A stretch of 32,000 bases of DNA from NCBI GenBank assembly GCA_942493105.1, contig OW818668.1, positions 60,001 through 92,000 on the forward strand, given 5' to 3'. Position numbers and translations under genes: made by a program. A model generated the notes under the pieces. It ran no database searches. It saw only the letters and a list, made by a program, of their open reading frames with translations, and was not told the DNA's origin. This document shows, piece by piece, positions 1 to 32,000 of this stretch. Position 1 is the stretch's first letter, and each line of letters starts with the position of its first letter. The stretch is from an uncultured Erysipelotrichaceae bacterium. GTDB lineage: Bacteria; Bacillota_I; Bacilli_A; Erysipelotrichales; Erysipelotrichaceae.

Positions 1-51
1 CTCTTTTCCTTCTATTTCGACATGTAGATTCTTTATGTTAAGTGTGCTCAT
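1..51 (-). CDS. 5' end of an ABC-type ATPase gene running off the window (SufC-like N-terminus), partial
   Basis: ATG at 51..49 is preceded by GGTGA. The 17 visible codons, MSTLNIKNLHVEIEGKE, resemble the opening strand of SufC/ABC ATPases. It is too short to appear in the ORF track. Confidence 0.4.
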   Translation of the reverse strand, partial: MSTLNIKNLHVEIEGKE

Positions 52-98
52 AGATCATTCACCATTCTTTCTTTTTACGACTTCTTAAAGCATAAATA

Positions 99-107
99 AT
101 TATAACA
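99..107 (-). promoter_or_regulatory. Extended -10 element (TGTTATAAT) for the leftward ABC ATPase gene
   Basis: The minus strand reads TGTTATAAT about 45 nt upstream of the ATG at 51. No good -35 was seen. Confidence 0.3.
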
Positions 108-146
108 TAATGATTATGGCCAATTGTATCTGACGCACTATATTTC

Positions 147-175
147 TTGCATTATGGTCTGAATCAACTTATAAT
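147..175 (+). promoter_or_regulatory. Sigma-A type promoter for the prsA-like pair
   Basis: TTGCAT (147-152), a 17-nt spacer, then TATAAT (170-175). An AGGAGG RBS follows, just before the ATG at 203. Confidence 0.55.
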
Positions 176-202
176 AAGTAAGATTCCTTAGGAGGATTTG
201 AA

Positions 203-1318
203 ATGTCAGTAGAAGTTAAAATTTTGATAGGATATGCTGCATTATTCGCTGCCGTATATTTGGTTGTGTTTGCAGTATTGAAGTTTAGTAAAGCTAAAAA
301 GAAACCTAAAGTTGCTAAAGCCATTGCTTCCAACTGGGGCTTTGCTTTAATAGCGACCGTTTTCGTAGCGATGATTCATATGTTTGCCTACAATATGACC
401 AAAGATTTGTTTGCTGATCTCTTGCCTTCCAAGCAAGTCGGCGGCAAAGATGTCGTATTTGAAGTCGGCGGAAAAGATGTCACGACCGATGAGTTCTATG
501 ATGAACTGTATAAATACTATGGTGATTATGCAGTCTACATCAACCTAAAAAGAGCGGTCATCGATGGTTCTGTAGAATCGACCAAAGAGATTACAGATCT
601 CATAAAAACCACCAAAGCCGATACGATCGCCTATTGGAAACAAATGGCTGAGGCTTATGCTCAATACGGTTATACGTATGAAACCATAGCCAAGTATTAT
701 TTGAACCAGGCTGATTTTAATTCACTGGATGATCTTGATGCATATATCAATCAAATCGTAAAGACCGATAAAATGAACTTTGCTTATCTCAATGAACATA
801 TGGATGAATATTTTCCAAAGTTCTTAACAGATAAGAAGCCTCGTATCGTCAGTCATATCTTGATTGCGATGGATGATCCTGCCAAACCTACAGCTGATGA
901 AACTGCTCGTTTACAGGCTGTTAAAGATGCCTTGGCTGGCGGCATGAGTTTTACGGATGCTGTTAAAGAATTCTCTGAAGACTCACAAACCAACCAAAAA
1001 GGCGGTTTGCTTGGATACATGGATAAAGATACCGAGTATCAAGCTAAGTTCCTAGAAGCTGCTTTAGCCCTTACAGAAGGCCAAACCAGCGCTTGGATCA
1101 CCACGACTTATGGTTATCATCTGATCAAGATGGAAGTTTCATCTTTAGAAGAATTGAAGAAAAATGATCAATTCTATTATGCGATCTTAAATGCAAATTC
1201 AAAGTTATCAACCAAGATCTTATGGGAAAATGCTCAAGCATTAAACATCAATTTCCATGGTAACACTGAACTTGAAGCCGCCATCAAGAAATTCCTTGGC
1301 GTAGAAGCACAGGACTAA
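203..1318 (+). CDS. Membrane-anchored PpiC/parvulin-type peptidyl-prolyl isomerase (PrsA-like foldase)
   Basis: It has an N-terminal TM helix (ILIGYAALFAAVYLVVFAVL). The parvulin core is intact: SHILIAM...GGLLGYMDKD...YGYHLIKME. A strong RBS precedes it. Confidence 0.85.
   Translation: MSVEVKILIGYAALFAAVYLVVFAVLKFSKAKKKPKVAKAIASNWGFALIATVFVAMIHMFAYNMTKDLFADLLPSKQVGGKDVVFEVGGKDVTTDEFYDELYKYYGDYAVYINLKRAVIDGSVESTKEITDLIKTTKADTIAYWKQMAEAYAQYGYTYETIAKYYLNQADFNSLDDLDAYINQIVKTDKMNFAYLNEHMDEYFPKFLTDKKPRIVSHILIAMDDPAKPTADETARLQAVKDALAGGMSFTDAVKEFSEDSQTNQKGGLLGYMDKDTEYQAKFLEAALALTEGQTSAWITTTYGYHLIKMEVSSLEELKKNDQFYYAILNANSKLSTKILWENAQALNINFHGNTELEAAIKKFLGVEAQD
435..481 (+). repeat. In-frame 27-nt-period duplication inside the prsA-like gene
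   Basis: aagtcggcggCaaagatgtc (435-454) and aagtcggcggAaaagatgtc (462-481) match at 19 of 20 nt. They encode VGGKDVVFE / VGGKDVTTD. Confidence 0.7.
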
Positions 1319-1321
1319 AAC

Positions 1322-2182
1322 ATGAAAAAATTACTTGTACTTGCATTAGCTGTATTCTTGCTAGGAGGCTGTTTTGATAAGACCACCAGCATCAGCGATA
1401 AGAAAACTGTATTGATCACCTTAGACAATGCAACCATCACCAAAGGCGATGTGTATAATGTCATGGGTAAAGTTGAACCTTACCCTGCTGTTGTCGCACT
1501 AACTTTATCCAAGAAAATGATCTTAGCGAAAGAAGTTGGTTTGACTGCAGAAGTTAAAACAGCTGCTGATGCTGAATTAGCTGCCTTCTTAGAGAAAAAC
1601 AAAGCAGATCTTGAAAAAGGCTTAAAAGATGCAGGATTCAAAACCCAACAAGAACTGTATGATGAAAAACTCATCGTCGAAGCACAATCTGATATCTTAG
1701 TTTCCAAGTATCTGGATACGACCTATGCAACCATCGTTTCAACCTATAAACCGATGAAAGCCAGAGTCATGGAAATTGAGAAGAAGGCTGACGCAACGGC
1801 TGCCTTAGCTGCCATAAAAGCAGGAGACTCGTTTGTAACTGTGGCTGATAAATATGGCAATGATGAATATACCAGCGACTTAAAAATCTACTATACCGGT
1901 TCTGATCTACCTGAGTTGGTTCTTACCTTCTTAAAAGGTCAAACCTTACCAACCTTATCCACCGTCATCGAAGATGCAACCAATGAACTTTACTACATTG
2001 TGCAAGTCAGCGTAGCTGATGGTAATGCCATTAAAGATGAAGTCATCACGACTTTCAAAAAAGAAGCGACATTTGTTCAATTGGCCTTGTTGGGTTATTA
2101 TGAATCCAATAAATTCAAGATCTATGATCGTACCATTTACGACATGATCGAAACCAATTATCCAGACTATATCATTCAATAG
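1322..2182 (+). CDS. Lipoprotein, PrsA/SurA-like chaperone with a degenerate parvulin domain
   Basis: Signal peptide plus lipobox LLGGC. The parvulin-like segment (ARVMEIEKK...AAIKAGDSFVTVADKYGND...LYYIVQV) lacks the two conserved His residues. It starts 4 nt after the upstream stop. Confidence 0.75.
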   Translation: MKKLLVLALAVFLLGGCFDKTTSISDKKTVLITLDNATITKGDVYNVMGKVEPYPAVVALTLSKKMILAKEVGLTAEVKTAADAELAAFLEKNKADLEKGLKDAGFKTQQELYDEKLIVEAQSDILVSKYLDTTYATIVSTYKPMKARVMEIEKKADATAALAAIKAGDSFVTVADKYGNDEYTSDLKIYYTGSDLPELVLTFLKGQTLPTLSTVIEDATNELYYIVQVSVADGNAIKDEVITTFKKEATFVQLALLGYYESNKFKIYDRTIYDMIETNYPDYIIQ

Positions 2183-2207
2183 ACCACGAGAAATCGTGGT
2201 TTTTTTA
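2183..2207 (+). terminator. Rho-independent terminator
   Basis: ACCACGA-gaaa-TCGTGGT followed by TTTTTTT, immediately after the stop codon. Confidence 0.85.
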
Positions 2208-2240
2208 TGCTAAAATTGAGATGTAAAAGAGGTGATCAAC

Positions 2241-2642
2241 ATGTGTATATTTTGTAGAATCGCTACTCACGACATACCCAGTTCAATCGTTTATGAAGAT
2301 GATCATTACCTTGCCTTCTTAGACATCGCACCGGTCACAAAAGGTCATACTTTGATCATTCCTAAGGCTCACTACAATGATTTTACGATGACCCCCGGCA
2401 GTGTCATCAAAGATATTGCTGAAATTGCCAGGAAGCTGACAAAGCACTATGATGCGGTTTTAAGACCCAATGGCTATAATTTCTTAAGCAATGCGAAAGA
2501 AGCAGCTGGTCAAAGTGTTGCCCATGTTCATTTTCATTTGATACCCAGATATGATGAAATGGATGGATTGGTGTTAATGTTTAAAGGCAGAGACAAAGAT
2601 AAACTCAGCGAAGAATTAAAGGTCGATCTCAAAGTAAAATGA
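2241..2642 (+). CDS. HIT-family (histidine triad) nucleotide hydrolase
   Basis: Histidine triad HVHFHLIPR and an N-terminal CxxC (CIFC). I prefer the ATG at 2241, which has a GAGGTGA RBS, over the GTG at 2232 used in the ORF track. Confidence 0.9.
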   Translation: MCIFCRIATHDIPSSIVYEDDHYLAFLDIAPVTKGHTLIIPKAHYNDFTMTPGSVIKDIAEIARKLTKHYDAVLRPNGYNFLSNAKEAAGQSVAHVHFHLIPRYDEMDGLVLMFKGRDKDKLSEELKVDLKVK

Positions 2643-3265
2643 TCAAACAAGACTGGAAGAAAGATGAAAAGCACATCTATGCTTCAAAAGCTTTGCCTAC
2701 ACGTCTCAGTGTCCCTTCTTTCAAATATTTAACCATTCAAGGCAAAGGGGCACCTGGTTCAGCAGCCTTTCAGAGCGCCATAGAAGCCCTCTTTTCTTTG
2801 TCATATGGGTTGAAGTTTGCGCCTAGAAAAGGCTTTGTCATAGAAGGCTATGTCGATTATGCAGTCTATCCTTTAGAAGGACTATGGGATATAAGCGATG
2901 AAGCCAAATTAAAATCAATATGGATTAAAGATGATTTTATCTATACCCTTATGATCAAACAACCTGACTTCATTCTGGAACATCACGTAGAAGAAATCAA
3001 GAATCGATTGAAACAAAAAAGTGATTGCCCTTATGATCACGTAAAACTTGAAACGATTGAAGACGGCGAATGTATGCAGATCTTGCATCTTGGATCATTT
3101 GATTCTGAAGCACAAAGTTTTGCGATCATGGATAATGCGTTAAAAGAGCTTGGTCTTATGCGTAAAGTAAAAGCCCATAAAGAAATATACTTATCTGATT
3201 TTACAAAGACAAAGCCAGAAAATCTTAAAACGATCTTACGGATCTTTATTACATTGGCAAAATAA
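2639..3265 (+). CDS. GyrI-like small-molecule-binding domain protein
   Basis: About 205 aa, with KDEK.IY...P..L.VP...YLTI.G.G.P, YPLEGLWD and ILHLGSFDSE, all typical of the GyrI-like family. An ATGA overlap with hit implies translational coupling. Confidence 0.7.
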   Translation: MIKQDWKKDEKHIYASKALPTRLSVPSFKYLTIQGKGAPGSAAFQSAIEALFSLSYGLKFAPRKGFVIEGYVDYAVYPLEGLWDISDEAKLKSIWIKDDFIYTLMIKQPDFILEHHVEEIKNRLKQKSDCPYDHVKLETIEDGECMQILHLGSFDSEAQSFAIMDNALKELGLMRKVKAHKEIYLSDFTKTKPENLKTILRIFITLAK

Positions 3266-3299
3266 AAAGTCTCACTTTATATCACTTGAGACTTTTTTT
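3265..3299. terminator. Bidirectional terminator between convergent genes
   Basis: AAGTCTCA (3267-3274) pairs with TGAGACTT (3287-3294). It is flanked by an A-run upstream and a T-run downstream. Confidence 0.7.
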
Positions 3300-3307
3300 G
3301 TTCTTTT

Positions 3308-4549
3308 TTATTCTATTACCTTTATATAGGTTCTGACCATATTCATCCAACAGTGAATCTCAAGTCGTCCTGTTTTAGTGGGTGTAAAAATGATAGGCTG
3401 AGGATTTTTTAAGATATCGATTTTTTGATTTGACCACGTCAGAATCAAAGGATTGGCACAGCCTAATGAATTCTCATACCCATCAAAGATGATCTTGACG
3501 GCTTGGTTGACTTTAACAGTATTCGCATCTAGTTTATATTGACCATTGACGATCTTGAGATGAAGGACTTGAGTTCCATCGATCACAGGGGCTTGATCAC
3601 TTGAACTGACATTTCCAATCAGTGCCATAACTGGTTGATACACGTAGGGCGACTGTAAAATGATTTGAAAGCCCATCATCGCCACAATCAAAGCTGAGAT
3701 GAGTTTAATACTTTGTCCTTTAATGGCAGATAATCGGGTTGCGAACCATTGCATCATCATAAGTGATGGTGCTGTAGTCAATCCAAAGATCAACATTACA
3801 GTACCACCCAACCACATGTTGGTGGTACTCAAGGCAATAATTTGCATCGTCTGTAAAGAACCGCAAGGCATCAGTGCATTCAATAATCCAACGATAAACG
3901 ATCCATAAGGTTTATTCTTGGTTTTAAACGTAAATGAAGGAAGTTTTACTTTAAGGATGCCTGCCATCTGTAAGGCTAAAGCCAACATCCAAATGCCTGC
4001 AAACAAAAGTAAACCATTCTTAAATCCTGTAGAAATGGTAAATACTTCGCCCAGTGCCCCTAAGATTAATCCACTAACCGTATAAGATATCAAACGCCCT
4101 ACTTGATACGACCACATCCCATTCATCGGTTTGATGCCTTTACGATTGAGCACAGTACCCATCGCAATCGATCCGCACATTCCAATACAGTGAAGTGAAC
4201 TGACTAAACCATAGGCGATGATCAGATTAAAACTAAACACTTCTTGAGTTGGATCAAACAAAAGTCTTCCATATAAGATCGATACTCCAAAATAAACGAT
4301 CATTCCAAAGCTCAACAAAGCGACAAATTTCCAAGGGAAAGTCGCTTTGACGACATGATAACCTAAAGGAGCAATTACTTTTTCAAGCTGAGGATCCTCA
4401 GGAAGGTTCTTGCCTTGGATGTAGACAAAGCCAGTTTGATAACTGGCTGAGACTTGTTTGACACCAGGCAAACGTTTGAAAGCTGAGGTTACTTTTTGTT
4501 CACAGGAAGAACAAGTCATTCCTTCAACATTGATCTTACGTTCATCCAT
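3308..4549 (-). CDS. Three-module metal protein: HMA domain + multi-pass DsbD_2/TauE-like membrane domain + C-terminal cupredoxin-like domain
   Basis: N-terminal MTCSSC heavy-metal-associated motif. Intramembrane HCIGMCG and MPCGSLQ motifs. The soluble C-terminal beta domain ends in EIHCWMNM. The TAATG overlap with the csoR stop suggests coupling. Confidence 0.8.
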   Translation of the reverse strand: MDERKINVEGMTCSSCEQKVTSAFKRLPGVKQVSASYQTGFVYIQGKNLPEDPQLEKVIAPLGYHVVKATFPWKFVALLSFGMIVYFGVSILYGRLLFDPTQEVFSFNLIIAYGLVSSLHCIGMCGSIAMGTVLNRKGIKPMNGMWSYQVGRLISYTVSGLILGALGEVFTISTGFKNGLLLFAGIWMLALALQMAGILKVKLPSFTFKTKNKPYGSFIVGLLNALMPCGSLQTMQIIALSTTNMWLGGTVMLIFGLTTAPSLMMMQWFATRLSAIKGQSIKLISALIVAMMGFQIILQSPYVYQPVMALIGNVSSSDQAPVIDGTQVLHLKIVNGQYKLDANTVKVNQAVKIIFDGYENSLGCANPLILTWSNQKIDILKNPQPIIFTPTKTGRLEIHCWMNMVRTYIKVIE

Positions 4550-4851
4550 TAGCGAGTCAGTCTTTTAACAGTTGTCATAAGTTCATCCACGATTTCTGCT
4601 TTTCCAGCATGAATGTCTCTGATGACACAGGTTTTGATGTGTTGGGCAAATAATTGGCTTGCGAAAGCATCCAAGGCTGATTTGACAGCCGCAACTTGAA
4701 TTAAGATATCATCACAATACACATCCGATTCAACCATGGTTTTGATGCCGCGGACTTGACCTTCCAATCGATTTAAGCGATTGGTCAGATCGATGATTTC
4801 TTGATTCTCGCGATGAGTATGTTTGTGCATGTCATGATTCATGTGTTCCAT
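4549..4851 (-). CDS. csoR: CsoR-family copper-sensing repressor
   Basis: RLNRLEGQVRGI...YCDDILIQ..AV.SAL is the CsoR/DUF156 signature. I chose the start at MEHMNH (ATG 4851, GGAG RBS) because the longer ORF would overlap copA. Confidence 0.85.
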   Translation of the reverse strand: MEHMNHDMHKHTHRENQEIIDLTNRLNRLEGQVRGIKTMVESDVYCDDILIQVAAVKSALDAFASQLFAQHIKTCVIRDIHAGKAEIVDELMTTVKRLTR

Positions 4852-4852
4852 T

Positions 4853-7306
4853 TTAGGACTCCTTGAAGAAACGTAAACGTAAAGCGTTGGTGACGACACT
4901 GACTGAACTCATGGCCATCGCTGCTCCGGCAAACACAGGATTCAATAAAGGACCACCAAAATATGCAAAGACGCCTGCCGCAAACGGAATACCAATGATG
5001 TTGTAGATAAAGGCCCAGAATAGATTTTGTTTGATGTTGGTCATGGTTGCTTTTGATAAGGCAATGGCCTTAACCACATCATTTAAGTCTGATCTCATCA
5101 AGACGACATCGGCCGATTCAATGGCTACATCTGTACCACTGCCTATGGCTATTCCAGTATCTGCTTTGGTCAAGGCTACCGCATCATTGATACCATCACC
5201 TACCATCGCAACTTTATAACCTTCTGCTTTTAAACGATCGACTTCAGTTCCTTTATCTTGAGGCAATACTTCAGACATGACGATGTCTATGCCTGCTTGT
5301 TTGGCAATTGCAGCCGCTGTACGGCGATTATCACCAGTGATCATAGCAACCTTGATCCCAAGTTTTTTAAGCTTCCTAACGGTTTCTATGGCTTCTGGTT
5401 TCAAGAGATCCGCAATGGCCAATAAGCCTTGAAGTTTCCCATCAATGGCAGCCAGTAGTACAGTTTTTCCTTGATCAGATAATGCTTTGATTTGATCGGT
5501 TTCTTCATAAGATACATTGTTTTCTTTCATCCATGCTTCATTTCCAATCAGTATGCTTTGTCCATTGACTTTGGCACTTAAACCTTTTCCGCTTACTGCC
5601 ATAAAGTCGGTTGGGGAAGTCAAGGTTAAACCTTTTAACTTAGCAGCATCTAAGATCGCTAAAGCCAAAGGATGTTCGGAGACCGATTCAGCCGAAGCTA
5701 AGATCGATAATAAAGAATCTTTATCATCACCAAAACTTATGAAATCACTTAAGCTGGGTTTACCCTGAGTCAAGGTCCCTGTTTTATCAAAGATGATGGC
5801 TGTGGTATTATGCGCTTGTTCAAGAGCCTCTCCACCTTTAAACAAGATGCCCATTTGAGCTCCGCGACCAGTTCCTACCATAATGGCTGTAGGTGTCGCT
5901 AAACCTAAAGCACAAGGACAAGCAATAACCAAAACAGTTACGAAAATATTCAAGATATAGTCAAATGATTTTCCTTGCGTCATCCAAAAACCTGCAGCAA
6001 GAACCGCAATGATCATAACGATGGGTACAAAATACTGTGAAATCACATCTGCTAATTTAGCGATAGGCGCTTTTTGGCCCTGAGCATCTTCAACGAGTTT
6101 AATGATTCTGGCCAAAGCTGTGTCTTGACCTACAGCTGTTGCCTGCAAGGTCATTGATCCATTTTTATTTAAAGATCCGCCGATGACTTTATCATTGACT
6201 GTTTTATCGATGGGTAAACTTTCACCTGTCAGCATACTTTCATCCACGGCACTGTTTCCGCTGACGATGACCCCATCAACTGGAATTCGTTCACCTGGCT
6301 TAACCAGTAATACATCTTTTAAAGTGACTTCTTCAAGAGAAATCTCTTGAACTTCATCACCTACGATCAAATGGGCTGTTTTTGGAGCTAAACTCATCAA
6401 TTTCTTAATGGCTTGAGAAGTTTTGCCTTTAGAGCGCGTTTCCAACCATTTACCTAAAAGGATCAATGTGATGACCACACCTGCTGATTCAAAATATAAA
6501 CTTTCTGTGAGTTCTGTAAACCCTTGGGCAATCCTGATGGTGTTATAAGTCCCATAGATAAACGCAGCACCTGTTCCAATGGCCACCAAGGAATCCATAT
6601 TAGGCGATCCTTTTGATAGCGTTTTGAATCCTACCGTAAAGAATTTACGACCAGCAAATAGAATAGGAATACTTAAAAAGAACTGAATCAATGCGAAATT
6701 CAAAGGATTCTTATGATGATGAATGAGATCAGGCAGTTTTATATTGAGCTGTGGAAACATATGGGCCATCGCAATGATCAACAAAGGTATCGCAAAAACA
6801 GCCGCCAAAATTAACTTGGTGGTCATGGATTTCATTTCTTGAGCTTGTCTGATGCTTTCTTGATCAACCTGTTCTTTGGTTTCAATCTCGCTGGCTTTAT
6901 AGCCTGCTTTATCGACAGCCGCTTTTAAAGCGCTCATCTTGATGATGGACGGATCATAACTTAGGGTTGCTTTATTGGTGGTCAAATTGACACTGACAGA
7001 GCTGACTCCTTTTTGTTTCTTAAGGGCTCTTTCTACAGCACCGCTGCATGAAGCACACGTCATTCCTTCTATGTTTAAAACAGCATCTCGATCATGTTTG
7101 ATTTCAGATAAAGCATAACCTGCCTTATCGACAGCTTTTTGCAGTTCTTCAAAAGATAAATCTTGATCCGCTTGAATCAAGACTTTTTCTGTCGTTAGAT
7201 TGACATCGGCTTTCTTGACCCCTTCTACTTTATTAAGGGCTCTAGTGACAGCCATTGCGCAACTGGCGCAAGTCATTCCACTGACAGCATAGGTTTTTTC
7301 AATCAT
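4853..7306 (-). CDS. copA: Copper-translocating P1B-type ATPase
   Basis: Two N-terminal HMA domains (GMTCASC twice), the TM CPC motif ([11 protein letters not shown]), DKTGTLT, and [10 protein letters not shown]. Confidence 0.96.
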
Positions 7307-7311
7307 ATGAT

Positions 7312-7518
7312 CTACTTTTCAGTTAACGTATAGCCAGCTTCAGCGACTGCATGCTGAAGGACAGCAAACTGTATCCCATCAGAATTGACCAAAGCTGTTT
7401 TTTCGGCCAAAGATACTTTGACGTCTTTTACACCTTCAACTTCTTTCAATGCCTCTGTGACGTGGTGTACGCAATGCATACAAGTCATTCCTTCTACTGC
7501 ATATGTTTTAATGGACAT
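7312..7518 (-). CDS. copZ: Copper chaperone
   Basis: A 68-aa HMA protein with an MTCMHC metal-binding loop, directly upstream of copA. Confidence 0.9.
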
Positions 7519-7537
7519 TTTGTTTTACCTCGGCCTT

Positions 7538-7566
7538 ATTGTATACCCCCCTTGGGTATAATGCAA
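7538..7566 (-). promoter_or_regulatory. cop operon promoter with an embedded CsoR operator
   Basis: The minus strand has TTGCAT (7566-7561), a 17-nt spacer, then TACAAT (7543-7538). The spacer holds the inverted repeat TATACCC-N5-GGGTATA (7542-7560), which matches the G/C-tract palindrome type bound by Firmicute CsoR. Confidence 0.7.
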
Positions 7567-7581
7567 GTAAAATGATTGCAA

Positions 7582-7606
7582 GAAAAAATCGTCGATGTTG
7601 ACGATT
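7582..7606 (-). terminator. Rho-independent terminator of yhaM
   Basis: On the minus strand, AATCGTC-aacatc-GACGATT is followed by a T-run and starts at the stop codon. Confidence 0.8.
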
Positions 7607-8556
7607 TATTTCTTGAAGGTTTTTGGTTTATAGAACATACGGTTTTCTAAGGCAAAGATCCTGGCTGTAAAGGTTCCTTCTTCGATCCCTGTTAAAGCCT
7701 TAGCAAACATATTCATTCTGGCATCGATATTATCGATGTAGTTTAAGATTTCAGCCTCCATGATCAAAGGCAAGACTGGTGACCCATATTCATATTCACC
7801 ATGATGAGACAAAATCAAATGTCTGATCAAAGTCACTTGTTCAGATTCAGCGACACCCAATTGTTGAGCGACTTCATTGACTTTGCTTTGCATGATTGAA
7901 ATATGTCCCACGAGTTTACCAACCAATGTATACTCGGTCAAGATCGGTCCTGATAATTCTACGACTTTACCCAAATCATGAAGTAAGATCCCGCTGATCA
8001 ATAAGTCTCTGTTTAAAGCAGGATAAAGTTCACAGAATGAATTGGCTAAATCGATCATCGCAATCACATGGGTCGCTAAACCACCTACAAAATCATGATG
8101 ATTACGTGCTGCAGCTGGATAAGTAAAGAACTTATCATTGTACTCGCTTAGGACTTTTTCAGTCACTTGGCGAATGATTGGGTCTTGTAGAGAACTAAGT
8201 GCCTCTTCTATTCTTTCATGCATGTAGGCGTCTGTTAAAGGCGTAGAAGCCACATAATCAGCTGGATTGGTTTCACTAGGATTAACAAGACTTAAGTTAT
8301 AGAGTCTAAGTTGTAATACACCTTTATAGCGTAAAACTTCACCATTGATCAAAATAACAGATCCAGGTTTTACGCCTTCTAGCATTTCTTCTTTGGCATC
8401 CCAAAGCTTTGCTTCAATTGAGCCTGTTTTATCTTGTAAGGTAAAGGATACATATGGAGCTCCATTGTTGGTAACTCCAGGATTCATTGCATTGACCAAC
8501 AAGGTCGTCATGATCTTTTCCTGTTCAATAAATGCACTAATGTTAACTCTGCTCAT
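7606..8556 (-). CDS. yhaM: 3'-5' exoribonuclease YhaM (OB-fold + HD domain)
   Basis: It appears collinear with B. subtilis YhaM, as recalled from memory: SFTLQDKTGSIEAKLWDA, YPAA..NHH.F.GGLA.H, LLHDLGK, LILSHHG, FALENR.FYKP. The start at MSRVN (8556) fits the length of known homologues. Confidence 0.9.
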   Translation of the reverse strand: MSRVNISAFIEQEKIMTTLLVNAMNPGVTNNGAPYVSFTLQDKTGSIEAKLWDAKEEMLEGVKPGSVILINGEVLRYKGVLQLRLYNLSLVNPSETNPADYVASTPLTDAYMHERIEEALSSLQDPIIRQVTEKVLSEYNDKFFTYPAAARNHHDFVGGLATHVIAMIDLANSFCELYPALNRDLLISGILLHDLGKVVELSGPILTEYTLVGKLVGHISIMQSKVNEVAQQLGVAESEQVTLIRHLILSHHGEYEYGSPVLPLIMEAEILNYIDNIDARMNMFAKALTGIEEGTFTARIFALENRMFYKPKTFKK

Positions 8557-10534
8557 TGGTCCACTCCATTTCACTAATGACTTTATTGATGTCATCACTT
8601 TCAAATCCTTTTTGCACTAGATAAGTATAAACATGATGTCGCAATGCAGATCCTTGGTATTTTTTTTCATACTTCTTATGTGCTTTATTGGCAGCATTTA
8701 AACAATTGGCCAGTTGATTACGTTCATCTTCATTGAAGTTAAGGCTCTTCATAACAAACTCGATAACATCCGTTTCATATCCTTGAGTCATAAGCTTCAT
8801 CGATAACTTCTGTTGTTTCATCTTTAGTGAAACATCCTTGATCGTAGGTTTGATCTTCTCAGCATATCTTAAAGCATTCTTAATTTCAGCTTCTTCATCA
8901 TCAACCTGACTTGCATGATCGATCAACTCTTGAGGAATCCCTTTAAGTTTAAGTGACCTAATAATCCGTTTCTTTCCTTGTAATAAGGATCTTAGATTAG
9001 TGATGGCTGAATTGGTATAACGGACATCATTGATGTAGTTTCTTTTTTCCAAGTGTTCAATCAAATCATGGATTTGATTACTCTTTAAATCAGTTTTTTG
9101 AGTTAGGAAATCTAGCATCTCGTGGCGAGTTCTGTCTTTTAAGCTTAGTTTTTTGATGCAAGCTTGGTAAGCCAAGGCAATTTTTTCATCTTCTAGCAAC
9201 TCATCGATTGTTTTTTTATCGACCATACAGAGCCGTTTCAATCCTTTCTTCTCAAAGGTTTCCAATGTGACCGTAATCTTATACGGTCCTTCTGGTCCAT
9301 CGAATGTACACTCCGCAACATCTTCTTTTAATTTGATGTTTTTAAGTAGGACGCTGTGTTTAAAGTTTTGTATGGTTCGCTGATATACTTTTTCAACGGC
9401 GATCCCAAACTCTCGATCATCATAAATACGCACTTGTTCCTTAGCCAACGTTTTCATTTCCAAACGTTTGGCTTTTGGTTTAGACAGATGATGCATGATC
9501 TTATGTGCAAATTCTTGAGTTGTTGTGAAGAAATAACCTGTCTCATCTTCAATGACAAGATCTGTCAAGACATCATCTGGTCTAGCAAATAAAGGACATT
9601 CCGCAGCTAAGGCTTCAATAAAGGTCATCCCTTGTGTTTCAGTCAAAGATGCAGATACGAATGCATCAGCAGCATGATAATAGGAGGGCACTTCTATCGA
9701 AGGAATCTTTCCGGTAAAGACAACCTTATCTTGAATATTTAATGTTTTAGTCAAGTCTTGTAAATGCTCGGCATCTGGTCCACCCCCAACAATCATCAAT
9801 TTAATATCGTTGTTTTTGAAATCCAGCAAACTAAAGCCTTCAATGACAAAGTCAATGCTTTTTTCTCTTGCAAGACGCCCTACATAGAGAATAACAAAGG
9901 TCTCTTCAGATATCCCATATTTAGCCCTCAATGTCTTTACAGCTGAAGGCGGGGTATGTTGTTTATCAAAACGTTTAAGATCTAAACCCGTTGGAATAAC
10001 TGAGATTTCACGAGTGATTCCATACCCTATTAACATTTCTTTGGTCTTTTCACTCGGAGAAATCATTGCTTGACAACTGCTACCATAAAGTTTGCTCAGT
10101 TTGGATACCGAAATCCGTGCGAATTTCTCGACAGTTTTAATATGTAACGGATTGATGTAATGGGTGTAATCTTCATAGGTCGTATGGTAAGTTGACACCA
10201 AAGGAATATCCAGTCTGTTGGCAACAAGTCGAGCAAACAAACCGATTCCAAACTCAGTATGCGCATGAATGATGTCAAGATTCATTGCCTTGATTTGTTT
10301 GATGGCTCGAATATGAACCGGAGAGCTCATAGTATACCCATACATCGACTTCAATTCAATTCCTGGCAAACGTAAGACATTATTTTCATATGAGACTTTA
10401 AAGATCTTAGGCTGATTGGTGATCACAAAAACATCATGACCTAAATTTTCAAGGGCATGTTGCAGAGTGACGATAGAAGAAACTACACCGTTGATATCCG
10501 GAGAATAAGTATCACTGAATAATCCGATGCGCAT
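8543..10534 (-). CDS. Single-ORF fusion: GT4 glycosyltransferase (monoglucosyl-diacylglycerol synthase-like) + RecX-like regulatory domain
   Basis: Residues 1 to about 385 begin MRIGLFSDTY.P..NGV, contain the EX7E motif (E299-E307, ETQGMTFIE) and have GT-B architecture. Residues from about 395 to 663 look like a Firmicute-type RecX (three-helix repeats, ...RTRHEMLDFL...YINDVRYT...LKLKGIP.ELI...). There is no stop codon or start codon at the junction. Confidence 0.85.
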   Translation of the reverse strand: MRIGLFSDTYSPDINGVVSSIVTLQHALENLGHDVFVITNQPKIFKVSYENNVLRLPGIELKSMYGYTMSSPVHIRAIKQIKAMNLDIIHAHTEFGIGLFARLVANRLDIPLVSTYHTTYEDYTHYINPLHIKTVEKFARISVSKLSKLYGSSCQAMISPSEKTKEMLIGYGITREISVIPTGLDLKRFDKQHTPPSAVKTLRAKYGISEETFVILYVGRLAREKSIDFVIEGFSLLDFKNNDIKLMIVGGGPDAEHLQDLTKTLNIQDKVVFTGKIPSIEVPSYYHAADAFVSASLTETQGMTFIEALAAECPLFARPDDVLTDLVIEDETGYFFTTTQEFAHKIMHHLSKPKAKRLEMKTLAKEQVRIYDDREFGIAVEKVYQRTIQNFKHSVLLKNIKLKEDVAECTFDGPEGPYKITVTLETFEKKGLKRLCMVDKKTIDELLEDEKIALAYQACIKKLSLKDRTRHEMLDFLTQKTDLKSNQIHDLIEHLEKRNYINDVRYTNSAITNLRSLLQGKKRIIRSLKLKGIPQELIDHASQVDDEEAEIKNALRYAEKIKPTIKDVSLKMKQQKLSMKLMTQGYETDVIEFVMKSLNFNEDERNQLANCLNAANKAHKKYEKKYQGSALRHHVYTYLVQKGFESDDINKVISEMEWTNEQS

Positions 10535-10647
10535 AGGTTATTCCTTTCCAATCGGCATGGCCAATACTTTATACAAGGTGCCAAACCAATTTCGTAAGCA
10601 TTTCAGTCAAATAGATCTAAGGTTTACGATGATTTTACCTTGTTTGA

Positions 10648-10740
10648 TCATTTTATAAATGAATCCTTACCCAAAGAAACAGAAGACATCCCTAAGGCAT
10701 GAATGGTTTTTTCAGCTTTATAAGTGATGTAAACGTTCAT
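10648..10740 (-). CDS. Hypothetical 30-codon sORF in the leader of the GT4-recX gene
   Basis: ATG at 10740 lies 7 nt after AAGGAAGTGG. It encodes MNVYITYKAEKTIHALGMSSVSLGKDSFIK and ends with TGA at 10650-10648. It sits downstream of an extended -10 element. I recognise no homology. Confidence 0.25.
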   Translation of the reverse strand: MNVYITYKAEKTIHALGMSSVSLGKDSFIK

Positions 10741-10766
10741 GAAAATTCCACTTCCTTGGTGTTCTA

Positions 10767-10775
10767 ATTATAACA
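10767..10775 (-). promoter_or_regulatory. Extended -10 promoter element (TGTTATAAT)
   Basis: The minus strand reads TGTTATAAT, about 25 nt upstream of the sORF start and after the PFOR terminator. Confidence 0.35.
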
Positions 10776-10813
10776 TATGCATTCTTGCCTGAGCTTTGAA
10801 TCACAAGTAAGGT

Positions 10814-10840
10814 TTAAAAAAGTGCCGACTAATCGGCACT
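10814..10840 (-). terminator. Rho-independent terminator of PFOR
   Basis: On the minus strand, AGTGCCGA-ttag-TCGGCACT is followed by TTTTTT, 6 nt after the stop. Confidence 0.88.
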
Positions 10841-10846
10841 TTCATA

Positions 10847-13800
10847 TTACTTAGATAATTTTACCAATCTTGCGTAACGCTTTTCAGCATCCTTTTGACT
10901 CTTAGCCAAAAGTTCTAACGCATGTTCAGGATTAACAGATTCCAACATATTGAAGCGTGTTTCATTCATGACGAAGTCGTTGAATTTCGAGAAATCTGGT
11001 TCTTTTGAATCAATCGTCAATTCTTTGCCTGGTTCAGCATTAGGATTGAAACGATACAATGTCCAGTAACCTGACTCAACAGCTTTCTTCTGAGTGCTTT
11101 GATGATTGCTCAAACCACCCTTGATACCATGTTCAATACATGGAGCATAGGCAATGATCAATGAAGGCCCATCATAAGCTTCGGCTTCTTTCAAGGCTTT
11201 GATCGTTTGGACACGATTGGCACCCATCGAAATAGAGGCAACATAGACATGTCCATAAGTCATGGCGATTTGTCCGATGTCTTTCTTAGCTGTGGGTTTG
11301 CCACCTGCCGCAAACTTCGCGATCGAAGCAGCTTGGGATGATTTAGAGGACTGACCGCCAGTATTGGAATAAACTTCAGTATCCAAGATCATAACGTTGA
11401 CATTTAAATTGTTGGCTAAGACATGGTCTAAACCACCGTAACCAATATCATAAGCCCAACCATCGCCACCGATGATCCATACAGAATTGGAAACCAAATC
11501 ACGTTCGTAGCCAAGGACTTCCTTGACACCGGCATGTTTACTGGCTTTGACTTCGCTGACCAGTTGTTTGACGATGACACGTTCTTCTTCACGTTTGCCT
11601 TTAACAGCCAAGTACTTTTCAATGGTTTCTTTAAGCGCTGGTTCAACTGCATCTTTAGCAGCACTTAAGATTTCAACGATACGGTTGGCTTTGAAATTCT
11701 GTGCAACTTTCATCCCATAACCGTATTCGGCATTGTCTTCAAACAAGGAATTGCCCCAAGCAACGCCTTCTCCGTTTTCATCCTTGACAAACGGTGTTGA
11801 TGGTGCGGAACCGCAATAGATGGAAGTACAGCCAGTCGCATTGGCAATCAGCATGTCTTTCCCAAAGAGTTGTGAAGCGAGTTTATAGTACGGTGTTTCA
11901 CCGCAACCAGCACAAGCTCCAGAAATTTCCATATAAGGCTTCAAGAACTGAGAACCCTTGATTTGATCGCTAGAGACCAAACCAGGTTTGTATTCTGTTT
12001 TCTTGTATAAGTAATCCGCTAAAGGTGCTTCGAAGAGACGGTCTTTGACATCGGTCATGACCAAAGCTTTTTGGCCACCTTTGCCTGGACATTCTACAGC
12101 ACATAAGCCACAACCGACACAATTGTCTGGTGAGACTTGAACACGATACTTCAAGTGGGAAATAGTTGGGCCAACTGCAGTCAAAGTTGCGAATTCTTGA
12201 GGAGCATTCTTGACTTCTTCATCAGTTAAGATAAAGGTACGGATGGTACCATGTGGACAAACCATCGAACAGAATCCGCATTGGATACAGTTTTCAGGAC
12301 TCCATGCTGGGACCTGAGTTGCGATCGTGCGATGTTCCATAAAGGAAACATTGTTTCTAAAGGATCCATCTAGTAGACCAAATTTAGTAAAGGCAGAAAC
12401 AGGCAAATCATAACCGTCCAAGGCATTGATCACATCGACATGTTGATCGAAGTATTCATCACCAGTCACTTTACGTGTCTTGGAGATGGGTAAATTGACC
12501 CATTCAGGATTGACCTTGATTTCGATCAAACCATCTTTACCGGATTCTATGGCTTTCCAATTGAGTTTGACAACTTCATCGCCTTTTTTCGCATAGGATT
12601 TCTTGGCTGCATCTTTCATGTAAGTCAATGTTTTATCATAAGGAAGGATTTGTTCATTCAGCGCAAAGAAAGAAGATTGCAGGATGGTGTTGGTATGACG
12701 TCCCATTCCGATTTCTTCAGCGATCTTGGTCGCATCGATGATGAAGAATTTTGCACGTTTCTGTGCTAATTGTTGTTTGACACGATTAGGCAATGAAGCT
12801 TCAATGGTCTCAGGTGAGAAAGACGTATTGATGAGGAAGGTTCCGCCCTTTTTAAGATTCTTAAGCATGTCATATCTGATCAAGAAAGAATCTAATGAAC
12901 AAGAAATAAAGTCAGCTTTTGTGACATAGTAGGTTGAACGAATCGGAGTAGGTCCAAAACGTAAGTGAGAACGGGTTACACCGCCTGCCTTCTTTGAGTC
13001 ATAGGCGAAATAAGCTTGCGAATAGAGATCAGTATGATCCCCAATGATTTTAATGGAGTTCTTGTTGGCACTGACGGTTCCATCAGATCCCAATCCATAG
13101 AATAAACAAGATGTATAATCATGTTCAACTTCGAAATTTTCATCGATCTTGAGTGATTTATGGGTTACGTCATCATTGATTGAAATGGTGAATCCATCAA
13201 ACGGATTGACTTCATTCAAATGATCATAAACGGCTTTGATGTCGTTAGGCTGAGTGTCTTTTGAAGACAATCCATAACGGCCACCAACGATGCTTTGGAT
13301 CTTACCAGTGCCATGCAGTACTGCATAGACATCTAAGAATAAAGGTTCATGTGCACCCACTTCTTTGGTACGATCTAAGACCGCAACTTTGGTAACAGTC
13401 GTTGGGATAACTTTCAATAAATGCTGAGCTGAGAAAGGACGATACAAATGAACTTTGACCAAACCAACTTTTTCACCTTTTGCATTTAAAGCATCGACGA
13501 CTTCTTTGGTTGTTTCTGTAACAGATCCCATCGCAATAATGATGCGTGTTGCATCTTTAGCACCATAATAAACAAACGGTGCATATTCTCTGCCTGTTAA
13601 TTTGGAGACTTTTTCAAAGTACTCTTCAACGATCGGCAAGACTTTTTCATAGTGTGTATTCTGAGCTTCTCTGGCTTGGAAGTAAACATCATCGTTTTCA
13701 GCTCCGCCACGAGTCACAGGATTGGTATGTGGATTTAAAGCATTGGCTCTGAAACGTTCCAAAGCATCTTTATCCAACCAGCTCTTCAAGACATCCGTAT

Positions 13801-14359
13801 CAATTACTTCAACTTTTTGAATTTCATGAGAAGTTCTAAAACCATCGAAGAAATGAAGGACAGGAACACTGGCTTTGATGGCAGTCAAATGAGCAACTCC
13901 AGCCAAATCCATGGTTTCTTGAACAGAATGAGAAGCAATCATCGTAAAGCCGGTTTGACGAACCGCATAAATATCTTGGTGATCCCCAAAGATACTTAAA
14001 GCGCGTGTCGCAAGCGAACGTGCCGAGACATGGATAACTCCAGGCAATAATTCACCGACCCATTTATACATATTCGGAATCATCAGCAATAAACCTTGAG
14101 AAGCGGTAAAGGTAGACGCTAAAGTTCCGCCTTGTAGAGCACCGTGTACGGCTCCAGCAGCACCGCCTTCAGACTGCATTTCAACAACTTTAACCACAGC
14201 ATCAAACATGTTTTTACGGCCTGTAGATGCCCAAGCATCAACGAGTTCAGCCATTGTAGATGATGGTGTGATCGGATAGATCGCGGCTACTTCGGTAAAT
14301 GCATAGGCTACATGCGCTGTCGCTGTATTCCCATCCATTGTAAGATAAGTTTTCTTCAT
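10847..14359 (-). CDS. nifJ: Pyruvate:ferredoxin (flavodoxin) oxidoreductase, single-chain
   Basis: About 1170 aa with two 4Fe-4S ferredoxin motifs (CIQCGFCSMVCP, CVGCGLCAVECP) and the TPP motif GGDGWAYDIGYGG. The start MKKTY (ATG 14359) has an AGGAGG RBS. Confidence 0.95.
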   Translation of the reverse strand: MKKTYLTMDGNTATAHVAYAFTEVAAIYPITPSSTMAELVDAWASTGRKNMFDAVVKVVEMQSEGGAAGAVHGALQGGTLASTFTASQGLLLMIPNMYKWVGELLPGVIHVSARSLATRALSIFGDHQDIYAVRQTGFTMIASHSVQETMDLAGVAHLTAIKASVPVLHFFDGFRTSHEIQKVEVIDTDVLKSWLDKDALERFRANALNPHTNPVTRGGAENDDVYFQAREAQNTHYEKVLPIVEEYFEKVSKLTGREYAPFVYYGAKDATRIIIAMGSVTETTKEVVDALNAKGEKVGLVKVHLYRPFSAQHLLKVIPTTVTKVAVLDRTKEVGAHEPLFLDVYAVLHGTGKIQSIVGGRYGLSSKDTQPNDIKAVYDHLNEVNPFDGFTISINDDVTHKSLKIDENFEVEHDYTSCLFYGLGSDGTVSANKNSIKIIGDHTDLYSQAYFAYDSKKAGGVTRSHLRFGPTPIRSTYYVTKADFISCSLDSFLIRYDMLKNLKKGGTFLINTSFSPETIEASLPNRVKQQLAQKRAKFFIIDATKIAEEIGMGRHTNTILQSSFFALNEQILPYDKTLTYMKDAAKKSYAKKGDEVVKLNWKAIESGKDGLIEIKVNPEWVNLPISKTRKVTGDEYFDQHVDVINALDGYDLPVSAFTKFGLLDGSFRNNVSFMEHRTIATQVPAWSPENCIQCGFCSMVCPHGTIRTFILTDEEVKNAPQEFATLTAVGPTISHLKYRVQVSPDNCVGCGLCAVECPGKGGQKALVMTDVKDRLFEAPLADYLYKKTEYKPGLVSSDQIKGSQFLKPYMEISGACAGCGETPYYKLASQLFGKDMLIANATGCTSIYCGSAPSTPFVKDENGEGVAWGNSLFEDNAEYGYGMKVAQNFKANRIVEILSAAKDAVEPALKETIEKYLAVKGKREEERVIVKQLVSEVKASKHAGVKEVLGYERDLVSNSVWIIGGDGWAYDIGYGGLDHVLANNLNVNVMILDTEVYSNTGGQSSKSSQAASIAKFAAGGKPTAKKDIGQIAMTYGHVYVASISMGANRVQTIKALKEAEAYDGPSLIIAYAPCIEHGIKGGLSNHQSTQKKAVESGYWTLYRFNPNAEPGKELTIDSKEPDFSKFNDFVMNETRFNMLESVNPEHALELLAKSQKDAEKRYARLVKLSK

Positions 14360-14385
14360 AAGTCCTCCTAATTTAACCACTTGCT

Positions 14386-14420
14386 ATTATACCTTATAAA
14401 GTGCGTGAATGCACTCACAA
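14386..14420 (-). promoter_or_regulatory. PFOR promoter (-10 TATAAT, 14391-14386) with a Rex/CRP-type palindrome over the -35 region
   Basis: The minus strand reads TTGTGAGTGCATTCACGC (14420-14403). Compared with the Rex consensus TTGTGAAnnnnTTCACAA, 11 of 14 specified positions match. Confidence 0.4.
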
Positions 14421-14482
14421 TTTGGATGAACTGGTGATAAACAAGGATGAAATGCGATTGTTCATCAATCTAAAAAGCAAAT

Positions 14483-14508
14483 AAAAAGTCAATCAAACGA
14501 TTGACTTT
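14483..14508 (-). terminator. Rho-independent terminator of the MATE/GDPD/pyrR transcription unit
   Basis: On the minus strand, AAGTCAATC-gttt-GATTGACTT is followed by TTTTATTT. Confidence 0.8.
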
Positions 14509-14539
14509 ACAATTTATTTTCACTGATTTTGGTCTATCT

Positions 14540-15943
14540 CTATACGACAATCTTGGTCCATTCGGCTTTTTGAAAACGATAACGGCTGACTACAAATCGT
14601 AAAGCTTGATCAAAGACGACACTGAACCAAGCTCCATATAATCCAAAGCCTAAATAATAAGCCAAGATATAAGTCAACACAGGGCGAAGTATGGTCACAG
14701 AAACCATGCTCAACTTCGCAACGAATTTGACATCCCCTGCTCCTCTTAGTGAGCCTACAGTAATGACTTGTGAGATCTGAAATACAACACACACTGCCAA
14801 AATGATTAATACATTGGCACCTAAACTCAGTACCTTAGGATCAACACTAAATAAACTCATGATGTTGAACCGCAAGAGTATGATCAGTAAACCTAGAGCC
14901 AAAGATATGATCAAACCGATACGTTGTGATACACGACCATAAAGAATGGCTAAATAGGGCTTTCGTGCACCCAATGACTGACCAACTAAAGCTGTACAGG
15001 CAATCGATAATCCATCACCAACACTAAATGTAATGCTCATGACTTGCATCGCGATATAATGCGTTGCGAATTCTATAGTACCTAATCCTGCAACTGCTTT
15101 GGCATAAAACAAGAAGCCAATACGAATGAAAACTTGTTCAAGCAAAGATGAAGCAGAAATACTCCACATCGTTTTTATGGTATCCGGATCCAGAACCCAT
15201 TTATCTCTAAAATGAATCTGCAAGAAGGAATCTTTCTTGGTGACACTTCGAACTGCTAAAAGTAACCCAGCAAAGTTTCCGATGGCTGTCGCAACAGCAG
15301 CTCCCATAACACCCCATCTTGGAAATATCCATATCCCAAATATCAAAAGCCAGTTAAAGAAAATATTTACCAAGTTAGCAGTCAAGTTGGTCGTCAAAGA
15401 AATTCTTGTATTACCAGCTCCGCGTTGAGCAGCTGTGATCGTTAAACTTAGTAGATAAAAGAAATTCCCGATAATGATGATTCTAAAATAAGTTAAAGCA
15501 TCTGCCAAATAACTTGCATTAGCTCCCGCAAAAACTAAAAATGGTTCCGCAAAAATGTAACCCAGAATTGACATCGTCAAAGTAACCACAAAACTAATCA
15601 TCAATCCATTTTTAAGTGCTTTATTGGCTTCTTCCTTATTATTGGCACCTTTTCTACGCGATACGATGACCGTGACCCCGGTATTGACCGCAAAGACAAA
15701 TGCCATCAAGAAAAATTTAGGTTGTGTTGTGATCCCAACAGCTGCGATGGCGCCAGATCCCAAAGAACTGACCATGATCATGTCCATAGCCCCAATCAAC
15801 GAAATTAAAACAGCCTCCATTGCAGAAGGCCATGCCATTTTAAGGGTGGTTGTATAAACTGTCTTTGTCGAAGGCAATTCATCGGTCATATGGTGTGAAG
15901 GCGTTAGTGCTTCAACAGAGAAAATTCGGTGAAATATATTCAT
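14540..15943 (-). CDS. MATE-family efflux transporter
   Basis: A 467-aa protein with about 12 TM segments and the two-lobe MatE pattern (...P.....L..L.G..D...V..LG..A.AAV...). Confidence 0.88.
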   Translation of the reverse strand: MNIFHRIFSVEALTPSHHMTDELPSTKTVYTTTLKMAWPSAMEAVLISLIGAMDMIMVSSLGSGAIAAVGITTQPKFFLMAFVFAVNTGVTVIVSRRKGANNKEEANKALKNGLMISFVVTLTMSILGYIFAEPFLVFAGANASYLADALTYFRIIIIGNFFYLLSLTITAAQRGAGNTRISLTTNLTANLVNIFFNWLLIFGIWIFPRWGVMGAAVATAIGNFAGLLLAVRSVTKKDSFLQIHFRDKWVLDPDTIKTMWSISASSLLEQVFIRIGFLFYAKAVAGLGTIEFATHYIAMQVMSITFSVGDGLSIACTALVGQSLGARKPYLAILYGRVSQRIGLIISLALGLLIILLRFNIMSLFSVDPKVLSLGANVLIILAVCVVFQISQVITVGSLRGAGDVKFVAKLSMVSVTILRPVLTYILAYYLGFGLYGAWFSVVFDQALRFVVSRYRFQKAEWTKIVV

Positions 15944-15963
15944 ACCGTATTAGTTTAACACAA

Positions 15964-16767
15964 TTATCTAGGGATATAACCATCAAAAATAATAGTTTCA
16001 CATTGACCCTTTAATTTATCTTCTGCACTTTGTGTAGGAACTGCCCACATCATACCAAAGGCACCAAATTGACGCCATAGTTTATAAACAAAGGGAATAT
16101 GTTCATGATCAACAGATAAATAATCTGGTTTATTGGAAAAATTAAGCAAGGCAAATTGTAATACGATGCGTGTTAATAAACTAAAATGCTTCTTATCCAA
16201 GGCATATTCCATATTTAATCCACGCAATTGTCTTGGGGCATATTTTCGTATCAAACCCAACATGATGGGATCAAAGCTACAATAGGCAAAATTGCCCTGA
16301 TAATTCTCCATCACTTTAATGACCGCAATAACACTTTCTTTTTTTCGTTGACTGGTTTTAAGTTCAACCAAGACAGGTACTTGTCCATGGATCAGTTCTA
16401 GTACAGACGATAAGTGCGGTATCTTTTCACCTGATCCGATCAAATGAACTTGATCCAATTCAACACTGGTCTTTTCTTCAAGGATTCCTTCATGACCGGT
16501 CATTCTTTTTAAATCATCATCGTGAAAAACAGTGACGATTCCATCTTTAGTAAGCTGAACATCAAGTTCAATTCCATAACCTATTTCAATGGCTTTTTTA
16601 AATGCTCCCATACTATTTTCAGAGATCTGCTGATCTTTGGTGTAAAGTCCTCTATGTGCAAAATAGCCTTTTAACCAAGGCGTTTTTCGTGCTCGATCAG
16701 AATTGATCCTTAGGGCATAAATAATTCCAACGATCAAAACAAGAATCAATAAACCCGTTTCTTTCAT
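15964..16767 (-). CDS. Membrane-anchored glycerophosphodiester phosphodiesterase family protein
   Basis: An N-terminal TM helix, then GDPD motifs: FAHRGL...ENSMGAF..A...[21 protein letters not shown]. Confidence 0.85.
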
Positions 16768-17294
16768 TGGACCTTTTCGTGTGGTTCTAGAATGTTGACC
16801 GCATCTACCCCATCGACTTCTTTAAGTAATACCCTTACAGACTCGTTGATGGATGTGGGGACATTCTTACCTACCACATCGGCTCTGATGGGCAGTTCAC
16901 GATGACCACGATCCACTAAAACAACCAATTGAATACAACTGGGTCTGCCAAAGCTCATGATGCCATCGATGGCAGCTCTAACGGTTCTGCCTTTATACAA
17001 CACATCATCCACCAAAACAACCGTCTTGCCTTGAATATCCAAGTTTAGTGATGGTTTATCCACCTTCAAGTCGCCTAAATCATCTCGCCAATAACGAATA
17101 TCAAAAGATACGACTGGAACATGTGTTCCTTCTATTTGTTTGATGTTTTCAGAGATTCTTTGAGCCAAAGGAACACCGCGAGTCAAGATTCCCACTAAAA
17201 CCATATTCCCAACTCCTTTGTTTCGCTCGATCAATTCATGCGTCATACGGATCAATGTACGATTCAAACTGCTTTCATCAATGATGTTTTTCAT
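16764..17294 (-). CDS. pyrR: PyrR bifunctional pyrimidine regulator / uracil phosphoribosyltransferase
   Basis: [19 protein letters not shown], the PRPP loop [17 protein letters not shown], and [27 protein letters not shown] chose the start at MKNII (17294, GAGG RBS), because the longer ORF would run through the tRNA promoter. An ATGA overlap links it to the GDPD gene. Confidence 0.9.
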
Positions 17295-17313
17295 AATAAC
17301 CTCGCATGCATTT

Positions 17314-17322
17314 ATTATAACA
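17314..17322 (-). promoter_or_regulatory. Extended -10 (TGTTATAAT) for pyrR
   Basis: The minus strand reads TGTTATAAT about 20 nt upstream of the pyrR ATG. The leader is therefore very short. Confidence 0.4.
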
Positions 17323-17330
17323 GTTCTTTC

Positions 17331-17359
17331 TTGAAATGAAATCTTGCCTATGATAGAAT
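17331..17359 (+). promoter_or_regulatory. Promoter of tRNA-Trp
   Basis: TTGAAA (17331-17336), a 17-nt spacer, then TAGAAT (17354-17359), 12 nt before the mature tRNA 5' end. Confidence 0.55.
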
Positions 17360-17371
17360 TAATAAGCATTT

Positions 17372-17445
17372 AGGGGTATAGTTCAATGGTAGAGCGCCGG
17401 TCTCCAAAACCGTCGATGTGGGTTCAACTCCTACTACCCCTGCCA
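17372..17445 (+). tRNA. trnW: tRNA-Trp (anticodon CCA), with encoded 3' CCA
   Basis: Cloverleaf: acceptor AGGGGTA/TACCCCT, D arm GTTC..GAGC, anticodon loop CTCCAAA, T arm GTGGG-TTCAACT-CCTAC. It closely resembles the B. subtilis tRNA-Trp as I recall it. There is one C:U mismatch at the top of the anticodon stem. Confidence 0.93.
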
Positions 17446-17457
17446 GTACAAAACCAT

Positions 17458-17481
17458 AAGCCACATTAAAGTGGCTTTTTT
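17458..17481 (+). terminator. Rho-independent terminator after tRNA-Trp
   Basis: AAGCCAC-attaaa-GTGGCTT followed by TTTTT. Confidence 0.8.
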
Positions 17482-17625
17482 ATTTGAAGTCCAAACATCG
17501 ATAAATTCTTTATACTTACACCACCTTATTCCCAACGAAATATTCCCTTTTTGTGTTCAAAATATTTTAGAAAATCTCAAAAGAAAATCAATTTTTTGGG
17601 TAATAATCAACCAATTCGCAAAGAT

Positions 17626-17641
17626 ACGAAAGCGTTTTCAC
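17626..17641. promoter_or_regulatory. cre-like (CcpA/LacI-family) pseudo-palindrome upstream of the 1150-aa gene
   Basis: ACGAAAGCGTTTTCAC compared with the cre consensus WTGNAANCGNWWNCAW gives 2 mismatches in either orientation. It lies about 40 nt upstream of the putative -35. Confidence 0.3.
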
Positions 17642-17681
17642 AAAACTCTCATTTTTCAGGGCTCCTATTGCTTAAAACCCG

Positions 17682-17710
17682 TTGCTCTTTTAAAAATGGC
17701 ACTATATAAT
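17682..17710 (+). promoter_or_regulatory. Putative promoter of the 1150-aa gene
   Basis: TTGCTC (17682-17687), a 17-nt spacer, then TATAAT (17705-17710), 46 nt before the ATG. Confidence 0.45.
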
Positions 17711-17755
17711 CAGTTATAGTAGGAGTATTAAAGAAACGAGAGTGAAACAAAGATC

Positions 17756-20700
17756 ATGAACCCATCAAATTTATACTTTGGAAAAGCATCATTAAACGAC
17801 GAAAATGAAACCATTGCGTTAGAGACGGTGTCTATCAACAAAGAGCCATTTTTCAAGATTAAAAACTATAATCATATGAATCCTTTCTTTATGACGATCG
17901 TGAGTGATGTTGATCATTGGATGTTTATATCCAGTACCGGTGGATTAACTTGCGGACGCAAAAATGCAGACTCCGCATTATTTCCATATTACACAGATGA
18001 TAAGATTCATGACAGTTTTGAAACCACAGGTTCACACACCATCCTCATCGTCTCAAAAGACGACCAAAAATTCCTATGGAAACCGTTTTCTCCCCATAAT
18101 AGTAATGTATATAAGATAACACGGAACCTATACAAAAATACGATCGGCAATAAAATCATGTTTGAAGAAATCAACCATGATCTAGGGCTCGCCTTCTCCT
18201 ATACATGGAAGAACAGCGATAAATTTGGCTTCATAAAAGAATCAAAAGTCGTGAACTTAGGAAAAAAAGAAATACAAGTTAAAGTCTTAGATGGGATTCG
18301 TAACATTCTTCCCTATGGAGTCAACACACAGTTACAGACGTCCCTTAGTACCCTTCTTGATGGGTATAAACGTTGTGAGTTGGTAGAAGGTGTTGGATTA
18401 GGCTTATTCACACTGAGCTCAATTCTGACTGATAAAGCAGAACCCAGTGAATCCTTAAAGACAACGACCGTTTGGTCTAAAGGACTTGATCATCCAAAGG
18501 TTCTTTTATCAGAACAGCAAATAGAAGCATTCTCTCTTGATCATGATGTTGAAACAGAACTTGACGTTAAAGGTAGACGAGGATCTTATTATGTCGTAGA
18601 TTCACTCAAACTTAAGGATAATGAATCAAAGGAATGGGTTGTTGTGGCTGAACTGAGTCGCAGTCATATTGATGTTGCGAAACTCATTAAAGCGTTGCGT
18701 GAAAATGCATCCATACTCGATGAACTGCATACTGATGTTGCTAAGGGTGATACCAATCTCAAAAAGCTCGTGTTTAATGCAGACGGTATCCAATGCACTG
18801 CTAACGAAAAAGTTAGTTATCGACATTTTTCAAATACGCTATATAACATCATGCGTGGTGGTGTATATGCTGATGGTTATAATATTGAAAGAGATGACTT
18901 TAAAGCATTTGTCCATGTTTGGAATAAAGATATTTATACTCAGCAGTTGGATTTTCTAAATAAACTCCCCACAAAAGTCAATTATAATGAATTGCTCTTG
19001 CAGGTTGAAAATTTAAACTGCAAAGACTTCGAGCGCCTCGTACTTGAATACTTACCTCTTACATTCAGCAGACGTCATGGTGATCCAAGTCGTCCATGGA
19101 ATCGATTCAGTATCGAAGTCTTCAAAGAAGACGGAAGTAAGAAGCTAAACTTTGAAGGAAATTGGCGTGATATTTTCCAAAACTGGGAAGCTTTGTCCAT
19201 GTCCTATCCGGCATTCACAGAAAGTATTATCGCTAAGTTTGTCAACGCATCAACAGCAGATGGTTATAACCCCTATCGTATTACGAAAAACGGTCTTGAT
19301 TGGGAGGCTCTAGACCCAGATGAACCATGGTCAAATATTGGCTATTGGGGAGATCATCAAATCATTTATCTGCTCAAACTTATGGAATTATCCAAAGCCT
19401 ATAATCCTAAGAAGTTGCATGATTATCTTGGTGAAGACATCTTTGTGTATGCCAATGTGCCTTATAAAATTAAAGGATTTGATGCATTGGTTGAAAATCC
19501 AAGAAATAGTATCGATTATGATTTTGAGCTTGAAAAAAACATTCATGCTAAAACTGCTACTCTTGGATCTGATGGAAAGCTGATCACTAAAAATAATCAA
19601 ATCTATAAAGTCAATTTGATGGAGAAACTTTTAGTAACATTGCTTGCTAAACTCTCTAATTATGTACCAGAAGGTGGAATCTGGATGAATACACAACGTC
19701 CAGAATGGAATGATGCAAATAATGCTTTAGTTGGTAATGGTTTATCTATGGTTACTTTGTATTATATACATCGTTATCAAACTTTTATGAATCAATTGGT
19801 TAATGAAATTGAAGGTGAACACTTTGATGTTTCAGTTGAAGTGTTTCAAATGTTTAAAGACACAACTGCAGTACTGAAAGATAGTCAACATTATCTTGGG
19901 ACAAAAATCTCTGATGATGTACGCTTTGAAATCATGGAAGCACTAGGCAGGATCGGTGAAAACTACCGTAATGCCATTTATGGTAATGGCTTTAGTGGCG
20001 AGAAATCAGGAATATCTGTTGTTGAATTAAAAGAATTCATTGAAGTGACCCTGAAACATTTAAAGGATTCCATCAAAAAGAACAGACGCGAAGATGGTCT
20101 CTATCATTCATACAATCTCATACGATTTGAAAAAGGTGCTTGCAGTATTTCCCATCTTTACGAAATGTTAGAAGGTCAGGTGTCTGTGTTAAGCTCAAAA
20201 GCTTTAGATGCTAAAGAAAGCTTATCTGTTCTAAAAGCACTCAGACATAGTCCTATTTATAGAGAAGATCAAGATAGTTATATGCTATATCCGAATCGTG
20301 AACTACCAAAATTCTTAGAGAAGAATATTGTACCTGAAGCATTGGTGATGTCTTCTGTTGTGTTAAAAGAGGAACTTAAGCATAATCGTCCACGATTTAT
20401 CGAAAAAGATGTGAATGGTAACTATCATTTCAACGGTAGATTCAGAAATGGTTATGATATTGAAGCTGCGCTTAAGGCGACAAAAGAATATAAAGATGAA
20501 GACATTAAACAGGTCAAGGAGATTTTTTCTGACTTATTTAATCACCACGCTTTCACTGGTCGATCCGGAACATTCTATAAGTATGAAGGATTAGGATCTA
20601 TCTATTGGCATATGGTGTCTAAGTTGGTTTTAGCAACACAAGAAAACTTTGACGATTCCTATACTCAAAAAGGAATGAATGAAGACTCTATAGCCCTGCT

Positions 20701-21208
20701 TAATGGTTTTAGGGCATCTAAAGCTGGACTAGGGGTTGAGAAGTCGCCAGAGTTATATGGTGCATTCCCAACCGATGCTTATTCGCATACTCCTTCCTTT
20801 GCTGGTGTTCAGCAACCAGGATTGACTGGCCAAGTCAAAGAAGACTTTATTACACGTTTTGGAGAATTAGGTGTAAAAGTCAAAAATGGTCTGGTTCATT
20901 TTGATCCAGTATTATTAGAAAAATCTGAATTCCTAAATGAAAAACAAGTATGGTCTTTACCAAGATCTAATCATGAATCAGAAACTGAAACGATTTGGTT
21001 AGAAAAGCATTCATTAGGATTTACATTCTGTACAGTACCCATCATCTATACTTTGTCAGACCATAAGAAAATCGTTGTTACTACCGTTGATGGAAGTAAG
21101 AGAAGTTTTGCAGATGCTTTAGATTTTGAAACAAGTCAAAGCTTGTTTAATCGAGATGGTAAAATCGCTAGAATTGAAGTATCTGTTGAAGGCAACAAAT
21201 TAAAATAA
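17756..21208 (+). CDS. Large cytoplasmic protein of unknown function; candidate (alpha/alpha)6-barrel glycoside phosphorylase of the GH94 clan (GH149/GH161-like size)
   Basis: An uninterrupted 1150-codon ORF with its own promoter and terminator. It has no signal peptide or TM segment. Its motifs NWRDIFQNW, GYWGDHQIIYL, RPEWNDANNAL and EGLGSIYWHM recall GH94 active-site motifs. Confidence that it is a real gene is high; the functional call is tentative. Confidence 0.8.
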   Translation: MNPSNLYFGKASLNDENETIALETVSINKEPFFKIKNYNHMNPFFMTIVSDVDHWMFISSTGGLTCGRKNADSALFPYYTDDKIHDSFETTGSHTILIVSKDDQKFLWKPFSPHNSNVYKITRNLYKNTIGNKIMFEEINHDLGLAFSYTWKNSDKFGFIKESKVVNLGKKEIQVKVLDGIRNILPYGVNTQLQTSLSTLLDGYKRCELVEGVGLGLFTLSSILTDKAEPSESLKTTTVWSKGLDHPKVLLSEQQIEAFSLDHDVETELDVKGRRGSYYVVDSLKLKDNESKEWVVVAELSRSHIDVAKLIKALRENASILDELHTDVAKGDTNLKKLVFNADGIQCTANEKVSYRHFSNTLYNIMRGGVYADGYNIERDDFKAFVHVWNKDIYTQQLDFLNKLPTKVNYNELLLQVENLNCKDFERLVLEYLPLTFSRRHGDPSRPWNRFSIEVFKEDGSKKLNFEGNWRDIFQNWEALSMSYPAFTESIIAKFVNASTADGYNPYRITKNGLDWEALDPDEPWSNIGYWGDHQIIYLLKLMELSKAYNPKKLHDYLGEDIFVYANVPYKIKGFDALVENPRNSIDYDFELEKNIHAKTATLGSDGKLITKNNQIYKVNLMEKLLVTLLAKLSNYVPEGGIWMNTQRPEWNDANNALVGNGLSMVTLYYIHRYQTFMNQLVNEIEGEHFDVSVEVFQMFKDTTAVLKDSQHYLGTKISDDVRFEIMEALGRIGENYRNAIYGNGFSGEKSGISVVELKEFIEVTLKHLKDSIKKNRREDGLYHSYNLIRFEKGACSISHLYEMLEGQVSVLSSKALDAKESLSVLKALRHSPIYREDQDSYMLYPNRELPKFLEKNIVPEALVMSSVVLKEELKHNRPRFIEKDVNGNYHFNGRFRNGYDIEAALKATKEYKDEDIKQVKEIFSDLFNHHAFTGRSGTFYKYEGLGSIYWHMVSKLVLATQENFDDSYTQKGMNEDSIALLNGFRASKAGLGVEKSPELYGAFPTDAYSHTPSFAGVQQPGLTGQVKEDFITRFGELGVKVKNGLVHFDPVLLEKSEFLNEKQVWSLPRSNHESETETIWLEKHSLGFTFCTVPIIYTLSDHKKIVVTTVDGSKRSFADALDFETSQSLFNRDGKIARIEVSVEGNKLK

Positions 21209-21236
21209 GAACATACATCATCAATTAATCAAACAT

Positions 21237-21262
21237 AAAGCAATCCATTATTGGATTGCTTT
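21237..21262. terminator. Bidirectional terminator hairpin (copy 1 of a repeated palindrome)
   Basis: AAAGCAATCCA-ttat-TGGATTGCTTT, between the convergent 1150-aa gene and the lipoprotein gene. Confidence 0.8.
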
Positions 21263-21312
21263 ATTGTAAAATCGGTTTACTTACTGTCTAAGATCTGGGT
21301 CAGTGTCACTGT

Positions 21313-22821
21313 TTAAGGAGCTAAAGTCAACAAATATTCGCGGGCATCGTTTACCCCAACGATGGGTCCTATCCACCATGTGACTGTTTCTGTTTCTGCA
21401 TCATAAATACTGATTAAAGCATCCCAATTAAGATATAGGACTGAATATTCTAGCCCATTATTATCAACCAACACATAAGCGAGAGCGACTCCCATCGGTG
21501 GAATATCAAAGGCTTGTCTCCAACCGTAAGGATTAATGAAATCTTTGATCGTTTTAGATTGGCTTTCTGTTAAGGTAACTGTGATATCTGGAACGGTCAT
21601 ATCCATAACTTCACCTTCATAAAATGAAGCGCTGACATAAGTGGCATCGGTGATCACAAGCGTTGGTGCCATGGGTATAAAATAAGAGTTCATCGTATCA
21701 TTGATGGTTTCGAAATGATCGGTATTGACTTCATATCGTTCAATCCGTTTTGGCGATTCATGATAATCAATGGTTACCACATACCCTGTATTCGTATATG
21801 AAAAGTAAAAAGTATGACCAGACTCATTAAAGAGCGCAAATTCTGCATCTAGATAATCTTCGGTTTCAGTCGTTTTTACCCATTGTGCAATATTCAACAT
21901 CGTTTTCAAATTCATGTTTTGTTCAGCAGACAAGGAAAACAAATAGGCTGGTAAAAATATATCTGTTTCATAGATAAATTGAGTCGGTCCAATATAGGCC
22001 TGTGTAAAGATGGTATCTTTCAAATCATCAACAGGTTCAATCAAATCTGCGATTTGATCTAAACGCGATAATATTGAATCACTGATGCTTAAAGGCAACA
22101 CATAAGAGGCGATGATACGAGTATCTATTGAGCAAAGAGAGACATAGGCAATATCCTCTTTGGTTTGAAATACCAATAGATTTATAGTGCCATTAACCAC
22201 TGTAAACAAAGTAAATTTCGAGTTTATTTCAGGATCCATTGAAGGCAAAGATTGAGTATATGTCCACTTATCAAATTGAAGCATTGACTTAAGTTCTGTA
22301 CTTTGGGCTGAGTCTAGATCGAATCGAGTAAAATTAGTTATAGAACCAAGTGGACCAATAAATGCCTGATTAAAACTGGAAGATTGCTTAAGATTATTTA
22401 AGACAAGCCTTGAAAAATCTAAGGATTCTATCAGTAAACTGATCGGTGAGATCATGGCCGATGTACTAGAATAATAATGATCAGGCTTTCCATCACCTTT
22501 AGTATCCACACTGATCAAGGTAAGTTGATCTTTAAATGAAAACGAATAAACGGCTCCTGAAGAACCGATCAGATAAAAGAGCACAGTTTGTTGACTAGAT
22601 CCTTGTGACTCTTTTTTCCACTGGTTCATGTTCAATTTTTCTAAGATAAAAGTTTGATGTTCTTGACTTAATGGAATGCGATCCGTTTCCAATTTATAAT
22701 CACCAGTTGAGCCAACGGCAGATTCAAACATCGTATCCAACGTAAATGAATTTGGTTTTGTACAGGCACTTATGGAAAATACGAAACAGAGTACCAAACA
22801 CCAATAAATTTTATTTCTCAT
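21313..22821 (-). CDS. Lipoprotein with four tandem ~120-aa repeats, function unknown
   Basis: Signal peptide plus lipobox (FSISAC, Cys20). A motif recurs four times: L-[STD]-x-x-[QH]-x-x-x-[LI]-[KE]-x-x-[LI]-N/Q-x-x-x-W, with the Trp at residues 68, 186, 314 and 434. The RBS is GGGAG. Confidence 0.85.
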   Translation of the reverse strand: MRNKIYWCLVLCFVFSISACTKPNSFTLDTMFESAVGSTGDYKLETDRIPLSQEHQTFILEKLNMNQWKKESQGSSQQTVLFYLIGSSGAVYSFSFKDQLTLISVDTKGDGKPDHYYSSTSAMISPISLLIESLDFSRLVLNNLKQSSSFNQAFIGPLGSITNFTRFDLDSAQSTELKSMLQFDKWTYTQSLPSMDPEINSKFTLFTVVNGTINLLVFQTKEDIAYVSLCSIDTRIIASYVLPLSISDSILSRLDQIADLIEPVDDLKDTIFTQAYIGPTQFIYETDIFLPAYLFSLSAEQNMNLKTMLNIAQWVKTTETEDYLDAEFALFNESGHTFYFSYTNTGYVVTIDYHESPKRIERYEVNTDHFETINDTMNSYFIPMAPTLVITDATYVSASFYEGEVMDMTVPDITVTLTESQSKTIKDFINPYGWRQAFDIPPMGVALAYVLVDNNGLEYSVLYLNWDALISIYDAETETVTWWIGPIVGVNDAREYLLTLAP

Positions 22822-22912
22822 AGGTTTTCTCCCGATAATTCATCGTTATTTATAGTATACCACCAGAATTCTTGTTTTCTAAAACCAAAACTTAGTGATA
22901 AAATTCTAAGAA

Positions 22913-22937
22913 AAAGCAATCCAAATTGGATTGCTTT
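22913..22937. terminator. Terminator hairpin after nagA (copy 2 of the repeated palindrome)
   Basis: AAAGCAATCCA-aat-TGGATTGCTTT. Its 11-nt arms are identical to those of the hairpin at 21237-21262. Confidence 0.8.
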
Positions 22938-22943
22938 AAATGT

Positions 22944-24068
22944 TTAGCAGGATTTGATGCCTTTACAGTACGTCTGTAATACATCGAATTCAGGATTAAG
23001 AATCGTAATATCCGCATCTTTACCGATATCCAATGTCCCTTTTCGATCATCAACATTCAGATAAGTCGCAGGGTTGATGGTGGCTGCTTGGATGGCAGTT
23101 TTCAAAGGTAAGCGGGCATTCTTATACATATTGAATACGCCTGTATTGACATACAGTGTCGAGCCTGAAAGATTACCGTGTTCATCACGAATTCCACCGT
23201 CTGTGGTTTTTTTGCGTGTATAACCACCAAGATTTCCTTCAAAATCTTTGTAGCAACTTGAGTCTGTCACCAACATCAGTTTATCTTCGCCCTTCATACG
23301 ACCAATGATATTGACTGTTTCGAAATGCAAATGTAAACCATCTACGATGACTTCCGCAAACAAGTCATCAATGTTCATGGCTGCCCCAAATACACCAGGC
23401 TCTCTATGATGAAATGGACGCATCGCATTACCGGTATGAGTGACACCACGAAGTCCATGATCGACTGCATCACGAGTCTGTTTATAAGTTGCCCCAGTAT
23501 GAGCTACAGATACACGAACACCTTGCTTTGTGGCATATTCAAGAAATTTGAATTGATCATCATATTCTATGGCCAACGCAACGCTCTTGATACGATTGTT
23601 TGAGGCATCGATGTATTTCTGGAGAACTTCAGGATCAGGTTTGACGATGCTGTATTTATCTTGAGCTCCATTATATTGATGGGAAATGAAGTTTCCTTCA
23701 ACGTTGATTCCAAGTATTTCTGCACCTTCATGATCTTTATCCATCGATTCGGATATGATGCGTAAAGCGGCTAAATTATCGACTTCTTTTTGGGTAGACG
23801 TAGTGGCAAGAAATGAGGTGACCCCTTCTAGAGGCATATGTTTCTTCCAGAAGTTCATGGATTCTAAAGTCGGAAAATTAGCCCATGCCCCTCCATAACC
23901 GTGAGTATGAATATCTATAAAACCTGGGAATATATAATTGTCTCCATAATCTTCGTCTACTTTCTTAGTGTTATAGTCATACAAATTCGTGATCTTCCCA
24001 TCGATGAGCTCAACTTGTTTGGGAACCAGTGTTGCGTTAATCCATACTTGTGTGCTTTGAATAATCAT
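22944..24068 (-). CDS. nagA: N-acetylglucosamine-6-phosphate deacetylase
   Basis: PGFIDIHTHGYGG, EGVTSFLATT, VEGNFIS, THTGNAMRPFHHREPGV and GKDADI appear collinear with B. subtilis NagA as I recall it. Confidence 0.92.
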   Translation of the reverse strand: MIIQSTQVWINATLVPKQVELIDGKITNLYDYNTKKVDEDYGDNYIFPGFIDIHTHGYGGAWANFPTLESMNFWKKHMPLEGVTSFLATTSTQKEVDNLAALRIISESMDKDHEGAEILGINVEGNFISHQYNGAQDKYSIVKPDPEVLQKYIDASNNRIKSVALAIEYDDQFKFLEYATKQGVRVSVAHTGATYKQTRDAVDHGLRGVTHTGNAMRPFHHREPGVFGAAMNIDDLFAEVIVDGLHLHFETVNIIGRMKGEDKLMLVTDSSCYKDFEGNLGGYTRKKTTDGGIRDEHGNLSGSTLYVNTGVFNMYKNARLPLKTAIQAATINPATYLNVDDRKGTLDIGKDADITILNPEFDVLQTYCKGIKSC

Positions 24069-24104
24069 TTGTTCTCCTTGTGTGTCAAAATCAAAATGAT
24101 GGCG

Positions 24105-24150
24105 TTATAATCTTGTCTTAGATTATAAACACCTTGTATTGTTTTTACAA
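24105..24150 (-). promoter_or_regulatory. nagA promoter with an overlapping 9-bp inverted repeat (candidate operator)
   Basis: The minus strand has TTGTAA (24150-24145), a 17-nt spacer, then TATAAT (24127-24122). The inverted repeat TTATAATCT-N6-AGATTATAA (24105-24128) covers the -10 and the start region. Confidence 0.45.
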
Positions 24151-24335
24151 ACATATCATACAGGAGTTTATCTCTTCCAACAATTCAATCGCTCATGAAT
24201 TTTGAAGTTTTTTCGCAAGTTATAAAAAACATAAATCTATTCTTATTCTTTTCCATAAGTTTCCTCAGTTGATTCTTACTCAACAAATCTTAACTAAATT
24301 TAATCGATGTACATCATTAAGGGGCATATTTTAGG

Positions 24336-25229
24336 ATGATGTTCTGTTATAATATTCTAGTGAAAACCAACAAATCAGGACCCTTATTTATTCTGTTGGC
24401 TGCGCTCTTTTGGAGCCTCGGCGGTGTTTTAAGTAAACTTATTCCTTGGTCAGGCATTTCGATTGCGGCTGTTCGCAGTATCGTCGCAGCACTGACCATT
24501 GGCATCTATAGAAAGTCTTTTAAATTTAAGGCTACCCCATCGACGATTGCAGCTTCAATCTGTATTTTGATCACGACTGTTTTGTTTATGATGGCCAATA
24601 AAATGACCACTGCTGCCAATGCAATCGTCCTTCAATACACCTCACCCTTATTTATCATCATCTTATCTTTGATCGTCTTTAAACAAAGACCTAAGAAACG
24701 CGATATATTTGCGTTGATTGGGGTTGGATTTGGGATCGGTCTTTTCTTTTTTGAACAATTCAGAAGTGGAAATTATTTGGGAGATTTGCTTGCCTTAGGC
24801 TCAGGATTGACGTTTGCGGGGGTTTTCTTTTCGAATAAGCTAAAAGGTGCTTCACCTATAGATGCGACCTTTATGGGCAATCTATTGGGTATTGTATTCT
24901 TGCCTTATTTGGCTTTTGATACTTTGTTTCTTTCAAATCAAGGGGCACTGCCTTGGATCACCATCATCATCATGGGTGTCTTTCAACAAGCCTTCGGATA
25001 TATCTTTTTTTCAAAAGGCATCAAACATACTTCTGCTACAACAGCCAGTATCATCGCAACCTTAGAACCGATACTTAATCCAATCTGGGTCTTTCTCGTC
25101 ATTGGTGAACTTCCCAAGCCTTTAGCTTTAGTCGGTGGTGGAATCGTTTTATTAACTGTCCTCATCTACAATACGATAGTCACCAAAGAGAATTTCAAGT
25201 CCGTTAAAATCACTCAAACACAAACATAA
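24336..25229 (+). CDS. EamA/DMT-family transporter
   Basis: 10 predicted TM segments and two EamA repeats (LLAALFWSLGGV...; ...ATLEPILNPIWVFLVIGE). The start could be 24336 or 24339. Confidence 0.85.
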   Translation: MMFCYNILVKTNKSGPLFILLAALFWSLGGVLSKLIPWSGISIAAVRSIVAALTIGIYRKSFKFKATPSTIAASICILITTVLFMMANKMTTAANAIVLQYTSPLFIIILSLIVFKQRPKKRDIFALIGVGFGIGLFFFEQFRSGNYLGDLLALGSGLTFAGVFFSNKLKGASPIDATFMGNLLGIVFLPYLAFDTLFLSNQGALPWITIIIMGVFQQAFGYIFFSKGIKHTSATTASIIATLEPILNPIWVFLVIGELPKPLALVGGGIVLLTVLIYNTIVTKENFKSVKITQTQT

Positions 25230-25254
25230 AAAAAGAGCCGCAAGGCTCTTTAGT
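25229..25254. terminator. Bidirectional terminator
   Basis: AAAGAGCC-gcaa-GGCTCTTT. A long T-run follows on the minus strand, so it is the strong terminator for the amidohydrolase operon. The T-run on the plus strand is weaker. Confidence 0.85.
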
Positions 25255-26478
25255 TTAATAATTAATGGTTAATTCTCTTTTCAATTCAACGGTGACTAAA
25301 CCATCTTTGACAACCAACAATCGTGCAGGAATATCGATGACCGCATCTTGGTATCGCTTTGTATCTAGTAATACAACCGAAGCTTTAGCACCTTCATACA
25401 TTCCATAGTCTTTTAGCTTCAAGGCTTTGGCAGGATTTGTGGTAATCATGGATAAGACTGTCGGTAAATCATCTGCGCCACCTAAGTGAGCTACTGGAAT
25501 GGCTAACATCGCAACTTGCATCAAGTCACCGTTTCCATATGGAGTAAACGGATTACGGATGTTGTTGGAAGCTAGACTTACATTGACTCCGGCATCTCTT
25601 AGCTTTCTGATTGGTGTTACACCACGACGAACATTATATTCATCATTTCTGCCACCTAAATGCAGATCGGTCATCGGTAAAGCCATAACGTTGATTTGCG
25701 CTTTAGCCATCAATTCGATGATGGGTTTAAGCTGTGCATCCGGCATGGATGCGATCGACGTCATGTGGCCTACCGAAACACGGCCTTGATAGCCTTCTTT
25801 AATGGTCTTCTCACACAAATAAACAATGCTTTGACCCGTATAATCATCTTTGAAGTCTTGATGAAGGTCGATGTCTTTGTTGTACTTTTTAGCCAACTCG
25901 AAGATCAAGTCGATGTGTTTATTAGCGTCCGTATCATTGTAGGGAATACCACCTACCACATCAGCTCCAAGATCCAGAGCACGATACATCATCTCTTCAG
26001 TACCCGGCGTTTTGTGTATTCCCTCCTGAGGGAAACATACAACTTGGATATCAATAAAATGCTTATACTTTTCTTTAAGTGCCATAATGGTCTCAAAGCC
26101 ATGGAAACCCCCGCTAGGATCAAATTCAGAATGGGTACGTAAGTAAGTTGTCCCATTACGAATCAGCATCTCAAGGGCTGTACTGGCCCTATTCATGACA
26201 TCTTCTTTAGTAAATGTAGGTTTTAATACCCCAGTGACTTGAATGGCTTCTTTAAGTGTACCTGAGCGATTAGGCATCCGATCTGCGATCAAAGCTTTAT
26301 CAAGATGCAAATGTGATTCAACCAAACCCGGAATCAAGACACGGCCTTCAGCATCAATGATGCGATCTGCTGGATCTGTGATATGTGGGGCAATCTTCAC
26401 AATCTTAGCTTGATCAATGGCAACATCAACAAGTGTATTGCTTTCATCGATCACGACATTTTTAAGAATCAAATTCAT
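25255..26478 (-). CDS. Amidohydrolase-superfamily protein of the bacterial cytosine-deaminase (CodA/AtzC) subgroup, non-canonical active site
   Basis: It appears collinear with E. coli CodA as recalled from memory: VESHLHLD, SGTL.E.I, RTH, FPQEGI, LGADVVGGIP, IDLHQD, GHMTS, RRGVTPI, GDLMQV. Two differences stand out. It has HQDF where CodA has HCDE, and SNN where CodA has HDD. Confidence 0.85.
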   Translation of the reverse strand: MNLILKNVVIDESNTLVDVAIDQAKIVKIAPHITDPADRIIDAEGRVLIPGLVESHLHLDKALIADRMPNRSGTLKEAIQVTGVLKPTFTKEDVMNRASTALEMLIRNGTTYLRTHSEFDPSGGFHGFETIMALKEKYKHFIDIQVVCFPQEGIHKTPGTEEMMYRALDLGADVVGGIPYNDTDANKHIDLIFELAKKYNKDIDLHQDFKDDYTGQSIVYLCEKTIKEGYQGRVSVGHMTSIASMPDAQLKPIIELMAKAQINVMALPMTDLHLGGRNDEYNVRRGVTPIRKLRDAGVNVSLASNNIRNPFTPYGNGDLMQVAMLAIPVAHLGGADDLPTVLSMITTNPAKALKLKDYGMYEGAKASVVLLDTKRYQDAVIDIPARLLVVKDGLVTVELKRELTINY

Positions 26479-26501
26479 AACAGTCCTCCTTAGGATAAGT
26501 A

Positions 26502-27863
26502 TTAAACAATGAACGAAATAGCCAACAAGAGTACCAGTGAAGCCAATATATACTTGGAGTTACCTTTAACGACTTGTAAAATAGGAATCTGGAAACCTGA
26601 AGATTGAGCTTGCATCGTAATGTTGACAAAGCTCATCTGGCTGCCTAAACCAACACCCATCGCAATAAATCCAATGGCTTGAAGTGGCAGACCTAATGTA
26701 ATCGCAACCGGAAGAACCAAAGTAAGGATCGTTCCGACATAAGCACCAGCAGGAACACCGATCGCAAAACCAGCCAATACAGCAACAGGAACCATCATAA
26801 CTTCAGGTGCTGATTTAGCAACACTGACGATGGCACTGAAAGCACCTGTTTCACCGATAATATTAATGAAAGCCAAGAAGATACCAACTTGGAATAAACG
26901 AGTCAAGATGTATGTTGATCCATCGATCAAAGCATCTGCAGATGCTTTCAAGCTGAATTTTGTGCATAATGCGATCAATCCAACAGTAATGAACATGTAC
27001 ATCAGAGGACCCAAAATAGGCATTTTAAGTGCTGTATTGATGTATGGTCCAGCTAATACAGCAAACAATAAGAAGAGTGCAGGAACAGTATTCAACCAAA
27101 GTTCTTTGGTCGACTTATTCTTTATTTCTTCTGTTTCTTCACTTTGGAACAAGGCTTTTCTGCGTTTTGCGCCAACAAAGCCAATAATGACAGCTATGAC
27201 AACAAATACCAACCAGTAAGGACGCATAACATTAACATAATCAGCAACAGGTAAACCTGTTAACTTAGAGATAACGCCAGTTTCCAAAGAAGCTGGAGAA
27301 GTTGTAAAGGATACAGCAGCTGCTAAACACATCGCAGCGATCAATTCAGGAATAGCTCCAACAGCAGCAAAAGCCAAAGGTGCTAAAACCATAGCGGTAC
27401 CTCCGCCAATGCCAGACATATAAGTCGCAGCAGCCATCAAAATAACGATGAAGGCTGCAAAGTATTCAACTCTTCCTTTGATTCCTCTACGAACCAAGGC
27501 TAAAGCAGAAGCATAACCGCCTGATTTAAATACAGCTGTCGCAATCGCTGAGTTGATGATTGGAACTGTAATCGACAACATGGCAGGAATAGCTGCCAAG
27601 AAGATTGTATTAGCTTGACCTAAGGTGATTCCACCAATAACCATGGCCATAACGCCACCAATCAGTCCAGCCACCAACATATTTACTTTTTTAAATAACA
27701 AAATCAAAATGACAACAATCGGTAAGACAGTCAACAAGGCATAAAAACCCGTTGGAATCGGTTTAACAGGAGCTGCCGCTGCTGCGAAAACCGTAACTTG
27801 TGAGCCAAATACAAACAGCAAAGTCGTAAACACAGTCATTGCTCCAAATAAAGTTTTTTTCAT
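26502..27863 (-). CDS. Ion-transporter (IT) superfamily permease, GntP/DsdX-like, substrate unknown
   Basis: About 12 TM segments in two halves, each with a re-entrant-loop-like motif (AAAVSFTTSPASLE; GVGLGSQMSFVNITMQ). The start is ATG 27863 after AAAGGAG, not the TTG at 27878 used in the track. The downstream amidohydrolase gene starts 23 nt after this gene's stop and has its own AGGAGG. Confidence 0.78.
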   Translation of the reverse strand: MKKTLFGAMTVFTTLLFVFGSQVTVFAAAAAPVKPIPTGFYALLTVLPIVVILILLFKKVNMLVAGLIGGVMAMVIGGITLGQANTIFLAAIPAMLSITVPIINSAIATAVFKSGGYASALALVRRGIKGRVEYFAAFIVILMAAATYMSGIGGGTAMVLAPLAFAAVGAIPELIAAMCLAAAVSFTTSPASLETGVISKLTGLPVADYVNVMRPYWLVFVVIAVIIGFVGAKRRKALFQSEETEEIKNKSTKELWLNTVPALFLLFAVLAGPYINTALKMPILGPLMYMFITVGLIALCTKFSLKASADALIDGSTYILTRLFQVGIFLAFINIIGETGAFSAIVSVAKSAPEVMMVPVAVLAGFAIGVPAGAYVGTILTLVLPVAITLGLPLQAIGFIAMGVGLGSQMSFVNITMQAQSSGFQIPILQVVKGNSKYILASLVLLLAISFIV

Positions 27864-27881
27864 TTCTTCTCCTTTCAAGAA

Positions 27882-28001
27882 TACTGATCTTCATCAGTAA
27901 TGATCAACAGCACTTTGCATACCCGTTCCCAAGAATTATGCAGATCTTGTCTTGATCCATTGTGTTTCCACGAGTGATCAAAACATAAACCCTAGTGCTG
28001 T
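27882..28001 (-). other. Candidate structured 5' leader of the permease/amidohydrolase operon
   Basis: An 8-bp closing helix, ACAGCACU (28001-27994) with AGUGCUGU (27914-27907), encloses two 6-bp hairpins: UUGAUC...GAUCAA with an inner GUG-GAAA-CAC, and UGCAUA...UAUGCA. The hairpin UACUGAU-gaag-AUCAGUA (27899-27882) follows, just before the RBS. The class is not recognised. Confidence 0.2.
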
Positions 28002-28181
28002 AAACTTTAAAGCGCTTACATTTTCTCATATGTCCTACTTTCAAACAATGTTTACGATATATGAAAATAAAGCACTTCGTTAGGCAATATGCACAAATTT
28101 GATGTTCAATGTAATCTAGATTGCTTATCTATTTGTTAAAAATGCCCATATCATAAACTTTATAATCTGCTTAGCATCACA

Positions 28182-29108
28182 TCAACTATGAATCTTAGTC
28201 CCACTCAACCCTTGAATGGCTGCTTTAGCTTTGTCTAATGACGCGATGACACTGATTCGATTTGGGTTGTTTTCAACGAAGTTTATGGCAGCCTGTACTT
28301 TAGGCAACATACTGCCTGGGGCAAAGTGTCCTTCAGACATATACTGACGGGCTTCAGCCACACTGATTGATTCTAAGGATTGCTGATTTGGCTTGTTATA
28401 GTTGATCATAACGCGATCCACAGCTGTTAAGATGAACAAGTAATCTACATCCATCAATTCAGCTACTTTAGCTGAGGCAAAATCTTTATCAATGACAGCT
28501 TCTACACCAACCAAACTATTGCCTTTACGGATGACTGGAACGCCACCTCCACCTACAGTAATAACGACCACACCTTGATTAGATAAAGTCTTTATGACTT
28601 CTTTTTCAACGACATCAACAGGTTTTGGACTGGGTACGACACGTCGATAACCTCTGCCTGAGTCTTCAATCATCACAAACCCTTTTGTGCGGCTGACTTC
28701 ATTGGCTTCTTCTAAGGTATAGAAATGACCGATGGGTTTTGTTGGGTTTTGAAAAGCAGGATCATGTTCATCGACCACAACTTGAGTAACCAAAGTAACC
28801 ACATCTTTTTTTATACCGCGATTTTTCAATTCTTCTTGAATCGCATTTTGTAGATGATAACCGATATAACCTTGACTCATTGCACCACACTCCGGAAATG
28901 GAATTTCAGGTGTTTTAACACTCACACTGGCCGCTTCCATGGCGAGGTTGATCATACCTACTTGAGGTCCATTCCCGTGTGCTATGATGAGCTGGTGACC
29001 ATCTTCGATCAAATCAACCAGAGGTTTTGCGGTATCCTTAACTAAGGCAAGCTGTTCTTTGGGATTGTTTCCTAAAGCATTTCCGCCTAACGCAATCACA
29101 ATTTTCAT
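28182..29108 (-). CDS. arcC: Carbamate kinase
   Basis: MKIVIALGGNAL, IAHGNGPQVG, GGGGVPV, AVIDKD.ASA and FAPGSM.PKV are classic carbamate kinase motifs. The RBS is AAAGGAG. Confidence 0.92.
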   Translation of the reverse strand: MKIVIALGGNALGNNPKEQLALVKDTAKPLVDLIEDGHQLIIAHGNGPQVGMINLAMEAASVSVKTPEIPFPECGAMSQGYIGYHLQNAIQEELKNRGIKKDVVTLVTQVVVDEHDPAFQNPTKPIGHFYTLEEANEVSRTKGFVMIEDSGRGYRRVVPSPKPVDVVEKEVIKTLSNQGVVVITVGGGGVPVIRKGNSLVGVEAVIDKDFASAKVAELMDVDYLFILTAVDRVMINYNKPNQQSLESISVAEARQYMSEGHFAPGSMLPKVQAAINFVENNPNRISVIASLDKAKAAIQGLSGTKIHS

Positions 29109-29126
29109 ATTTCTCCTTTAATTGGC

Positions 29127-30740
29127 TTACGCCAAAGTTACGACTACAAACAAGATCGCCCCTACGATAACTGCGGCTGTAATGGTGATCGGTAATACTT
29201 TTTTCAATACGACCCCTTCTTTACCTAAGATTCCGGCCGTTGTGGTTCCAAGTATAATGTTTCCAGGACAAATGGTATTCCCAATGGCCCCACCCGCTGT
29301 TTGTGCACCTAGGATGGCTGCTACATTCAAACCTAATAGTTTTGCTGTTGTTAATTGAAATTCACCAAACAAGATATTAGAAGCCATATTAGAACTGGTC
29401 ATAAAGGCACCTAACATTCCAATAACTGGCGCTAATATCGCATAGAATTTACCCAAAGTTGCTGCAATTCCTTGAGCTAAGATAACCGTTTGTCCTGTAC
29501 CACCCATAATTCGCGACATGATGATAAATCCTAAGACCGCAATCGCAGAAGGAATCGTTTTATCCAACGAACGTTTCAATAAAGCTTTTCCTCCACCAAC
29601 TTTGATCCATTTGTGTCGACTAAAGAAAATAAAGCCAATCAAGGATGAAACCAAAAGGAAGGTTCCAGCATTGATCAAAGGAGCAATCGGTGAAAACAAA
29701 GATGTTGCTGCATTCGTATAACCATATCCGGTAACAGTTTCAGGAAAGGCAAATCCAAACTTGAATGACCCTAAGAAGGTTTTAATCGGTTTGATCAAGA
29801 GTATAAACAAGGTAATACCTGTTAAGACAAAATAAGGCAAAAATGCTTGATGAAGTTTCATGTCTTTTGGTTCATCAGATTCTAAAGCTTGAACATTTAA
29901 ACGATCCATAACTTTACTGTTTTCTAAACGCCATGGTTTATTGTACATTTTTGTTTTACTTAATAAGAAGACAACGATCAATGAGATAACAGCTGGTATG
30001 AAAGCAGCCAAAGTTTGATTGATTTGACTTAACAGGAGTTGTCCACCTCCTTGAATGACAGAGATAACGATAACTGCAGGTAATCCCTTTTTAAGTCCAG
30101 CTTTTCCTCCATAGATCCAACATATTGCGACCCCTGTGATAAAATTCCATATCCAAATGAAAGATGCTGCCCAAAATGCTGTTTGAAGCAATAATGCTGG
30201 ATCAGCAGCTAAGTTGGTTTGTAAGACTAGAGCATCCCAAGCTACAGCCAAGGTACCAAAAGTGTTAGCCCAAGCATGGCCAATTAAAGGAATCAAAACC
30301 GCCCAAATGGGAGTTACACCGATTCCAACTAAAAGTGGTGCCCCAACCGCAACAGGAACTCCAAATCCAGTAATTCCTTGTAAAAAACTCATAAAGACCC
30401 AACCTAAGGCAATGACTTGTACCAATTCATTAGGGGTCACTTTTTGAAGTCCTTGACGAATAACTCCAAAGGCTTTCGCCTCAGTTACTACTTCAAATAC
30501 CAAAACAGCTGGCCATACGACCAATAAAACAACAGCAGCACTCCAGATACCTTTTAATGATTCAATCGCAATCAAACTGAAATCAGCTTTATATAATACA
30601 AATCCTGTAATCATTGCGATTAGTAGTCCAATGGGTGCTGCTTCTGTAGCACCCCATTGAAATTTAACCATCAAAATCAATAATACAACGATGGGTAAAG
30701 CTGCAGTGCCCCACATCAAGGCATTTAATGGAATATCCAT
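29127..30740 (-). CDS. L-lactate permease (LctP) family transporter
   Basis: 537 aa with the LctP signature FLQGITGFGVPVAVGAPLLVGIG and an overall TM pattern like LldP/GlcA. Confidence 0.88.
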   Translation of the reverse strand: MDIPLNALMWGTAALPIVVLLILMVKFQWGATEAAPIGLLIAMITGFVLYKADFSLIAIESLKGIWSAAVVLLVVWPAVLVFEVVTEAKAFGVIRQGLQKVTPNELVQVIALGWVFMSFLQGITGFGVPVAVGAPLLVGIGVTPIWAVLIPLIGHAWANTFGTLAVAWDALVLQTNLAADPALLLQTAFWAASFIWIWNFITGVAICWIYGGKAGLKKGLPAVIVISVIQGGGQLLLSQINQTLAAFIPAVISLIVVFLLSKTKMYNKPWRLENSKVMDRLNVQALESDEPKDMKLHQAFLPYFVLTGITLFILLIKPIKTFLGSFKFGFAFPETVTGYGYTNAATSLFSPIAPLINAGTFLLVSSLIGFIFFSRHKWIKVGGGKALLKRSLDKTIPSAIAVLGFIIMSRIMGGTGQTVILAQGIAATLGKFYAILAPVIGMLGAFMTSSNMASNILFGEFQLTTAKLLGLNVAAILGAQTAGGAIGNTICPGNIILGTTTAGILGKEGVVLKKVLPITITAAVIVGAILFVVVTLA

Positions 30741-30758
30741 GGTTTCTCCTTTTTAGAA

Positions 30759-30788
30759 GATTCCATCACAACTCAATGCGATGGAATC
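30759..30788 (-). other. Intercistronic stem-loop between dctM and the LctP-family gene
   Basis: GATTCCATC-N12-GATGGAATC is a 9-bp stem with no convincing T-run. It more likely acts in mRNA stability or processing than as a terminator. Confidence 0.4.
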
Positions 30789-30807
30789 AGACCCCACTAA
30801 GTAATGT

Positions 30808-32000
30808 TTACCAAACCCCATAGACCAGTCTAGGTAACAATAGACTGATTTCCGGGAAGTATGTAACGATCAGTAAAGCAATCAATGAAATAAGAATGAA
30901 CGGCATTGCTGCCAACGAAAGCTCAGCCATATTTTGTTTGGTGATTCCCACTGCAACAAACAGATTTAATCCAAATGGTGGTGTAAACATACCAATAGCA
31001 GTATTGACCGTCATGATGATTCCCAAATGAATTGGATCGATTCCAGCATTCAGTGCAATTGGCAAGAACAATGGCCCTAAAATTGTGATGATTGAAGCTC
31101 CATCCATAAACATACCTGCTACTAATAGAATGATGTTCATTAGGAGTAGGATAATGTATTTGTTAGAACTGATTGATACCACAGAATTCGAGATTGCCAC
31201 AGTTATGCCTTCAGCAGTCAAGATCCATGCAAAGACAGAAGCGGCTGACAATAAAATCATGACTTGAATGGTTGTGAGTCCAGATTTATATATACAGTTA
31301 AGAACACCTTTAAACGGCAATTCACGATAAACAAACATCGTAACTACCAAAGCATATACAGTTGCAACTGCAGCAGCTTCAGTAGGAGTAAAATAACCTC
31401 CATAAATGCCCCCTAAAATAATTACAGGAACACCCATTCCCCAAGCAGAATCTTTAATGGCTTCCCATCTTTCTTTTAAATTTGCCTTGGGTTCTTTGAT
31501 GATCTGTTTTCGTCTTTTTGCGTAAAAGAAAGTATAAATGATAAACAATAAACCATAAACGATCCCAGCTCCAAAGCCCGACATAAATAGGGCTCCTACA
31601 GATGAACCAGTTACGGTTCCATAAACAATCATGGTAACTGAAGGTGGAATGATTACGCCCAATGAACCAGCCGCCATAATGACGCCTGCTGAGTAAGCTT
31701 TTCCATATCCTTTTTCAATCAACGCTGGATAAAGTAAGGCTCCGATCGCTACGACTGTTGCAGGAGCAGAACCAGAAATGGCTCCAAAAAACATAGAGGC
31801 AATGATGGCAGTCATACCCAACCCACCTGGGATGTCTCTGACAAACACATTGGCTAGTTTGATGATACGACGGGATATGCCACCTTCACTCATAAGGTTG
31901 GCTGCTAAGACAAACAAAGGAATGGCCATCAACGAGAATTTATTCAGTCCTGAAAACATTCTTTGGATGATGATGACCAAATCCAAATCACTAAACAAAG
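30808..32000 (-). CDS. dctM: TRAP transporter large permease subunit (DctM family), N-terminus beyond the window
   Basis: ...IPLFVLAANLMSEGGISRRI... and the overall DctM TM pattern. The reading frame is open to the window edge, and the track's first 'M' is an internal TTG codon. Confidence 0.88.
   Translation of the reverse strand, partial: LFSDLDLVIIIQRMFSGLNKFSLMAIPLFVLAANLMSEGGISRRIIKLANVFVRDIPGGLGMTAIIASMFFGAISGSAPATVVAIGALLYPALIEKGYGKAYSAGVIMAAGSLGVIIPPSVTMIVYGTVTGSSVGALFMSGFGAGIVYGLLFIIYTFFYAKRRKQIIKEPKANLKERWEAIKDSAWGMGVPVIILGGIYGGYFTPTEAAAVATVYALVVTMFVYRELPFKGVLNCIYKSGLTTIQVMILLSAASVFAWILTAEGITVAISNSVVSISSNKYIILLLMNIILLVAGMFMDGASIITILGPLFLPIALNAGIDPIHLGIIMTVNTAIGMFTPPFGLNLFVAVGITKQNMAELSLAAMPFILISLIALLIVTYFPEISLLLPRLVYGVW

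What the first reader, a model, noticed from the sequence alone, without database searches (positions are those of the whole stretch)
17756..21208. Monocistronic 1150-aa orphan with a GH94-clan glycoside-phosphorylase-like catalytic signature
This is the largest uncharacterised gene in the window. It has its own promoter, a cre-like box and a terminator, and it lacks a signal peptide or TM segment, so it should be cytoplasmic.

Seen in the sequence:
- FEGNW-RD-IFQNW (R471-D472, nt 19166-19171)
- GYWGDHQIIYLL (aa 529-540)
- QRPE-WND-ANNAL (W651/D653, nt 19706-19714)
- EGLGSIYWHM (aa 944-953)
- QQPGLTGQ (aa 1019-1026)

In GH94 chitobiose and cellobiose phosphorylases, an adjacent Arg-Asp pair binds substrate and the catalytic Asp sits in a D-W-N-D motif. 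The order and spacing of motifs here match that layout: an N-terminal beta region, a helical linker, an (alpha/alpha)6 barrel and a C-terminal beta domain.

The ~1150-aa length is closer to the GH149/GH161 beta-1,3-glucan phosphorylase families than to GH94 (~800 aa). Its neighbourhood (nagA, a repeat lipoprotein) would fit an intracellular glycan or oligosaccharide salvage role. It may be a new or poorly sampled phosphorylase family.
Basis: partly seen in the sequence, partly recalled or inferred. Interest (0 to 1): 0.7.

Follow-up and report, generated by a model that had tools for sequence, protein, structure and literature searches.

The report
GH149 beta-1,3-glucan phosphorylase gene

Summary
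It is not an orphan. It scores 1687 bits (cut-off 1150) against the NCBIfam equivalog model "1,3-beta-D-glucan phosphorylase, GH149 family". It aligns end to end, at 50.7% identity, with the crystallised GH149 enzyme Pro_7066 (PDB 6HQ6). An AlphaFold model superposes on 6HQ6 with TM 0.86. GH161 (TM about 0.58) and GH94 (TM 0.5 or less) come well behind.

Every active-site residue named for Pro_7066 is present: R471/D472, W651/N652/D653, E944 and H952. Each is invariant in 31 of 31 family members from several phyla.

The founding GH149 paper (2018) already lists about 20 Firmicutes members. One comes from the MAG that holds a 77%-identical relative of this protein.

The gene is monocistronic and cytoplasmic, as claimed. 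The nagA/lipoprotein link is not supported. GH149 genes stand alone in 6 of the 7 Bacillota contexts examined; in the seventh, sugar genes lie 2.7 kb downstream.

One small extra: a 20-nt LacI/CcpA-like box (17626-17645) is invariant at -126 to -129 from the ATG in every close relative found.

Verdict: the chemistry was read correctly, the family is known, interest is low.

The parts
17372..17445 (+). tRNA-Trp (CCA). The upstream neighbour on the same strand; it marks the 5' limit of the GH149 transcription unit.
   Evidence: ARAGORN; Rfam tRNA, 63.6 bits
17458..17477 (+). Terminator-like hairpin plus U-run after the tRNA. It insulates the GH149 gene from upstream transcription.
   Evidence: Terminator scan; RNA fold dG -10.1 kcal/mol, z -3.1
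17626..17645 (+). Conserved 20-nt box ACGAAAGCGTTTTCACAAAA. Candidate operator of the LacI/CcpA (cre-like) type; regulator unknown.
   Evidence: One mismatch to TGNAANCGNTTNCA. Invariant in the window and its four distinct Erysipelotrichaceae-clade relatives, within otherwise diverged DNA, at -126..-129 from the ATG. Three more metagenome instances sit upstream of GH149 genes. Unique in the window, even at 3 mismatches.
17682..17710 (+). Putative sigma-A promoter: -35 TTGCTC (17682-17687), 17-nt spacer, -10 TATAAT (17705-17710).
   Evidence: Read from the sequence. Largely conserved in relatives. Not flagged by the consensus scan because the -35 matches only 3/6. No transcript data.
17756..21208 (+). 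GH149 family beta-1,3-glucan (laminari-oligosaccharide) phosphorylase, 1150 aa plus stop codon.
   Evidence: NCBIfam NF058639.1, 1687 bits against a cut-off of 1150, covering model positions 2-1133 of 1134. PDB 6HQ6, 1224 bits, 50.7% identity over 1126 aa. Foldseek TM 0.86/0.87 to 6HQ6.
17756..18664 (+). N-terminal beta-sandwich domain (aa 1-303, mapped from Pro_7066 residues 1-303).
   Evidence: Domain limits from PMC6771811, transferred through the alignment. The AF2 model is all strands up to residue 302.
18665..18778 (+). Helical linker (aa 304-341).
   Evidence: PMC6771811; the AF2 model has helices 304-316 and 320-341.
18779..20869 (+). (alpha/alpha)6 catalytic domain (aa 342 to about 1038). 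It includes the GH149-specific insertions Dom 1 (about aa 370-429) and Dom 2 (about aa 851-931).
   Evidence: The alignment to 6HQ6 is contiguous through both insertions, with only 1-3-residue indels. Domain limits from PMC6771811.
19166..19171 (+). R471-D472, the RD motif that recognises the sugar 1-phosphate (-1 subsite). Equivalent to Pro_7066 R470/D471.
   Evidence: Alignment; PMC6771811; invariant in 31/31.
19706..19714 (+). W651-N652-D653, the catalytic loop. D653 is the predicted general acid/base, equivalent to Pro_7066 D653.
   Evidence: Alignment; PMC6771811; invariant in 31/31.
20585..20611 (+). E944 (equivalent to Pro_7066 E951, which contacts the donor-mimicking ligand) through H952 (equivalent to H959, predicted phosphate recognition).
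   Evidence: Alignment; PMC6771811; invariant in 31/31.
20870..21205 (+). C-terminal jelly-roll beta domain (about aa 1039-1150).
   Evidence: PMC6771811; alignment; the AF2 model has strands 1040-1145.
21233..21267 (.). Strong hairpin between the two convergent genes. Likely a bidirectional terminator; the U-run is better on the minus strand.
   Evidence: Terminator scan, flagged on the minus strand; RNA fold dG -18.2 kcal/mol, z -6.8, 0 of 200 shuffles as stable.

Best explanation
The gene encodes a cytoplasmic, inverting glycoside phosphorylase of CAZy family GH149 (clan GH-Q, together with GH94 and GH161).

**Mechanism, inferred from the characterised family members.**
- Inorganic phosphate attacks C1 of the non-reducing-end glucose of a beta-1,3-linked gluco-oligosaccharide (laminaribiose and longer).
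- D653 in the WND loop protonates the leaving glycosidic oxygen.
- R471/D472, W651 and E944 hold the glucosyl unit in the -1 subsite. H952 lies by the phosphate site.
- The products are alpha-D-glucose 1-phosphate and a chain one unit shorter. The reaction is reversible.
- Glucose 1-phosphate would enter glycolysis through phosphoglucomutase, which saves one ATP per glucose compared with hydrolysis.

**Gene organisation.**
- The gene is transcribed alone from its own promoter.
- In this Erysipelotrichaceae-like lineage a conserved LacI/CcpA-type box lies about 45 nt upstream of the -35 element. This suggests sugar-responsive control.

**Shown here:** family membership, fold, conservation of all catalytic residues, monocistronic layout, conservation of the box.

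**Inferred:** substrate and linkage, direction of the reaction in vivo, source of the substrate (imported laminari-oligosaccharides through transporters encoded elsewhere), and what the box does.
For: - **Curated model.** NCBIfam equivalog GH149_beta_1_3: 1687 bits against a cut-off of 1150, full model coverage.
- **Solved structure, by sequence.** phmmer against the PDB gives 6HQ6/6HQ8 (Pro_7066) at 1224 bits, residues 17-1146 aligned. Identity is 50.7% over 1126 positions with 14 gap columns.
- **Solved structure, by fold.** The AF2 model (pLDDT 72.5, pTM 0.72) matches 6HQ6 with TM 0.86/0.87 over 1147 columns. GH161 gives 0.55-0.58 and GH94 0.34-0.51 (query-normalised).
- **Active site.** PMC6771811 names W651/N652/D653, R470/D471, E951 and H959 in Pro_7066. 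The aligned residues here are identical and invariant in 31 of 31 members. The 31 come from Bacillota, Bacteroidota, Proteobacteria, Acidobacteria, Verrucomicrobiota, Neomarinimicrobiota and one archaeal MAG.
- **Family biochemistry.** All three GH149 enzymes assayed so far (EgP1, Pro_7066, GH149_H) are beta-1,3-glucan phosphorylases.
- **Location.** No signal peptide or TM segment.
- **Transcription unit.**
Against: - No GH149 enzyme from Bacillota has been assayed. The nearest characterised enzyme is only 50.7% identical, so substrate and chain-length preference are extrapolated.
- The surface oligosaccharide-binding site of Pro_7066 (E990, Y993, E994) is not conserved here; the aligned residues are N983, R986 and A987.
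- Neither the 32-kb window nor 6 of the 7 Bacillota contexts examined places a sugar transporter, laminarinase or beta-glucosidase near the gene. The exception is Fusibacter, where LacI, GH1 and ROK genes begin 2.7 kb downstream. The Gram-negative clusters described in PMC5827456 do have such neighbours. The source of the substrate is therefore unknown.
- The AF2 model has low confidence (pLDDT < 50) in exactly the active-site segments, so it adds nothing to the sequence alignment about pocket geometry.
Confidence: 0.86

Rival explanations
1. The fold and chemistry are GH149, but the substrate is different. The stand-alone genes of Bacillota might phosphorolyse another beta-linked glycan, for example a beta-1,3-GlcNAc or mixed polymer. 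Acholetin phosphorylase does this within GH94.
For: - nagA lies 1.7 kb away.
- The host lineage (Erysipelotrichaceae-like) is related to Acholeplasma, where the clan member AchP acts on poly-beta-1,3-GlcNAc.
- No laminarin-utilisation genes are nearby.
- The surface binding-site residues of Pro_7066 are not conserved here.
Against: - Every named -1-subsite and catalytic residue is identical to Pro_7066 and invariant across the family. The family alignment includes a Formosa sp. Hel1_33_131 MAG homolog; GH149-containing laminarin PULs are described in that genus.
- The score is far above the cut-off of an equivalog-level model.
- nagA is on the opposite strand, separated by a variable gene. It is absent from the five non-syntenic Bacillota contexts.
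Confidence: 0.06
2. The enzyme is the same, but its role is endogenous. It would turn over, or build from Glc1P, a cell-made beta-1,3-glucan (a storage or envelope polymer) rather than salvage imported laminarin fragments.
For: - The gene stands alone in 6 of the 7 Bacillota contexts, with no transporter or GH partner.
- The eukaryotic family member EgP1 comes from Euglena, which stores a beta-1,3-glucan.
- The reaction is reversible in vitro.
Against: - No beta-1,3-glucan synthase lies in the window.
- The papers read here interpret clustered phosphorylases as catabolic.
- Transporters can be encoded elsewhere in the genome, as PMC6484121 notes for incomplete ABC systems.
Confidence: 0.07
3. 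One reading: this is a new or poorly sampled phosphorylase family, distinct from GH94, GH149 and GH161.
For: - Pfam has no model that hits it; the best hit has E 0.14 and is irrelevant.
- Most database relatives are named 'hypothetical protein'.
Against: - Curated GH149 model at 1687 bits.
- 50.7% full-length identity to the crystallised GH149 enzyme.
- TM 0.86 to that structure.
- Firmicutes members are listed in the founding paper.
Confidence: 0.01

Closest known systems
Pro_7066, metagenomic (Flavobacteria-like) GH149 beta-1,3-oligoglucan phosphorylase, PDB 6HQ6/6HQ8
   Same: - Same length class: 1150 aa here, against 1156 numbered residues in Pro_7066.
- Same four-domain order, including the GH149-only insertions Dom 1 and Dom 2.
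- 50.7% identity end to end.
- Identical WND, RD, E and H active-site residues.
- No targeting peptide.
- Predicted fold TM 0.86.
   Different: - The surface oligosaccharide-binding residues E990/Y993/E994 are N/R/A here.
- The host is a low-GC Bacillota (Erysipelotrichaceae-like), not a Bacteroidota.
- The gene is stand-alone, not in a PUL or transporter cluster.
- This protein has not been assayed.
EgP1, Euglena gracilis GH149 beta-1,3-glucan phosphorylase
   Same: Same family and same catalytic residues. Pro_7066 and EgP1 are 45% identical and both act on beta-1,3-glucans.
   Different: EgP1 is eukaryotic, carries a predicted N-terminal targeting peptide, and prefers short acceptors. It was not compared directly here.
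GH161 beta-1,3-glucan phosphorylases (PapP; PDB 9gy9, 9qqk, 9h8v)
   Same: Same clan GH-Q, same overall fold (TM about 0.55-0.63) and same linkage specificity. GH161 is common in Firmicutes.
   Different: - Only about 14% identity.
- Sequence matches are partial (E about 1e-14 with the single sequence, 1e-23 with the family profile).
- GH161 needs a substrate of DP >= 3 and lacks Dom 1 and Dom 2.
- This protein is not a member.
GH94 phosphorylases (laminaribiose phosphorylase PsLBP 6GGY/6GH2; cellobiose and chitobiose phosphorylases 2CQS, 1V7V)
   Same: Same clan, same catalytic Asp in a WND loop, same RD motif, same phosphate-site His and same (alpha/alpha)6 barrel.
   Different: - No detectable sequence match, even with the family profile at E <= 0.01.
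- No Pfam GH94 domain hit.
- Structural identity about 10%, query-normalised TM 0.34-0.51.
- GH94 proteins in these hits are 780-990 aa and lack Dom 1 and Dom 2.
- This protein is not a member.

Membership tests
GH149 (CAZy; NCBIfam NF058639.1) | Significant full-length sequence similarity to the founding members (CAZy families are defined by sequence). | tested here: met
   1687 bits against a curated cut-off of 1150, covering model positions 2-1133 of 1134. 1224 bits and 50.7% identity to Pro_7066.
GH149 (CAZy; NCBIfam NF058639.1) | Domain architecture: N-terminal beta-sandwich, helical linker, (alpha/alpha)6 catalytic domain carrying the Dom 1 and Dom 2 insertions, C-terminal jelly roll. 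| tested here: met
   Near-gapless alignment through all domains. The secondary-structure order of the AF2 model matches. TM 0.86/0.87 to 6HQ6 over 1147 columns.
GH149 (CAZy; NCBIfam NF058639.1) | Catalytic Asp in a WND loop; RD motif; the Glu equivalent to E951; the phosphate-site His. | tested here: met
   W651/N652/D653, R471/D472, E944 and H952 align to the residues named in PMC6771811. All are invariant in 31/31.
GH149 (CAZy; NCBIfam NF058639.1) | Pi-dependent, inverting phosphorolysis of beta-1,3-gluco-oligosaccharides that yields alpha-Glc1P. | not testable with these tools
   Needs an enzyme assay. All three assayed family members have this activity.
GH149 (CAZy; NCBIfam NF058639.1) | Homodimer, as in the Pro_7066 crystal and gel filtration. 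| not tested
   Only a monomer was modelled.
GH149 (CAZy; NCBIfam NF058639.1) | Surface oligosaccharide-binding site (E990, Y993, E994 of Pro_7066). A feature of Pro_7066 and its close relatives, not of the whole family. | tested here: not met
   The aligned residues are N983, R986 and A987. The paper itself reports poor conservation in the more distant bacterial GH149 sequences.
GH94 | Sequence membership: Pfam GH94 catalytic or N-terminal domains, or similarity to cellobiose, chitobiose or laminaribiose phosphorylases. | tested here: not met
   No Pfam hit at E <= 1 apart from an irrelevant one. The family profile finds no GH94 chain in the PDB at E <= 0.01. The only resemblance is at fold level, query-normalised TM 0.34-0.51 at about 10% identity.
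GH161 | Sequence membership: similarity to PapP or OcP1. | tested here: not met
   Only partial matches at E about 1e-14 and 1e-23 with the profile. 14% identity and TM 0.55-0.58.
CcpA-dependent cre site (regulatory element) | Match to the cre consensus in a position where it can act on a promoter. | tested here: inconclusive
   The box has one mismatch to WTGNAANCGNWNNCW and to TGNAANCGNTTNCA. It is invariant in close relatives. It is centred about 85 nt upstream of the inferred transcription start. Sites of this quality are not enriched in the window. No binding data.

The most novel reading that the evidence does not exclude
The stand-alone GH149 genes of Bacillota could be a functionally distinct subgroup. 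In this lineage they sit behind a clade-specific, invariant LacI/CcpA-like operator. They might act on an endogenous or non-laminarin beta-1,3-glycan, in the way acholetin phosphorylase serves a cell-associated polymer in Acholeplasma. Alternatively they might run in the synthetic direction, rather than salvaging imported laminarin fragments as in the Gram-negative PULs.
Probability: 0.07. Interest if true: 0.5.

Novelty: new member of a known kind. Interest (0 to 1): 0.13.

Why it matters
It matters little beyond annotation. The gene can be named "1,3-beta-D-glucan phosphorylase, GH149 family" instead of "hypothetical protein", the label most of its Bacillota relatives still carry.

Two modest points are worth keeping.

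1. No Gram-positive GH149 enzyme has been assayed. In Bacillota these genes mostly lack the transporter and GH partners that explain their role in Gram-negative bacteria. Where their substrate comes from is therefore an open, though small, question.
2. GH149 enzymes are used as biocatalysts for beta-1,3-glucan synthesis. A divergent member that lacks the surface binding site could have different chain-length behaviour.

Tried and rejected
- **Pfam scan.** Only an irrelevant sub-threshold hit (cREC_REC, E 0.14). Pfam appears to have no GH149 model. This probably explains the "hypothetical protein" labels and may have made the gene look like an orphan.
- **Exact-sequence look-up of the source contig.** Not on record. 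The cluster look-up gave no name or accession. The species-representative genome scan did not contain the source genome; the best hits were Erysipelotrichaceae MAGs at 77-78%.
- **First structure job.** It was repeated with database proteins only.
- **Regulon hunt with the 20-nt box.**
  - No second copy in the window, even at 3 mismatches.
  - No copy in the fetched loci away from GH149.
  - The metagenome scan gave 6 hits. Three lie upstream of GH149 genes. The other three are probably chance: one is inside a 1585-aa ORF and two are in ORF-poor DNA.
  - No partner genes were identified.
- **Rfam scan.** It looked for a leader RNA or riboswitch in the 310-nt upstream region and found only the tRNA.
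- **Self-BLAST of the 502-aa lipoprotein.** No internal repeats detected.
- **Composition check for horizontal transfer.** The gene has GC 36.2% and GC3 0.30, inside the range of its neighbours (GC3 0.27-0.41). There is no signal.
- **The 82-aa ORF at 17471-17719.** It overlaps the promoter region and has no family hit, so it was treated as spurious.


Full report
- The ORF at 17756-21208 (+) starts with ATG, encodes 1150 aa, and has no in-frame start further upstream.
- All five motifs sit at the residues and nucleotides given: FEGNWRDIFQNW 466-477, GYWGDHQIIYLL 529-540, QRPEWNDANNAL 647-658, EGLGSIYWHM 944-953 and QQPGLTGQ 1019-1026. R471/D472 are nt 19166-19171 and W651/D653 are nt 19706-19714.
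- The motifs are not chance. I aligned 31 family members translated from genomes of Bacillota, Bacteroidota, Proteobacteria, Acidobacteria, Verrucomicrobiota, Neomarinimicrobiota and one archaeal MAG. In that alignment 44 of the 54 motif positions are invariant, against 225 of 1150 positions overall.

**2. What is it?** It is not an orphan.
- Pfam finds nothing. That is probably why most database relatives are called "hypothetical protein".
- The NCBIfam equivalog model NF058639.1, "1,3-beta-D-glucan phosphorylase, GH149 family", matches at 1687 bits. Its curated cut-off is 1150, and the match covers model positions 2-1133 of 1134.
- A sequence search of the PDB finds 6HQ6/6HQ8, the GH149 enzyme Pro_7066, at 1224 bits with residues 17-1146 aligned.
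- From the printed alignments, identity is 50.7% over 1126 positions with 14 gap columns.
- GH161 structures match only in pieces (E about 1e-14). GH94 structures do not match at all, even with a family profile.
- I modelled the protein with AlphaFold2 from 43 homologs (mean pLDDT 72.5, pTM 0.72).

| Foldseek match | TM, query / target | Identity |
|---|---|---|
| GH149, 6HQ6 (1147 columns) | 0.86 / 0.87 | 49% |
| GH161 | 0.55-0.58 / 0.60-0.63 | 14% |
| GH94, laminaribiose phosphorylase | 0.51 / 0.62 | 11% |
| Other GH94 (cellobiose, cellodextrin, chitobiose and related phosphorylases) | 0.34-0.42 / 0.39-0.57 | about 10% |

That order is exactly what the searches show, and the family is GH149.

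**3. Active site.**
- The Pro_7066 structure paper (PMC6771811) names these residues:
  - R470-D471, the sugar-1-phosphate recognition motif;
  - E951, which contacts the donor-mimicking ligand together with R470;
  - H959, the predicted phosphate-recognition residue.
- The aligned residues here are W651-N652-D653, R471-D472, E944 and H952. Each is invariant in 31 of 31 sequences.
- Domain limits transfer directly: beta-sandwich 1-303, helical linker 304-341, (alpha/alpha)6 domain 342 to about 1038, and jelly roll from about 1039 to 1150. The catalytic domain carries the two GH149-specific insertions, Dom 1 at about 370-429 and Dom 2 at about 851-931. The secondary structure of the model follows the same order.
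- One difference: the remote surface oligosaccharide-binding site of Pro_7066 (E990, Y993, E994) reads N983, R986, A987 here. The authors already noted that this site is poorly conserved in the more distant bacterial members.
- A caveat on the model: its low-confidence stretches (434-472, 507-531, 645-659, 930-949, 994-1027) are the active-site segments themselves. The case for the catalytic geometry therefore rests on the alignment to the crystal structure, not on the model.

**4. How it most likely works.**
- All three GH149 enzymes assayed so far (EgP1 from Euglena, Pro_7066 and GH149_H) are inverting beta-1,3-glucan phosphorylases. They convert (Glc-beta-1,3)n plus Pi into alpha-Glc1P and a chain one unit shorter, reversibly, and they accept substrates down to the disaccharide.
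- This protein has the whole catalytic apparatus, and has no signal peptide or TM segment by a simple hydropathy check. It is therefore best read as a cytoplasmic laminari-oligosaccharide phosphorylase that feeds Glc1P into central metabolism.
- Family membership, fold and catalytic residues are shown here. Substrate, direction of the reaction in vivo and the origin of the substrate are inferred.

**5. Transcription unit.** The "monocistronic" claim holds.
- tRNA-Trp (17372-17445, +) is followed by a hairpin plus U-run at 17458-17477 (dG -10.1).
- A TTGCTC-17 nt-TATAAT promoter lies at 17682-17710. The consensus scan missed it because the -35 hexamer matches only 3 of 6.
- The next gene downstream converges. 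A strong hairpin lies between the two at 21233-21267 (dG -18.2, z -6.8).
- The cre-like box is real: ACGAAAGCGTTTTCA at 17626-17640, one mismatch from the consensus. Judged by the window alone it would be unremarkable, with 27 sites of that quality against 18.8 +/- 5.3 expected.
- Comparative data change that picture:
  - The 20-mer ACGAAAGCGTTTTCACAAAA is invariant in the window and its four distinct Erysipelotrichaceae-clade relatives (77-84% protein identity).
  - It always lies 126-129 nt before the ATG, within DNA that is otherwise diverged.
  - Three more metagenomic instances lie in the same place.
  - It is absent upstream of GH149 genes in other Bacillota and in Bacteroidota.
- It is therefore a genuine, lineage-specific cis-element of the LacI/CcpA type. 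Its regulator and its effect are unknown. It is centred about 85 nt upstream of the inferred transcription start.

**6. Neighbourhood.**
- nagA is confirmed at 22944-24068 (-), scoring 269.9 bits against a cut-off of 225.65.
- The 502-aa protein between nagA and the GH149 gene has a lipoprotein signal (…FSISAC). It has no family hit and no repeats detectable by self-BLAST.
- Neither neighbour is linked to the GH149 gene.
  - The 84%-identical relative is syntenic: YhaM, GT4-RecX, PFOR, MATE, GDPD, PyrR, GH149, then nagA and EamA. In it the lipoprotein slot holds a baeRF-family gene on the other strand.
  - The five other Bacillota contexts share no neighbours with this one. They are Bacillaceae IKA-2, the Firmicutes GWF2_51_9 lineage, Alkalibacterium, Amphibacillus and Fusibacter.
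- The rest of the window holds housekeeping genes and no glycan-utilisation genes. They include PFOR, a MATE transporter, PyrR, CopA, carbamate kinase, a cytosine-deaminase-like amidohydrolase and a lactate permease.
- In 6 of the 7 Bacillota contexts, GH149 has no sugar transporter or GH gene nearby. In Fusibacter, LacI, GH1 and ROK genes begin 2.7 kb downstream.
- This contrasts with the ABC-transporter/LacI clusters, TonB clusters and PULs described for Gram-negative bacteria. It is the only mildly unexplained aspect of the locus.

**7. Comparison with what is known, and novelty.**
- GH149 was established in 2018 (PMC5827456). Its structure was solved in 2019.
- The supplementary sequence list of the founding paper already contains about 20 Firmicutes entries. 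They include Alkalibacterium, Halolactibacillus, Amphibacillus, Bacillus selenitireducens and B. beveridgei. They also include "Firmicutes bacterium GWF2_51_9", the MAG that holds a protein 77% identical to this one.
- The family is large. At least 8000 database proteins match at E <= 1e-10.
- This is an uncharacterised but entirely typical new member of a known kind.
- The suggestion of a new phosphorylase family is refuted.

**8. Residual alternatives.**
- A substrate switch inside the GH149 fold is conceivable, for example to a GlcNAc-containing beta-1,3-glycan. The precedent is acholetin phosphorylase in GH94. Nothing positive supports it, and the invariant -1 subsite argues against it.
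- An endogenous or biosynthetic role is equally unsupported. It cannot be excluded without the whole genome and experiments.

**Verdict.** Low interest (0.13). The finding is a correct functional guess about a gene that existing curated resources already explain.

Noticed in passing
window 17626-17645; L001 9871-9890; L004, L011, L084, L089, L090, L092 at the equivalent place: A 20-nt box, ACGAAAGCGTTTTCACAAAA (LacI/CcpA-like), is invariant at -126..-129 from the GH149 start codon in every Erysipelotrichaceae-clade relative found. It is absent upstream of GH149 genes in other Bacillota and in Bacteroidota. No other regulon member could be found.
   Followed up: yes
window 17756-21208; L001, L003, L084, L085, L086, L087: GH149 genes stand alone in 6 of the 7 Bacillota contexts, with no adjacent transporter or GH gene. 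In Fusibacter (L087), LacI, GH1 and ROK genes lie 2.7 kb downstream. The published Gram-negative clusters and PULs do have such partners, so the substrate source in Bacillota is unexplained.
   Followed up: partly
window 8543-10534 (-); L001 707-2698 (-): A single 662-aa ORF fuses a GT4 glycosyltransferase to a complete RecX. The GT4 part resembles alpha-monoglucosyldiacylglycerol synthase (292 bits, below the 400 cut-off). The RecX part scores 146.8 bits, also below its cut-off of 240. The fusion has the same length in the 84% relative. Its 5' end overlaps the YhaM ORF by about 60 nt.
   Followed up: partly
window 21313-22821 (-): A 502-aa predicted lipoprotein (signal …FSISAC) has no Pfam or NCBIfam hit and no repeats detectable by self-BLAST. 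In the closest syntenic relative this slot holds a baeRF-family gene on the other strand, so the position is variable.
   Followed up: partly
window 26502-27878 (-) and 28006-28021: A 457-aa ORF has no Pfam or NCBIfam hit. Just upstream of it, between this ORF and arcC, lies a near-palindromic cre-like site, TGTAAGCGCTTTAA. It is more symmetrical than the box at the GH149 gene.
   Followed up: no
window aa 434-472, 507-531, 645-659, 930-949, 994-1027 of the GH149 protein: The AlphaFold model has pLDDT < 50 in exactly the most conserved active-site segments, while the variable periphery is confident. A possible cause, not tested, is the shallow alignment (62-84% identical to the query), in which these columns never vary.
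   Followed up: no
L032 8001-11351: A GH149 homolog 52% identical to the window protein lies on a contig of a Candidatus Brockarchaeota (archaeal) MAG. The family reaches beyond bacteria and euglenids, or the contig is mis-binned.
   Followed up: no
window 3308-4549 (-) next to CopA 4853-7306 (-): A 412-aa protein joins an N-terminal heavy-metal-associated (CopZ-like) domain to a DsbD_2 membrane domain. It lies beside the copper P-type ATPase gene.
   Followed up: no
window 17471-17719 (+): An 82-aa GTG-initiated ORF spans the tRNA terminator, the conserved box and the promoter. It has no family hit and is probably spurious.
   Followed up: partly
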